A stretch of DNA of 64,000 bases from assembly GCA_051893475.1 (NCBI GenBank), contig JBJFHH010000027.1, forward strand, positions 1,526 to 65,525, in the 5' to 3' direction. Within the stretch, counting starts at the first letter, position 1, and every line of letters starts with the position of its first letter. Shown here in pieces: positions 1 through 64,000 of this stretch. A program made the translations under genes and the position numbers. The notes under the pieces were generated by a model. It was given only the letters and a program-made list of their open reading frames with translations. It ran no database searches and was not told the DNA's origin. The stretch comes from Bacillus sp. (in: firmicutes). GTDB taxonomy: Bacteria; Bacillota; Bacilli; Bacillales; DSM-1321.

Positions 1-2397
1 ATTGTAGATGTGCCGACAAGGCAGACGGATAATGCATATGATTATATTGTTCCGGATAAATGGGCGGGCATTATTTCGCCTGGAATGAGGGTAGTGGTTC
101 CTTTCGGTCCGCGCAAAGTGCAAGGATTTGTCGTTGCCATGAAAGCAAGCAGTGATGTCAATTTGGACAAGTTGAAGCAAATTGACTCTATATTAGATTT
201 TGAGCCGGTATTAACGGATGAGCTCATTGCGCTCGGCGATTATTTGACGAAGGAAACATTATGTTTGAAAATTATCGCTTATCAGGCGCTGCTGCCGGCC
301 GCTTTGAAGGCGAAATATAAGAAGTTCTTAAGGCTGACCGGACCGATGACCAATCTTGATGAGCATGTGCAAAAGTATTTTCTTCATCAGGAAATGGTCG
401 ATTTTGATGCGGCGATGAACCATGAGCATGCCAAGCTTTTTCAAAAGGAATTAAAAGCCGGTCATTTGGAAGTTCATTATCAAGTGGGAAACAAATTAAA
501 TAAAAAAACAGAGCGAACCGTTGAAGTAATCTTGTCAAGGGACGAGCTGCTTGCGTTTAAGGGAACAATCAGTCCTACTGCGAAAAAGCAGCGCTATATG
601 ATTGATTATTTCATCGAACATCCTGAATCCATCCGATTTCAGCAATTAACAGAAAGAACGAACTGTGGTGACAGTGTCATTAAGGCGCTGGCTGAAAAAG
701 GCGTTGTCCGAATCGTTCAAACCGAAGTATATCGCGATCCTTATAAGGAGCGGGAGTTTGAGAAAAGTAATCATTTGCCGTTGACGGAAGAACAGCAGCA
801 AGTGTTCGATATTGTAAAGGAAAGCATTGACGATAAACGACATGAGGTGTTCCTGCTTAAAGGTGTAACCGGCAGCGGCAAGACCGAAGTTTATTTGCAA
901 AGCATCAATGAAGTGTTGAAGAAAGGGCAGGAAGCAATAATGCTTGTTCCCGAAATTTCTTTAACACCGCAAATGGTGGAGCGTTTTAAAGGACGCTTCG
1001 GAGACCGTGTTGCTGTGCTGCACAGTGGTCTGTCAGTGGGAGAAAAATATGATGAATGGCGGAAAATTTTCCGGAAAGAAGTGCAGGTCGTTGTCGGCGC
1101 TCGTTCGGCGATTTTTGCACCGTTCCAAAAGCTTGGGCTCATTATTATTGATGAAGAGCATGAGGCAACGTACAAGCAGGAAGAAACACCGCGCTATCAT
1201 ACACGGGATGTAGCGATTAAACGAGGCGAATACCATCAATGTCCGGTCATTCTAGGCAGCGCAACACCGACATTGGAGTCATTTGCAAGAGCGCAAAAAG
1301 GTGTTTATAAACTGTTGGAGTTGAAAAGCCGTGTCAATAGCCGTCCGCTGCCGACTGTTGAAATTGTTGATATGCGTGAAGAGCTTCGTTCCGGAAACCG
1401 CTCTGTTTTTTCCAAGCTATTATTGGAAAAAATACATGAAAAAATCGAAAAAAATGAGCAAATTATTCTTATGTTGAATAAACGCGGACATTCCTCATTT
1501 GTGATGTGCAGAAGCTGCGGGGAGGTAACGAACTGTCCGAATTGCGATATTTCCTTAACCTTTCATAAATATAATTCAATGCTGAAATGTCATTATTGCG
1601 GTTATGAGGAGAGAATGCCTTCTGTATGTCCAGCTTGCGGAAGCGAGGCAATCCGTTTCTTCGGCACAGGCACACAAAAGGTGGAAGAGGAATTAATCAA
1701 GCTGATACCGAATGTGCGGATTATCAGAATGGATGTCGATACAACGAGCCGCAAAGGCAGCCATGAAAAGCTGCTGCAACAGTTTCAAGATCGAAAAGCG
1801 GATATACTGTTAGGTACGCAAATGATAGCTAAAGGTCTTGATTTTGCTAATGTTACACTAGTAGGCGTTTTATCTGCCGATACGATGCTGAATCTTCCTG
1901 ATTTTCGTTCCTCGGAGAAGACATTCCAATTGCTGACGCAGGTGAGCGGTCGCGCGGGCCGACATGAATTGCCGGGAGAAGTCATTATTCAATCGTACAC
2001 ACCGGATCATTATTCGATTGTTCTGGCTGCAAAACAATATTATGATGATTTTTTTGCCCATGAAATGCACATACGGCGGTTAAATCACTATCCGCCGTAT
2101 TACTATATTGCTCTGATTACTATATCTCATGAGGATTTAATGAAAACGGTGAATGTTGCCGACCGCATTACTCATTATTTGCGTCAAGGGCTATCGAAGC
2201 AAGCAATCATATTAGGACCGGCTGCGTCACCGATTCCGCGAATCAATAATAGATATCGCTATCAATGTTTGATAAAATACAAGCGGGAACCGCAGCTTCA
2301 TGAATTGCTGCACAATATAATTGAACATTATCGCCAGGAAATGGCACAAAAGGGTTTGCAGATCAATGTTGATTTGCACCCGCAAATGATGATGTAA
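1..2397 (+). CDS. priA: Primosomal protein N' (PriA helicase), 5' end lies before the window
   Basis: Frame open from base 1 (IVDVP...). Walker A GVTGSGKT, DEEH box, two CxxC pairs (CRSC/CPNC, CHYC/CPAC), QVSGRAGR motif VI. Upstream of def-fmt. Confidence 0.97.
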   Translation: MVDVPTRQTDNAYDYIVPDKWAGIISPGMRVVVPFGPRKVQGFVVAMKASSDVNLDKLKQIDSILDFEPVLTDELIALGDYLTKETLCLKIIAYQALLPAALKAKYKKFLRLTGPMTNLDEHVQKYFLHQEMVDFDAAMNHEHAKLFQKELKAGHLEVHYQVGNKLNKKTERTVEVILSRDELLAFKGTISPTAKKQRYMIDYFIEHPESIRFQQLTERTNCGDSVIKALAEKGVVRIVQTEVYRDPYKEREFEKSNHLPLTEEQQQVFDIVKESIDDKRHEVFLLKGVTGSGKTEVYLQSINEVLKKGQEAIMLVPEISLTPQMVERFKGRFGDRVAVLHSGLSVGEKYDEWRKIFRKEVQVVVGARSAIFAPFQKLGLIIIDEEHEATYKQEETPRYHTRDVAIKRGEYHQCPVILGSATPTLESFARAQKGVYKLLELKSRVNSRPLPTVEIVDMREELRSGNRSVFSKLLLEKIHEKIEKNEQIILMLNKRGHSSFVMCRSCGEVTNCPNCDISLTFHKYNSMLKCHYCGYEERMPSVCPACGSEAIRFFGTGTQKVEEELIKLIPNVRIIRMDVDTTSRKGSHEKLLQQFQDRKADILLGTQMIAKGLDFANVTLVGVLSADTMLNLPDFRSSEKTFQLLTQVSGRAGRHELPGEVIIQSYTPDHYSIVLAAKQYYDDFFAHEMHIRRLNHYPPYYYIALITISHEDLMKTVNVADRITHYLRQGLSKQAIILGPAASPIPRINNRYRYQCLIKYKREPQLHELLHNIIEHYRQEMAQKGLQINVDLHPQMMM

Positions 2398-2419
2398 GAA
2401 AGTTTTAGGAGGAAATGAA

Positions 2420-2905
2420 TTGGCTGTATTACCAATTGTAGAATATCCGAACGATATTTTAGAAAGAAAATGTGAAACGGTGGAAGTGTTTGATAAAAAA
2501 TTGGCGAAGCTGTTGGATAATATGTACGATACGATGATCGAACATGACGGTGTTGGATTGGCTGCGCCGCAAGTCAATGTCGCCAAACAAATTGCTATCG
2601 TTGAAATAGATGAAGAATCAGGCACGCTCGAGATGATCAACCCGAAAATTTTACAAGTGAAAGGCTCTCAAACAGATGTTGAAGGATGCCTGAGCTTTCC
2701 GGGACTATACGGTGAAGTAGAACGTGCCGACTATGTAAAGGTTGAAGCACAGGACCGTAAAGGCAAGACGTATATTGTTGAAGCGGAAGATTTTTTCGCG
2801 AGAGCGATTTTACATGAAATCGATCACCTTGAAGGCGTGTTATTCACGTCGAAGGTTTTACGTTATATAGATGAAGCAGAATTAGAAGGGTTTGAAGAAG
2901 AATGA
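2420..2905 (+). CDS. def: Peptide deformylase
   Basis: [13 protein letters not shown] and HEIDH motifs; TTG start after an AGGAGG RBS. Confidence 0.97.
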
Positions 2906-3852
2906 CAAAAATCGTATTTATGGGAACGCCGGATTTCTCAGTACCGGTACTGCAACGAATTTTAAACGACGGCTATGAAGTGATTGCCGTTGTCACACAG
3001 CCTGATCGTCCGGTAGGAAGAAAGCGGATTATGACACCGCCGCCGGTGAAGGTTGAAGCGTTAAAGCATAATATTCCTGTGTATCAGCCGGAAAAAATTC
3101 GCAATCGTGAAGATTTGGATCAAATTTTGGCTCTGAATCCGGATTTAATCGTAACAGCGGCTTTCGGGCAAATATTGCCGAAGGAGCTGCTTGATGCGCC
3201 GAAGTTAGGATGCATTAACGTTCATGCATCATTGCTGCCGGAGCTGCGCGGAGGAGCGCCGATTCACTATGCGATCCTTGAAGGCAAGAAACAAACAGGC
3301 ATTACGATTATGTATATGGCTGAGAAGCTTGATGCGGGCGATATTTTAACGCAAGCATCGGTTGAAATTGCTGAGGATGACAACGTAGGAACATTGCATG
3401 ACAAGTTGAGCGCGATCGGTTCGGATTTGTTATCGGAAACATTGCCGAAGCTGATTGCCGGCGAACTGAAAGGCATCCCTCAAGATGATGCAAAAGCGAC
3501 TTTTGCTTCCAATATTAAACGCGAACAGGAAAGAATCGATTGGTCTGCTTCAGGTGAAGACATTTATAATAAAGTTCGCGGCTTGAATCCGTGGCCGGTC
3601 GCGTATACAACGCTTCAAGATAAGGTGCTGAAAGTATGGAAGGCTGAAAAAGTCACAAGTGATGCACAAGCAGCTCCAGGTGAAATCATTAGCCGCGAAG
3701 AAGACGGATTCATTGTCAAAACAGGCAATGAGACTGCGATCAAAATTACTGAACTGCAGCCTGCAGGAAAGAAAAAAATGACAAGCTATGATTACTTGCG
3801 CGGCGCAGGGTCTCAGCTGGCGATTGGTGAACAATTGGGAGCTGAATCATGA
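2902..3852 (+). CDS. fmt: Methionyl-tRNA formyltransferase
   Basis: [10 protein letters not shown] start, [14 protein letters not shown]; overlaps the def stop. Confidence 0.97.
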
Positions 3853-5201
3853 GCAAAAAAACAATGAAAAAAACGGTTCGAGAGCTGGCATTGGATTTAA
3901 TTGTTTCCGTTGAGAAAAACCAATCATACAGCAACCTGTTATTAAATACGACAATCAATAAAAATCAGTTGTCGTCGGCGGACAGCCGTTTGCTTACGGA
4001 ACTGACTTACGGAACGATACAACGCAAGCTGACATTGGACTATTATTTGCAGCCTTTTATAAAAAAAGGTTCAAAAATTGAAGAGTGGGTAATGGTTTTA
4101 TTGCGATTATCACTCTATCAACTGCAATATTTAGATAAGATTCCCGATCATGCTGTTTTATTCGAGGCAGTGGAAATTGCTAAAAAACGTGGTCACAAAG
4201 GTATTGCCAGCATGGTGAATGGCGTCCTTCGCTCCGTACAGCGAAAAGGAATCCCTTCAACGGAATTAATTGCTGATCCAATCGAAAGAATCAGCGTAGA
4301 AACAAGCACACCTTTATGGCTTGTAAAACGCTGGAGTGAACAGTACGGCATTTCGAAAACGAAGGAAATGTGCGAAAGAAATCTACTGGCTCCAAAGCAG
4401 ACTGCTAGAGTCAATGCAACGAAAGCAAGCCGTGAGCAAGTAATAGCGTTATTAGAGGAAGAAGGCTATTCTGTAGAGGCAAGTCCAATTATTCCGGATG
4501 CTATTGTTTGCCAGCAAGGGAATATGGCTCATTCAAAAGCGTTTGCTGATGGATTGTTTACGATTCAAGATGAAAGCTCGATGTTGGTTTCTTATGCGCT
4601 TGGAGCAAACGGCAATGATCAAGTGCTGGATACATGCGCAGCGCCTGGCGGCAAAACAACTTCTATTGCTGAGAAATTGACGGATGGACAAGTTGTCGCA
4701 TTGGACTTGCATGAGCATAAAGTAAAGCTGATCAATGAAACGGCCAATCGTCTTGGTCTGGATAACATTACAACTTACGCATTCGATGCTAGAAAGGTAG
4801 CAGACAAGTTCGCACCGGAATCATTCGATAAAGTATTGGTCGATGCCCCATGCTCTGGTCTGGGCGTATTAAGAAGAAAACCTGATGCGAAATACGCTAA
4901 AAGCGCGGAAGATGTCAGCCGTTTGGCAACGATTCAAGAAAATATTTTATCAGCAGCTGCGCCTTTGGTTAAACAAGGTGGCACGTTAGTATATAGTACG
5001 TGTACAATAGACAAAGAGGAAAATGATGGCGTTGTGCAGGCGTTTTTGGCGACGCACCCGCAATTTTCGCTAGACAGTAAACTAGCGGATCGCTTGCCTG
5101 AAAAAGTGAAGCCGTTAGTAGAGAACAACTGCTTACAGCTTTTCCCGCAAGATATTGAAAGTGACGGGTTTTTTATCGCCTGTTTTAGAAAAGAGGAATA
5201 A
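3849..5201 (+). CDS. rsmB: 16S rRNA (cytosine-967-C5)-methyltransferase RsmB/Sun
   Basis: NusB-like N-terminus, [14 protein letters not shown] and YSTCT motifs. Confidence 0.95.
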
Positions 5202-5204
5202 CAA

Positions 5205-6281
5205 ATGAAACAAAAAAATGCAACAGAAGAAACACAAAAGCCTTCTATCTATTCTCTTGAGCCGAACGAGCTAAAAGAATGGTTAAAGGATAATGGAGAA
5301 AAGCCGTTCCGTGCTGATCAAATTTTACAATGGCTGTACAAGCAAAGAGTCTCTAGCTTTGAGGATATGTCGAATTTATCCAAGTCGCTGCGCGAAAAGC
5401 TTGAGGAGCATTTCACGTTGACAACATTAAAAACATTGATTCAGCAAACATCTGCAGACGGAACAATGAAGTTTTTATTCGAGCTTCATGACGGTTACTC
5501 TATTGAAACAGTATTAATGAAGCATGAATATGGTAATTCTGTATGTGTAACCACTCAGGTCGGATGTCGAATCGGCTGTACATTCTGTGCGTCCACATTA
5601 GGCGGATTAAAGCGAAATCTGGAAGCTGGTGAAATTGTCGCTCAAGTTGTTAAGGTTCAGCAGGCTTTAGATGAAATGGATGAGCGCGTAAGCTCAATTG
5701 TTATTATGGGTATCGGCGAGCCGTTTGATAATTATGATGAAATGATGAGCTTCTTGCGTATTGTCAATCATGAAAAAGGTTTGCATATTGGTGCTAGACA
5801 TATTACGGTTTCAACAAGCGGAATTGTGCCGAAAATTTATCAGTTTGCTGATGAGAATCTGCAAATTAATTTTGCGATTTCGCTTCATGCGCCGAATAAT
5901 GAGCTGCGCGGCAAGCTGATGCCGATTAACCGTGCTTATAAGCTGCCTCAGCTGATGGAAGCGGTGAAATATTATGTCGATAAAACAGGACGTCGTATTA
6001 CGTTTGAATACGGTCTGTTCGGCGGAGAAAACGATCAAGTCGAGCATGCGCTTGAGTTGGCTGATTTGATTAAAGGTTTAAAATGCCATGTGAATTTAAT
6101 ACCTGTAAACTATGTGCCGGAGCGTGACTATGTCAGAACGCCAAAAGAGCAAATTGCTTTGTTTGAAAAAACATTGAAGAGCAAAGGTGTAAACGTTACT
6201 GTTCGTAGAGAGCAAGGACATGATATCGATGCAGCATGCGGACAACTTCGTGCGAAAGAGAGAAAAGAAGAGACGAGGTGA
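5205..6281 (+). CDS. rlmN: 23S rRNA (adenine-2503-C2)-methyltransferase RlmN (radical SAM)
   Basis: CRIGCTFC (CX3CX2C), [15 protein letters not shown]. Confidence 0.97.
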
Positions 6282-6286
6282 ATGGT

Positions 6287-7045
6287 ATGAAGGCTGTTTT
6301 TAAAACAGACCGAGGCAAAGTAAGGTCACACAATGAGGATAATGGCGGTTATTTTTTTAATAAAGCTGGGGAAATCCTTGTTGTTGTGGCTGATGGTATG
6401 GGGGGACACCGTGCGGGAGATGTCGCGAGCAGTATGGCTGTTACATATTTGCACGAACATTGGACGGAGCAGGAAGCGATGGACAATCCTGCAAGCGCGG
6501 AAAGCTGGTTAGGCAAACAAATTAAGCGAGTTAATGAAGCTATTTTTAATCATGCCCAAACGCATGCCGAATGCCAAGGAATGGGTACGACACTTGTTGC
6601 GGCAATATGTACGGAAAGGTTTACGACTATAGCCCATATTGGCGATAGTCGCTGCTACCTTTATAATGAAAACGGCTTTAAACAAATTACCGAGGATCAT
6701 TCTCTTGTGAACGAACTCGTTCGGACTGGGCAAATCAGTCGTGAGGACGCGGAGCATCATCCAAGGAAAAATGTGTTGCTACGTGCTTTAGGCACCGAAC
6801 CGAACGTACAGTTCGACTGTAAAACAATCGTTTTTGAAGAAGGGGATTATTTATTATTAAGCTCTGATGGCCTGACTAACAAAGTCAGCCATCAGGAACT
6901 GCTCGAAACAATTGAGCAGGAAACGACGCTGGATGAAAAGGCGGAATCGCTTATAAACAAGGCGAATGCCTATGGCGGCGAAGATAATATAACGCTTGTT
7001 CTGCTTAAGTATGATCAAGCTTCAGAAGGTGTGGAAACGTCATGA
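6287..7045 (+). CDS. prpC: PP2C-family Ser/Thr phosphatase PrpC/Stp1
   Basis: NED, VADGMGGH, HIGDSR, SDGL, DNIT motifs; start reset to ATG 6287 after a GAGGTG RBS. Confidence 0.93.
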   Translation: MKAVFKTDRGKVRSHNEDNGGYFFNKAGEILVVVADGMGGHRAGDVASSMAVTYLHEHWTEQEAMDNPASAESWLGKQIKRVNEAIFNHAQTHAECQGMGTTLVAAICTERFTTIAHIGDSRCYLYNENGFKQITEDHSLVNELVRTGQISREDAEHHPRKNVLLRALGTEPNVQFDCKTIVFEEGDYLLLSSDGLTNKVSHQELLETIEQETTLDEKAESLINKANAYGGEDNITLVLLKYDQASEGVETS

Positions 7046-9075
7046 TGATCGGCAAACGAATTAATGGCCGTTACAAAATTGTCGAAATGATTGGCGGAGG
7101 CGGAATGGCAAACGTCTATTTGGCCGAGGACATGATTTTGGAAAGAGAAGTAGCTGTCAAAATATTGCGCCTTGATTTTGCCAATGATGAAGAGCTGATT
7201 AAACGCTTCAATCGCGAAGCGCAAGCTGCCACAAGTTTAGACCACCCTAATATTGTAAATATATATGATGTCGGCGAAGAAAATGATATTTATTATATCG
7301 TCATGGAATATGTAAAAGGATTGACATTGAAGCAGTACATTCAAAGACATCATCATATTCCGGTCGAAAAGACGTTACATATTATGGAACAAGTTACGTC
7401 AGCAATTGAACATGCGCATCAGCACGGAATCATCCATCGCGATATTAAACCGCAAAATATATTGATTGATGAAAATGATAACGTGAAAATCACCGATTTC
7501 GGTATTGCGACAGCATTGAGTGCGACAACAATCACGCAAACAAATTCTGTATTGGGTTCTGTTCACTATTTGTCTCCTGAACAAGCTAGAGGCGGAATGG
7601 CGAACAAGAAATCCGATGTTTATTCTTTAGGTATTGTTATGTTTGAGCTTTTGACAGGGCGTTTGCCATTCTCAGGCGAATCTGCTGTTTCAATAGCATT
7701 AAAGCATTTGCAGACGACAACCCCTTCTGTGAAAAGATGGAATCCGTCAGTGCCGCAAAGTGTAGAAAACATCGTTTTGAAAGCGACTGCAAAAGATTCT
7801 TTCCACAGATATGACAGCGTTCATGAAATGAAAGAGGATATCGAGACGGCGCTCATGCCGGATCGATTGAACGAGCTGCCATTTGTCATTCCTGAAGATA
7901 TGGATGCGACAAAAGCGATGCCGATCATAACTGATCGCACGGTTGTTCCGGGCTATGACGATACGATTGTCGCGACTGAAAACACGGTAACGCAAAATGT
8001 GCAAAAGCAACCTGTTGACAGCAAGCCAAACGCTGATAGCAAAGCAAAATCAAAAAAATTAAAGAAGAAAAAGAAGAAAAAAGAGAAAAAACCAAAGAGA
8101 AAGCTCTTCAAAATCTTACTGATTACTCTTGTCTGCATAGGACTGCTAATTGTTTTGACATTGACTGTCTTACCAAGGCTTCTAACTCCATCTGAGGTAA
8201 AAGTGCCTGATGTTTCAGGCGAAACGCTAGAGGATGCGATTGAAATTTTGCTAGCAAAAGGGCTTGAGGCTGGAGAAGAAACGGAAGTTGAAAATGATGA
8301 AGTGGAAGCTAATCATGTAATCAGCACCAGTCCGGCAGCCGGAAGAAATGTGAAAAAGGGTGCTGCTATCAATTTGACAATCAGCAAGGGGCCAAAGGAA
8401 GTCGAATTAGATGATTATACCGGAAAAAACATTGATGTTGTAAAACGGCTTCTTAAGAACCTGGGGTTTGAAGATGATAATATTGTTGTGACCGAGGAAT
8501 ACAATGATAGTGTAGCTTCCGGGAATGTCATCAGACAATCACCGCTAGCTAATTCAACGGTTATTCCTTCTCAGGAGGTCATTGAATTGACGGTCAGCAA
8601 GGGGTCTCAGCAAATTACGCTAAAGGATTTGAGAGGCTTTAACGAGGCTGGAGTAAAGGGGTATGCTTCAGAAACCGGCTTGAAATATACGATTTCTGAG
8701 GAAGCATATTCGAATGACGTTCCTGCAGGAGAAGTTATTTCGCAATCGCCGGATCCCGGTACAAAACTGAGTGTAGGAAGCACTATAAAAGTTGTCATTT
8801 CGAAAGGAAAAGAAGAACTGCCACCAAAGCAAAAAGTTGTACAAATTACGATTCCGTATGAACCTGAAATACCGGGGGAGCCGCAGGAAGTGATTGTCTA
8901 TATAGAAGATATGAATAATAGTATGACAGATCCTGCGGATACTTTTATGATTACAGAAACAACGACCAAGGAATATACATTGCAAATTGCTCAGGATGGT
9001 GTTGCTGGATATAGGGTTGTCAGAGATACTAAGGAAATTCTGAGCGATAAAATTCCATATTCAACGGAGGAATAA
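7042..9075 (+). CDS. prkC: PASTA-domain Ser/Thr kinase PrkC/Stk1
   Basis: GGGGMANV, HRDIKPQN, DFG, SPE kinase motifs; TM helix; three PASTA-like repeats. Confidence 0.96.
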   Translation: MMIGKRINGRYKIVEMIGGGGMANVYLAEDMILEREVAVKILRLDFANDEELIKRFNREAQAATSLDHPNIVNIYDVGEENDIYYIVMEYVKGLTLKQYIQRHHHIPVEKTLHIMEQVTSAIEHAHQHGIIHRDIKPQNILIDENDNVKITDFGIATALSATTITQTNSVLGSVHYLSPEQARGGMANKKSDVYSLGIVMFELLTGRLPFSGESAVSIALKHLQTTTPSVKRWNPSVPQSVENIVLKATAKDSFHRYDSVHEMKEDIETALMPDRLNELPFVIPEDMDATKAMPIITDRTVVPGYDDTIVATENTVTQNVQKQPVDSKPNADSKAKSKKLKKKKKKKEKKPKRKLFKILLITLVCIGLLIVLTLTVLPRLLTPSEVKVPDVSGETLEDAIEILLAKGLEAGEETEVENDEVEANHVISTSPAAGRNVKKGAAINLTISKGPKEVELDDYTGKNIDVVKRLLKNLGFEDDNIVVTEEYNDSVASGNVIRQSPLANSTVIPSQEVIELTVSKGSQQITLKDLRGFNEAGVKGYASETGLKYTISEEAYSNDVPAGEVISQSPDPGTKLSVGSTIKVVISKGKEELPPKQKVVQITIPYEPEIPGEPQEVIVYIEDMNNSMTDPADTFMITETTTKEYTLQIAQDGVAGYRVVRDTKEILSDKIPYSTEE

Positions 9076-9091
9076 TATTAGGAGTGAAGCT

Positions 9092-9970
9092 ATGCCTGAA
9101 GGGAAAATTATTAAAGCATTGGCCGGTTTTTATTATGTTAAGGACGGAGATAAAACGATTCAATGTCGTGGCAGAGGCGTTTTCCGCAAGAGAAAAATCA
9201 CACCTCTTGTCGGAGATGATGTCGTATACCAATATGAAAACGAGCAAGAGGGTTATATATTAGAAATTAAAGAGCGGAAAAATGAGCTTGTTCGCCCGCC
9301 AATCAGTAATGTTGACCAAGCGATTCTCGTTTTCTCAGCGGTTGAACCGGCCTTCAGCACCTTGCTGCTTGACCGATTTTTAGTACTGATCGAAGCCAAT
9401 GATATTCAGGCGATTATCGTCATCAGCAAATTTGATTTGCTGTCTGAAAGTGAGCAGCAAAAAATCAAGCAATACCAAGAAGATTATCAAAAAGCGGGAT
9501 ATGATGTTTTAACAACATCTTCTGTTACAGCTGAGGGAATGGAAGAGCTAAAGCCGTTTATCGGACATGCGGTCAGCGTATTTGCAGGACAGTCCGGTGT
9601 CGGGAAATCTTCCTTGCTGAATGCATTGAACCCGGAATTACAATTGAAAACTAACGATATTTCTTCGCATTTAGGCCGAGGTAAGCATACGACGCGTCAT
9701 GTTGAATTGATTCCGATTGGAGAAGGACTGGTCGCAGACACGCCAGGATTCTCTTCACTCGATTTTACCATCGAGGAAGGGGAATTGTCCGACTGCTTTC
9801 CGGAAATGCGCGAGAAAAGCCAGGAATGCAAGTTCAGAGGCTGTTTGCATGACAAAGAGCCGAAATGTGCCGTTAAAGAGGCGGTAGCGAGCGGAGAAAT
9901 CCAACAATACAGATATGATCATTATATGGAATTTTTAGCTGAAATTAGAGACAGAAAGCCGAGGTACTAA
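9092..9970 (+). CDS. rsgA: Ribosome small subunit-dependent GTPase A (CpgA)
   Basis: GQSGVGKSS, RGKHTTR, DTPGF, zinc motif CKFRGCLHDKEPKC. Confidence 0.96.
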   Translation: MPEGKIIKALAGFYYVKDGDKTIQCRGRGVFRKRKITPLVGDDVVYQYENEQEGYILEIKERKNELVRPPISNVDQAILVFSAVEPAFSTLLLDRFLVLIEANDIQAIIVISKFDLLSESEQQKIKQYQEDYQKAGYDVLTTSSVTAEGMEELKPFIGHAVSVFAGQSGVGKSSLLNALNPELQLKTNDISSHLGRGKHTTRHVELIPIGEGLVADTPGFSSLDFTIEEGELSDCFPEMREKSQECKFRGCLHDKEPKCAVKEAVASGEIQQYRYDHYMEFLAEIRDRKPRY

Positions 9971-9973
9971 ACG

Positions 9974-10618
9974 ATGATTAAAATTGCTCCTTCAATTTTA
10001 TCAGCAGATTTTGCAAAATTAGGGGAAGAAATTAAAGATGTGGAACGAGGCGGCGCCGACTATATTCATGTGGATGTTATGGATGGCCATTTCGTACCTA
10101 ATATTACAATTGGACCATTAATTGTTGAAGCAATCCGTCCGGTGACAAAGCTTCCATTGGACGTGCACTTAATGATTGAAAATCCCGATGATTATATCGA
10201 AGAGTTTGCAAGAGCCGGAGCGGACTATATTACAGTGCATGTAGAGGCGTGCAAACATCTTCACCGTACAATTGGTTTGATTAAATCATTAGGCGTTAAA
10301 GCGGGGGTTGTATTGAACCCTGCTACACCTGTCAATACCATTCAGCATGTGATTAAACATGTCGATATGGTATTGCTGATGAGCGTTAATCCGGGATTCG
10401 GCGGACAATCATTCATTCCTGAGGTGCTTCCGAAAATCCGTGAGGTGAAGGCGATGGCGGATGAATTCAATCCGGCGCTTGAAATCGAAATTGATGGCGG
10501 TGTGAACGCGGAAACGGCAAAATTATGTATCGAAGCAGGTGCGAATGTATTAGTGGCTGGTTCTGCTATTTACAATCAAAGCGATCGAAAAGCGGCAATC
10601 GCTGCAATTCGAGGCTAA
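9974..10618 (+). CDS. rpe: Ribulose-phosphate 3-epimerase
   Basis: IAPSILSADF, HVDVMDGHFVPN, MSVNPGFGGQ, DGG. Confidence 0.97.
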   Translation: MIKIAPSILSADFAKLGEEIKDVERGGADYIHVDVMDGHFVPNITIGPLIVEAIRPVTKLPLDVHLMIENPDDYIEEFARAGADYITVHVEACKHLHRTIGLIKSLGVKAGVVLNPATPVNTIQHVIKHVDMVLLMSVNPGFGGQSFIPEVLPKIREVKAMADEFNPALEIEIDGGVNAETAKLCIEAGANVLVAGSAIYNQSDRKAAIAAIRG

Positions 10619-10629
10619 ATTGCTCATGG

Positions 10630-10669
10630 GGCCTCTAAAAAGCCGTTATCGGACTTTTAGAGGCCTTTT
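10630..10669 (+). terminator. Intrinsic terminator after rpe
   Basis: GGCCTCTAAAA ... TTTTAGAGGCC stem followed by TTTT. Confidence 0.7.
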
Positions 10670-10702
10670 AAGCATCTTTGGATAGAAAGGGTTGGAATAC
10701 CG

Positions 10703-11347
10703 ATGAGAGACATATACATAATGGCAGGAGGGCCGACAGAGCACGTTCCTGATCTAACAGCATTGAATAAACCGATGATTTGGGTCGGGGTTGATAAAGG
10801 AATTAGCACCCTGCTGGCTAAAGGCATCATGCCGGATATCGTGTTTGGTGATTTTGATTCCGTCGATCAGGCATCATTAAAGGTGATTGAACATGTCGAG
10901 AAGTATCAATATCCTGCTGAAAAAGATGATACGGACCTTGCTTTGGCGTTAGACTGGGCATTGCAGCAGAAACCGGATCACATTCGAATTTTCGGTAATA
11001 CGGGAGGGAGGATGGATCATACATTGGCCGGTGTGCAATTATTATTGCGAGATAATTCTTTGCGAAGCGAAACATTCGTACAAATAGTGGATGAAAGCAA
11101 TGTGGTATCTGCTTTTCTTCCAGGAGTATATTCAATCATGCCGCTGGATTCTTTCAAATACATATCATTCTTTTCAATGACAGCGATTGTGAGCGATTTG
11201 ACGCTGAGAGGGTTTAAATACCCATTGATGAATAAAGAACTGCGCTTAGGGGATACATTGTGCGTAAGCAATGAACTTATTTTGAAGAGCGGTCATTTTT
11301 CATTTACTGACGGCATATTATTGATGGTAAGAAGTATGGATAAATAA
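10703..11347 (+). CDS. thiN: Thiamine diphosphokinase
   Basis: GVDKG, GDFDS, EKDDTD, GGRMDH motifs; yloS position. Confidence 0.93.
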   Translation: MRDIYIMAGGPTEHVPDLTALNKPMIWVGVDKGISTLLAKGIMPDIVFGDFDSVDQASLKVIEHVEKYQYPAEKDDTDLALALDWALQQKPDHIRIFGNTGGRMDHTLAGVQLLLRDNSLRSETFVQIVDESNVVSAFLPGVYSIMPLDSFKYISFFSMTAIVSDLTLRGFKYPLMNKELRLGDTLCVSNELILKSGHFSFTDGILLMVRSMDK

Positions 11348-11452
11348 ATTCCATTTCGAATGATGGCACATTGTCATTAAATGAGATTATTTAGGATCCG
11401 GACAATGTTTGACGTATAGTGAATAAGCTGTTAGCAAGTGAGGAGGGAAATT

Positions 11453-11533
11453 ATGAAGTTTTATACGATTAAACTTCCAAGATTTCTTGGCGGATTGGTG
11501 CGGGCAATGCTGGGAGCATTTAAAAAAGGATAA
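11453..11533 (+). CDS. spoVM: Stage V sporulation protein M (26 aa, missing from the ORF track)
   Basis: Translates to MKFYTIKLPRFLGGLVRAMLGAFKKG, close to B. subtilis SpoVM; RBS GAGGAGG; syntenic between thiN and rpmB. Confidence 0.96.
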   Translation: MKFYTIKLPRFLGGLVRAMLGAFKKG

Positions 11534-11557
11534 TGCAAAAAACATATTGTAAAAAGC

Positions 11558-11594
11558 AAAACAGCACTCTTTTATAACAAGAGTGCTGTTTTTT
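11558..11594. terminator. Bidirectional terminator between convergent spoVM and rpmB
   Basis: AAAACAGCACTCTT ... AAGAGTGCTGTTTT perfect stem with A/T tails. Confidence 0.8.
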
Positions 11595-11643
11595 AAGTTG
11601 AGATTAAGTATGAAAGACACCCGTATAAAAGGATGTCTATGCA

Positions 11644-11832
11644 TTAAACGCGTTCAACTTTACCAGATTTTAATGCTCTAGCAGAAACATATACGCGTTT
11701 TGGTTTACCATCTACTAAAATACGAACTTTTTGAAGGTTTGCACCCCAAGTACGTTTGTTAGCGTTCATAGCGTGAGAACGAGTGTTACCAGAACGAGTT
11801 CTTCTTCCCGTAATTACACATTTGCGTGCCAT
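11644..11832 (-). CDS. rpmB: 50S ribosomal protein L28
   Basis: MARKCVITG...[20 protein letters not shown]...[10 protein letters not shown]. Confidence 0.97.
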
Positions 11833-11905
11833 ATATAAATTCCCTCCTAACTACAGCGAGCTTAAGTTTCAATAATTCTTAAGTCAAGTAATCAAATACT
11901 TAAAT

Positions 11906-11934
11906 AATGTATCACACATAATTTCGAAATGCAA
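11906..11934 (-). promoter_or_regulatory. Sigma-A promoter of rpmB
   Basis: Minus strand TTGCAT-N17-TACATT with TG extension. Confidence 0.55.
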
Positions 11935-12084
11935 TAGTATATCTTCAACCTTTCAAGAAAAAAACCTTGACATATGAATTGACTTATTGCTTTATAATAA
12001 AATGGAGAAAAACTTTTAAAAGTTTTATTGTTATAGTAAAATGTTTGTAGTCAAAATGTATTTTTCCAAAAGGGGGAAAAACAA

Positions 12085-12447
12085 ATGTCCATTGAAATCA
12101 ATACGAAATACGGACAAATTGATATATCCAATGATGTTATTGCTACAATTGCGGGTGGTGCTGCGGTAGATTGCTACGGTATTGTCGGCATGGCGAGCAA
12201 GAAACAACTGAAAGACGGAATTACCGAGATCTTAAGAAAAGAAAACTTCACTAAGGGTGTTATTGTGCGTCAAGAAGAAGATGCAATCAATATTGATATG
12301 TACATTATTGTCAGCTACGGTACGAAAATATCTGAAGTTGCTCATAATGTTCAGTCGAAAGTGAAATATACCCTGGACAAAACGGTCGGTTTAGCAGTTG
12401 ATTCCGTTAATATTTATGTACAGGGAGTTCGCGTGACGAACCCTTAG
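12085..12447 (+). CDS. yloU: Asp23/Gls24 family protein YloU
   Basis: ISNDVIATIAGGAAVDCYGIVGMASK; upstream of the DAK2 gene. Confidence 0.9.
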   Translation: MSIEINTKYGQIDISNDVIATIAGGAAVDCYGIVGMASKKQLKDGITEILRKENFTKGVIVRQEEDAINIDMYIIVSYGTKISEVAHNVQSKVKYTLDKTVGLAVDSVNIYVQGVRVTNP

Positions 12448-12463
12448 TAAGGAGGAAACATTT

Positions 12464-14131
12464 GTGTCAATAACAAATTTAGAAGGAAAACGTTTTGCTG
12501 AAATGGTATTAATGGGTGCGAACCAATTATCCGTCAATGCCAAATTAGTAGATGCTCTGAACGTTTTTCCGGTGCCAGATGGAGATACTGGGACAAACAT
12601 GAATTTATCAATGACTTCTGGTGCAAAAGAAGTAGAAACTCATATTAATGAGCATATCGGCAAAGTAGGGCAAGCTCTTTCTAAAGGTTTGCTAATGGGT
12701 GCTCGAGGTAACTCAGGCGTTATCCTTTCACAACTTTTCCGCGGCTTTTCCAAAAAAATCGAAGCGAAAGCAAGTATCAACAGCACAGAATTTGCTGAAG
12801 CATTCGCAGCAGGCGTAGAAACAGCATATAAAGCGGTTATGAAACCTGTAGAAGGGACAATCCTTACAGTTGCTAAAGATGCAGCTAAGGCTGCTGTTGC
12901 TTCTGCTGAGGTTAATACAGACATCGTTGCTGTAATGGAGGATGTTGTAAAAGAAGCAAATGCATCGCTTCAACGTACTCCTGATTTGCTGCCTGTACTG
13001 AAAGAAGTAGGCGTAGTGGACAGCGGCGGACAAGGTCTTGTTTTCGTTTACGAAGGCTTTTTAGCGCAACTTAAAGGCGAAAAGGTGAACGTAAGCGCGG
13101 TTGCTCCATCTATGGATCAGCTTGTCAGTGCGGAACACCACATGAATGTTGCTGATCACATCAGCAGTGAAGACATCAAATTCGGTTTCTGTACAGAAAT
13201 TATGGTTCGCTTCAACGATGGCAAGGAACCGTACAATGAAGATGAATTCCGTAATCATCTAAGCGAATTAGGCGATTCATTATTAGTGATCTCAGATGAC
13301 GAAGTAGTGAAAGTGCATGTTCACACGGAACAGCCGGGTGAAGTGCTGAATTACGGTCAAAGATTCGGTACATTAATCAAAATTAAAGTTGATAATATGC
13401 GAGAGCAGCATTCAAGCCTGGTTACAAATGATGCTCCGGCAACGCCGAGTGCTCCAGTTCCTTCTAAAAAGAAAGAGGAATATGGAATCGTAGCGGTTGC
13501 GATGGGCTCAGGTGTGGCTGATTTATTCAGAAGCATCGGTGCTAAAGCGGTAATCGAAGGCGGACAAACAATGAATCCGAGCACGGAGGATATTGTTAAA
13601 GCTATTAAAGAAGTAAATGCGAAAAATGTTATTATTTTACCTAACAATAAAAACATCATTATGGCTGCGCAGCAATCTGTCGATTTAGTTGACGAGAATG
13701 TCATCGTCATCCCATCGAAAACAGTTCCGCAAGGTATGGCTTCATTACTTGCGTTCAATCCTTCGCTAGCGGCGGAAGATAACGAATCTGCAATGACAGA
13801 TGCTTTATCTACTGTTAAAACGGGTCAAATTACGTTTGCAGTCCGCGATACAAGCATTGACGGCTTAGAAATCGAAAACGGCGATTTCATGGGTATTGCA
13901 GAAGGCAAAATTGTAAATAAGAGCAAGGATAAGCTTGAGGCTGCAAAAGAATTGCTTGATCAAATGATTGATGAGGATTCTGAAATCTTGACGGTTATTT
14001 ACGGTGAAGATGTTAACGAAACAGAAGTTAATGAGTTAGTCGAATACTGTGAAGAAAAGTTTGAAGATGTTGAAGTGGAATTACATGACGGTAAACAGCC
14101 GCTTTATTCATTCATCTTAGCGGTAGAATAA
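12464..14131 (+). CDS. fakA: DAK2-domain fatty acid kinase subunit FakA (YloV)
   Basis: LNVFPVPDGDTGTNM, GARGNSGVILSQ, VVDSGG, KVHVH, GGQTMNPST. Confidence 0.93.
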   Translation: MSITNLEGKRFAEMVLMGANQLSVNAKLVDALNVFPVPDGDTGTNMNLSMTSGAKEVETHINEHIGKVGQALSKGLLMGARGNSGVILSQLFRGFSKKIEAKASINSTEFAEAFAAGVETAYKAVMKPVEGTILTVAKDAAKAAVASAEVNTDIVAVMEDVVKEANASLQRTPDLLPVLKEVGVVDSGGQGLVFVYEGFLAQLKGEKVNVSAVAPSMDQLVSAEHHMNVADHISSEDIKFGFCTEIMVRFNDGKEPYNEDEFRNHLSELGDSLLVISDDEVVKVHVHTEQPGEVLNYGQRFGTLIKIKVDNMREQHSSLVTNDAPATPSAPVPSKKKEEYGIVAVAMGSGVADLFRSIGAKAVIEGGQTMNPSTEDIVKAIKEVNAKNVIILPNNKNIIMAAQQSVDLVDENVIVIPSKTVPQGMASLLAFNPSLAAEDNESAMTDALSTVKTGQITFAVRDTSIDGLEIENGDFMGIAEGKIVNKSKDKLEAAKELLDQMIDEDSEILTVIYGEDVNETEVNELVEYCEEKFEDVEVELHDGKQPLYSFILAVE

Positions 14132-14219
14132 GTTTTTACGTTAGTACATATCGCCAAATAAGCTGATACTGTATAGAAAGTAGAAACGACACGAACATTA
14201 ATAGCATACGATGTATAAC

Positions 14220-14253
14220 AGGAATAGAAGACAGCGTCTTCTATTCCTATTTT
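14220..14253 (+). terminator. Terminator after fakA
   Basis: AGGAATAGAAGAC-agc-GTCTTCTATTCCT 13-bp perfect stem followed by ATTTT. Confidence 0.75.
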
Positions 14254-14346
14254 CATCTGAAGAGATTTTTTTACATCTCTATACTATACTGTAATTGTAA
14301 AAAAAGTAATTGGTTTCAAGATATATGCAAAATGCGAGGGAACAAT

Positions 14347-15009
14347 ATGAAATATAGAAGTGTGTTTGATATTATCGGCCCGGTTATGATTGGGCCTTCA
14401 AGCTCACATACTGCCGGTGCAGCCAGAATCGGCAAAGTGGCCAGGAGTTTATTCAGAAGACAGCCGCAATGGGTGGATATTCACCTGTATGGCTCTTTTG
14501 CGAAGACGTATAAAGGTCACGGGACAGATGTAGCGATCATTGGTGGTATTTTGGATTTTGAAACGGATGATGAAAGAATTATCCGTGCAATCGAAATCGC
14601 TGAGGCTGACGGTATGGAAATCCGTTTTATAGAAGAAGAGGCTGTTCCGGATCATCCGAATACTGCCAAAATCCGCATGGGTGATGATGATGGTGAAATG
14701 GAAATGGTCGGCATTTCAATAGGGGGCGGTAAAATCGAGATTATCGAGCTGAACGGGTTTGTTTTAAGACTGTCCGGACAGCATCCGGCTATCCTAGTTG
14801 AACATACCGATAAATTTGGAGCAATTGCGAATGTAGCAACCGTCTTGGCAAAGCATGAAATTAATATCGGCCATATGGAAGTCTCAAGGAAAGAGATGGG
14901 GCAGAGAGCTTTAATGACAATTGAAGTCGACCAAAACATCGAAGATTTCATTTTGGACGAAATCGGTAAATTGCCGTCAATTCTTGGTGTGACAAAAGTT
15001 GTTGATTGA
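14347..15009 (+). CDS. sdaAB: L-serine dehydratase beta subunit
   Basis: SVFDIIGPVMIGPSSSHTAGA, TYKGHGTD, C-terminal ACT domain. Confidence 0.95.
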   Translation: MKYRSVFDIIGPVMIGPSSSHTAGAARIGKVARSLFRRQPQWVDIHLYGSFAKTYKGHGTDVAIIGGILDFETDDERIIRAIEIAEADGMEIRFIEEEAVPDHPNTAKIRMGDDDGEMEMVGISIGGGKIEIIELNGFVLRLSGQHPAILVEHTDKFGAIANVATVLAKHEINIGHMEVSRKEMGQRALMTIEVDQNIEDFILDEIGKLPSILGVTKVVD

Positions 15010-15026
15010 TTTAGGGAGGTAAAGTA

Positions 15027-15914
15027 TTGTTTAGAAATGTTGCTGAGCTTGTACACTTAGCAGAAAGTCAGAATAAAAAAATATCAGAAATTATGATCGA
15101 ACAAGAAATGAAAGTGCTCCAATTGAGCCGTGAAGAAATCATTGCGAAAATGGAACGGAATCTTGTTGTCATGGAGAAGGCAATTGAGCGCGGTCTTGAA
15201 GGTGTTAAATCTCACTCAGGGTTAACAGGTGGAGATGCTGTATTGCTGCAAAAATATATCGCGTCCGGCAAGTCTTTATCGGGTACGTTACTCCTAGACG
15301 CTGTCAGCAAATCAGTAGCAACGAATGAAGTGAATGCGGCCATGGGAACGATTTGTGCAACGCCGACAGCTGGTTCAGCTGGTGTTGTACCGGGCACGCT
15401 TTATGCTATTCGTGAAAAGTTGAATCCTACACGTGAGCAAATGGTTGCTTTCTTATTTACTTCAGGAGCATTCGGATTTGTTGTCGCTAATAATGCCAGC
15501 ATTTCCGGTGCGGCAGGAGGCTGTCAGGCAGAGGTAGGCTCGGCAAGTGGAATGGCTGCTGCGGCAATTGTTGAAATGGCAGGAGGAACGCCAGCTCAAT
15601 GTGCCGAAGCGATGGCAATTACATTAAAGAACATGCTAGGTCTTGTATGTGACCCAGTTGCAGGGCTTGTAGAAGTGCCGTGCGTGAAACGGAATGCAAT
15701 GGGAGCTGCCAATGCGATGGTAGCGGCTGATATGGCTTTAGCCGGCATTAAGAGCCGTATTCCTTGTGATGAAGTTATTGGCGCAATGTTCCGTATCGGT
15801 CAGTCAATGCCTGCTGCGCTTAGAGAAACAGCGTTGGGAGGACTGGCAGCTACTCCTACCGGCAAAGCTTTGGAGGCGAAAATTTTCGGAACACCGAAAA
15901 AAGAGGGGAAATAA
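15027..15914 (+). CDS. sdaAA: L-serine dehydratase alpha subunit (Fe-S)
   Basis: ICATPTAGSAG, GGCQAEVG, LVCDPVAGLVEVPC. Confidence 0.96.
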   Translation: MFRNVAELVHLAESQNKKISEIMIEQEMKVLQLSREEIIAKMERNLVVMEKAIERGLEGVKSHSGLTGGDAVLLQKYIASGKSLSGTLLLDAVSKSVATNEVNAAMGTICATPTAGSAGVVPGTLYAIREKLNPTREQMVAFLFTSGAFGFVVANNASISGAAGGCQAEVGSASGMAAAAIVEMAGGTPAQCAEAMAITLKNMLGLVCDPVAGLVEVPCVKRNAMGAANAMVAADMALAGIKSRIPCDEVIGAMFRIGQSMPAALRETALGGLAATPTGKALEAKIFGTPKKEGK

Positions 15915-17956
15915 TGAACGTATATAATCCGGTTTCAGATATTAAAGGGATAGGACCAGAAACGACGGAAGCTCTTCGCGAGATGGGAATCGAAACGGTT
16001 TTGGATCTGCTGGAATATTTGCCGTACCGTTATGATGATTTCCGTCTCCGCGATTTGGAGGAAGTGGAGCATGATGAAAGAGTAACTGTCCAAGGAGTGA
16101 TTCATAGTGCTCCGGCAGTTGTATATTACGGCAAGAAGAAATCGAGGTTGACATTCAAATTGTTGGTTGGACGCTATTTAGTGTCAGTTATTTTCTTTAA
16201 TCAGCCTTATTTGAAGAGCAAATTGGCGTTGCAGCAAACGATATCGATTACAGGAAAATGGGATCGTCACAGACAGACGATTACTGCTACGACATTTTCT
16301 GATGGAGAAAGCGAGGCGCAAAAAGATTTTGAGCCTGTTTACTCCACGAAGGGAAGTGTTACGGTAAAAGGCTTGAGGAAGTTTATGTCGATTGCTTTTT
16401 CTCAATATGCACAATCAATACCGGATGTGCTGCCCCCTTATTTGCTGAAAAAATACCGGCTGCTAAGTAAAAGGGACGCCTTACGAGCGATGCATTTTCC
16501 GCAAGGATCTGAAGATTTGAAGCAGGCGCGAAGAAGGATGGCGTATGAAGAGTTGCTGTTGTTTCAACTGAAAATGCAAAGTTTGCGCAGAATCGAGCGA
16601 CATGGCTCAGTCGGTAAGCAGCAACAATTTGATGAGGAAAAATGGCAGCAATTTATTGATTGTTTACCGTTTCCGCTTACGTCTGCTCAAAATCGAGTAG
16701 TAAAAGAAATTATCTCTGATATGAAATCACCGCACCGGATGAACCGTCTGCTACAAGGAGATGTAGGGTCGGGGAAGACAGTCGTAGCTACGATTGCTTT
16801 ATTGGCAACAGTATTATCGGGACATCAAGGTGCGCTTATGGTGCCGACAGAAATTTTAGCTGAACAGCATGCCGCTTCTATCGCTGGTTTGTTGGAAGGA
16901 ACAGGTGTGAAATCGGCGTTGTTCACAAGTTCAGTTAAGGGGAAGAAGCGTCGTGAACTGCTGGCTGATTTGCAAGCTGGCAATATTGATATTTTAATAG
17001 GCACACATGCGTTGATTGGTGATGAAGTATCATTCCGCTCTTTAGGACTGGTCATAACGGATGAGCAGCATCGTTTCGGTGTGGAGCAAAGGAAAATTTT
17101 ACGCGAGAAGGGCGAGAATCCGGATGTGTTGTTCATGACAGCGACACCGATTCCGCGGACGCTGGCGATTACTGTGTTCGGTGAGATGGACGTGTCAATC
17201 ATTGATGAGATGCCGGCTGGACGTAAGCCGATTGAAACGTACTGGGCAAAGCATAATATGCTGGAACGTGTTTTAGGCTTTATGGATAAAGAGCTCGTTA
17301 AAGGCAGGCAAGCTTACGTCATTTGTCCTTTGATTGACGAATCGGAAAAACTCGATCTTCAAAACGCGATTGAAGTGCACGACATGCTTTGTCATTATTA
17401 TGGTGACCGATTTAAAGTCGGACTGATGCATGGTAAATTGCTTCCTGCCGAAAAAGACGAAGTGATGAAAGCTTTTAGCGAAAATGAAGTGCAAATTTTA
17501 GTATCGACCACAGTTGTAGAGGTAGGTGTGAATGTGCCGAATGCAACATTCATGCTCGTATACGATGCGGAAAGATTCGGTTTGTCTCAGCTGCATCAAT
17601 TGCGAGGTCGTGTCGGTCGAGGCAGCGAGCAATCATATTGTGTTTTAGTAAGTGATGCCAAATCAGAAAACGGCAAAGAACGAATGCGCATCATGACAGA
17701 AACAAATGATGGCTTCGTCTTGTCGGAGAAAGATTTGGAACTCCGGGGACCCGGCGACTTTTTCGGTAAAAAGCAGAGCGGACTCCCGGAGTTTAAGGTG
17801 GCTGATCTCATTCATGATTATCGCATTCTCGAGGTAGCGCGAGATGATGCTTCTCAGCTCGTCAACAGCGATCAATTTTGGAAAGAGGAATCGTTTGAGG
17901 ATCTACGCGCCTATTTACGCTCGCAAGGTGTTTTTACAGAGATGAAGTTTGATTAA
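15914..17956 (+). CDS. recG: ATP-dependent DNA helicase RecG
   Basis: QGDVGSGKT, DEQHRFG, MTATPIPR, LHQLRGRVGR, DLELRGPG. Confidence 0.97.
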   Translation: MNVYNPVSDIKGIGPETTEALREMGIETVLDLLEYLPYRYDDFRLRDLEEVEHDERVTVQGVIHSAPAVVYYGKKKSRLTFKLLVGRYLVSVIFFNQPYLKSKLALQQTISITGKWDRHRQTITATTFSDGESEAQKDFEPVYSTKGSVTVKGLRKFMSIAFSQYAQSIPDVLPPYLLKKYRLLSKRDALRAMHFPQGSEDLKQARRRMAYEELLLFQLKMQSLRRIERHGSVGKQQQFDEEKWQQFIDCLPFPLTSAQNRVVKEIISDMKSPHRMNRLLQGDVGSGKTVVATIALLATVLSGHQGALMVPTEILAEQHAASIAGLLEGTGVKSALFTSSVKGKKRRELLADLQAGNIDILIGTHALIGDEVSFRSLGLVITDEQHRFGVEQRKILREKGENPDVLFMTATPIPRTLAITVFGEMDVSIIDEMPAGRKPIETYWAKHNMLERVLGFMDKELVKGRQAYVICPLIDESEKLDLQNAIEVHDMLCHYYGDRFKVGLMHGKLLPAEKDEVMKAFSENEVQILVSTTVVEVGVNVPNATFMLVYDAERFGLSQLHQLRGRVGRGSEQSYCVLVSDAKSENGKERMRIMTETNDGFVLSEKDLELRGPGDFFGKKQSGLPEFKVADLIHDYRILEVARDDASQLVNSDQFWKEESFEDLRAYLRSQGVFTEMKFD

Positions 17957-17980
17957 AAAGGCTGGTAACGGTTTTTCTAA

Positions 17981-18167
17981 TTGTCCAGCTGCAGCGGCCA
18001 ACCTCTCAAGGTCATAAGCCGATCCGTCCGGAAGGTAAAGAGCAACCTTCCAGCCGGCTTGTCTTATGCTGGTCGAGGGCTCTCAGGATGAGAGTCACAG
18101 CGACGTTGCTACAGGACGTAGCGTTCTTAGTCGCTGTTCATCAATAACGGGCCGCTTCCGCATTTCT
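17981..18167. repeat. GC-rich structured intergenic repeat (Bacillaceae REP/MITE-like) between recG and fapR
   Basis: Nested inverted repeats AGCGGCC/GGCCGCT, CATAAG/CTTATG, GGAAGGT/ACCTTCC; flanked by TTTTCTAA and TTTCTTAA. Resembles from memory a widespread Bacillus intergenic repeat. Confidence 0.7.
18079..18140 (-). ncRNA. Bacillaceae-1-like RNA motif nested in the repeat
   Basis: On the minus strand, two hairpins have loops GUCCU (gctac/gtagc stem, extended by ACAGCGAC/GTCGCTGT) and AUCCU (ctctc/gagag stem). Twin RUCCU loops are the defining feature of Bacillaceae-1. Confidence 0.65.
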
Positions 18168-18195
18168 TAATAGATTGCAAGTTTTTAAATAACTC

Positions 18196-18245
18196 TTGCA
18201 ATCTTTTTTTGAAGTATATATACTACTATTAGTACCTAGTCATAA
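18196..18245 (+). promoter_or_regulatory. fapR operon sigma-A promoter with FapR operator
   Basis: TTGCAA(18196)-N17-TATACT(18219); 17-bp FapR box TTAGTACCTAGTCATAA at 18229-18245. Confidence 0.85.
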
Positions 18246-18264
18246 TACTCGGATGGTGACATAC

Positions 18265-18864
18265 ATGAGACGAAGCAAAAAGGACCGTCAATTACTATTA
18301 ACAGAAACAATTGAGAATAATCCCTTTATTACGGACGAAGAGCTTGCGGACACATTTGCTGTCAGCATACAGACGATTCGTCTCGACCGCCTGGAATTAT
18401 CTATTCCGGAGCTGAGGGAGCGTATTAAGAACGTAGCTGAAAAAAATTACAGCGATGAAATAAAAGCCTTGCCGATTGAAGAAGTAATTGGTGATATTAT
18501 AGATATAGAACTTGATCATAGTGCGCTTTCAATATTTGATGTCAAAAAAGAGCATGTATTCACTCGAAACGGGATTGCCCGCGGCCATCATTTGTTTGCG
18601 CAGGCAAATTCATTAGCGGTAGCGGTTATCAATGATGAATTGACATTAACGTCAAAAGCGGAAATTAATTTTACACGTCCGGTTAAGGAAAACAGCCGGG
18701 TCATTGCGAAAGCGAAAGTAATTGAGCGGCAAACTGAATCCGGACGTTCAATTGTTGAAGTGAATAGCCATGTGAATAATGAAATCGTATTTAAAGGCAC
18801 TTTTGAAATGTACCGTTCGAATATAGACAGAAGGAATGAAGAAAAAAATGAAGATAGCAATTGA
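18265..18864 (+). CDS. fapR: Fatty acid biosynthesis repressor FapR
   Basis: [41 protein letters not shown]; start reset to ATG 18265. Confidence 0.96.
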
Positions 18865-19840
18865 TGCAATGGGCGGAGATCATGCTCCGAAAGAAGCGGT
18901 TTTAGGAGCGATCGAAGCGGTCAAAGATTTTAATGATATCGAGATTTTGTTAGTCGGTGATGAACAGCAAATCAATCAATATTTAACACCGCATGAACGA
19001 ATCTCTGTTTTACATACTGATGAACAAATTTTAGCGACAGATGAGCCTGTTCGGGCAGTAAGACGCAAAAAGCAGGCGTCGATGGTGCTTGCGGCACAGC
19101 AAGTGGCTGACGGTAAGGCGGATGCGTGCATCTCAGCCGGCAGTACAGGCGCTTTAATGGCGGCAGGGCTGTTTGTAGTTGGAAGAATTAAAGGAATTGA
19201 GAGACCGGCGCTTGCACCGACATTGCCGACATTAAACGGAGATGGCTTTGTTCTTCTTGATGTCGGAGCGAATGCGGAAGCGAGAGCGGAGCATTTGCTT
19301 CAATTTGCGATTATGGGCTCGGTATATGCGGAGAAAGTAAGAGGAATTAAAAATCCGCGTGTAGGTTTGCTGAACATCGGCACTGAAGATAAAAAAGGAA
19401 ACGAACTGACAAAAGCGGCCTTCGCATTAATGAAAGAAGCACCGATTCATTTTGTCGGAAATGTCGAAAGCCGTGATTTAATGGAAGGCGTTGCTGATGT
19501 TGTTGTTACTGATGGATTTACGGGTAACATGGTATTAAAGACAACAGAAGGAACAGCAATGGCTGTCTTTAAAATGCTGAAAGAATCATTAATGAGCAGT
19601 GTCAGAAGCAAGCTGGCGGCTGCCATGCTGAAGCCGGAGTTTAAGGAAATCAAGGCGAAAATGGATTATTCAGAGCATGGAGGAGCGGCGTTGTTCGGTT
19701 TGAAAGCTCCTGTCATAAAAGCGCACGGTTCATCTGATGCAAGAGCATTTTACAGCGCTATACGCCAAACGAAAACAATGGTTCAGCATGAGGTGGCCTC
19801 TACCATCAAACGTTTTGTTGAAAAAGAGGATAGCAAGTAA
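18848..19840 (+). CDS. plsX: Phosphate acyltransferase PlsX
   Basis: [32 protein letters not shown]. Confidence 0.97.
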
Positions 19841-19864
19841 TTCATTTTGGCGAGGAGAGATTAT

Positions 19865-20806
19865 ATGGCTGTAATAGGTTTTGTTTTTCCCGGTCAAGGT
19901 TCACAGTCTGTCGGAATGGGCTTGGAGCTTGCGGAACAATACGAGAGTGTACGAGCATTATATGAAAAAGCGGATGAAGCGCTGCAATTTTCTTTAAGTG
20001 ACTTAATTTTTCAAGGACCTCAAGAGAAATTGACGTTGACAGCAAATGCCCAACCGGCTTTGCTGTCAACAAGCATAGCGATTATGTCAAGATTGCAACA
20101 GTTTGACATTAAGCCGAATTACGTAGCAGGTCACAGCCTCGGGGAATATAGTGCTCTTGTGGCTGGCGGCATGCTTGACTTTGAGGATGCGGTTTGTATT
20201 GTTCGTAAGCGAGGCGAATTCATGGAAGAGGCTGTTCCTGCAGGAGTCGGGAAAATGGCGGCGATTCTCGGTTTGGACCGACAATTGCTCGAAGATATTA
20301 CAGCTACTGTCTCAGCCAACGGAACGCCTGTGCAATTAGCAAATATAAATAGCCCGGGGCAAATTGTCATTTCCGGTTCTGCGGAGGGTGTGACAATCGC
20401 TTGTGAGAAAGCAAAAGATAACGGAGCTAAACGTGCGATTATGCTCGATGTAAGCGGGCCGTTCCATTCAAGCTTAATGAAGCCTGCTGCTTCTGACCTT
20501 AGAGCGGCATTTGCGGAGTTTTCATGGAAGGATGCTTCAATCCCGGTTGTTTCTAATGTTAATGCAAAGCCGATTACTTCGGCGGATGAAATGAAAGAGA
20601 AGCTGGTGCAACAATTATATTCCCCTGTTTTATGGCAAGACTGTGTAGAACATATGATTGAACTTGGAGTCGATACATTTATTGAAATCGGATCGGGTAA
20701 AGTTTTATCTGGTTTAATAAAAAAAATTAATCGTTCTGTAAAGGTATATTCCGTGTCAAACGAGAAGGAAATACAAGCAGTCGTTGCTGCGTTAAAGGAG
20801 GAGTAA
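19865..20806 (+). CDS. fabD: Malonyl-CoA:ACP transacylase
   Basis: FPGQGSQ, GHSLGEY, VSGPFHS. Confidence 0.97.
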
Positions 20807-20808
20807 TT

Positions 20809-21552
20809 GTGAAATTACTAGGTCAAGTAGCTCTTGTTACAGGTGCATCAAGAGGGATCGGGCGAGAAATTGCCCTCGAGTTAGCCCGTCAAGGCGCCGA
20901 TGTAGCCGTTAACTATGCCGGAAATGAAGCGCTGGCCAATGAGGTTGTTGCGGAAGTTGCGGCAATGGGCAGAAAAGCGATTGCAATCCGCTGTAATGTT
21001 GCGGATGCGGAAGAGGTAGCGCAAATGGTCAAAGAAACAATCGAGAAGCTGGGGCGTATTGATATCCTGGTCAACAATGCCGGGGTAACGCGCGATAATC
21101 TATTGATGCGCATGAAGGAAGAAGAATGGGATACTGTACTTAATACAAATCTAAAAGGTGTATTCCTATGTACGAAGGCCATTACGAGACCGATGATGAA
21201 GCAGCGTAAAGGCCGAATTATTAATGTTGCAAGTGTGGTTGGTGTAGTCGGTAATGCCGGACAGGCAAATTATGTGGCAGCGAAAGCGGGCGTAATCGGT
21301 TTGACGAAAACAACGGCTAAGGAGCTGGCTCCAAGAGGCATTAATGTGAATGCGATTGCTCCCGGATTTATATCGACTGATATGACCGACCAGTTGCCTG
21401 AGGAAGTGAGAAACGGTCTGTTGGCGCAAATTCCGCTGGCGAGATTCGGTGAACCTTCTGATATTGCGAAAGTGGCTGTTTTTTTAGCATGTGAAGACAG
21501 CGCCTATATGACGGGGCAAACGCTGTGCATTGACGGCGGTATGGTTATGTGA
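20809..21552 (+). CDS. fabG: 3-oxoacyl-ACP reductase
   Basis: [17 protein letters not shown]; GTG start. Confidence 0.97.
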
Positions 21553-21651
21553 TTTTTTTGTGAATGTCACAATTAATGGCAATTAATAAAAAATATTTAT
21601 TATTGCAGTAAAATCAAATATAATAAGGTGAATTGAAAGGAGGTGAAAAAT

Positions 21652-21885
21652 ATGGCAGATGTATTAGAGCGTATTACAAAAATCGTCGTTGACCGTTTAG
21701 AGGTTGAGGCGTCAGAAGTAACGCCAGAAGCTTCTTTCAAGGATGATTTAGGTGCGGATTCTCTTGATGTAGTAGAGCTAGTAATGGAGCTTGAAGATGA
21801 ATTCGGAATGGAAATTTCTGATGAGGACGCAGAAAAAATCTCAACGGTTGGTGATGCCGTTAATTACATAAAAAGCAATATGTAA
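21652..21885 (+). CDS. acpP: Acyl carrier protein
   Basis: [12 protein letters not shown] phosphopantetheine site; RBS AAGGAGGTGA. Confidence 0.97.
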
Positions 21886-21902
21886 TAGATCAATTTCATG
21901 AT

Positions 21903-21995
21903 AAGGTCGACTCATATGAAGATTTGACAGCTTGCTTCATGTAGAGCATTCTCTATATAAAGTAATAAATTGTCTCTTCAAGAGTCGACCTTTTT
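21903..21995 (+). terminator. Long stem-loop after acpP (terminator and/or processing stem)
   Basis: AAGGTCGACTC (21903-13) / GAGTCGACCTT (21982-92) followed by a T-tract; inner TGAAGA/TCTTCA and GACA/TGTC pairs. Confidence 0.6.
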
Positions 21996-22008
21996 CTTAT
22001 TTTGCATT

Positions 22009-22135
22009 GCTGATCGGAGTGAAGGATGGCGACTCCTGCGGGAGAAGCGTGCAGGCCGAGTCACCGCAAGAGCGAAGCGATGTGGAGGCTTGGCGCAAGC
22101 CTCGCGGAAAGCGTCCGTCCGTAACGGAAATCAGC
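22009..22135. repeat. 127-bp GC-rich palindromic intergenic repeat (MITE/REP-like)
   Basis: Terminal IR GCTGAT/ATCAGC; internal GACTCCTGCGGG...CGCGGAAAGCG...GGAAATCA, which I recognise as typical of a common Bacillaceae repeat; GC island in an AT-rich spacer. Confidence 0.75.
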
Positions 22136-22271
22136 TCAGTTTATTTTCTTTTGTAAAATATTGAAATAAAAAGTAAAAGTTTATTTTCTTTTTTGACAAT
22201 CATTTTATATACTAGGTAATGTTGAGTGTTATATATACTAATGAGTCAGATTTAAGGTTTCGGAGGATGTT

Positions 22272-23012
22272 ATGCAAAAAAATGGAAGAGAAAGAAGAAT
22301 TCCAAATAAAAATATGAAATTCGAAAAGTTTCAACGTGAGATCGGCATTCAATTTTTGAATGAAAGATTATTAAAACAAGCGTTTACTCATTCATCTTAT
22401 GTGAATGAGCATCGTCGTAAGCCTTATGAAGACAATGAAAGGCTTGAGTTTTTAGGAGATGCGGTTTTAGAACTGACAGTTTCACAATACTTGTATCGTA
22501 AATATCCGCTTATGAGCGAAGGAGAGTTGACGAAGCTGCGCGCTGCGATTGTATGCGAGCCATCCTTGGTGACGTTTGCGCATGCTCTTTCTTTCGGTAA
22601 GCTAGTTCTTCTTGGCAAGGGTGAAGAGCTGACTGGAGGGCGCGAGCGTCCGGCTTTGCTGGCTGACGTATTTGAGGCCTTTATTGGCGCGTTATACTTG
22701 GATCAAGGTATGGAAGTTGTCAATTCGTTTTTAACAAAAGTAGTATTTCCTAAAATTGATGAAGGTGCTTTTTCTCATGTGATGGATTATAAGAGCCAAC
22801 TGCAAGAGTTAGTGCAAAGAGATGCAGCCGGAGTGATTGAATACCGAATTCATCAGGAAAAAGGACCGGCTCATAACAAAGAGTTTGTATCCAATGTGTC
22901 ACTGAATGGAGAAATATTAGGTACGGGTGTCGGCCGCTCTAAAAAAGAAGCGGAACAAAAAGCGGCGCAAGAAGCGCTGATCGTGATGAAAAAAGCAAAA
23001 AATAAGAAGTAA
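22272..23012 (+). CDS. rnc: Ribonuclease III
   Basis: [12 protein letters not shown] signature, dsRBD (DYKSQLQE...GRSKKEAEQ). Confidence 0.97.
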
Positions 23013-23032
23013 ATAGTAAGGGGGGAAACATA

Positions 23033-26000
23033 TTGTTCCTCAAACGTTTGGATGTAATGGGATTTAAGTCATTCGCAGAAAGAATTTCCATTGATTTTGT
23101 TGAAGGAGTGACAGCTGTTGTCGGTCCCAATGGAAGCGGGAAAAGCAATGTAACGGATGCAATCAGATGGGTACTTGGAGAGCAGTCCGCCAAATCGCTC
23201 CGCGGCGCGAAAATGGAAGATATTATTTTTGCCGGCAGTGATTCAAGAAAATCGCTTAATTTTGCGGAAGTGACACTTACTTTAAATAACGAAGATCAAT
23301 TTCTTCCTCTCGATTATCAGGAAGTCAGTGTCACAAGAAGAGTGTTCCGCTCCGGAGAAAGCGAGTTTTTTATTAATAAACAGAGCTGCCGTTTGAAAGA
23401 TATTGTTGATTTATTTATGGATTCAGGCTTAGGCAGAGAGGCTTTTTCGATTATCAGTCAGGGGAAAGTCGAAGAAATATTAAGCAGCAAAGCAGAAGAG
23501 CGAAGAACCATTTTCGAAGAAGCGGCTGGTGTTCTGAAATATAAAACACGCAAAAAGAAAGCCGAACAAAAGCTGACAGAAACCAGGGAAAACCTGAATC
23601 GGGTTCAAGATATTTTGCATGAGCTTGAAGGTCAAGTAGAGCCTTTGAAAATACAAGCTTCGATGGCCAAAGATTATTTGGAGAAGAAGCAAGAATTACA
23701 GCAGTACGAAGTTGCTTTAACGGTTCACGAAATTGAAGTGCTTCATGGAAAGTGGCAGGAGTTGGCCAAGCAAAATGAAGAGCATAGCAATCAGGAAGTG
23801 AAAATGAGCTCGGAATTGCAGAAAAAAGAAGCATATATCGCGCAGCTTCGTGACAAAATCACTGCTTTGGATGAATCCGTCAGTGATCTGCAGGAAGTCC
23901 TTTTAATTACGACCCAAGATTTAGAAAAGCTTGAAGGAAGAAGAAGTGTTCTTCAGGAGCGTAAGAAAAATGCGACGCAAAGCAAGCAACAGCTGGAGCA
24001 AACAATTGAAGAGGCTCATCGTCAAATAAGTGAGTTAAAAGCCGAACAATCAATACAGCTGCAAAAGCTTGAGGAAATACAGGCGACTGTGAAGGATTTG
24101 AAGAAGAAGCTTAGCGAAAAAGAAATAAGCTTAGCATCCTTCAGCGAGGACTTAGAGCTGGAAATAGAATCACTGAAAACAGATTATATTGATTTGCTGA
24201 ATGAGCAGGCCGCCGCAGGTAATGAAATGCGTATGGTCAAACAGCAGCTTGAACAAATTAATGCTCGCAGTTCAAGACTTGATACAGAGAATGAAGAGCT
24301 GATTTTAAAGCGTTCTGCCGTTACGGAAGAAAAGGAAATGCTGATTGCTCAGTTGCAAAGCATGAAGCAAAAGCTCGAGGAAACAGCAGGTCAGCTATTT
24401 GAAAGAAAGACAAGTTTAGAAAAGCTGCAGGATAAATATAAAAGTGAAGAAACGAAGCTATATCAGGCTTATCAATATGTGCAGCAAGTTCAATCACGCA
24501 TTGAAATGCTAAAAGGCATGGAAGATGAATATGCCGGCTTTTTCCAAGGAGTTAAAGAAGTTCTAAAGGCGCCTAATTTGCAAGGCGTGGAAGGTGCGGT
24601 TGCAGAGTTGATCACCGTTCCGCGTGAATACAATTTGGCGATTGAAACGGCATTGGGAGCTGCTATGCAGCATGTTGTTGTCGATACAGAAGAAAATGCG
24701 CGCAAAGCGATTCAGTTTTTGAAAATCAATTCATTCGGACGCGCTACATTCTTGCCGATGACAGTCATGAAGGAAAGAAATATCGCTTCAGCACAGCTGC
24801 AACTTGTAATGGATCACCCATCTTACATCGGCGTAGCATCGCAATTAGTGCGCTATGAGGCCAAATATGCGGCGATTGTAGCCAATTTATTAGGTTCAGT
24901 CATCATTACCTCTGATTTGAAAGGTGCCAATGAGCTTGCGAAAAAACTGCATTATAAATATCGGATTGTGACGCTTGAAGGAGATGTTGTCAATCCGGGC
25001 GGCAGTATGACAGGCGGCGCGACAAAATCGAAAAACTATTCGTTGCTTGCGCGAAAAGGCGAACTGGAAGAGCTTTCGAATAAATTGCCGCAAATGGAAG
25101 AGAAAACATTGCAGCTTGAACACCAAGTGAAGCATTTAAAGGAAAGTATTCAGCAACAAAATGAAGCGTATGAGCAATTACGCATGAGCAGTGAGCAGTT
25201 GCGCATTCAAGAGGAAAGCGTTAAAGGTGAGCTTCGTGAAGTAGAAACAAACGAAAGAAACTTAAATGACCGCTTGTCTCTTTATGATATGGATCAATCC
25301 GCATACATTGAAGAGAAGCTGCAAAGGGAGCAACGATTAGCGGAACTGGAACAGCTATTGGCCGGAATTGCTGGTAGCTTAGAGGAAGGTAAAGCAAAAA
25401 TTGATGAGTTGACGAATCGTAAAAATGCTCAGCAAAGCTCAATCTCAGCCGTTACAACAGAATTGAACGAACTGAAGGTTCAGTATGCAGCCAAACGCGA
25501 GCAGCAGCAGCATGCTCAAGCAACATATGATCGTTTGCTGAAGGATTTGTCGGAATGGCAGCGGAAAGAAGAAGAGGCTACTGAAGATCGCAAGTTGTTA
25601 TCCAACGATATGGAAAGCAATACGAGCGGCGAGCAGCAACTTGAAGAATTGGCTAAAACGAAACTTCAGGACAAAAATGAAACCGTTCAATTGATCTCGA
25701 CCCGCAGAGAGGAACGCAATCAATTGCATATGCAATTAGAGGATGAAGAACGTGAACTTAAAGAGCTGAAACGAATTTATAAAGGCTACGTTGAAACGAT
25801 GAAGGATGAAGAAGTGAAAATCAATCGTCTTGATGTGGAGCTTGAAAATCGCCTTCAGCATTTGCAGCAAGAGTACTTGTTATCTTTCGAAGATGCGAAA
25901 GCTCAGTTTTCATTGCAGAATTCACCGGAGGAAACAACGAAAAAGGTGAAGCTGATCAAAATGGCGATTGAAGATCTCGGCACAATCAATCTTGGAGCAA

Positions 26001-26596
26001 TCGATGAGTATGAACGGGTTTTCGAGCGTTATACGTTCTTAACTGAACAAAAAGCAGACCTGCAAGAGGCGAAAGAGACGCTTTTCCAAGTCATCGATGA
26101 AATGGATGAAGAAATGAAGCGTCGCTTTAAAGAGACGTTTGACGGCATAAGCAATGAATTCGAAGCGGTATTCCAGCAACTGTTCGGAGGCGGACGTGCC
26201 GAATTGAAGCTGACCGATCCGGATGATTTGCTGAATACAGGCGTGGAAATCATCGCGCAGCCACCGGGCAAGAAGCTGCAAAATCTGGGACTTTTATCCG
26301 GAGGCGAAAGAGCGTTGACGGCCATTGCCCTATTATTCTCCATCTTGATTGTGCGACCGGTTCCGTTTTGCGTGCTTGATGAGGTAGAAGCAGCGCTTGA
26401 TGAAGCGAATGTTCAACGCTTCAGCCAGTATTTGAGAAAATTCAGCTCGCAAACGCAGTTTATCGTTATTACGCATCGTAAAGGAACGATGGAAAGTGCC
26501 GATGTATTGTATGGTATTACCATGCAGGAATCTGGTGTTTCTAAGCTCGTTTCTGTAAGGTTAGAAGATAAAAAGTTAGCAGAACAAACGAAATAG
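23033..26596 (+). CDS. smc: Chromosome segregation protein SMC
   Basis: GPNGSGKSN, coiled coils, hinge GRATFLP, LSGGE, LDEVEAALD. Confidence 0.98.
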   Translation: MFLKRLDVMGFKSFAERISIDFVEGVTAVVGPNGSGKSNVTDAIRWVLGEQSAKSLRGAKMEDIIFAGSDSRKSLNFAEVTLTLNNEDQFLPLDYQEVSVTRRVFRSGESEFFINKQSCRLKDIVDLFMDSGLGREAFSIISQGKVEEILSSKAEERRTIFEEAAGVLKYKTRKKKAEQKLTETRENLNRVQDILHELEGQVEPLKIQASMAKDYLEKKQELQQYEVALTVHEIEVLHGKWQELAKQNEEHSNQEVKMSSELQKKEAYIAQLRDKITALDESVSDLQEVLLITTQDLEKLEGRRSVLQERKKNATQSKQQLEQTIEEAHRQISELKAEQSIQLQKLEEIQATVKDLKKKLSEKEISLASFSEDLELEIESLKTDYIDLLNEQAAAGNEMRMVKQQLEQINARSSRLDTENEELILKRSAVTEEKEMLIAQLQSMKQKLEETAGQLFERKTSLEKLQDKYKSEETKLYQAYQYVQQVQSRIEMLKGMEDEYAGFFQGVKEVLKAPNLQGVEGAVAELITVPREYNLAIETALGAAMQHVVVDTEENARKAIQFLKINSFGRATFLPMTVMKERNIASAQLQLVMDHPSYIGVASQLVRYEAKYAAIVANLLGSVIITSDLKGANELAKKLHYKYRIVTLEGDVVNPGGSMTGGATKSKNYSLLARKGELEELSNKLPQMEEKTLQLEHQVKHLKESIQQQNEAYEQLRMSSEQLRIQEESVKGELREVETNERNLNDRLSLYDMDQSAYIEEKLQREQRLAELEQLLAGIAGSLEEGKAKIDELTNRKNAQQSSISAVTTELNELKVQYAAKREQQQHAQATYDRLLKDLSEWQRKEEEATEDRKLLSNDMESNTSGEQQLEELAKTKLQDKNETVQLISTRREERNQLHMQLEDEERELKELKRIYKGYVETMKDEEVKINRLDVELENRLQHLQQEYLLSFEDAKAQFSLQNSPEETTKKVKLIKMAIEDLGTINLGAIDEYERVFERYTFLTEQKADLQEAKETLFQVIDEMDEEMKRRFKETFDGISNEFEAVFQQLFGGGRAELKLTDPDDLLNTGVEIIAQPPGKKLQNLGLLSGGERALTAIALLFSILIVRPVPFCVLDEVEAALDEANVQRFSQYLRKFSSQTQFIVITHRKGTMESADVLYGITMQESGVSKLVSVRLEDKKLAEQTK

Positions 26597-26607
26597 GAAG
26601 TGAAAGA

Positions 26608-27594
26608 ATGAGTTTCTTTAAGAAATTAAAAGAAAAATTTACAGCAACAACAGACCAAGCGAGTGAAAAATTCAAGGAAGGGCTGACGAAAACGAGAGAT
26701 TCATTTGCCGGTAAAGTGAATGACCTCGTTGCTCGCTATCGTAAAGTCGATGAAGATTTCTTTGAAGAGCTTGAAGAAATTTTAATTGGTGCTGATGTTG
26801 GTTTTAATACGGTTATGGAATTAATCGATGAACTGAAAATGGAAGTGAAGCGCCGCAATATTCAAGATACACGTGAAGTGCAGGCGGTTATTTCCGAGAA
26901 GCTAGTCGATATTTATCGTAACGATGAAGATATTGATGCGACAATTTCAATGAATAATGACTTAACGGTTATTTTGTTTGTCGGTGTAAATGGTGTCGGT
27001 AAAACAACAACAATCGGCAAGCTTGCTCATAAGTTTAATAGCGAAGGCAAGAAAGTATTGCTGGCAGCCGGAGATACATTCCGTGCCGGTGCTATAGAGC
27101 AATTGGAAGTATGGGGCGAGCGTGTTGGCGTAGATGTCGTGAAACAAACCGCCGGTTCCGACCCTGCTGCAGTTATGTTCGATGCGGTTCAAGCGGCTAA
27201 ATCACGCAATGTCGATGTTTTGTTGTGCGACACAGCCGGACGTCTGCAAAATAAAGTGAACTTAATGAAAGAGCTTGAAAAAGTGAAAAAAGTTATTGAA
27301 CGTGAAATTCCTGGCGCGCCGCATGAGGTTCTGCTTGTGTTGGATGCGACTACCGGTCAAAATGCGCTTGTTCAAGCAAAAATGTTCAAAGAAGTGACGG
27401 ATGTATCCGGTATTGTGCTGACAAAACTAGACGGAACAGCCAAAGGCGGTATCGTCCTTGCAATCAAAAATGAGCTTGGTATACCGGTGAAATTCGTAGG
27501 TCTAGGAGAAAAAATGGATGATCTGCAAGAGTTTGACGCAGAGAAATACGTATACGGCCTATTCGCTGATATCATTGAAAAAGAAGAGGAATAA
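26608..27594 (+). CDS. ftsY: SRP receptor FtsY
   Basis: GVNGVGKTTT, DTFRAGA, DTAGR, TKLDGTAKGG. Confidence 0.97.
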   Translation: MSFFKKLKEKFTATTDQASEKFKEGLTKTRDSFAGKVNDLVARYRKVDEDFFEELEEILIGADVGFNTVMELIDELKMEVKRRNIQDTREVQAVISEKLVDIYRNDEDIDATISMNNDLTVILFVGVNGVGKTTTIGKLAHKFNSEGKKVLLAAGDTFRAGAIEQLEVWGERVGVDVVKQTAGSDPAAVMFDAVQAAKSRNVDVLLCDTAGRLQNKVNLMKELEKVKKVIEREIPGAPHEVLLVLDATTGQNALVQAKMFKEVTDVSGIVLTKLDGTAKGGIVLAIKNELGIPVKFVGLGEKMDDLQEFDAEKYVYGLFADIIEKEEE

Positions 27595-27610
27595 CACCAG
27601 TATTACCCAA

Positions 27611-27639
27611 ACCCGATCTCGTTTGAGGTCGGGTAATTT
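27611..27639 (+). terminator. Terminator after ftsY
   Basis: ACCCGATCTC-gttt-GAGGTCGGGT stem followed by AATTT. Confidence 0.65.
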
Positions 27640-27653
27640 GAATTTTGATTTCA

Positions 27654-27733
27654 GCTAATTGCAGCAAAATGCGTGCGACTGCTGTAGCTTGGCGCCGTAC
27701 ATGAAAAGTATCTTTCCGCTGCCTAAAATCAAT
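27654..27733. repeat. Degenerate, internally deleted copy of the 22009-22135 repeat
   Basis: GCTAATTGCAGC...GCGACTGCTG resembles the 5' end; GCTTGGCGC is identical; ...AAATCAAT resembles the 3' end. Confidence 0.5.
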
Positions 27734-27785
27734 ACGACCACTTAATACAAACGTCTAAATAAAAAACTTCACAAAAAAATAAGTA

Positions 27786-27858
27786 TTACAAGGAATTCAC
27801 CTTGACATCCATAACTGATGCTTGTAAACTATGAAATGTAAAGGTGTTTTACTTAACA
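27786..27858 (+). promoter_or_regulatory. ylxM-ffh sigma-A promoter with two palindromic TGTNAAG-N8-CTTNACA boxes
   Basis: TTGACA(27802)-N17-TAAACT(27825); boxes at 27786-27807 and 27837-27858. Confidence 0.75.
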
Positions 27859-27873
27859 TAAGGGGGAGGCAAC

Positions 27874-28194
27874 ATGACGCTTGAAAAAACAACGCGAATG
27901 AATTATCTGTATGATTTTTATCAATCGTTGTTAACAAAAAAACAGCAAAGCTACATGGCGCTCTATTATTTAGATGATTTCTCCCTTGGTGAAATTGCCG
28001 AGGAATATGATGTAAGCAGGCAAGCAGTATACGATAACATTAAAAGAACAGAAGCAATGTTGGAGGAATACGAGACAAAGCTTCTATTATTTGAAAAGTT
28101 TCAACAGCGAAGCGCGCTTATTCAAAGGCTGAAGGAGGAAGAACTTTCATCTTCTGCCTTGGAAATCGTTGCTGAGCTTGAGAGATTAGATTAG
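27874..28194 (+). CDS. ylxM: UPF0122 putative DNA-binding protein YlxM (sigma-70 region 4-like HTH)
   Basis: [25 protein letters not shown]...[12 protein letters not shown]; immediately upstream of ffh. Confidence 0.93.
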
Positions 28195-28206
28195 GAGGCG
28201 GCAACA

Positions 28207-29547
28207 ATGGCATTTGAAGGATTAGCCGACCGACTGCAAGGCACGATACAAAAGATTCGTGGCAAAGGAAAAGTAAATGAATCCGATGTAAAAGAAATGA
28301 TGCGTGAAGTGCGTCTTGCTCTTTTAGAGGCGGATGTAAACTTTAAGGTTGTTAAGGATTTTGTAAAACGCGTGAGCGAACGCGCAGTAGGTCAAGAAGT
28401 GCTTAAAAGCTTAACCCCTGGTCAGCAGGTAATTAAAGTCGTACAAGAAGAATTGACAGCGTTAATGGGGGGAGAGCAAAGCAAAATTGCTGTTGCTAAT
28501 CGTCCGCCGACGGTCATTCTGATGGTAGGTCTTCAAGGTGCCGGTAAAACGACCACAACTGGTAAGCTTGCAAATCTGCTGCGAAAGAAATATAATCGTA
28601 AGCCGTTATTAGTTGCTGCTGATATTTACCGACCAGCGGCAATCAAACAGTTAGAGACTTTAGGGAAACAGCTGGATATGCCTGTATTCTCTTTAGGCGA
28701 TCAAGTGAGCCCTGTCGAAATCGCCAAGCAGGCTATTGCAAAGGCGAAGGAAGAGCATTATGATTATGTTCTGATTGATACAGCCGGTCGTCTTCATATT
28801 GATGAAGCACTAATGACGGAATTGGAAGATGTTAAGGAAGTTGCCAAACCGGATGAAATATTCTTGGTTGTAGACAGCATGACCGGACAAAGTGCCGTTG
28901 ATGTTGCAGAAAGCTTCAATAATCAGCTTGGGCTTACGGGTGTTGTTTTAACAAAGCTTGATGGCGATACACGTGGCGGTGCCGCGCTTTCCATCCGTGC
29001 AGTGACAAACACTCCTATTAAATTCGTAGGTATGGGCGAGAAGCTTGATGCACTTGAGGTATTCCATCCTGAGCGTATGGCTTCCCGTATTCTTGGTATG
29101 GGTGATGTGCTGACATTAATTGAAAAAGCACAATCTAACGTCGATCATGAAAAAGCAAAAGAGCTTGAGAAAAAATTCCGTACACAATCATTTACGTTTG
29201 ATGATTTCTTAGAGCAGCTTGGTCAAGTTCGTAATATGGGACCATTGGACGATCTAATAAAAATGTTACCTGGTGCTAACAAAATGAAAGGCTTGAACAA
29301 CATTTCCATTGACGAAAAGCAAATTGGTCATGTTGAAGCAATCATTCAATCAATGACGAAGGCAGAAAAGGATCATCCAGAGATCATTAATGCCAGTCGA
29401 CGTAAAAGAATTGCAAAAGGAAGTGGTACTTCGATTCAAGAGGTTAACCGACTTTTGAAGCAATTTGATGAGATGAAAAAGATGATGAAGCAGATGACTT
29501 CTATGCAAAAAGGCAAGAAAAAAGGCTTCAAACTACCTTTCATGTAA
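28207..29547 (+). CDS. ffh: Signal recognition particle protein Ffh
   Basis: GLQGAGKTTT, DTAGR, DGDTRGG, RILGMGD, Met-rich M domain. Confidence 0.98.
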   Translation: MAFEGLADRLQGTIQKIRGKGKVNESDVKEMMREVRLALLEADVNFKVVKDFVKRVSERAVGQEVLKSLTPGQQVIKVVQEELTALMGGEQSKIAVANRPPTVILMVGLQGAGKTTTTGKLANLLRKKYNRKPLLVAADIYRPAAIKQLETLGKQLDMPVFSLGDQVSPVEIAKQAIAKAKEEHYDYVLIDTAGRLHIDEALMTELEDVKEVAKPDEIFLVVDSMTGQSAVDVAESFNNQLGLTGVVLTKLDGDTRGGAALSIRAVTNTPIKFVGMGEKLDALEVFHPERMASRILGMGDVLTLIEKAQSNVDHEKAKELEKKFRTQSFTFDDFLEQLGQVRNMGPLDDLIKMLPGANKMKGLNNISIDEKQIGHVEAIIQSMTKAEKDHPEIINASRRKRIAKGSGTSIQEVNRLLKQFDEMKKMMKQMTSMQKGKKKGFKLPFM

Positions 29548-29559
29548 GGTTTTTTACAC

Positions 29560-29605
29560 TGTTAAGAAAAAATCCTTTACAAACTATAAATAACTTTGAT
29601 AATAT
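29560..29605 (+). promoter_or_regulatory. rpsP promoter with overlapping palindromic box
   Basis: TTTACA(29576)...TGnTAATAT(29600); box TGTTAAG-N8-CTTTACA at 29560-29581. Confidence 0.6.
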
Positions 29606-29645
29606 ATTATCTTGTTGAAACTAATCGGAAGAGGTGCTTTATAAA

Positions 29646-29918
29646 ATGGCAGTAAAAATTCGTTTAAAACGTATGGGAGCAAAAAAATCTCCTTTCTATC
29701 GTATTGTAGTAGCTGATTCTCGTTCACCACGTGATGGACGTTACATCGAAGTAGTAGGAACTTACAACCCAGTTGCTCAACCAGCAAAAGTTGAAATCAA
29801 CGAAGAGCTTGCTCTTAAATGGTTACAAGACGGTGCAAAACCATCTGATACAGTTCGTAACCTGCTTTCTGCTCAAGGCATTATGGAAAAATTCCACAAT
29901 GCAAAAAACAGCAAATAA
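29646..29918 (+). CDS. rpsP: 30S ribosomal protein S16
   Basis: [32 protein letters not shown]. Confidence 0.98.
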
Positions 29919-29928
29919 TATCGGTTGA

Positions 29929-30162
29929 ATGATGAGACAACTCATTCATACGATTGTAACGTCACTTGTCGATCATCCCGAGGCTGTTGAAATTACAGCT
30001 AAGGAAGATGATCAGACGATTACTTACACTTTATCGGTCCATAAGGATGATATGGGAAAAGTGATCGGCAAGCAAGGGCGTGTAGCTAAGGCGATTCGGA
30101 CTGTAATTTATGCAGCAGGATCTACACAGCAAAAAAAAATCTATCTAGAGATTTCCGAATAG
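29929..30162 (+). CDS. khpA: KH-domain RNA-binding protein KhpA (YlqC)
   Basis: DMGKVIGKQGRVAKAIR GxxG KH motif; follows rpsP. Confidence 0.92.
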   Translation: MMRQLIHTIVTSLVDHPEAVEITAKEDDQTITYTLSVHKDDMGKVIGKQGRVAKAIRTVIYAAGSTQQKKIYLEISE

Positions 30163-30186
30163 GAGGGCTAATACCCCTCCTTTTTT
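30161..30186 (+). terminator. Terminator after khpA
   Basis: AGGAGGG...CCCTCCT followed by a T-tract. Confidence 0.7.
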
Positions 30187-30294
30187 GGTATCATAAAAAG
30201 AAAATGGGATGCATCACAGAGCTTCGCGTACATGATACAAGATACATGATACATATGCCATATTGAGATACAATAGGGCTAGGAGGAGCTTAAA

Positions 30295-30681
30295 ATGAGG
30301 ATTCTTCAAACCGTAAATGTAAATCAGGTATTAACAGAAAACAGCAAAAATCAGTTGATTGAACAATATGCTCAGCAATCCGCGCAATTCCAGAAGGAAA
30401 TAGAGCAGTTGAAATTCGAAATGAAAAAGCTGGCCAAAACGAAAAAAATTCAGCCTGTCAGCTTGCAGTCACATTTTGAAAGAGAATTAAATAATCGTGC
30501 GGAAAAGCTGAAGCTGCTCGCATTCAAATTGGAGCAATTAGAAAGATTGCCGATTGGCAGCGAGCTAAAGGAACGTGAGGTTCAGTCCATTGTCGACGTC
30601 GAAGTCGGAGATGATTGGAAGGAACTGACCAAAGTGAAAACCATCGTTGTGACAGATGGAAAAGTAACAGAAATACGTTAG
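30295..30681 (+). CDS. ylqD: YlqD family protein
   Basis: [10 protein letters not shown]...[23 protein letters not shown]...DGKVTEIR; between khpA and rimM. Confidence 0.88.
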
Positions 30682-30692
30682 AGGTGTCGTAC

Positions 30693-31208
30693 TTGGAAAA
30701 ATGGTTTAATGTAGGTAAAATTGTCAATACGCATGGCATCAAAGGGGAAGTTCGTGTCATTTCGAGAACGGACTTCGCCGATGAGCGCTATAAAGTCGGA
30801 AATTCATTATTCTTGTTTCAAGGAACAAATAATGCGCCGATGGAACTGAAAATCACTTCACACCGCAAACATAAAAATTTTGATTTGCTGACGTTTGAAG
30901 GCTATTACAATGTGAATCAGGTGGAGTCGTTCAAAGAGGGTGTTTTAAAGGTGCCTGAGTCGTATTTAACGGACTTGGATGAAGGCGAGTTTTATTACCA
31001 TCAAATTATCGGCTGCAAGGTTTCTACGACTGCTGGTGAAGAAATAGGCACGATCCGTGAAATATTGACGCCTGGCGCAAATGATGTATGGGTGATTCAA
31101 GCAAAAAAAGGAAAAGATATCTTAATTCCGTACATTGAGGATGTTGTCAAGGAAATCGATGTTCAACAGAAAACGATTATCATTGAACCGATGGAAGGGC
31201 TGCTGTAA
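30693..31208 (+). CDS. rimM: Ribosome maturation factor RimM
   Basis: [29 protein letters not shown]; TTG start after GAGGTG. Confidence 0.96.
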
Positions 31209-31942
31209 TGAAAATTGATGTATTAACGTTGTTTCCGGAAATGTTCACCGGTGTATTTGGCTCATCAATTTTAAAAAAAGCGGAAGAAAAGCAAGCTGCT
31301 TCCTATAATGTTGTCAATTTCCGCGAGTTTTCCGATAATAAGCATGGAACGGTTGACGATTATCCATACGGCGGCGGTGCCGGGATGGTTTTGAAGGCGC
31401 AGCCGATTTTTTCTGCAGTCGAGCATTTGCAGGAGCGAAGTGAAAAGAAGCCTCGTGTCATTCTTTTATGCCCGCAAGGAGAGCGCTATACGCAACGTAA
31501 GGCCGAAGAATTGGCAAAGGAAGATCACTTGATTTTTGTTTGCGGACATTATGAAGGCTACGACGAACGAATTCGCGAGCATGTCGTAACGGATGAAATC
31601 TCACTTGGTGATTATGTCTTGACCGGTGGAGAGCTTGGAGCAATGGTCATTATCGACAGTGTGGTTCGATTATTGCCGGGTGTACTCGGGAATGAAGATT
31701 CGCCAATCAAAGACTCTTATTCTTCAGGTTTGCTGGAACATCCTCATTACACGCGTCCGTATGATTTCAGAGGCTATAAGGTGCCTGATACATTAATGTC
31801 GGGCAATCATAAGCTGATTGAGGAATGGCGAATGAAGGAGAGTTTGAGAAGAACGTGGCAGCGCAGACCGGACTTGCTTGAACATATTGAGCTAACGCCT
31901 CAAGAAAAAAAATGGCTGGAAGAAATTATTTCTGAAGAATAG
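31208..31942 (+). CDS. trmD: tRNA (guanine-37-N1)-methyltransferase
   Basis: [33 protein letters not shown]. Confidence 0.98.
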
Positions 31943-31945
31943 CTA

Positions 31946-31974
31946 TTGCAATGACCTATTTTTTATGTTACTAT
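31946..31974 (+). promoter_or_regulatory. rplS sigma-A promoter
   Basis: TTGCAA-N17-TACTAT with TG extension. Confidence 0.65.
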
Positions 31975-32007
31975 ACTTTTTGTGGTTCAGAGAGAGTATC
32001 TCACTGA

Positions 32008-32427
<420 letters not shown>

Positions 32428-32481
32428 TTTTTCCGAAACTAACAGCTTAGCTGATTATATTGGAAACAATGAAACACAAAG

Positions 32482-32512
32482 AAAAAGAGCTTGTTTTAAC
32501 AAGCTCTTTTTT
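32482..32512 (+). terminator. Terminator after rplS
   Basis: AAAAAGAGCTTGTT-tt-AACAAGCTCTTTTT. Confidence 0.8.
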
Positions 32513-32642
32513 ACACTTTCAGAAACAAAAAACTAACATTTACATAACGTAAGTTGGATTACAATCATTTGGACTGTTTGTTTGCTATACTAATATAGAC
32601 AGCGGTGAAATAAAAAATATATAGTACGGGCTGGTGAGTTTG

Positions 32643-33197
32643 ATGACTAAAAAGAAAAGCGAACTGTGGGAATGGATTAAGGCGCTTCTGATTGCGGTCG
32701 CATTAGCCGTAATTATTCGCTATTTCCTATTAGCCCCGATTGTAGTGGACGGCTATTCGATGATGCCGACATTGCATGACCAAGATCGCATGATAGTCAA
32801 TAAAATCTCTTATACGTTTAGCGATCCTGAACGTTTTGATATTGTCGTCTTTCATGCCCCCGAGGGAAAAGATTATATTAAACGCATAATCGGTCTGCCT
32901 GGTGATACAGTAGAATATATAGATGATGTTCTTTATATTAACGGCGAGGCGATTGAAGAGCCATATTTGGATGAGTATAAGGAACAAGTATTTGACGGCC
33001 CGTTGACGGACTCTTTTTCATTGACGGACATTCCGGGCGGCCAGGAAGTCGTTCCTGAAGGGTATTTGTTCGTCATGGGCGATAACCGTCGAAATTCAAA
33101 GGACTCAAGACATATCGGATTTGTATCACTGGATAAAGTTGTCGGAAAAACAAGCATTGTATACTGGCCAGTCAGCGATATGCGAATTGTAGAATAA
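32643..33197 (+). CDS. lepB: Signal peptidase I
   Basis: TM helix, GYSMMPTL (catalytic Ser), YIKRIIG (Lys), GDNRRNSKDSR; start could be 32634-32643. Confidence 0.93.
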   Translation: MTKKKSELWEWIKALLIAVALAVIIRYFLLAPIVVDGYSMMPTLHDQDRMIVNKISYTFSDPERFDIVVFHAPEGKDYIKRIIGLPGDTVEYIDDVLYINGEAIEEPYLDEYKEQVFDGPLTDSFSLTDIPGGQEVVPEGYLFVMGDNRRNSKDSRHIGFVSLDKVVGKTSIVYWPVSDMRIVE

Positions 33198-33212
33198 GAA
33201 AGGTGGATACCA

Positions 33213-34073
33213 GTGACAATTCAATGGTTTCCAGGCCATATGGCCAAAGCGAGACGAGAAGTTACAGAAAAACTGAAGCTTGTAGATATTATTTATGAAT
33301 TGGTTGATGCAAGGTTGCCATTATCATCACGAAACCCGATGATTGATGAAATCATTCAGCACAAACCAAGACTAGTACTATTAAATAAAGCGGATATGGC
33401 TGATCCGCAAAAAACAGCCCAATGGCTGGAGTATTTTTCTTCTAAAGGTATTAACGCACTGGCTATTAATTCTCAAGCTGGAGAGGGTCTGAAGCAAATT
33501 GTAGGCACTTCGAAAGTTATTTTAAAAGACAAGCTTGACCGTCTGAAGGCGAAAGGTGTCAAACCGAGAGCAATCCGTGCGATGATTGTCGGAATACCGA
33601 ATGTCGGGAAGTCAACATTCATTAACCGTTTAGCGAAGAAGAATATTGCCAAAACAGGAAATATGCCGGGTGTGACAAAGTCACAGCAATGGATTAAAGT
33701 AGGAAAAGAATTAGAACTGCTCGATACGCCGGGTATACTTTGGCCGAAGTTTGAAGATCAGGAAATAGGCAAACGATTGGCTGCTACAGGGGCGATTAAA
33801 GATACGCTTCTGAATCAGCAGGATTTGGCTGTATTTGTATTACGCTTTTTGGAGGCGGAATATCCGGGTACATTAAAGGAGCGCTTCAAATTAGAAGAAA
33901 TACCTGAAGATCTAGTTGAGTTATTTGATCATATCGGCCGATATCGCGGCGTTTTAGGCAGCGGAGGAAGCATTGATTATGATAAAACGGCTGAGCTGAT
34001 TGTCAGAGAGCTTCGAGCTGTGAAATTAGGCAGATTCACATTTGAATTGCCACCTGAAGAAGAAACTGAGTAA
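33213..34073 (+). CDS. rbgA: Ribosome biogenesis GTPase RbgA (YlqF)
   Basis: [33 protein letters not shown]. Confidence 0.97.
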
Positions 34074-34127
34074 AGCTCCAATTTATGGGGCTTTATTTTT
34101 TTATATAAGTTTCGATTTGTACAAAAA

Positions 34128-34155
34128 CTAATAAATAAAATATTTATGCCGATAA
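34128..34155 (+). promoter_or_regulatory. Sigma-D (FliA-type) promoter upstream of rnhB-ylqG-ylqH
   Basis: CTAAT-N15-GCCGATAA, located after the rbgA terminator (AAAGCTCCA/TGGGGCTTT plus T-tract). Confidence 0.65.
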
Positions 34156-34182
34156 ATAGGGTAGAAAGAGTAGGCTTAAGCA

Positions 34183-34956
34183 ATGGAAAAGAAATTAAGC
34201 ATTAATGAAATAAAAGAAAAATTACAGAACGTCCAAGATGAAAATGACGCATTTTTTCAAGCGTGTGCTAGCGATGAGCGCAAAGGTGTTCAGCAGGCCG
34301 TAAAAGCATGGAAAAGAGCTTATGACAAAAAGCTGCAACTTGAGCAGAAATGGATGCATATGAATAAATATGAAAACGAACTGCTTCAGCAAGGCTATGC
34401 ACATATTGTTGGCATAGACGAGGTAGGAAGAGGGCCATTAGCGGGGCCGGTTGTTGCGGCAGCAGTGATTCTTCCGCGAGAAATTACTTTGCTTGGTCTT
34501 GACGACTCAAAGAAAATGAGTGATTCACAAAAAGAGCTTATGTATGAGCAAATTATGGCTTCTGCGATTGCAGTTGGAGTCGGGATTGTTTCAAATGAAA
34601 CCATTGATGAAATTAATATTTATGAAGCGACAAAAGTTGCGATGATGGAGGCGGTGAAACAATTGCCTGTGGCGCCGGAGTACGCACTTATAGACGCGAT
34701 GAAGCTGCCGCTTACTATTCCGCAGCAATCCATTATTAAAGGCGATGCAAACAGCGTTTCAATTGCTGCTGCTTCTGTTATTGCGAAGGTAACGCGTGAC
34801 CGCTTAATGAAGGATTACGATGAAAAGTATCCGCAGTACGGCTTTAAAAACAATATGGGCTACGGCACGAAGGAGCATCTCGAAGCTCTTTCTGAATACG
34901 GCATTACGCCATGGCATCGAATGAGTTTCGCGCCGGTTAAGGAATTAGCAAAATAA
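34183..34956 (+). CDS. rnhB: Ribonuclease HII
   Basis: GIDEVGRGPLAGPV, DSKK, SIAAASVIAKVTRD, GYGT. Confidence 0.97.
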   Translation: MEKKLSINEIKEKLQNVQDENDAFFQACASDERKGVQQAVKAWKRAYDKKLQLEQKWMHMNKYENELLQQGYAHIVGIDEVGRGPLAGPVVAAAVILPREITLLGLDDSKKMSDSQKELMYEQIMASAIAVGVGIVSNETIDEINIYEATKVAMMEAVKQLPVAPEYALIDAMKLPLTIPQQSIIKGDANSVSIAAASVIAKVTRDRLMKDYDEKYPQYGFKNNMGYGTKEHLEALSEYGITPWHRMSFAPVKELAK

Positions 34957-35001
34957 GAGAGGTAAAATTATTTCAAAATAACAAAAGGAGGGGAGAATTA
35001 G

Positions 35002-36915
35002 ATGCAGACTGCAAGCGTAGCATCAAGTATGATTCCGCAGCAAACCGCTCAAAATCCAAATGAATTGAAAAACGGTCAAATGATTTATGGTAAGGTATTA
35101 AAAATACATAGTAATCAAACGGCTGAAATCAGCATCGGGCAAAATAAAGTAACAGCTTTATTAGATGCGCCGATTGCTCTCGGAGAGCGTTATTGGTTTC
35201 AAGTGCAAACAACCGGAGAACAAACCATGCTGAAAGTAATGCCAGCCAATGGTAGCAATCAAAGTTTGAAAGAAATGTCGTTACAGCTGCTGCAGCATTT
35301 CTCGCTTCCGCAATCTAAGGAATCTTTATCTCTTGCGCTTTTTTTAGTGGAAAATCAATTGCCGTTTTCAAAAGAGCAATTTATACAATCTTTGCAATGG
35401 CTGACAAGCAGCGGCAATCAAGCCAATCATATGCCGCTCTTGAAAATAATGCATAATTTTTCTTTGCCGTTCAGCGAATATGTTTTTCGCTCCTTGGCTT
35501 CATTTCATAATGAAGTGCCATTGCAACAGTTGTTTAAAGGCTTAAATAGTTTGCTTTCGGCTCCCGGAAGTGAAACAGAGGCATCTGTTAAGGCTCTGCT
35601 AGCACAATTGTTGACGACGGATGCAGAAAAGCTTGGAGAAAGAGGCCTTCAAAAACTCATCATCAGCTGGTTGACAGCTGATGGCTCGCAAAAAGAACAG
35701 ATAAGTTCTATATTGAGAAACGTCGGTTTTTTGCCGAAAGATGAAAGCTTCTTTTTACAGCAGGTAATGAAACAGATTGGCGACAGTCCTATACTCATTC
35801 AAAATCCGCTGATTAAACAGGTAATTTCAACGCTACATCAGCTGCAGGGAAATACCGCCGTGCCGAATATTGCACAATTAAACAAATCGATTCAATCCTC
35901 TCCGTCGACCGGTGATTCGGTATTGTGGAATCATCTTCAAAAAGCAGTCGAGAATTTTTCCGGATTAGCCGTCAGTACGACAGGGAAATCAGCAGCTAAT
36001 GAGAGTTCCTTGCAAACAGCTTATCGACAGCTGGCAAGGGCGATTATCGCACATGCAGGCTCTGAAAACAGCAGTAGTCATTTACAGCTAAACCGTTTTA
36101 TGCAACTGATGCACCAAGCGGGACAGCAAACAGTGAGCTTTGAACAGAGTAGAGCGAATATGGCTGTTATGCTCGGACAAGTGGCAGAAGGAGAACTGCT
36201 GCAGCCATTAAGTAGAGAAGCTAATCTGCTGATGCAACAGATGCTTCATTCAGAAATTAATGATTTTTCTGTTCCTAAATCTTCCATGATTGCAAATGAA
36301 ATTAGGAAGCTGATTAAGCAATTTGGATTAGGGTTTGAGCATTTTTTGGCGAATGCTGATAAAGGAACAGCCATTAAGGAAGCGGACTTGATGACGTTAA
36401 AGCCATTGCTTATGCAGCTGATCAATGAAACACAGCAGCTTGCTGTCAAAGAACAAGCGGAGCAGCTGCTACATAAAATTACAGCACAGCAAATATTGTC
36501 GCAATCTTCAGGTCCTTTGCAGCATTTCATCACACAAATTCCGATGTCCTTTCATGGGTTTTATACAGAAGCGACGATGCAATGGAGCGGAAGGAAGGAT
36601 GAGAATGATCAGATTGATCCTTCTTTTTGCCGTGTTCTGTTTTATTTGCAGCTGAATAATATTCGAGAAACAATTGTCGATATGGTTGTGCAAAATCGCA
36701 TATTAAAAGTGACGATCATTAATGAACATTACAAAGAACTAAAAGTAAGTGCAGGGCCGTTAATCGAGCAAGCAAAAGATAATTTGGCTAAATTGGGTTA
36801 TCAAGTATCAGGTTTCAGGTTTATTCCTCCTTCCGGGTACGGCGCGGCGGTTAAATCTAAAACAGAAGTATTTGATAAAGCTGCTCCTTACTCTGGATTG
36901 GATATAAAAATATGA
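35002..36915 (+). CDS. ylqG: YlqG-like protein; Q/S-rich, with a FliK-C-like C-terminal domain
   Basis: Synteny rnhB-ylqG-ylqH; C-terminal QWSG..IDP.FCRVLFYL.L..I.ETIVDM.VQNRI. Confidence 0.75.
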   Translation: MQTASVASSMIPQQTAQNPNELKNGQMIYGKVLKIHSNQTAEISIGQNKVTALLDAPIALGERYWFQVQTTGEQTMLKVMPANGSNQSLKEMSLQLLQHFSLPQSKESLSLALFLVENQLPFSKEQFIQSLQWLTSSGNQANHMPLLKIMHNFSLPFSEYVFRSLASFHNEVPLQQLFKGLNSLLSAPGSETEASVKALLAQLLTTDAEKLGERGLQKLIISWLTADGSQKEQISSILRNVGFLPKDESFFLQQVMKQIGDSPILIQNPLIKQVISTLHQLQGNTAVPNIAQLNKSIQSSPSTGDSVLWNHLQKAVENFSGLAVSTTGKSAANESSLQTAYRQLARAIIAHAGSENSSSHLQLNRFMQLMHQAGQQTVSFEQSRANMAVMLGQVAEGELLQPLSREANLLMQQMLHSEINDFSVPKSSMIANEIRKLIKQFGLGFEHFLANADKGTAIKEADLMTLKPLLMQLINETQQLAVKEQAEQLLHKITAQQILSQSSGPLQHFITQIPMSFHGFYTEATMQWSGRKDENDQIDPSFCRVLFYLQLNNIRETIVDMVVQNRILKVTIINEHYKELKVSAGPLIEQAKDNLAKLGYQVSGFRFIPPSGYGAAVKSKTEVFDKAAPYSGLDIKI

Positions 36916-37199
36916 ACGAGAAACGACTGGAAGCTATCGCTTTAAAATATGACAGAAACGGCAATGACGTACCTAAGGTTATCGGAAAGGGAAAAGGGAA
37001 GATTGCACAATCTATCTTGGAAGCGGCGAGAGAAAATAACGTGCCGATTCAAGAGGATCCTTCATTAACAGAGCTGTTGGGGAAGTTAAATATCGATGAA
37101 TCGATTCCGCATGAATTATATGAAGCGGTGGCAGAAATATTCGCTCTCGTCTATCAGCTTGATAAAAAGGCAGGAATAAACAAGAAGGGCTCTAGGTAA
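36912..37199 (+). CDS. ylqH: Stand-alone FlhB C-terminal (EscU/YscU-like) domain protein YlqH
   Basis: AIALKYD...PKVIGKG.G.IA..I...A.E..VPI.ED..L...IP.ELYEAVAEI. Confidence 0.9.
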   Translation: MNEKRLEAIALKYDRNGNDVPKVIGKGKGKIAQSILEAARENNVPIQEDPSLTELLGKLNIDESIPHELYEAVAEIFALVYQLDKKAGINKKGSR

Positions 37200-37218
37200 T
37201 AGGGCTTTTCTTGTTTTT
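37179..37218 (+). terminator. Terminator after ylqH
   Basis: AACAAGAAGGGCTCTA/TAGGGCTTTTCTTGTT followed by TTT. Confidence 0.65.
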
Positions 37219-37340
37219 AAAAATAAAATTATGATTAAAGCAGAAAATTTTTCTTTTGAGGCAGAATATTTGCAAATGGATGATGATAGGAATTAAGATG
37301 TGTTTAGAAATTATGTTTTGGATTATTTTAACATAAATGC

Positions 37341-37383
37341 TAGACAAGTAAATTTAAGTTATATACAATAAAATCGCAATCTA
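37341..37383 (+). promoter_or_regulatory. sucCD sigma-A promoter with cre-like site
   Basis: TAGACA-N17-TACAAT followed by TAAAATCGCAATCTA (degenerate cre). Confidence 0.55.
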
Positions 37384-37463
37384 TAAAATAATGCACATAA
37401 TTTTCTAAAGCAGCTGTGTGAATGCAGGTTTTCCTAATTTGGACTATTGATAGGAGGATGTAC

Positions 37464-38624
37464 ATGAATATCCATGAGTATCAAGGTAAAGAGGTCCTCA
37501 GAAAATATGGCGTTGCTGTGCCGAACGGCAAAGTAGCCTTTTCTGTGGAAGAAGCAGTGGAAGCAGCCAAGGAATTGGGCACACAGGTATGTGTGGTTAA
37601 AGCACAGATTCATGCAGGCGGACGAGGGAAAGCAGGCGGCGTAAAAGTCGCAAAAAATCTTGAGGAAGTACGTACATATGCGAGTGAGATTTTAGGCAAA
37701 ACTCTAGTGACGCATCAAACCGGCCCTGAAGGAAAAGAAGTAAAGCGTCTGCTTATTGAAGAAGGTTGTGACATCAAAAAAGAATACTACATCGGTTTAG
37801 TTCTAGACCGCGCTACTTCAAGAGTTGTGTTAATGGCATCTGAAGAAGGTGGCACAGAAATTGAAGAAGTAGCGGCAGAAACCCCAGAGAAAATCTTCAA
37901 AGAAATCATTGATCCGGTTGTCGGTCTCACAGGCTATCAAGCGAGAAGAATTGCATTCAATATTAATATTCCGAAAGAATTAATAGGACAGGCTGTAAAA
38001 TTTATGATAGGTCTGTACACAGCGTTTATTGAAAAGGATTGCTCAATCGCAGAGATTAATCCGTTGGTCGTTACAGGCGACGGTAAAGTAATGGCATTGG
38101 ATGCTAAGCTCAATTTCGACTCAAACGCACTATATCGCCAAAAAGACATCGTTGCTTACCGTGATTTGGACGAGGAGGATGCTAAGGAGATCGAAGCCTC
38201 TAAATACGATTTAAGCTATATTTCACTGGACGGAAACATTGGCTGTATGGTGAATGGTGCCGGTCTTGCAATGGCAACAATGGATATCATTAAGCATTAT
38301 GGCGGAGATCCGGCCAATTTCTTGGATGTTGGCGGCGGAGCCACTGCAGAAAAAGTTACAGAAGCTTTTAAAATCATTCTTTCTGATCAACATGTAAAAG
38401 GTATATTTGTCAATATTTTTGGTGGCATTATGAAATGTGATGTTATCGCAACCGGTGTGGTCGAAGCGGCCATGCAGGTCGGGTTAACTGTACCGCTTGT
38501 TGTGCGCCTTGAAGGCACGAATGTGGAATTAGGTAAACAAATTTTGAAAAATTCAGGTATCAATATTACAGCGGCAGAATCAATGGCGGATGGAGCTCAG
38601 AAAATCGTTTCACTAGTCAGTTAA
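37464..38624 (+). CDS. sucC: Succinyl-CoA synthetase beta subunit
   Basis: [48 protein letters not shown]. Confidence 0.98.
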
Positions 38625-38641
38625 GAAGCGGAGGGGAACTT

Positions 38642-39544
38642 ATGAGTGTATTTATAAATAAGGATACGAAAGTTATCGTACAAGGAATTACAGGCTCAAC
38701 AGCGCTATTTCACACAAAGCAAATGCTGGAGTACGGAACGAAGATTGTTGCGGGTGTTACACCTGGAAAAGGCGGAACAGAAGCAGAAGGAGTTCCGGTT
38801 TTCGATACGGTAAGCGACGCGGTCAGAGCGACTGGCGCAACTGCATCCGTTATTTATGTACCGGCGCCATTTGCTGCTGATGCTATTTTGGAAGCGGTTG
38901 ATGCTGAATTAGATTTGGCTATTTGTATTACAGAGCATATCCCAGTACTTGATATGGTGAAGGTTAAGCGTTATATGGAAGGCAAGAAGACACGTTTGAT
39001 TGGTCCCAACTGTCCGGGTGTTATTACCGCTGACGAATGTAAAATCGGTATTATGCCGGGCTATATACATACAAAGGGACATGTAGGTGTCGTCTCCCGT
39101 TCCGGTACATTAACATATGAAGCTGTACATCAATTGACGCAAGCTGGCATCGGTCAAACAACAGCTGTCGGGATTGGCGGAGATCCGGTAAATGGAACGG
39201 ATTTTATTGATGTTCTGAAAGCGTTTAATGAGGATGCTGATACACATGCTGTTATCATGATTGGAGAAATTGGCGGAACAGCTGAAGAAGAAGCGGCTCT
39301 ATGGGTAAAAGCGCATATGACGAAGCCTGTCGTTGGTTTTATCGGCGGTCGTACAGCACCTCCAGGCAAGCGTATGGGGCATGCCGGTGCGATTATTTCC
39401 GGTGGAAAAGGAACAGCGGATGAGAAAATCCGCATTATGAATGAGTGCGGAATAAAAGTTGCCGAAACACCTTCAGTGATGGGTGAAACGCTTATAACTG
39501 CATTGAAAGAACATGGTTTATATGAAACTTGTAAAACCTCTTAA
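38642..39544 (+). CDS. sucD: Succinyl-CoA synthetase alpha subunit
   Basis: [27 protein letters not shown] (phospho-His). Confidence 0.98.
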
Positions 39545-39558
39545 ATAGCAAATATTCA

Positions 39559-39594
39559 ATAGAAAGCCTGATTTTCAAAAAGCAGGCTTTCTAT
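39559..39594 (+). terminator. Terminator after sucD
   Basis: ATAGAAAGCCTG ... CAGGCTTTCTAT 12-bp stem. Confidence 0.7.
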
Positions 39595-39630
39595 GCTATT
39601 TTCAATTCTGTGCAAATGGAGGCTTGAACA

Positions 39631-40521
39631 ATGGATGAGTTTAGAAAAAGACTGATACTTTTGCACCACTGCCGTGGAATCGGCTGGAAAACGATTTTTT
39701 TGATTTTAAAAGAAAACCCTCTTCTTGCCGGGTTATTTCGCAAAGAGTTGCATGAATGGCGAGTACAATTTCCTCAATTAAAGCCTAATCAACTTTCCCT
39801 CTTTTATCACGACCTTCATTCTATCGATATTTCTCAAAAAATAAAACAGTATGAAGAAAATGATGTCCTGGTTTTAACGTATTTTGATGAATTTTATCCG
39901 GAGAGACTCAAGCATATTTACAATCCGCCATGGGTGATTTTTGCTAAAGGGAGATTAAATGTGCTGCAAGAACGTGCACTGGCGGTAGTTGGCATGAGAC
40001 AAGCGACGTTGTACGGCCAAGAGGCGATTGAAAGGCTATTGCCTCCGCTTATTGAGAAGGGTATCTGTATAATCAGCGGGCTTGCTTCCGGTATCGATAC
40101 ACTTGCTCATCGTGCAGCAGTCGAGCGTGAAGGCTCAACTATTGCCGTTTTAGGAGGAGGACTATTTCACATTTATCCGAGAGACAATACAGCGTTAGCT
40201 TTGAAAATGATGAAAGAACAACTCATCTTGTCTGAGTTCCCTCCGTTTATGAAGCCAGAGCGCTGGATGTTTCCGATGCGAAATCGGTTGATCAGCGGTC
40301 TTAGCGACGGTGTCTTAGTTGTAGAGGCGAAGATGAAGAGCGGCTCATTAATAACAGCTCAGCATGCATTAGAGCAAGGAAAAGATGTATTTGCTGTACC
40401 TGGAAAAATTACAGATCAATCTTCAGACGGAACAAACCTCCTTATTCAAGAAGGGGCCAAGCTTGTGTTGCATTATGAAGATATAGTATCAGAAATGAAT
40501 TATTCTGTTCATAACTGCTGA
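39631..40521 (+). CDS. dprA: DNA-processing protein DprA (Smf)
   Basis: ISGLASGID..AH, FPMRNRLISGLS, SGSLITA, VFAVPG. Confidence 0.95.
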   Translation: MDEFRKRLILLHHCRGIGWKTIFLILKENPLLAGLFRKELHEWRVQFPQLKPNQLSLFYHDLHSIDISQKIKQYEENDVLVLTYFDEFYPERLKHIYNPPWVIFAKGRLNVLQERALAVVGMRQATLYGQEAIERLLPPLIEKGICIISGLASGIDTLAHRAAVEREGSTIAVLGGGLFHIYPRDNTALALKMMKEQLILSEFPPFMKPERWMFPMRNRLISGLSDGVLVVEAKMKSGSLITAQHALEQGKDVFAVPGKITDQSSDGTNLLIQEGAKLVLHYEDIVSEMNYSVHNC

Positions 40522-40526
40522 ATTAT

Positions 40527-40556
40527 CTCCCGCTGACTTTCGATGCGGGAGTTTTT
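40527..40556 (+). terminator. Terminator after dprA
   Basis: CTCCCGC...GCGGGAG followed by TTTTT. Confidence 0.75.
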
Positions 40557-40891
40557 AATGGCTGCAAAAAGTCATATAAATAGAGCCGGATATGAAATTT
40601 ATAAGAAAATTACAAGAAAAATCTCCGAAATAGGTTGAAATATAGTTGAATATATTATAAATTGAGCATCAAGCGCATTTATTTATGTAATCGCTTTACA
40701 AACAGTGCTTATATAAATGCAATCATAATAGATTGTAAATAATCAACAATAGCGTATTGCGGTGCAGTAATAAATGAAAAAATTCAAAAATCTGATTTTA
40801 AAATGATAGCAAAAAATGTTAATATTGACAAAACGATTATTTCTATTAATAATAATGAAGATTTATAATAACCTCTTAAGGAGGATTTTGC

Positions 40892-42967
40892 ATGTCAGAA
40901 TACCTTGTCATTGTGGAATCACCAGCCAAGGCGAAAACAATAGAAAAATACCTTGGGAAAAAATATAAAGTAAAAGCTTCAATGGGACACGTTCGGGATT
41001 TACCGAAAAGCCAAATGGGCGTTGATATAGAGCATGACTTTGAACCGAAATATATTACGATTCGCGGTAAAGGTCCTGTTTTGAAAGATTTGAAATCAGC
41101 AGCTAAAAAAGCAAAAAAAATCTATCTCGCAGCCGATCCCGACAGAGAAGGGGAAGCGATTGCGTGGCACTTAGCCAATTCACTAGATTTAGATGTTAAT
41201 TCTGATTGCCGGGTTGTATTTAATGAGATTACGAAGGATGCTATTAAAGAATCATTTAAGCACCCGAGACCGGTCAATAAAGACCTTGTCGATGCGCAAC
41301 AAGCACGACGTATACTGGACCGCCTGGTAGGCTATAATATCAGTCCGATTCTTTGGAAGAAAGTAAAAAAAGGATTAAGTGCGGGACGGGTACAGTCCGT
41401 AGCTGTTCGTCTTATTATTGAAAGAGAAAAAGAAATTCAAAAATTCATTCCGGAAGAATATTGGACAATCGGAGCAGGATTCTTGAAGGGCAATAATGGT
41501 TTTGATGGATCATTTTTCAGTGCAGACGGCAAGAAAACTGATTTGCATTCATCCGAGGAAGTCGAACAAGTTGTTAAACGTATAACAGGCAACGAATTTA
41601 CCGTCAGCAATGTAACGAAAAAAGAAAGAAAAAGAAATGCGGCCTTGCCGTTCATTACGTCATCACTGCAACAGGAAGCGGCTCGCAAATTGAATTTCCG
41701 CGCAAAGAAAACGATGATGCTGGCACAGCAACTGTATGAGGGAATTGATTTAGGCAAAGAAGGAACAGTCGGTTTAATTACTTATATGAGAACCGATTCG
41801 ACAAGAATATCGGACATTGCTTCTGCTGAATGTGCTCAGTATATTGAAGAGCATTACGGCAATGAATACTTGCTTAAGGAGAAACGAAAAGAGAAGAAGC
41901 AAGGGAAGACGCAAGATGCGCATGAAGCGATTCGTCCTACAAGCACATTCAAAGATCCTGCATCTGTGAAAGAGTTTTTATCGCGCGATCAGCATCGCTT
42001 GTACAAGTTGATTTGGGAGCGTTTCGTTGCCAGCCAAATGGCTCCGGCAATTTTGGATACGATGAGTGTCGATTTATTGAATAACGGCATTGTTTTCAGA
42101 GCTAACGGATCGAAAGTGAAATTCCCTGGATTTATGAAAGTGTATGTTGAGGGAACAGATGATAATGTTGAAGAAAAAGATAATATTCTTCCTGATTTAG
42201 TTGAAGGGGATGTCGTTTTTTCAAAGGATATCGAGCCGAAGCAGCATTTCACGCAGCCGCCTCCGCGATATACGGAAGCAAGGCTTGTTAAGACGCTTGA
42301 AGAGCTCGGAATAGGAAGACCATCTACATATGCACCGACGTTGGATACGATTCAAAAACGCGGCTATGTAACGCTTGATAACAAGCGATTCGTTCCGACA
42401 GAGCTTGGAGAAATCGTTGATGAATCCATGTATGAATTCTTCCCTGACGTTGTAAATGTGGAATTTACGGCTAAGATGGAAGAGGAATTCGATAATATTG
42501 AAGCCGGCACAGTCAAATGGCGCAGTGTTATCAAAGATTTTTATAAAGATTTTGAAGTGGATTTGAAAAAAGCTGAAGCGGAAATGGAAAAAATCGAAAT
42601 AAAGGACGAGCCGGCAGGAGAGGATTGCGAGCTGTGCGGAAGTCCGATGGTTTACAAAATGGGCCGATATGGCAAATTTATGGCTTGCAGTAATTTCCCG
42701 GATTGCCGAAATACGAAGGCGATTGTGAAAGGAACTGGCGTACCATGTCCGAAATGTCATAAAGGCGAAATTATCGAGAGAAAGAGCAAGAAGAAGCGTA
42801 TTTTTTATGGTTGTAACTTATATCCGGAATGTGACTTTATTTCATGGGATAAGCCAATTGCCAGAACATGTCCGAAATGTGAAGGACTTCTTGTTGAGAA
42901 GAAGCTTAAGAAGGGCATTCAAGTACAATGTGTACAATGTGATTATAAAGAAAGCCAGCAAAAGTAG
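40892..42967 (+). CDS. topA: DNA topoisomerase I
   Basis: [32 protein letters not shown]-terminal C4 zinc ribbons. Confidence 0.98.
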
Positions 42968-42992
42968 GTGGGAAATCACCTACTTTTGTTTT
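42960..42992 (+). terminator. Terminator after topA
   Basis: AAAAGTAGGTG...CACCTACTTTT followed by GTTTT. Confidence 0.75.
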
Positions 42993-43094
42993 GTGAAAAA
43001 TGGAAAACGTAAGCAAATATAATTAACAGTATTATTTAAATGAAAGAAATTGTTAAATTGGAAATAAAAATTAAAAATGTTTGTGAAATGTATA

Positions 43095-43153
43095 TGGACA
43101 AAACCTGAATATTAACGTTATAATGGCTCTTTGTTAAGGTATGTTACTTAACA
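43095..43153 (+). promoter_or_regulatory. trmFO promoter with perfect palindromic box near +1
   Basis: TGGACA-N18-TATAAT(43119); TGTTAAG-N8-CTTAACA at 43132-43153. Confidence 0.65.
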
Positions 43154-43217
43154 CAAATAACTATTGAGATGATGATGCTATAACTAACGTATTATTTCTT
43201 CATTCGGAGGTAAAACA

Positions 43218-44525
43218 ATGACGAACTTAACAGTAAATGTAATTGGAGCTGGTCTTGCTGGCAGTGAAGCGGCATGGCAGTTAGCAAATAGAGGGATTAA
43301 AGTTAATCTGTACGAAATGAGACCTGTCAAAATGACACCTGCTCATCATACAAGCCAATTCGCTGAATTAGTGTGCAGCAATTCATTGCGCGCGAATACA
43401 TTGACGAATGCTGTTGGTGTGTTAAAGGAAGAAATGAGACAACTGGACTCGCTTATTATGAAGGCTGCAGATGAATGCTCGGTACCAGCTGGTGGCGCTT
43501 TAGCAGTAGACCGTCATGAATTTGCCGGAAAGATTACTGAAACATTAAAGAACCATGAAAATGTGACAATTGTGAACGAAGAAGTCACATCTATTCCGGA
43601 AGGCATCACAATAATTGCATCTGGTCCGCTGACAAGTCCGGAGCTTTCGAAAAAAGTGCAAGAGCTTACTGGTGAGGATCATTTGTATTTCTATGATGCT
43701 GCTGCTCCGATTATCGAAAAGGATAGTATCGATTTCGATAAAGTATATGTGAAGTCAAGATATGATAAGGGAGAAGCTGCCTATATCAATTGTCCGATGA
43801 ATGAAGAAGAGTTTAATGCTTTTTATGAGGCATTAATTTCAGCGGAAACAGTTCCTTTAAAAGAATTTGAAAAGGAAATCTTCTTTGAAGGCTGCATGCC
43901 GATTGAAGTAATGGCATCAAGAGGCAAGAAAACAATGCTGTTCGGCCCGTTAAAGCCGGTAGGATTGGAAGACCCTAAAACAGGTAAACGCCCATATGCG
44001 GTTATTCAATTGCGTCAGGATGATGCGGCTGGAACGCTTTACAATCTTGTAGGTTTCCAAACTCATTTGAAATGGGGCGCACAAAAAGAAGTATTGCGAC
44101 TGATTCCAGGACTTGAAAACGCCGAAATAATACGATACGGCGTTATGCATCGAAACACATTTATCAATTCTCCAAAAGTATTAAAAGCAACTTATCAGCT
44201 GAAAGAGCAGCCGTCGTTATTCTTTGCCGGTCAAATGACAGGCGTTGAAGGATATGTTGAGAGTGCTGCATCGGGATTGATTGCAGGTATTAATGCTGCG
44301 CGTCTTGCTGGCGGTGAGGAGCCAATCGAGTTTCCTGCTGAAACAGCGATTGGAAGCATGGCAAAGTATATCACCACTACCAATGCAAAAAACTTCCAGC
44401 CGATGAATGCAAACTTCGGATTATTCCCGGAATTGCCGGAAAAAATCAGAGGCAAAAAAGAGCGCAACGAACAGCATGCTAAAAGAGCATTAGATACAAT
44501 TCAGAACTTTGTGAAAAATATATAA
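43218..44525 (+). CDS. trmFO: Methylenetetrahydrofolate-tRNA-(uracil-54)-methyltransferase TrmFO (Gid)
   Basis: [35 protein letters not shown]. Confidence 0.97.
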
Positions 44526-44531
44526 TATACA

Positions 44532-44576
44532 TTGCAAGGGTCGCTGAATTATGTTAACATTTAGTGACCCTTGTGA
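44532..44576 (+). promoter_or_regulatory. xerC-hslVU-codY promoter embedded in a 17-bp hairpin
   Basis: TTGCAA-N17-TAACAT with TG extension; arms 44532-48 and 44560-76. Confidence 0.6.
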
Positions 44577-44587
44577 GGTGTAAAATA

Positions 44588-45484
44588 ATGAATAACAAAA
44601 GTGAATGTTTGCGTGCTTTCCTGCAATATTTACAGCTAGAGAAAAATTATTCGGATTATACGATTGAATACTACCAAAAAGATATAGATGAATTTTTTAT
44701 GTTCATGATTGAGCAAAGGATAGAAGACATACATACTGTAACGTATTTTGATGCACGGCTCTACTTAACGAAGTTATACAACAAGAATTTGGCCAAGAAA
44801 TCAATCGCACGCAAAACATCGAGTTTGCGAAGCTTTTATAAATGGATGATGAGAGAGCAAATGGTATCTGAAAACCCTTTTGCACTCGTATCAATGCCAA
44901 AAAAAGACCAGAAACTGCCGCAGTTCCTTTATGAAGAAGAAGTGGCGGTGTTGTTTAAATCCGTTAATACCGAGAATGCTCTTGGAAAAAGAGATCTCGC
45001 GTTGTTGGAATTGTTATATGCTACCGGTATACGGGTAAGTGAATGTAGTGGTTTGCAAATGAAAGATGTTGATTTTTCATTGGAAACTATTTTAGTTCAC
45101 GGCAAAGGAAAAAAAGATCGATATGTGCCATTTGGGAAATATGCGAAAGCTGCTTTGCATACTTATATTAGTAATGCAAGAAGTGAATTAATAAAGAACC
45201 AAAAGCACGATTATGTATTTGTGAATTATCGTGGGGAACCTCTAACCGATAGAGGGATAAGATATATATTAGGCAATCTGATTAATGATGCTTGCAGGGA
45301 CGGTCATTTGCACCCTCATATGCTTCGCCACAGCTTTGCGACGCATTTGTTGAACAACGGTGCGGATTTACGTTCCGTTCAAGAATTATTAGGACATTCT
45401 AACATATCATCGACGCAAATATACACACATGTTACGAAGGAGCAACTTCGTAAAGTTTATCAATCTTCACATCCACGGGCTTAA
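44588..45484 (+). CDS. xerC: Tyrosine recombinase XerC (CodV)
   Basis: LYATGIRVSE, GKGKK, HPHMLRHSFATHLL, LLGHS..STTQIY-like motif; cod operon context. Confidence 0.94.
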   Translation: MNNKSECLRAFLQYLQLEKNYSDYTIEYYQKDIDEFFMFMIEQRIEDIHTVTYFDARLYLTKLYNKNLAKKSIARKTSSLRSFYKWMMREQMVSENPFALVSMPKKDQKLPQFLYEEEVAVLFKSVNTENALGKRDLALLELLYATGIRVSECSGLQMKDVDFSLETILVHGKGKKDRYVPFGKYAKAALHTYISNARSELIKNQKHDYVFVNYRGEPLTDRGIRYILGNLINDACRDGHLHPHMLRHSFATHLLNNGADLRSVQELLGHSNISSTQIYTHVTKEQLRKVYQSSHPRA

Positions 45485-45511
45485 AAGCTCTATACGAAAG
45501 GAAGAAGCATT

Positions 45512-46054
45512 ATGGGAAACTTTCATGCAACAACGATTTTTGCCGTAAGACACAACGGGAAATGTGCCATGTCAGGTGATGGGCAAGTAACATTTGGTAA
45601 TTCAATTGTAATGAAGCATAAGGCAAAAAAAGTTAGAAGATTATTTCATGGAAATGTAATTGCTGGCTTTGCGGGATCTGTAGCTGATGCTTTTACTTTA
45701 TTTGATATGTTTGAGGGCAAACTGGAAGAATACAACGGAAATCTGCAACGTGCATCTGTTGAATTGGCGAAAAAGTGGAGAAGTGATAAAGTATTAAGAC
45801 AGCTTGAAGCGATGCTGATTGTAATGGATAGAGACAATATTTTGCTTATATCTGGAACAGGTGAGGTAATCGAGCCTGATGATGATATTTTGGCAATTGG
45901 CTCCGGAGGAAGTTACGCGTTAAGTGCGGGAAGAGCGCTTAAAAGATATGCAGGCGATACGCTGTCGGCTCGTGAGATTGCAGAAGCTGCACTAACAATT
46001 GCCGGCGAAATATGCGTATACACAAACTCTAATATTATAATTGAAGAATTATAA
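45512..46054 (+). CDS. hslV: ATP-dependent protease subunit HslV (ClpQ/CodW)
   Basis: [29 protein letters not shown]. Confidence 0.96.
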
Positions 46055-46069
46055 AGGAGATATGAGAAA

Positions 46070-47479
46070 ATGAAATCAAAACATGTCCAATTGACTCCGA
46101 GACAAATTGTTGAAAAGCTTGATCAGTATATTGTCGGCCAGAAAGAGGCAAAAAGAGCGGTTGCGATTGCATTGCGCAATCGTTATAGAAGAAGTTTGCT
46201 TAAAGATGACTTAAGAGATGAAGTTGTTCCGAAAAATATCTTAATGATTGGCCCAACGGGTGTCGGGAAAACTGAAATTGCTCGTCGTATTGCTAAACTA
46301 GTCAATGCCCCATTTGTGAAAGTGGAAGCAACGAAATTTACAGAGGTTGGATATGTCGGTCGTGACGTTGAATCTATGGTAAGAGATTTAACGGAAACGG
46401 CTTTTAGGCTTGTAAAAGAAGAAAAAATCCAAAGTGTGAAGGAAGTTGCGGAAGCGAATGCGAATAAACGTCTCGTCGATCTTCTCGTTCCATCCGTCAA
46501 AAAATCAGCACAGATGAAAAATCCGTTCGAAATGTTCTTCGGAGGTAATACTGTTGAAGAAGATGATGCGAAAACGACAGCAGAAGAAGAAACAATCGCA
46601 AATAAAAAATCAGTCATCCGAAAAAAGCTTGCGGCAGGCGAATTGGAAAATGAGCTTGTAACGGTTGAAATTGAGGAACAGCCTCCATCTATGTTTGATA
46701 TGCTTCAAGGCTCAGGCATGGAGCAAATGGGGTTGAATATGCAGGATGCATTAAGCAATTTAATGCCTAAAAAGAAAAAGAAACGCAAAATGAAAGTTTC
46801 TGAAGCACGCAAAGTATTGACGAATGATGAAGCTGCCAAATTGATTGATATGGATGAAGTTGCTCAGGAAGCGGTTGTCAGTACGGAACAAATGGGCATT
46901 ATTTTCATTGATGAAATCGATAAAATTGCCAGCAAGTCGTCCGGCAATTCTTCTGCGGATGTTTCCAGAGAAGGAGTACAACGTGATATTCTTCCGGTAG
47001 TTGAAGGGTCGACAGTTGTAACAAAATATGGAGCGGTCAAGACTGATCACATCTTATTTATTGCAGCAGGCGCATTCCATATTTCCAAACCGTCTGATTT
47101 AATACCGGAGCTGCAAGGGCGTTTCCCAATCCGTGTAGAACTTCAAAAATTGTCCGTTGAAGATTTTCAACGTATATTGCATGAACCGGATCATGCTTTA
47201 ACGAAACAATATATTGCTTTATTAGAAACTGAAGGTATACAAATAGAATTTTCAGACGATGCTATACGTAAGATAGCTGAGGTTGCTTATGAAGTGAACC
47301 AAAATACTGATAATATCGGCGCTCGCCGACTGCACACAATTTTGGAAAAACTTTTAGAGGATCTATCGTTTGAAGCACCGGATATTACGATGGAGAAAAT
47401 TATTATTACGCCTCAATATGTTGAAGAGAAATTGGGAAGCATTTCGAAAAATAAAGATTTAAGTCATTATATTCTTTGA
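46070..47479 (+). CDS. hslU: ATP-dependent protease ATPase subunit HslU (ClpY/CodX)
   Basis: [38 protein letters not shown]. Confidence 0.97.
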
Positions 47480-47610
47480 ATTCAATGACAAATATTTTCT
47501 AATACTATGATTAAACGTAAAGAAGTACCGTTATTTTCAAGTGAAACAAACTGATAAACAACTTGACATAAACCAATAATGGTAGCATCTATTTAGGAGG
47601 AACTATATCA

Positions 47611-48390
47611 ATGAATTTACTCGAAAAAACAAGAAAAATTAATGCTATGCTCCAAAATGCAGCTGGTAAGCCAGTAAACTTCAAGGAAATGGCTGAAACA
47701 TTAAGCGATGTAATTGATTCTAACGTTTATGTTGTAAGCAGAAGAGGAAAATTACTAGGACTTGGCATTAACCAACAGATTGAAAATGAGCGCATGAAGA
47801 AAATGTTCGAGGATCGTCAGTTCCCTGAAAACTACACAAACTCTTTATTCAATTTACAGGAAACATCTTCAAACCTTGGCATCGACAGTGAGTATACAGC
47901 ATTCCCTGTTGAAAACAAGGAGTTATTCATCAATGGATTAACAACAATCGTACCAATCATCGGCGGCGGAGAACGTTTAGGAACATTAATTTTAGCTCGT
48001 TTAGAGGAGCAATTCCGTGATGAGCATTTAATTTTAGCTGAATACGGTGCTACTGTAGTAGGTATGGAAATCCTTCGTGAAAAAGCGGAAGAAATTGAAG
48101 GTGAAGCTAGAAGCAAAGCAGTTGTACAAATGGCGATCAGCTCTTTATCATACAGTGAACTTGAAGCGATTGAGCATATTTTCGAAGAATTGAACGGTCA
48201 TGAAGGTTTACTTGTTGCTTCTAAAATTGCAGACCGTGTAGGCATTACACGTTCAGTAATCGTAAATGCATTACGTAAATTAGAAAGCGCAGGCGTAATC
48301 GAATCCCGTTCACTAGGTATGAAAGGGACATATATTAAAGTTATGAACGACAAATTCCTAGTTGAATTAGAAAAATTAAAAAACCAATAA
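47611..48390 (+). CDS. codY: GTP/BCAA-sensing regulator CodY
   Basis: GAF domain, [32 protein letters not shown]. Confidence 0.98.
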
Positions 48391-48394
48391 GAGT

Positions 48395-48425
48395 AAAAAA
48401 CGGCATCTAATGATGTCGTTTTTTT
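48395..48425 (+). terminator. Terminator after codY
   Basis: AAAAAACGGCATC...GATGTCGTTTTTTT. Confidence 0.75.
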
Positions 48426-48709
48426 ATTGCCTTCTTTTGAAAATACAATATGACAAATTTGTAATAATTTATTGAAAAAAATTTAGGGAAATGTAACGAA
48501 AATAGATACTAATTACCTATTGAATTATGTTTTTTTTATTTAAATAAATATGAAGTGTTAAATAGAAATCCCATTATATCAATAAAACTATAAGTAAAAT
48601 GACATTTGAAGAAAAATAATCATTAATTGGTGTAAAAATGAAAAATAGGAAAAAAGTATGCGTTATTTTTAAAAGTTTTGTTTTATTATGAATATGTTCG
48701 TAGATTTTT

Positions 48710-48793
48710 TGTCGAAAAAATTACAAAAAGATGAAAAATGTGACATATTTAGTCGTTTTATCGATAGACAATGTAAAAATACTCCTATAAAAT
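48710..48793 (+). promoter_or_regulatory. fla/che operon sigma-A promoter with upstream Spo0A box
   Basis: TAGACA(48765)-N17-TAAAAT(48788); TGTCGAA at 48710-48716. Confidence 0.6.
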
Positions 48794-48877
48794 AAGGAAT
48801 ATCATGGTTCAATAGTCTTTCTATGGAAGTGATGATAAAAGCAACCAAAGTAACATATGGAAATTGAGGTGGGGAAA

Positions 48878-49270
48878 ATGTCGCTTTTTTCAGGGACCAT
48901 TACATCTTTAGAATACGCGTTAAATTATGCATCACAGAAACAAAAAGTTATTTCAGATAATATAGCCAATGCCGACACACCTAATTATAAAGCTAAGTCA
49001 GTCAGCTTCAGCAAAATGCTTAAATTAGAAATGAATGATTCCTTTTCTGCGAACAAAACAGATAGCCGGCACATTGATTTTAGCAAATCAGAAAATAGCA
49101 ATGGTGTATATGTGAATAAAAATGTTTCTTATAACCATAATGGAAACAGCGTGGACATCGATCAGGAGATGAGTTCACTTGCAATGAATCAAATTTATTA
49201 CAATGCAGTTACAGACAGAATAAATGGGAAATTCCAATCACTGCAAAATGTTATTAGGGGAGGCAAATAA
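48878..49270 (+). CDS. flgB: Flagellar basal-body rod protein FlgB
   Basis: ISDNIANADTPNYKA, NGNSVDIDQEM; start ATG 48878. Confidence 0.96.
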   Translation: MSLFSGTITSLEYALNYASQKQKVISDNIANADTPNYKAKSVSFSKMLKLEMNDSFSANKTDSRHIDFSKSENSNGVYVNKNVSYNHNGNSVDIDQEMSSLAMNQIYYNAVTDRINGKFQSLQNVIRGGK

Positions 49271-49728
49271 TGATGACAATATTCCATAGTATGAATAATA
49301 CAGCTTCAGCTCTTACTGCTCAGCGCTTGAGAATGGACGTTATATCCTCGAATATGGCCAATGTTGATACAACTCGGGGAACATACGAAAATGGCGAATG
49401 GGTTCCATATAAACGGAAGTCTGTTGTGCTGCAATCAAAAGAAAATGGATTCACCAGTTTTTTGAACACGGCAATGGGAAAAGGTACTGCCGTTGGAAAT
49501 GGCGTGAAAGTAACTGAAATTGCGGAAGATGAAGAAACACCATTTGAACTGGTTTATGATCCGGCACATGCAGATGCCAATGAAGAAGGCTATGTGGCGA
49601 TGCCAAACGTGGATCCATTGCGAGAGATGGTTGATTTAATGAGTGCCACACGTTCTTATGAAGCAAATGTTACGGTATTTAATGCTTCAAAAAGTATGAT
49701 GATGAAGGCGCTTGAAATTGGGAAATAG
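49270..49728 (+). CDS. flgC: Flagellar basal-body rod protein FlgC
   Basis: AQRLRMDVISSNMAN, YDP.H.DA, PNVDPLREMVDLMSATRSYEAN. Confidence 0.97.
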   Translation: MMTIFHSMNNTASALTAQRLRMDVISSNMANVDTTRGTYENGEWVPYKRKSVVLQSKENGFTSFLNTAMGKGTAVGNGVKVTEIAEDEETPFELVYDPAHADANEEGYVAMPNVDPLREMVDLMSATRSYEANVTVFNASKSMMMKALEIGK

Positions 49729-49736
49729 ATAGGGGA

Positions 49737-50051
49737 ATGAACATGTGGGTATCCGGAATCGCTCCTAGCAATGATGCTTCAACAATCAATGCTGCAGGAA
49801 CGAAGCAGACCGCAACAACTGCGGAAGTAGATAAAAATTTTTCGAGCTTTTTGAAAGACTCGATTGAGCAAGTAAATGCAGCACAAATACAATCTGATGC
49901 TGTAACAGATAAATTGGTACGCGGCGAAAATGTTGATTTGCATACAGTGATGATTACTTCGCAAAAAGCGAGCATTATGATGCAAACAACATTGGAAATA
50001 CGAAACAAGGCTGTAGAAGCATATCAAGAAATTATGAGAATGCAAGTTTAA
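49737..50051 (+). CDS. fliE: Flagellar hook-basal body protein FliE
   Basis: DLHTVMI..QKAS...EIRNKAVEAYQEIMRMQV. Confidence 0.95.
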   Translation: MNMWVSGIAPSNDASTINAAGTKQTATTAEVDKNFSSFLKDSIEQVNAAQIQSDAVTDKLVRGENVDLHTVMITSQKASIMMQTTLEIRNKAVEAYQEIMRMQV

Positions 50052-50123
50052 TAGGCATCATATCCTTTTACATTAACTTTAAGCATACATAACAGAGAGA
50101 GAAAACAAGATGCATGGGGGATT

Positions 50124-51725
50124 ATGATGAAAGAAAAATTAACGCTCGCCAAAGATAAAGTAGCGGGATATTGGAGCAGCAGGCAGAAAAAACAAAAGAT
50201 TTTGCTAATTAGCGCGGTTAGTATTGCCATTGTCATGATCGTTATTGCGTCAATCTTTGCATCGAGACCTACTTTAGAGCCTCTCTATTCAAATTTGACT
50301 CCTTCAGAAACAGGAACAATCGTTGAAAATTTAAATAGCAGAGGAATCACATCCGAAATAACGGATGGAGGGACAGGAATTCTTGTTCCGAAAGAAATGG
50401 TTGATACTTTGAAGGTTGAGCTGGCGGCAGAAGGTATTCCATCATCTGGGAGCATTGATTATACATTTTTTAGCCAAAATGCCAGTATTGGAATGACTGA
50501 TAATGAATTTAATGTTATTAAACTGGAAGCCATGCAGTCAGAGCTTGCTAATTTAATTAAAGGCATAGAAGGTGTTAATGATGCAAGAGTGATGATTACA
50601 CTGCCGGAAACAGGGATTTTTGTGGCGGATACTGTGGAACAGGCTTCTGCATCCATTGTTCTAGATACAGCGGCAGGATATAAATTTGAAAATCAACAAA
50701 TTCAATCACTGTATCATTTAGTTTCCAAAAGTGTGCCGAATTTGCCGGTTGAAAACATTGTGATCATGAATCAGTTATTTGAATACTTTGATTACAAAGA
50801 TGAAAAGAACAGTAATGGCACAGTCATTGCCAATCAATTAGATGTGAAAAGAGAAATTGAAAGAGATATTCAGCGCCAAGTTCAAAATATGCTTGGGACA
50901 ATTATTGGAAGAGATAAAGTTGTCGTATCTGTTACTTCAGATATCGATTTCTCACAGGAAAAAAGCGAACATAATTTAGTTAAGCCGGTTGATGAAGATA
51001 ATATGGAAGGCATTACAATCAGTGCTCAGCGTTTGACAGAAACATTCAGCGGTGAGAATGCGGCAGGAGGGGTTCCACAAGCTGAAGATAATGGTGATAC
51101 GTTAGATACATATTTAGAGGGCAGTACCGGAGACGGCGATTATGAAAAAGTCGAAGAGACAATCAACAATGAAGTTAATCGAATCCGAAAAGAAATTGAA
51201 GAAAGCCCATACCGTATCAGAGATTTAGGCATTCAAGTAATGGTTGAGCCTCCGACAGCGGATGACCCAAGCTCATTGTCTCAACAAAGCATAGATGATA
51301 TTACGCAAATACTTGGCTCGATTATCCGTACAAGCATTGATAAAAATTCATTAGCAGGTCCTTTAACAGAAGAAGAGTTAGAAGAACGAATTTCTGTTTC
51401 TGTTCATGAATTTAACGGAAAAACGGAAAGTGTGCCGCAAGAGACGCCGTATATTCCGTGGTGGATTTATGCAATCGGAGCGATTCTATTATTGGCGTTG
51501 ATTATCGTATTAATACTTTACATTCGCAATCGTAAAAAGCAACAAAGAGAAGAAGAACTTCATATTATTGAAGAAACGCAAATGGAAGAAGAAATTGTTG
51601 TTCCGGATGTCAGCACAGAAATCGAAAATGAAGCGACGGTTAAACGTAAGCAGTTAGAGAAATTGGCAAAAGAACGACCGGATGAGTTTGCTAAATTATT
51701 GCGAACTTGGTTATCAAAGGATTAG
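50124..51725 (+). CDS. fliF: Flagellar MS-ring protein FliF
   Basis: Two TM helices, ASASIVL, KSVPNLP..NIVI, C-terminal AKLLRTWL. Confidence 0.96.
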   Translation: MMKEKLTLAKDKVAGYWSSRQKKQKILLISAVSIAIVMIVIASIFASRPTLEPLYSNLTPSETGTIVENLNSRGITSEITDGGTGILVPKEMVDTLKVELAAEGIPSSGSIDYTFFSQNASIGMTDNEFNVIKLEAMQSELANLIKGIEGVNDARVMITLPETGIFVADTVEQASASIVLDTAAGYKFENQQIQSLYHLVSKSVPNLPVENIVIMNQLFEYFDYKDEKNSNGTVIANQLDVKREIERDIQRQVQNMLGTIIGRDKVVVSVTSDIDFSQEKSEHNLVKPVDEDNMEGITISAQRLTETFSGENAAGGVPQAEDNGDTLDTYLEGSTGDGDYEKVEETINNEVNRIRKEIEESPYRIRDLGIQVMVEPPTADDPSSLSQQSIDDITQILGSIIRTSIDKNSLAGPLTEEELEERISVSVHEFNGKTESVPQETPYIPWWIYAIGAILLLALIIVLILYIRNRKKQQREEELHIIEETQMEEEIVVPDVSTEIENEATVKRKQLEKLAKERPDEFAKLLRTWLSKD

Positions 51726-51731
51726 GAGGAA

Positions 51732-52754
51732 ATGAATTTGAAGAAAGAGAAAAAAGGTGAACTGACCGGCAAACAAAAAGCAGCGATACTTCTCATTTCC
51801 TTAGGTCCTGATGTATCAGCTTCAGTTTATAAGCATTTGTCGGAAGAGGAAATTGAAAGGTTAACGCTTGAAATTTCAAGTGTAAGAAATGTCGACTCTG
51901 CGGAAAAAGAAAATATTTTAGATGAATTTCATCATATTGCCTTGGCACAGGATTATATAACGCAGGGCGGGATTGGCTATGCGAAGGAAATACTTGAAAA
52001 GGCGCTGGGAGCAGAACAAGCCGCAGCTATCATCAATCGTCTAACTTCATCTTTGCAAGTGAGACCGTTCGATTTTGCCAGAAAAGCAGATCCTGCTCAA
52101 ATATTGAACTTTATACAAAATGAACATCCGCAAACAATTGCACTTATTTTATCTTATTTAAACCCGGCACAAGCAGGGCAAATTCTTTCCGAGCTTCCTC
52201 AAGAAGTTCAGGCAGATATCGCAAGAAGAATTGCGATTATGGACAGCACATCGCCTGAAATTATTAATGAAGTCGAACAAATACTGGAAAGAAAGCTTTC
52301 AGCAACAGTAACGCAAGATTATACGCTGACAGGCGGCATCGAATCGGTTGTTGATGTATTGAACGGAGTTGACAGGGCGACAGAAAAGACGATTTTGGAT
52401 GCTTTAGAAATTCAAGATCCGGAGCTTGCCGAGGAAATCAAGAAAAGAATGTTCGTATTCGAAGATATCGTTACATTGGATGGACGTGCGATTCAGCGTG
52501 TCATTAGAGATTCTGAAAATGAGGATCTGAAGCTTGCTCTTAAAGTTGCCAGTGAAGAAGTTAAAGGCATTGTATTTAAAAATATGTCGAAGCGTATGGT
52601 TGAAATATTCACTGAAGAAATGGAATATATGGGACCTGTCCGTCTGCGTGACGTTGAAGAAGCGCAAACACGTATTGTTACTGTAATTCGCCGATTGGAA
52701 GAGGCTGGAGAGATTATTGTAGCTCGCGGCGGAGGAGATGATATTATTGTCTAG
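51732..52754 (+). CDS. fliG: Flagellar motor switch protein FliG
   Basis: KAAILLISLG, EHPQTIA, MFVFED, GPVRLRDVEEAQ. Confidence 0.98.
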   Translation: MNLKKEKKGELTGKQKAAILLISLGPDVSASVYKHLSEEEIERLTLEISSVRNVDSAEKENILDEFHHIALAQDYITQGGIGYAKEILEKALGAEQAAAIINRLTSSLQVRPFDFARKADPAQILNFIQNEHPQTIALILSYLNPAQAGQILSELPQEVQADIARRIAIMDSTSPEIINEVEQILERKLSATVTQDYTLTGGIESVVDVLNGVDRATEKTILDALEIQDPELAEEIKKRMFVFEDIVTLDGRAIQRVIRDSENEDLKLALKVASEEVKGIVFKNMSKRMVEIFTEEMEYMGPVRLRDVEEAQTRIVTVIRRLEEAGEIIVARGGGDDIIV

Positions 52755-53520
52755 GATTATTAAATCCGCATGGGCTATGTCAGATTTGAATGAGCAGAAA
52801 AAAATAGAAATAAAGACTGTTAAACTCAATCATGAATTTGAAATCAAGGAAGAGATGATTCAGCCGAGCATCGATCAGGAAGAGATTGATCTCATTTACC
52901 TTAAAGCGAGGGACGAGGCAGAGGAGATTATCCGGAAAGCGGTGCAAGAAGCTGAGAGTATCAGAAAGCAAGCGGAAGATGAAAATAACCATTGGTTCCA
53001 GACAGAGAGAGTCCGTCTGGAAGAGGATGCAAGACAGCTTGGCTACAGTGAAGGCCATCAAGTAGGCATTCAGCAAGGTTATGAGGAAATGCAAGTGCAG
53101 ATTAAGCAGGCACAGGAAGTTGTCGAGTCATCGAAAAGTGATTATCACAGTTACTTGGATTCATCTGAAAAAAAAATTTTGGAGCTGTCTCTCGAAATAG
53201 CTCGTAAAATTTTGAATGATGAAGTGGAAGAAAAGCAAGAAAGTTTCGGCCTATTAGTAAGAAAAGCAATCAAAGAAGTGAAAGAATACAATAATATCCG
53301 TCTGCACATCCATTATTCCAAATATGAATTGATTTTATCGCAAAAGCAAGAATTGGCGGCTATTCTTCCGCCAAAAACAGATTTTCATATTTATCCGGAT
53401 GATGAGGTAGAAGAAACGAGTTGCATTATAGAATCTTCAAACGGAAGAATAGATGCCGGTATTGATAGTCAGCTTCAAGAAATTAAGCGCAAATTGCAAG
53501 AGCTGTTGGAAGGGGAATAA
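52747..53520 (+). CDS. fliH: Flagellar assembly protein FliH
   Basis: GxxxG repeats (GYSEGHQVGIQQGY), GRIDAGIDSQL; probable TTG start. Confidence 0.92.
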   Translation: MSRIIKSAWAMSDLNEQKKIEIKTVKLNHEFEIKEEMIQPSIDQEEIDLIYLKARDEAEEIIRKAVQEAESIRKQAEDENNHWFQTERVRLEEDARQLGYSEGHQVGIQQGYEEMQVQIKQAQEVVESSKSDYHSYLDSSEKKILELSLEIARKILNDEVEEKQESFGLLVRKAIKEVKEYNNIRLHIHYSKYELILSQKQELAAILPPKTDFHIYPDDEVEETSCIIESSNGRIDAGIDSQLQEIKRKLQELLEGE

Positions 53521-53524
53521 GGCA

Positions 53525-54844
53525 GTGAAAGTAGAGCAATTATTGCCTTTTGTGCAAGAAATCGATACATATAAGCGCTACGGCAAAGTAAAACGGGTTG
53601 TAGGGCTGATGATTGAGTCACAAGGACCGGCAAGCTCAATCGGCGACCTTTGTTATATTCATGTCGGATCAAAATCAGCTAAGCGGCTAATAAGAGCTGA
53701 AGTAGTCGGTTTTAAAGAAGAAAATGTTCTTTTAATGCCGTATACAGTTTTAAATGATATAGCACCGGGCTGTATTGTAGAAGCAACGATGAAACCTTTG
53801 GAAATTAAAGTTGGAGCAGATTTAATTGGCAGTGTTGTCGACCCTCTTGGCATGCCTTTAGACGGATCGGCTTTGCCGAAAGGATTGTCTACAATCGGTA
53901 CCGATCAAAATCCTCCTAACCCGATGAACCGTCCTCCTGTTAATGAGCCGATTGAGGTTGGGGTTCGGTTGATCGACAGCTTACTGACTGTCGGCAAAGG
54001 ACAGAGGGTCGGTATTTTTGCCGGAAGCGGTGTAGGGAAAAGTACATTGCTTGGAATGGTTGCCAGAAATACAACCGCTGATTTGAATGTTATTGGATTA
54101 ATCGGAGAACGTGGCCGAGAAGTGCGTGAATTTATCGAGAAGGATTTAGGACCGGAAGGTTTGAAGCGTTCGATTATCGTTGTTGCTACCTCTGATCAGC
54201 CGGCGCTGATGAGGATTAAGGGAGCTTATACGGCAACAGCAATAGCGGAATATTTTCGCGATAAAGGTTTAAATGTGATGCTGATGATGGACTCGGTTAC
54301 CCGTGTCGCGATGGCGCAAAGGGAAATCGGCTTAGCGGTTGGCGAGCCGCCGACTACGAAAGGATACACACCATCTGTATTTGCAATATTGCCGAAATTG
54401 CTGGAAAGAACGGGAACGAATCAGCTCGGTTCGATTACTGCTTTTTATACGGTGCTAGTAGATGGTGATGACATGAATGAACCGATTGCTGATACGGTTC
54501 GCGGGATATTGGATGGTCACTTTGTACTCGATCGTCAGCTTGCCAATAAAGGTCAATATCCGGCCGTTAATGTATTGAAAAGCATTTCGCGAATTATGAG
54601 CAATATTATTACGCCGGAGCATAAGGAAAGTGCGATTAAGCTCAGAGAAATGTTGGCGAAATACATCGAGAATGAAGACTTGATTAACATTGGCGCATAT
54701 AAGCGAGGAACTTCGAAGGAAATCGATGAAGCGATTCGTAAATATCCGCAAATCATTTCTTTTTTAAAACAAAGAACAGATGAAGCAGTCACCAGTGAAA
54801 CAGGCATTCAAGCACTTATTAATCTAATAGGAAGTGTGGAATAG
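53525..54844 (+). CDS. fliI: Flagellar export ATPase FliI
   Basis: AGSGVGKST, GERGRE, MDSVTR, DGDDMNEP; GTG start. Confidence 0.97.
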   Translation: MKVEQLLPFVQEIDTYKRYGKVKRVVGLMIESQGPASSIGDLCYIHVGSKSAKRLIRAEVVGFKEENVLLMPYTVLNDIAPGCIVEATMKPLEIKVGADLIGSVVDPLGMPLDGSALPKGLSTIGTDQNPPNPMNRPPVNEPIEVGVRLIDSLLTVGKGQRVGIFAGSGVGKSTLLGMVARNTTADLNVIGLIGERGREVREFIEKDLGPEGLKRSIIVVATSDQPALMRIKGAYTATAIAEYFRDKGLNVMLMMDSVTRVAMAQREIGLAVGEPPTTKGYTPSVFAILPKLLERTGTNQLGSITAFYTVLVDGDDMNEPIADTVRGILDGHFVLDRQLANKGQYPAVNVLKSISRIMSNIITPEHKESAIKLREMLAKYIENEDLINIGAYKRGTSKEIDEAIRKYPQIISFLKQRTDEAVTSETGIQALINLIGSVE

Positions 54845-55291
54845 ATGGGGTCCTTTCGTTATAAATTTGAGAAGATTCTTGCAGTTCGGGAAAAAGAAAA
54901 AGCAGATGCGCAAGCAAAGTACAGCGAATCAGTAAACAAGTTTGAGGAAGTTGCCAATAAACTGTACAAGCTTTTGAAAAAGAAAGAGGATTTGCTCGAA
55001 TATCAGCAGGAGAAAATGAAGCTGGGCTTATCCGTTATGGAACTGCGTCAGCATCAGGTGTTTATGGATAATGTAGAAAAAACGATTGTGCATTATCAGC
55101 AGCAGGTCATAGTCGCCAGACAGCGAATGGAAGCGTATCAGGCAGTGCTTATTGAGCGCAATATAGAAGTGAAAAAGTATGTAAAAATAAAAGAAAAACA
55201 GTTTGAAAGATTTATCGAAGCGAGCAAAGCGGAAGAGTCGATTCAAATGGACGATCTATCAATTCAAACATTTATAAGCAAAGAAAATTAG
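54845..55291 (+). CDS. fliJ: Flagellar export protein FliJ
   Basis: F.YKFEKIL.VRE.EK coiled coil, C-terminal MDDLS; follows fliI. Confidence 0.92.
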   Translation: MGSFRYKFEKILAVREKEKADAQAKYSESVNKFEEVANKLYKLLKKKEDLLEYQQEKMKLGLSVMELRQHQVFMDNVEKTIVHYQQQVIVARQRMEAYQAVLIERNIEVKKYVKIKEKQFERFIEASKAEESIQMDDLSIQTFISKEN

Positions 55292-55299
55292 GTGATTGT

Positions 55300-55920
55300 A
55301 TGGGAAAAAAAATACGCGATGCAGAAAACCTGAATGAAGAAAAGCCATACAACAAATTTCAATGGGTATTGCTTGCCATTATTCCGCTATTTTTTGTGAT
55401 TTTAATCACTCTTATTTTGATGACTGTAGCTGGTGTAAACGTCTTCCAATATGGCAAAGATATCGCAAGCAAAATTCCGGGTATTGAGTCGATGGTGCAG
55501 GAGGAAGAACAGGCTGAAAAATCCGCTGTTCAATATGGGGAGAAAATTGTTGAGCTGGAAGCGGAAATAGCGGATGCCAATGCTAAAATGGCAAAATTGG
55601 AAACCTCGATTGTAAGCAAAGATGAGGAAATAGAAGACTTAAATATCGAGAAGCAAAGATTACAGCTGGAAATTGAAAAATTGAAGCTGCAACAGAATGA
55701 GAACAGACGCGCATTTAAAGATATCATCCGCACATATGAATCAATGTCACCGAAAAAAGCAGCGCAAATTATTACAGCTTTAGAGGAAGAAGAAGCAATC
55801 AAAGTGCTTTCGAACATTAAGGCGGATACATTATCAGCAATTTTGGAAAAAATGGAGCCGGGTGATGCTGCAAAACTGATGCAAAAACTAAGTGAAAACA
55901 GTACAAGTGAAAATGACTAA
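55300..55920 (+). CDS. ylxF: MotE/YlxF family protein (MgtE-N-like)
   Basis: TM helix, coiled coil, YESMSPKKAAQII...ILEKMEP.DAA. Confidence 0.85.
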   Translation: MGKKIRDAENLNEEKPYNKFQWVLLAIIPLFFVILITLILMTVAGVNVFQYGKDIASKIPGIESMVQEEEQAEKSAVQYGEKIVELEAEIADANAKMAKLETSIVSKDEEIEDLNIEKQRLQLEIEKLKLQQNENRRAFKDIIRTYESMSPKKAAQIITALEEEEAIKVLSNIKADTLSAILEKMEPGDAAKLMQKLSENSTSEND

Positions 55921-55940
55921 AAATGGAAGGGGGTGAATGA

Positions 55941-57311
55941 ATGAATGTATCGAGTATACAAGCCTTGCAGCCAACTAAAATATTGGATGAGCAAACTTCC
56001 GGAGCGAAAGCAAATAATGGTCTTTTTGGAGCAGTACTTTCACAATCGATGGAGACTACTGGTGTAAAAGAAGCTAGTTCTAATAATAGTACGTCAGAAT
56101 TAATATTATCTGCTGCCACTGTAAATACCGATAGTGAACTATCGGGTAATGAAGCAACTATAGACAACTCATTGCATTCATTGCTGGATTTTTTGCAACT
56201 AGAAGATATAGCACAATTGGATAACCGTAAACAACTGATGGAAGAGTTGCTATTTGCAACGCAGGATCAGCAGTTGTCCGTCATATTTGAGCATGTTGGT
56301 AACTTATTTAGCTCCGAATCGCTTGAAGAATTGCAAAGGTTGCTTTCTGAACAGACAAATGGAACAGGTGCAAATCTAGATTTATTGCAGCAGCTAAGTA
56401 TGATTGTCAATCTGGTAATCAATGAAGGGAATATAACTCATCAACGAATTTTATCTGTTGATGAGGGAATTAAATTGGCGAAAATATACACATTGTTCCA
56501 AAATGTTCTCGATTTATCAGCAGACGAAGTGATGAAGTTTGATGAACTAAAACAAAAATTGGAGCAATTAACTGTAAAACTCGAAAGTATTTTAGTTCCA
56601 AAAGAGAAAAGCGCATTAGAGTTGATGATGAATAAAAATAATGCTGCCGTTTTTAACGGTCAATTATTCAATTCAGATTATACGAAAATGCAAACTTCTG
56701 TACAATCAACAATCAGCAATACTAGTGATTCTACTGCTGCAATCAGCACGATTTCAACAAATTCAGAAGCTGGCACTGGCTCTCATAATCCTTTTATGAA
56801 CATGTCAAAGCTTGAGCAATTTGTATTGAATACTCAGTTGAGCGATAAAGGAACGGTGAATAGTGAGCAACTGCTCAAGTCATTTGAAAATATTATCAGA
56901 AAAGCGCAATTTACGAATCAGAACGGTATGCAGAAATTACTCATTAAACTGAATCCTGAGCATCTTGGTTCATTGCGTATAGAAATTATTCAGCAAAATG
57001 GAACAATGATTGCCAAAATCATTGCTTCCACTCAACAGGCAAAGGAATTGCTTGATCATCAGCTTCAAGGCTTAAAGCAGGCATTTGTGAATCAAAATAT
57101 CCCGGTTGAAAAACTGGAATTATCACAGCAATTCAGTAATCTATCACAAGAACGCAATTTGACTCGAGAGCAAGGACAACAGCAGAGCGGAGGACAATCT
57201 GGTTCTGATAAGTCTCAAGAAGACGAGCAAGTACTAGAACAATTCCAATCGCAATTTGAAGAAGCGTTATTAGAAGAGAAAGGTGCAGGTGATACAGATG
57301 ACTTCGATTGA
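55941..57311 (+). CDS. fliK: Flagellar hook-length control protein FliK
   Basis: C-terminal LLIKLNPEHLGSLRIE...AKELL..QL..LKQ and Q-rich tail. Confidence 0.9.
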   Translation: MNVSSIQALQPTKILDEQTSGAKANNGLFGAVLSQSMETTGVKEASSNNSTSELILSAATVNTDSELSGNEATIDNSLHSLLDFLQLEDIAQLDNRKQLMEELLFATQDQQLSVIFEHVGNLFSSESLEELQRLLSEQTNGTGANLDLLQQLSMIVNLVINEGNITHQRILSVDEGIKLAKIYTLFQNVLDLSADEVMKFDELKQKLEQLTVKLESILVPKEKSALELMMNKNNAAVFNGQLFNSDYTKMQTSVQSTISNTSDSTAAISTISTNSEAGTGSHNPFMNMSKLEQFVLNTQLSDKGTVNSEQLLKSFENIIRKAQFTNQNGMQKLLIKLNPEHLGSLRIEIIQQNGTMIAKIIASTQQAKELLDHQLQGLKQAFVNQNIPVEKLELSQQFSNLSQERNLTREQGQQQSGGQSGSDKSQEDEQVLEQFQSQFEEALLEEKGAGDTDDFD

Positions 57312-57981
57312 TGCGTCTCTTTATTTATCAGCATATAAACAGCAGCAAACACAAAGCACGAACAGCAATGATTACTTAGGAAAAGATGCTTTTTTGAAAA
57401 TATTAATGACGCAGCTGCAAAATCAGGATCCGATGAATCCAATGGAGGATAAAGAATTTATCGCGCAAATGGCCCAATTTTCTTCATTAGAGCAAATGAC
57501 AAACATGGCTACTTCTTTTGAGAAATTGGCAAGTTCACAAGAGCAAAGTCAAATGATTGCCTACAGTGATTTTGCAGGCAAAACAGTGAAATGGCATAAG
57601 CTTGTTGAAGGAGCAGATGGGAAACTGACAGAAACACTGACCGGTACGGGTTTCATCGAAAAGGTGAAATATAATAATGGCTCAGTTGTATTTGTACTAG
57701 ATGACGGAACGATATTGGAAGCTGAAAATATTTCTGAAGTGTTAAGTTCAAATTCAGATAAATCGGCAACATCGACTGAAAGTAATGCGCCAAGCTATGA
57801 TCAAAATCTCGTTCAAGCTAGCTCACTTATAGGCAAGATCGTTACATGGACGCAAAATGACCAAGAATTAGCGGCACTTGTAAATGCGGTATCAATCAAG
57901 AACGGCAAAATTGAATTTGAAGTAAATGATGAAAACAAAACGAGATTAACAGCGGATCAACTGCTTAAAGTATCTCAATAA
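57298..57981 (+). CDS. flgD: Flagellar hook cap protein FlgD
   Basis: LGKDAFLKILMTQLQNQDPMNPM..KEFIAQMAQFSSLEQ. Confidence 0.95.
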   Translation: MTSIDASLYLSAYKQQQTQSTNSNDYLGKDAFLKILMTQLQNQDPMNPMEDKEFIAQMAQFSSLEQMTNMATSFEKLASSQEQSQMIAYSDFAGKTVKWHKLVEGADGKLTETLTGTGFIEKVKYNNGSVVFVLDDGTILEAENISEVLSSNSDKSATSTESNAPSYDQNLVQASSLIGKIVTWTQNDQELAALVNAVSIKNGKIEFEVNDENKTRLTADQLLKVSQ

Positions 57982-57995
57982 GGAGTGAGACGAAG

Positions 57996-58067
57996 ATGAA
58001 AACAAACTTTCATCATTATGCGAATACTCCACTCATTACGAATATAAACGGAACAATCATTATGTAA
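57996..58067 (+). pseudogene. 23-aa relic of the TIGR02530-type flagellar operon protein (in-frame internal deletion)
   Basis: RBS AGGAGTGA, then MKTNFHHYANTPLITNINGTIIM*. The ending TNINGTII matches my recollection of that family's C-terminus; position flgD-flgE. Confidence 0.6.
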
Positions 58068-58138
58068 AGGCTTGACCTTTTTAGGGGGCCTTGATGCGCC
58101 AATTGATTGCCGCGCATCGGATTAGAAAGGGGAAAAAC

Positions 58139-59107
58139 ATGCTACGTTCAATGTATTCAGGAATCAGCGGTTTGAAAAACTTCCAAACAAAGCTTGATGT
58201 TATCGGGAATAATATTTCGAATGTTAATACATTCGGATTTAAGAAGAGTCGTGTGACATTTAAGGATATGATTAGTCAAAGTGTGGCTGGAGCTAGTGCC
58301 TCTACAGATACAAAGGGTGGAACAAACCCGATGCAAGTGGGTCTTGGATCATCAATTTCAGCGATAGATACAATACATACACAAGGTAATTTACAATCTA
58401 CTGGCAGATTGCTGGACTTAGCTATCTCAGGAGATGGCTATTTCGTTGTGGCGAATGGAAGTCCGGAAAATTTGGACTTGGACGAAGGAGCTCAAAAAGC
58501 AATCGGAATGGAGATGAATTATACTAGAGCAGGCAATTTTTATCTTGATTCAGAAGGATACTTAGTGAATGCAGATGGATTATATGTGGTTGGTATTAAT
58601 GCTAGTAGTCTATCTGGAGACGAGGAAATTTTTGATGAAGATGGAGCCTTTTTAGAAGAGTATCCACATACTATTAAAATTCCAACAACAGCAAAAGATA
58701 TGTCAATCGGCGCAGATGGAACTGTAACATATATCGCTGGAGAATATGCGGATGAAGACGGAATACCAATACCTTTTGAAGATGGATCTGATGATTCTGC
58801 TGTTAAACCTGGTGATTTAGTAGTTGCAGGTCGTTTAATCTTAGCAAAATTCTCTAACACAGGCGGTTTACAAAAATCAGGCAATAATTTATTCCAACCA
58901 ACAACAAACTCTGGTGACCCGGTTTATGCATTTTCCGGTCAGTCAGGAACAGGTGCGGTAGCTTCAAGTACTCTAGAGATGTCCAACGTAGACTTATCTG
59001 AGGAATTCACGGAAATGATTGTCGCTCAACGTGCTTTCCAAGCGAATACGCGTATTATTACAACATCGGATGAGATTTTGCAAGAGCTCGTAAACTTGAA
59101 GCGATAA
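58139..59107 (+). CDS. flgE: Flagellar hook protein FlgE (FlgE/FlgG family)
   Basis: MLRSMYSGISG..NFQTKLDVIGNNISNVNT, YTRAGNFYLD, LEMSNVDLSEEFTEMIVAQR. Confidence 0.9.
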   Translation: MLRSMYSGISGLKNFQTKLDVIGNNISNVNTFGFKKSRVTFKDMISQSVAGASASTDTKGGTNPMQVGLGSSISAIDTIHTQGNLQSTGRLLDLAISGDGYFVVANGSPENLDLDEGAQKAIGMEMNYTRAGNFYLDSEGYLVNADGLYVVGINASSLSGDEEIFDEDGAFLEEYPHTIKIPTTAKDMSIGADGTVTYIAGEYADEDGIPIPFEDGSDDSAVKPGDLVVAGRLILAKFSNTGGLQKSGNNLFQPTTNSGDPVYAFSGQSGTGAVASSTLEMSNVDLSEEFTEMIVAQRAFQANTRIITTSDEILQELVNLKR

Positions 59108-59163
59108 TGTAATGTTGGGAGGGACTTGAGCCGGGGGGTTAAAGGATTCCGGCTCGCTATTGC

Positions 59164-59385
59164 ATGATTAAAGTGACGAAATTGAATGGGAAAAGCTATC
59201 ATTTGAATGCCATCTTTATGGAGATGGTGGAAAGTAATCCTGATACGACAATCACGATGACAAACGGCAGCAAATATGTCGTTCGGGAATCGGAGCAGGA
59301 AATACTGCAAGCGATACATAATTATTATCAATCTATTAAAATCCTGGGCTATTTCGAGAAAGAGGATGGTGACGATGAAAAATAA
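59164..59385 (+). CDS. flbD: FlbD-family flagellar protein (SwrD/YlzI)
   Basis: MIKVTKLNG....LNA..ME.VES.PDTTIT..NG.KYVV.ES. Confidence 0.9.
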   Translation: MIKVTKLNGKSYHLNAIFMEMVESNPDTTITMTNGSKYVVRESEQEILQAIHNYYQSIKILGYFEKEDGDDEK

Positions 59386-59803
59386 GGCATTGACGATTAT
59401 GCTATTAATACTCGTCTCGATTACATTAGTCGGAGTAATTGCACTTGTTTTAATTTTAAATAAGAATGACAGCAGTGCTTCAGCAGATGCCCCGAGTGCT
59501 GATCAAATCGTGGAGGCGTCAGTTGTTGTTCCGGAGGTTACGACCAATTTGGCGGACGGTGATTTCGTGAAGATGGCTTTTACGATTCAAACGAGCGATA
59601 AAAAGGCGAAAGAAGAGCTTGAAAAACGTTTGTTCCAAGTCAATAACATCATTATTACAGAATTATCGGAGTTGAATGCTGAGCAGCTGCAGGGCAAGCA
59701 AGGTAAGGAACAGCTGCAAAGCATCATGAAACAAAGTATAAACGGCATCATGCAAGAAGGAACAGTAGAAAAGGTATACATTACCTCCTCAATTATCCAA
59801 TAA
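59375..59803 (+). CDS. fliL: Flagellar basal-body-associated protein FliL
   Basis: N-terminal TM helix, EVTTNLA, KVYITSSIIQ; start ATG 59375. Confidence 0.93.
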   Translation: MKNKALTIMLLILVSITLVGVIALVLILNKNDSSASADAPSADQIVEASVVVPEVTTNLADGDFVKMAFTIQTSDKKAKEELEKRLFQVNNIIITELSELNAEQLQGKQGKEQLQSIMKQSINGIMQEGTVEKVYITSSIIQ

Positions 59804-59955
59804 AGTGAAACTTTGCTCGGTGGGGGCTTCCATCCCCTGCCGAGCATTAGTTGAACCAATCGGGCTTTTAGGGACAGTTGCTCTCCCGCTTAGCAGCTCT
59901 AGTTTCATTTGCCATCTTGAAGTGGGTGATTTACTGTCCTTTAATGCGGGATAAA
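59800..59955 (-). mobile_element. bcr1-like ~155-bp repeat (MITE-like) inserted between fliL and fliM
   Basis: Bounded by ATAAA direct repeats (TTTAT on the minus strand). Minus strand reads TTTATCCCGC...AAAAGCCCGATTGGTTCAACTAAT...AAAGTTTCACTTTAT, as I recall for B. cereus bcr1. Two long hairpins. Confidence 0.8.
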
Positions 59956-60005
59956 GAGCTTGCGGCTGGCTATATTTTACTTTGCGATATACGGAGGTGA
60001 GAAAG

Positions 60006-61007
60006 TTGTCCAGTGAAATATTATCACAAAATGAGATTGATGCGCTGTTGTCCGCTTTATCAACGGGAGAAATGGATGCGGATGAATTGAAGAAAGAAGA
60101 ATCGGTCAGAAAGGTTAAAGTATATGACTTTAAACGGGCGTTGCGTTTTTCGAAAGATCAAATTCGCAGCTTGACTCGCATTCATGAAAACTTTGCAAGA
60201 CTGATTACTAACTTCTTTTCAGCGCAATTACGCACTTTTGTGCAAATTACTGTTGCATCTGTCGATCAAGTACCATATGAGGAGTTTATTCGCTCGATTC
60301 CGAAAATGACGATTTTAAACGTTTTTGAGGTACCGCCTCTTGATGGAAGAATTGTTATGGAAGTAAATCCGAATGTCGCCTATGCGATGTTGGACCGGGT
60401 ATTAGGAGGCAGAGGGACAAGCTTTAATAAGGTTGATAGTTTAACAGAAATTGAAACAAAAATAATGAGTAATTTGTTTGAAAGAGGCTTTGAAAATTTG
60501 CAGGAAGCATGGGCAACTTTGGAGGATATTGACCCAATATTAACGGAATTTGAGGTAAATCCGCAATTCTTGCAGATGGTTTCACCGAATGAAACGGTTA
60601 TTGTTATTTCATTAAATACACAAATTGGCGAGGCGTCAGGGATGATTAATATATGTCTCCCTCACGTTGTCCTTGAGCCGATTATTTCAAAATTATCCGT
60701 TCATCATTGGATGCAAACAGCAGCGAAGGACAGGCTTCCAGAGGAAACAATCATGATTGAAAAAAGGGTGAAGACAGCAGATGTTTCTGTTGTCGCTGAA
60801 ATCGGGAAAGCAGATATTTCTATTCAGGATTTCTTACACTTGGATGTCGGAGATGTGATTGATTTGAATGTTCATTTGGAACAGTCGCTAATTGTCAATG
60901 TTGGCGGAATACCGAAATTTGCGGCTCAGCCTGGAAAGGTCGGCAAAAAAATGGCTGTCCAAATTTTAGATACCTTAAAGGGGGGAGATGACGAAGATGT
61001 TGAGTGA
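60006..61007 (+). CDS. fliM: Flagellar motor switch protein FliM
   Basis: LSQNEIDALL, YDFKRALRFSKDQ, E.NPQF.Q; TTG start after GGAGGTGA. Confidence 0.97.
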   Translation: MSSEILSQNEIDALLSALSTGEMDADELKKEESVRKVKVYDFKRALRFSKDQIRSLTRIHENFARLITNFFSAQLRTFVQITVASVDQVPYEEFIRSIPKMTILNVFEVPPLDGRIVMEVNPNVAYAMLDRVLGGRGTSFNKVDSLTEIETKIMSNLFERGFENLQEAWATLEDIDPILTEFEVNPQFLQMVSPNETVIVISLNTQIGEASGMINICLPHVVLEPIISKLSVHHWMQTAAKDRLPEETIMIEKRVKTADVSVVAEIGKADISIQDFLHLDVGDVIDLNVHLEQSLIVNVGGIPKFAAQPGKVGKKMAVQILDTLKGGDDEDVE

Positions 61008-62235
61008 AGATATGTTATCTCAAGACGAAATTGATGCATTATTACGAGGAACAGATGAAGCGGATGATAGCTACACTGATGTTGCCGTGAAAGAACGGAA
61101 TATTAACGATTATGTGAACGGCATGGAAAGAGATGCATTGGGGGAAATCGGAAACATTTCTTTCGGCAGTTCAGCTACAGCCCTATCGACTCTCTTAAAT
61201 CAAAAAGTGGAGATTACGACACCGACTGTATCGTTAATTGAAAGAAAAAGATTACAAGAAGAGTTTCCGCATCCGTATGTGGCTATTCAAGTAAAATATA
61301 CAGTCGGATTTTCAGGTGTCAATCTGCTGGTCATTAAACAAAGCGATGCTGCCATTATTGCCGATTTAATGTTGGGTGGAGATGGCTTAAATATATCTGA
61401 CATATTGGGTGAAATACAGCTGAGTGCTGTACAGGAAGCGATGAACCAAATGATGGGTTCAGCGGCAACGTCGATGTCGACGATTTTTAATAAGAAGGTA
61501 GATATTTCGCCGCCTAGCATTGATTTATTGAATATTGAAACAGGTGAAGGCGAACAATCAATACCGCAGGATGATCCTTTAATTAAAATTTCATTCCGTT
61601 TAAAAATCGGCGAATTGATTGATTCAAATATTATGCAGCTGCTTCCTATACATTTTGCTAAGGAACTGGTGAATGATTTATTAAATCCTGTTGAGCAACC
61701 GGCAACGCAAATGAAAACGGAAGTGCCTGTGTCAGGCCAGATGCCGGTTCATCAGAAACCATCCGGGATAGAGAGCCTACATATACAGTCTCAAGTTCAA
61801 CAGCAGCCTGTTTATCCGGAAGCTGTGCAAACGGACGCGGTATATAACTCACCGCTTCCGCCATCAAGCGGACCTCAGCATTTAGGTTCAGCTTATGGAC
61901 AGCCGGGACAGCCTGTAAACGTGCAGCCAGCGCAGTTTTCGGACTTTGATGTACCGCATCTGCAGCCGAATGAAGCAAAAAATTTGAATATGCTGCTGGA
62001 TATTCCGCTGCAGGTAACGGTTGAGCTTGGAAGAACGAATCGCTCAGTGAAAGAAATATTAGAGCTATCAGCGGGATCAATTATTGAATTAGATAAACTG
62101 GCGGGAGAGCCGGTTGATATTTTGGTCAACAGCCGTCTAGTGGCAAAGGGTGAAGTAGTCGTAATCGATGAGAACTTTGGTGTAAGAGTGACTGATATTT
62201 TAAGTGAGTCAGAACGATTGAATAAATTACGTTAA
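60997..62235 (+). CDS. fliY: Flagellar motor switch phosphatase FliY
   Basis: LSQDEIDALL, CheC-like EIGN/EAMN motifs, FliN domain LDIPLQVTVELG. Confidence 0.96.
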   Translation: MLSEDMLSQDEIDALLRGTDEADDSYTDVAVKERNINDYVNGMERDALGEIGNISFGSSATALSTLLNQKVEITTPTVSLIERKRLQEEFPHPYVAIQVKYTVGFSGVNLLVIKQSDAAIIADLMLGGDGLNISDILGEIQLSAVQEAMNQMMGSAATSMSTIFNKKVDISPPSIDLLNIETGEGEQSIPQDDPLIKISFRLKIGELIDSNIMQLLPIHFAKELVNDLLNPVEQPATQMKTEVPVSGQMPVHQKPSGIESLHIQSQVQQQPVYPEAVQTDAVYNSPLPPSSGPQHLGSAYGQPGQPVNVQPAQFSDFDVPHLQPNEAKNLNMLLDIPLQVTVELGRTNRSVKEILELSAGSIIELDKLAGEPVDILVNSRLVAKGEVVVIDENFGVRVTDILSESERLNKLR

Positions 62236-62254
62236 TTAATGGAGGTAAGTTGAA

Positions 62255-62617
62255 ATGGCACATAAAATTTTAATTGTTGATGATGCTGCATTTATGCGAA
62301 TGATGATTAAGGACATTTTAATAAAAAACGGGTTTGAGGTAGTCGGCGAAGCAGCTGATGGAGCACAAGCCGTAACATTATATAAGGAATTGCAGCCGGA
62401 TTTAGTTACGATGGATATTACAATGCCGGAAATGGATGGTATTACGGCTTTGAAGCAAATTAAAGCTGATTATCCATCTGCAAAAGTCATTATGTGTTCA
62501 GCAATGGGACAGCAGGCAATGGTAATTGATGCAATCCAAGCCGGAGCGCGTGATTTTATCGTGAAGCCGTTCCAGGCTGACCGTGTTATCGAAGCAATCA
62601 ATAAAGTATTAAATTAA
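62255..62617 (+). CDS. cheY: Chemotaxis response regulator CheY
   Basis: IVDDAAFMRMMIK, DITMPEMDG, KPF. Confidence 0.96.
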   Translation: MAHKILIVDDAAFMRMMIKDILIKNGFEVVGEAADGAQAVTLYKELQPDLVTMDITMPEMDGITALKQIKADYPSAKVIMCSAMGQQAMVIDAIQAGARDFIVKPFQADRVIEAINKVLN

Positions 62618-62725
62618 TAGTGACAACAGTTGTGCCTCCGGAGCATTGTGTATACCGGAGGCAGACGCTGTGTTTGTTTCAGCAATGAGAGATTTATAAC
62701 TGGTGGTTAGAGGGTGTAACATATT

Positions 62726-63382
62726 TTGATTTACCTGAAAAAGATAAGCCGAATCATAAGTTTGATTGCTTTATTGTTATTTCCGGCCTTTTCGATAGCA
62801 AGCGCTGAACAGTCTGATAAGATGGTTAAAGATTATTTCCAAACAGAGAAGGGGGAATCGGAAGCAGAAGAGCCGGAAGTACAAGAAGAACCGGTACATG
62901 ATTCAGCCTCTGCTGCGGATTTTTCTTTCTTTGATTTGTTGCGAATGGTCGCTGCTTTTATTTTTGTAGGAGCCCTATTATATTTTTTGCTCAAATTTTT
63001 AAATAAAAAAAATCAAGCTTATCAAAAGGGACATATTGTTTCTAATTTAGGTGGGGCAAGTGTCGGCAGCAATAAATCAATTCAAATTGTAAAGATAGGA
63101 AGTAAGCTGTTCATAGTCGGTGTCGGTGAGAATGTTCAGCTGTTAAGTGAAATAACCGATCCGGAAGAAATCGAAAAATTATTGCAAGACCATAATGAGG
63201 CAATCGACAGCATGCTAAAGCCGGCGGATTTATTCACAAAAATAAAAAACAGGCGCGTAAATGATGATGAGAGCAATGTTTCCTTTATAGAGCAGTTTAA
63301 GAAACAGCTGAATGATATGTCAGCAACGAGGAAACTGCTGAAGAGTGAACTGCAAAAGACGGAGGACAAAAAGAATGAGTGA
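62726..63382 (+). CDS. fliZ: Flagellar biosynthesis protein FliO/FliZ
   Basis: Signal peptide, TM helix, LGGASVGSNKSIQIVKIG...VGVGENVQLL.EI. Confidence 0.9.
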   Translation: MIYLKKISRIISLIALLLFPAFSIASAEQSDKMVKDYFQTEKGESEAEEPEVQEEPVHDSASAADFSFFDLLRMVAAFIFVGALLYFLLKFLNKKNQAYQKGHIVSNLGGASVGSNKSIQIVKIGSKLFIVGVGENVQLLSEITDPEEIEKLLQDHNEAIDSMLKPADLFTKIKNRRVNDDESNVSFIEQFKKQLNDMSATRKLLKSELQKTEDKKNE

Positions 63383-64000
63383 GTTTATGGAGTTTTTTAA
63401 CACAAGTGATCCGTCTAATGTATCCACTTCTGTAAAAATGCTGCTTTTATTGACGGTCCTGTCATTGGCGCCGAGCATTTTGATTATGTTGACTTGTTTT
63501 ACGAGGGTCATTATTGTGTTGGGGTTTGTCAGAACGGCATTGGCAACCAATCAAATGCCGCCAACGCAAGTGTTGATCGGCATTGCGTTATTCATTACGT
63601 TTTTTATTATGGCTCCTGTTTTTCAAGAGGTGAACGACCGTGCGTTGACACCGCTTTTTAATGAGGAGATTAATTTAGAAGAAGCGTATGAGGAAGCATC
63701 CATGCCTTTCAAGGAATTTATGAGTGCTCATACGAGGCAGAAGGATTTGGAGCTGTTTCTGTCTTATGCCGACATGGAGCGTCCGGAATCGATTGAAGAT
63801 ATTCCGCTGACGGCGCTAGTTCCGGCTTTTTCCATCAGCGAGTTGAAGACAGCCTTTCAAATCGGCTTCATGATTTTTATCCCGTTTTTGGTCGTCGATA
63901 TGATTGTCGCAAGCGTTCTAATGTCAATGGGGATGATGATGCTTCCGCCTGTCATGATTTCATTGCCGTTTAAAATTTTATTATTTGTGTTAGTAGACGG
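63375..64000 (+). CDS. fliP: Flagellar export pore protein FliP, 3' end beyond the window
   Basis: Read from ATG 63375: MSEFMEFF...LLTVLSLAPSILIMLTCFTR...MMMLPPVMISLPFKILLFVLVDG. Confidence 0.96.
   Translation, partial: MSEFMEFFNTSDPSNVSTSVKMLLLLTVLSLAPSILIMLTCFTRVIIVLGFVRTALATNQMPPTQVLIGIALFITFFIMAPVFQEVNDRALTPLFNEEINLEEAYEEASMPFKEFMSAHTRQKDLELFLSYADMERPESIEDIPLTALVPAFSISELKTAFQIGFMIFIPFLVVDMIVASVLMSMGMMMLPPVMISLPFKILLFVLVD

Follow-up and report, generated by a model that had tools for sequence, protein, structure and literature searches.

The ylxM-ffh promoter of Bacillus sp. is bracketed by two copies of a 22-bp palindrome whose half-sites resemble the -35 element TTNACA, and the same box recurs before other genes, which raises the question of which protein reads it and which operon it controls. 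The window, that is, the whole stretch of DNA that was analysed, had a length of 64,000 nt and corresponded to positions 1,526-65,525 of the forward strand of contig JBJFHH010000027.1 (GenBank GCA_051893475.1, an assembly of 3.03 Mb that was 83% complete).

Five copies of the box and their promoters

A preliminary description of the window had reported five boxes, all of which were found again, and 19 of the 22 positions were identical between the boxes at 27837 and 43132, as it had claimed. The boxes, with their deviations from the pattern TGTNAAG-N8-CTTNACA, and the genes and promoters around them were as follows:

11644-11832, minus strand, rpmB
11951..11972, unstranded, box between the divergent rpmB and yloU (1 mismatch; Bacillales-level copy)
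12085-12447, plus strand, yloU
27786..27807, unstranded, secondary box, overlapping the -35 of P1 (ylxM); score 14.9 bits, with 2 mismatches to the pattern
27802..27830, plus strand, predicted sigma-A promoter P1 of ylxM-ffh-rpsP (TTGACA-17-TAAACT)
27837..27858, unstranded, main box (exact match), downstream of the -10 and upstream of the ribosome-binding site, at the predicted +1
27874..28194, plus strand, ylxM, predicted to encode the binder of the box, a UPF0122 protein whose helix-turn-helix is sigma-4-like (NF045758 and PF04297 above cut-off)
28207..29547, plus strand, ffh, SRP protein (TIGR00959)
29560..29581, unstranded, exact box over the -35 of P2, the promoter of rpsP
29576..29605, plus strand, predicted promoter P2 of rpsP (TTTACA-16-GATAAT, or TTTACA-18-TAATAT with TG)
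29646..29918, plus strand, rpsP (S16), first gene of the predicted core target operon (TIGR00002)
29929..32427, plus strand, remainder of the S16 operon: KH-domain gene, ylqD, rimM, trmD, rplS (Pfam YlqD, RimM, TrmD, L19)
32018-32064, plus strand, Rfam L19 leader before rplS
43095-43124, predicted trmFO promoter (TGGACA-18-TATAAT), the -10 of which is followed by box 43132
43132..43153, unstranded, sporadic copy of the box, exact here, at the start site predicted for trmFO
43218-44525, trmFO (TIGR00137)

The KH gene was assigned by its position in the B. velezensis record (synteny), rpmB by sequence and synteny, and yloU by profile. No Rfam family was found over any of the five boxes; elsewhere in the window, a Bacillaceae-1 RNA (Rfam) was located at 18080-18146 on the minus strand, upstream of fapR.

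In the whole 3.03 Mb assembly, exact sites with the N8 spacer appeared only at 27837, 29560 and 43132, while every other spacer from 0 to 30 gave 0-1 exact sites each. With up to three mismatches allowed, the window held 37 sites vs. 34.1 expected by chance, so that only tight matches were counted. As the consensus had been derived from these same five sites, the scan that the preliminary description had proposed was carried out with a position matrix derived from 105 sites outside this genome, which placed the five boxes at ranks 1, 2, 3, 4 and 7 genome-wide; a total of four sites exceeded 17 bits, compared to 0-3 with ten column-shuffled matrices. The column counts of the 105 sites gave the refined consensus TGTHAAG-N8-CTTDACA, the centre of which was 87% A/T vs. 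64% in the flanks, and variants with an N7 spacer also occurred. Other intergenic near-matches of genome G000 were located outside the window, at C202:10316, C216:674 and C52:4543 (14-16 bits) and at C294:60095 (1 mismatch). Moreover, the boxes at 27837 and 29560 were inverted with respect to each other, with 19/22 positions identical to the reverse complement and 13/22 in direct orientation, a pattern repeated in the relatives.

The position of the boxes relative to the promoters was then considered. The bracketing of the ylxM-ffh promoter, with box 27786 over the -35 and box 27837 at the predicted +1, was borne out by the hexamers TTGACA-17-TAAACT at 27802-27830. Among the 105 matrix sites, 89 fitted either overlap with the -35 or a start-site position (start sites being predicted), the box following a complete promoter in 64 and its right arm coinciding with the -35 in 32. 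Such alternation between the -35 and the +1 is the usual behaviour of repressor sites. The claim that all copies occupy repressor-like positions was upheld by promoter geometry for 27786, 27837, 29560 and 43132 but not for 11951, where the TTGACA at 11967 had no -10 hexamer at 16-18 nt, so that a repressor position was not supported. The centre of the latter box lay ~62 nt upstream of the predicted rpmB start (TTGCAT-17-TACATT with TG), a distance typical of activators; this copy may therefore not repress, and it may serve either of the neighbouring genes. In B. subtilis, a promoter P1 before ylxM and a promoter P2 before rpsP are documented in the corresponding passages of PMC10100781.

Conservation of the box and its link with rpsP

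The boxes were real and deeply conserved. At the order level and closer, an exact box was present at ylxM in 40 of 41 genomes; the copy at the +1 (27837 type) reached at least 17 bits in 30/30 relatives' loci, the copy over the -35 (27786 type, N7 or N8 spacer) was found in 23/30, genome G000 included, and the rpsP box (29560 type) reached at least 17 bits in all 14 of the relatives' loci that extended to rpsP. Furthermore, B. velezensis presented boxes at ylxM, rpsP and yloU. Across Bacillota, ylxM was detected in 134 of 141 genomes, and 80 of these 134 loci were fetched for counting the boxes upstream: 55 had an exact N8 box and 74 had one with at most one mismatch, while none of the other spacers tried (2 to 20) appeared in more than two of the 80. 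An exact box also preceded ylxM in Fusobacterium vincentii. A dyad with a fixed spacer was thus conserved in orthologous promoters, as taken to indicate the operator of a dimeric repressor.

In the 80 Bacillota loci, ylxM, ffh and rpsP were adjacent, and a second box before rpsP was found in only one. A class-level sample of 40 out of 130 loci, scored at a mark of 13 bits, comprised 19 loci with a box at ylxM only, nine with both boxes, three with a box at rpsP only, four with neither (two of which scored 12.3 and 12.7 bits) and five with rpsP located elsewhere. In these last five, the box was at rpsP (three exact N8 and two N7, read by eye). Likewise, L. monocytogenes, S. aureus (12.7 bits) and L. 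fermentum had the box at rpsP and not at ylxM, and in Streptococcus-like genomes rpsP had a box with the N7 spacer and ylxM had none; the ylxM-ffh box was therefore absent from Listeria, S. aureus, L. fermentum and Streptococcus-like genomes, as it was from mycoplasmas.

The mollicute phylum followed the same placement. Of its 71 genomes, 65 had ylxM above the cut-off, and in 53 of those the S16 match was preceded, at 34-112 nt, by an exact box, the remaining 12 having a box with 1-2 mismatches at the same place before rpsP, while no exact box was found within 400 nt before ylxM in any of the 65. Among the exact sites listed for this phylum, 54 out of 60 preceded S16, and four mycoplasma genomes had one exact box apiece, at rpsP. 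In agreement with this, 16 of 17 rpsP loci titled as mycoplasmas had an exact box and the other one had a single mismatch, while none of 59 non-mycoplasma rpsP upstream regions, mostly from Gastranaerophilales, was within one mismatch of it. In M. hyorhinis and M. cynos, the leader of ftsY-ylxM had no box. The rpsP upstream regions of M. hyopneumoniae (L150) and of G353 (L326), the latter without ylxM beside ftsY, showed a long poly-A run and no box. In addition, several sequences of the plasmid collection, NZ_LR214949.1, NZ_LR214986.1 and NZ_CP083716.1 among others, were chromosome pieces labelled as plasmids.

The other copies were more restricted. The rpmB/yloU box reached at least 14 bits in 23/30 Bacillales relatives; in a wider sample, it was present in two of 30 genomes (vs. 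none of 177 background windows) and was discarded as a phylum-wide target on that count. The trmFO box reached at least 17 bits in 3/29 genomes, G000 included, and its right arm was broken in the nearest relative, which led to its rejection as a core target in favour of a sporadic recruit. An additional exact box was shared by three genomes of the genus (G009, L039 1501-1522; G001; G005) between an aminotransferase-like and an MFS-transporter-like ORF, and might mark an extra target.

Overall, the placement of the boxes suggests that their constant target is the S16 operon rather than ylxM-ffh. The repression proposed initially, of YlxM's own SRP operon and of translation genes, was thus sustained in part: the comparisons point to an operator linked to YlxM, with rpsP and rpmB/yloU as conserved carriers, but the site at ylxM-ffh was lineage-dependent and that at trmFO sporadic.

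YlxM as the candidate regulator

The helix-turn-helix of the sigma-4 type attributed to YlxM was confirmed by profile, model (pLDDT 95.5) and fold matches. The protein scored 137 bits against PF04297 (cut-off 22.7) and 115.9 against NF045758 (cut-off 80), and its model was all-helical, with 1XSV and 1S7O as the best fold matches and a weak match to DNA-bound KorA. A half-site that mimics a -35 would fit such a fold. Residues R49, Q50 and R58 were invariant in 50 YlxM rows, although the conservation of this helix is partly circular, as the rows were picked partly on that motif.

The model of the YlxM homodimer scored 0.72 compared to 0.01 for the best control; its runs shared at least 96% of their contacts, and the pLDDT was 91 or higher. 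The mark that it passed was attained by 20 of 30 solved pairs and by one of 23 single chains. The modelled interface comprised residues 16-19 and 69-106, leaving the helix-turn-helix outside and free. A YlxM homodimer is therefore supported by modelling, although resemblance to 1XSV and 1S7O may account for this result. Many mycoplasma YlxM proteins were ~75-80 aa long (G306 L436, G320 L437, L146, L148) and lacked most of the modelled C-terminal dimer helices, and their genomes kept the exact box. Moreover, the recognition helix was diverged (KKSSIHQH; TRQSVHEH) in G391 (L406), G237 (L444) and G203 (L445), the boxes of which have AGG in place of AAG in their arms; the joint change of helix and arms, seen in two lineages only, is no more than suggestive of recognition. 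In G391, which has the rpsP-trmD-rplS gene order of M. pneumoniae, a symmetric GTTAGG-N8-CCTAAC was found just upstream of the -10 before rpsP, while G237 and G203 had ylxM and no matrix-level box.

The loss of the box in genomes without ylxM, which had been proposed as a check, was indeed observed: in unbiased samples, a box was present in none of the six assessable ylxM-less genomes. Three of these were Bacillota, in which seven of 141 genomes had no ylxM match. Five of the seven were examined (G123 and G156, of the same genus as G087, were left out), and two were dropped as uninformative, G164 because its contig breaks immediately before ffh and G129 because ffh lies 250 nt from the contig end. 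The other three (G041, G087 and G160) kept a promoter TTGAC-17-TATA(C/G)T before ffh and had no site within two mismatches across 4.3 kb of the ftsY-ffh-rpsP locus, G087 presenting one exact match elsewhere in its genome. In the mollicute sample, six genomes had no ylxM above the cut-off; G335, G337 and G353 had ftsY, no ylxM and no box before rpsP, while the draft genome G312 had an exact box at rpsP and neither a ylxM match nor ftsY, and G331 and G377, with one exact box each, could not be scored for ylxM. In particular, ftsY ran directly into ffh in G337 (L334, L337), from which both ylxM and the box were gone, and G338 (L330) and G319 (L331), with the same convergent ftsY-ffh / rpsP-rimM-trmD layout, kept both.

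A second set was preselected for having zero exact boxes (35 genomes, 22 with ylxM), and 20 of them were examined. Seven of the eight genomes with ylxM scored 11.9-24.2 bits before rpsP, the eighth being G391 with its symmetric variant, while all 12 without ylxM scored at most 4.1 bits; no P-value was attached to this difference, since the set was conditioned on the outcome and the kin are not independent. Conversely, 5/5 small genomes with an exact box had ylxM. Owing to the kinship among these genomes, few of the losses of ylxM and the box count as independent.

Taken together, TGTHAAG-N8-CTTDACA is likely to be the operator of YlxM, which is predicted to act as a dimeric repressor and the conserved target of which would be the S16 operon (rpsP, KH gene, rimM, trmD, rplS). 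Three other readings were weighed against this one. It is unlikely that the box is read by another protein co-inherited with YlxM, the role of YlxM being then indirect or that of a cofactor (by way of its SRP function, for instance). The passages of PMC6721554 on M. pneumoniae do report neither a specific ChIP-seq peak of YlxM nor any gene changed upon its overexpression, those of PMC8546722 report binding of the S. mutans YlxM to Ffh and scRNA, which would open such an indirect route, and G312 has the box at rpsP without a ylxM match; however, ylxM-less genomes that keep ftsY and ffh lose the box, G337 differs in this from G338 and G319 despite the common gene order, and a dominant-negative ylxM allele, designed on a DNA-binding alignment according to PMC6721554, de-represses the operon just as the knock-out does.

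A hairpin in the RNA of the leader or of a read-through transcript, serving as terminator, attenuator or processing site and possibly with 27837 and 29560 pairing across ylxM-ffh, would agree with the inverse complementarity of these two boxes, with the RNase Y cut described for the ffh-rpsP gap of B. subtilis in PMC10100781 and with positions 4 and 19 being complementary in 55/105 sites (37.9 when shuffled), but this excess vanished once the -35 arms were removed (20/50 vs. 17.9) and positions 8 and 15 showed no covariation. Moreover, the two best sites of the window folded at only -1.9 and -1.1 kcal/mol, a T-rich tail followed only 7/105 sites, the sites whose right arm is the -35 lie upstream of their own transcript, and Rfam gave no match, which makes a hairpin very improbable. 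The long-range pairing was rejected, given that no compensatory spacer changes were seen in G022, G036 and G040 (read by eye, with no formal count). As for the palindrome being a by-product of sigma-A, with the TTGACA elements of divergent promoters placed back to back, both arms are TTGACA-like and a minus-strand TTAACA-17-TAATAT at 43132 scores 9/12; nevertheless, the chance of this being the explanation is minimal, as a minus-strand -10 after the left arm was found in 19/105 sites compared to 3-17 at control offsets, neither arm was TTGAC in 40/105, a complete promoter precedes the box in most sites, the box, but not the promoter, is lost from genomes that lack ylxM, and the 59 non-mycoplasma rpsP upstream regions lack it. 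Divergent promoters, which the preliminary description had named as a possible refutation, therefore failed to account for the box.

Proposed control of the S16 operon and known systems

In the sequences, the promoter from which rpsP is transcribed carries one box, either overlapping its -35 or placed at its +1. This is the ylxM promoter in genomes that have ylxM-ffh-rpsP as a single operon, in which YlxM would thereby repress its own gene and ffh as well; if rpsP is relocated or transcribed from a promoter of its own, the box lies at rpsP. Autoregulation of ylxM-ffh would thus most likely be a lineage-dependent consequence of operon layout. The Bacillus sp. genome presents both the ylxM and the rpsP boxes, together with the Bacillales-level rpmB/yloU copy and the sporadic trmFO copy. 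Each YlxM subunit would read one TGTHAAG arm across the A/T-rich spacer of 7-8 bp, and the dimer would block the sigma-A polymerase by occlusion. The leading guess for the inducing signal is the sequestration of YlxM by Ffh/scRNA; in this respect, no box was found at the scRNA promoter in 5/5 genomes, so that titration by Ffh/scRNA drew no support from sequence.

A wider scheme can be put forward tentatively, plausible though less probable than not: YlxM might be an ancient switch coupling SRP and ribosome in Bacillota, mollicutes and Fusobacteria, made with Ffh or FtsY and sequestered by Ffh/scRNA, the free form of which would repress S16, KhpA, RimM, TrmD and L19 and, in Bacillales, control L28 or YloU-FakA. 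If this were true, ribosome assembly would be tuned to protein-targeting capacity. In any case, the box provides a precise site and a named candidate regulator for the rpsP-rimM-trmD-rplS operon across the phylum; a 2024 review states that nothing is known of how this operon is regulated, which makes it a rare case among ribosomal-protein operons (PMC10931766). The near-universal Firmicute protein YlxM, listed as essential in JCVI-syn3A (PMC9483919), would be recast as an SRP helper that is also a predicted transcription factor, and the boxes of B. velezensis at ylxM, rpsP and yloU make Bacillus a likely test bed.

The closest known system is that of M. pneumoniae, and the initial statement that no DNA site was known for YlxM did not hold, since both target and motif were already published for this species (Yus et al. 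2019, PMC6721554). According to the text and tables of that paper, YlxM (MPN424) represses mpn656-660 (rpsP-trmD-rplS-yitT-rbgA), which was up in knock-out and dominant-negative strains (log2 1.26 for rpsP, 1.14 for trmD and 0.84 for rbgA). The protein belongs to the same family (PF04297) and the operon is the same (mpn660 rpsP, mpn659 trmD, mpn658 rplS), so that the surprise of finding YlxM linked to it is tempered. In contrast to that single operon in a single species, with no ChIP peak, a phylum-wide AAG/CTT consensus was obtained here, a distinction drawn from the text and tables of the paper, the published motif being in its Figure 3A. Candidate sites at ylxM-ffh and rpmB/yloU were defined here as well; outside Yus et al. 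2019, no description of the consensus was found in a literature search that covered few subscription papers.

The SRP accessory YlxM of Streptococcus mutans and Bacillus subtilis is of the same family and encoded beside ffh, and its binding to Ffh, scRNA and YneF is described in passages of PMC8546722 and bioRxiv 10.64898/2026.05.13.724699 that mention neither a DNA site nor a regulon. The plasmid repressors of the KorA/TrfB type (PDB 2W7N; PMC2665229, in the parts seen) share the sigma-4-like helix-turn-helix, but KorA is a global plasmid regulator with 17% identity and a different operator. Finally, RNA leaders of ribosomal proteins, such as the L19 leader (RF00556) that is also present in this operon, likewise exert feedback-like control of ribosomal-protein genes; however, these act on the mRNA through a ribosomal protein, whereas YlxM, a non-ribosomal protein, is predicted to act on promoter DNA.
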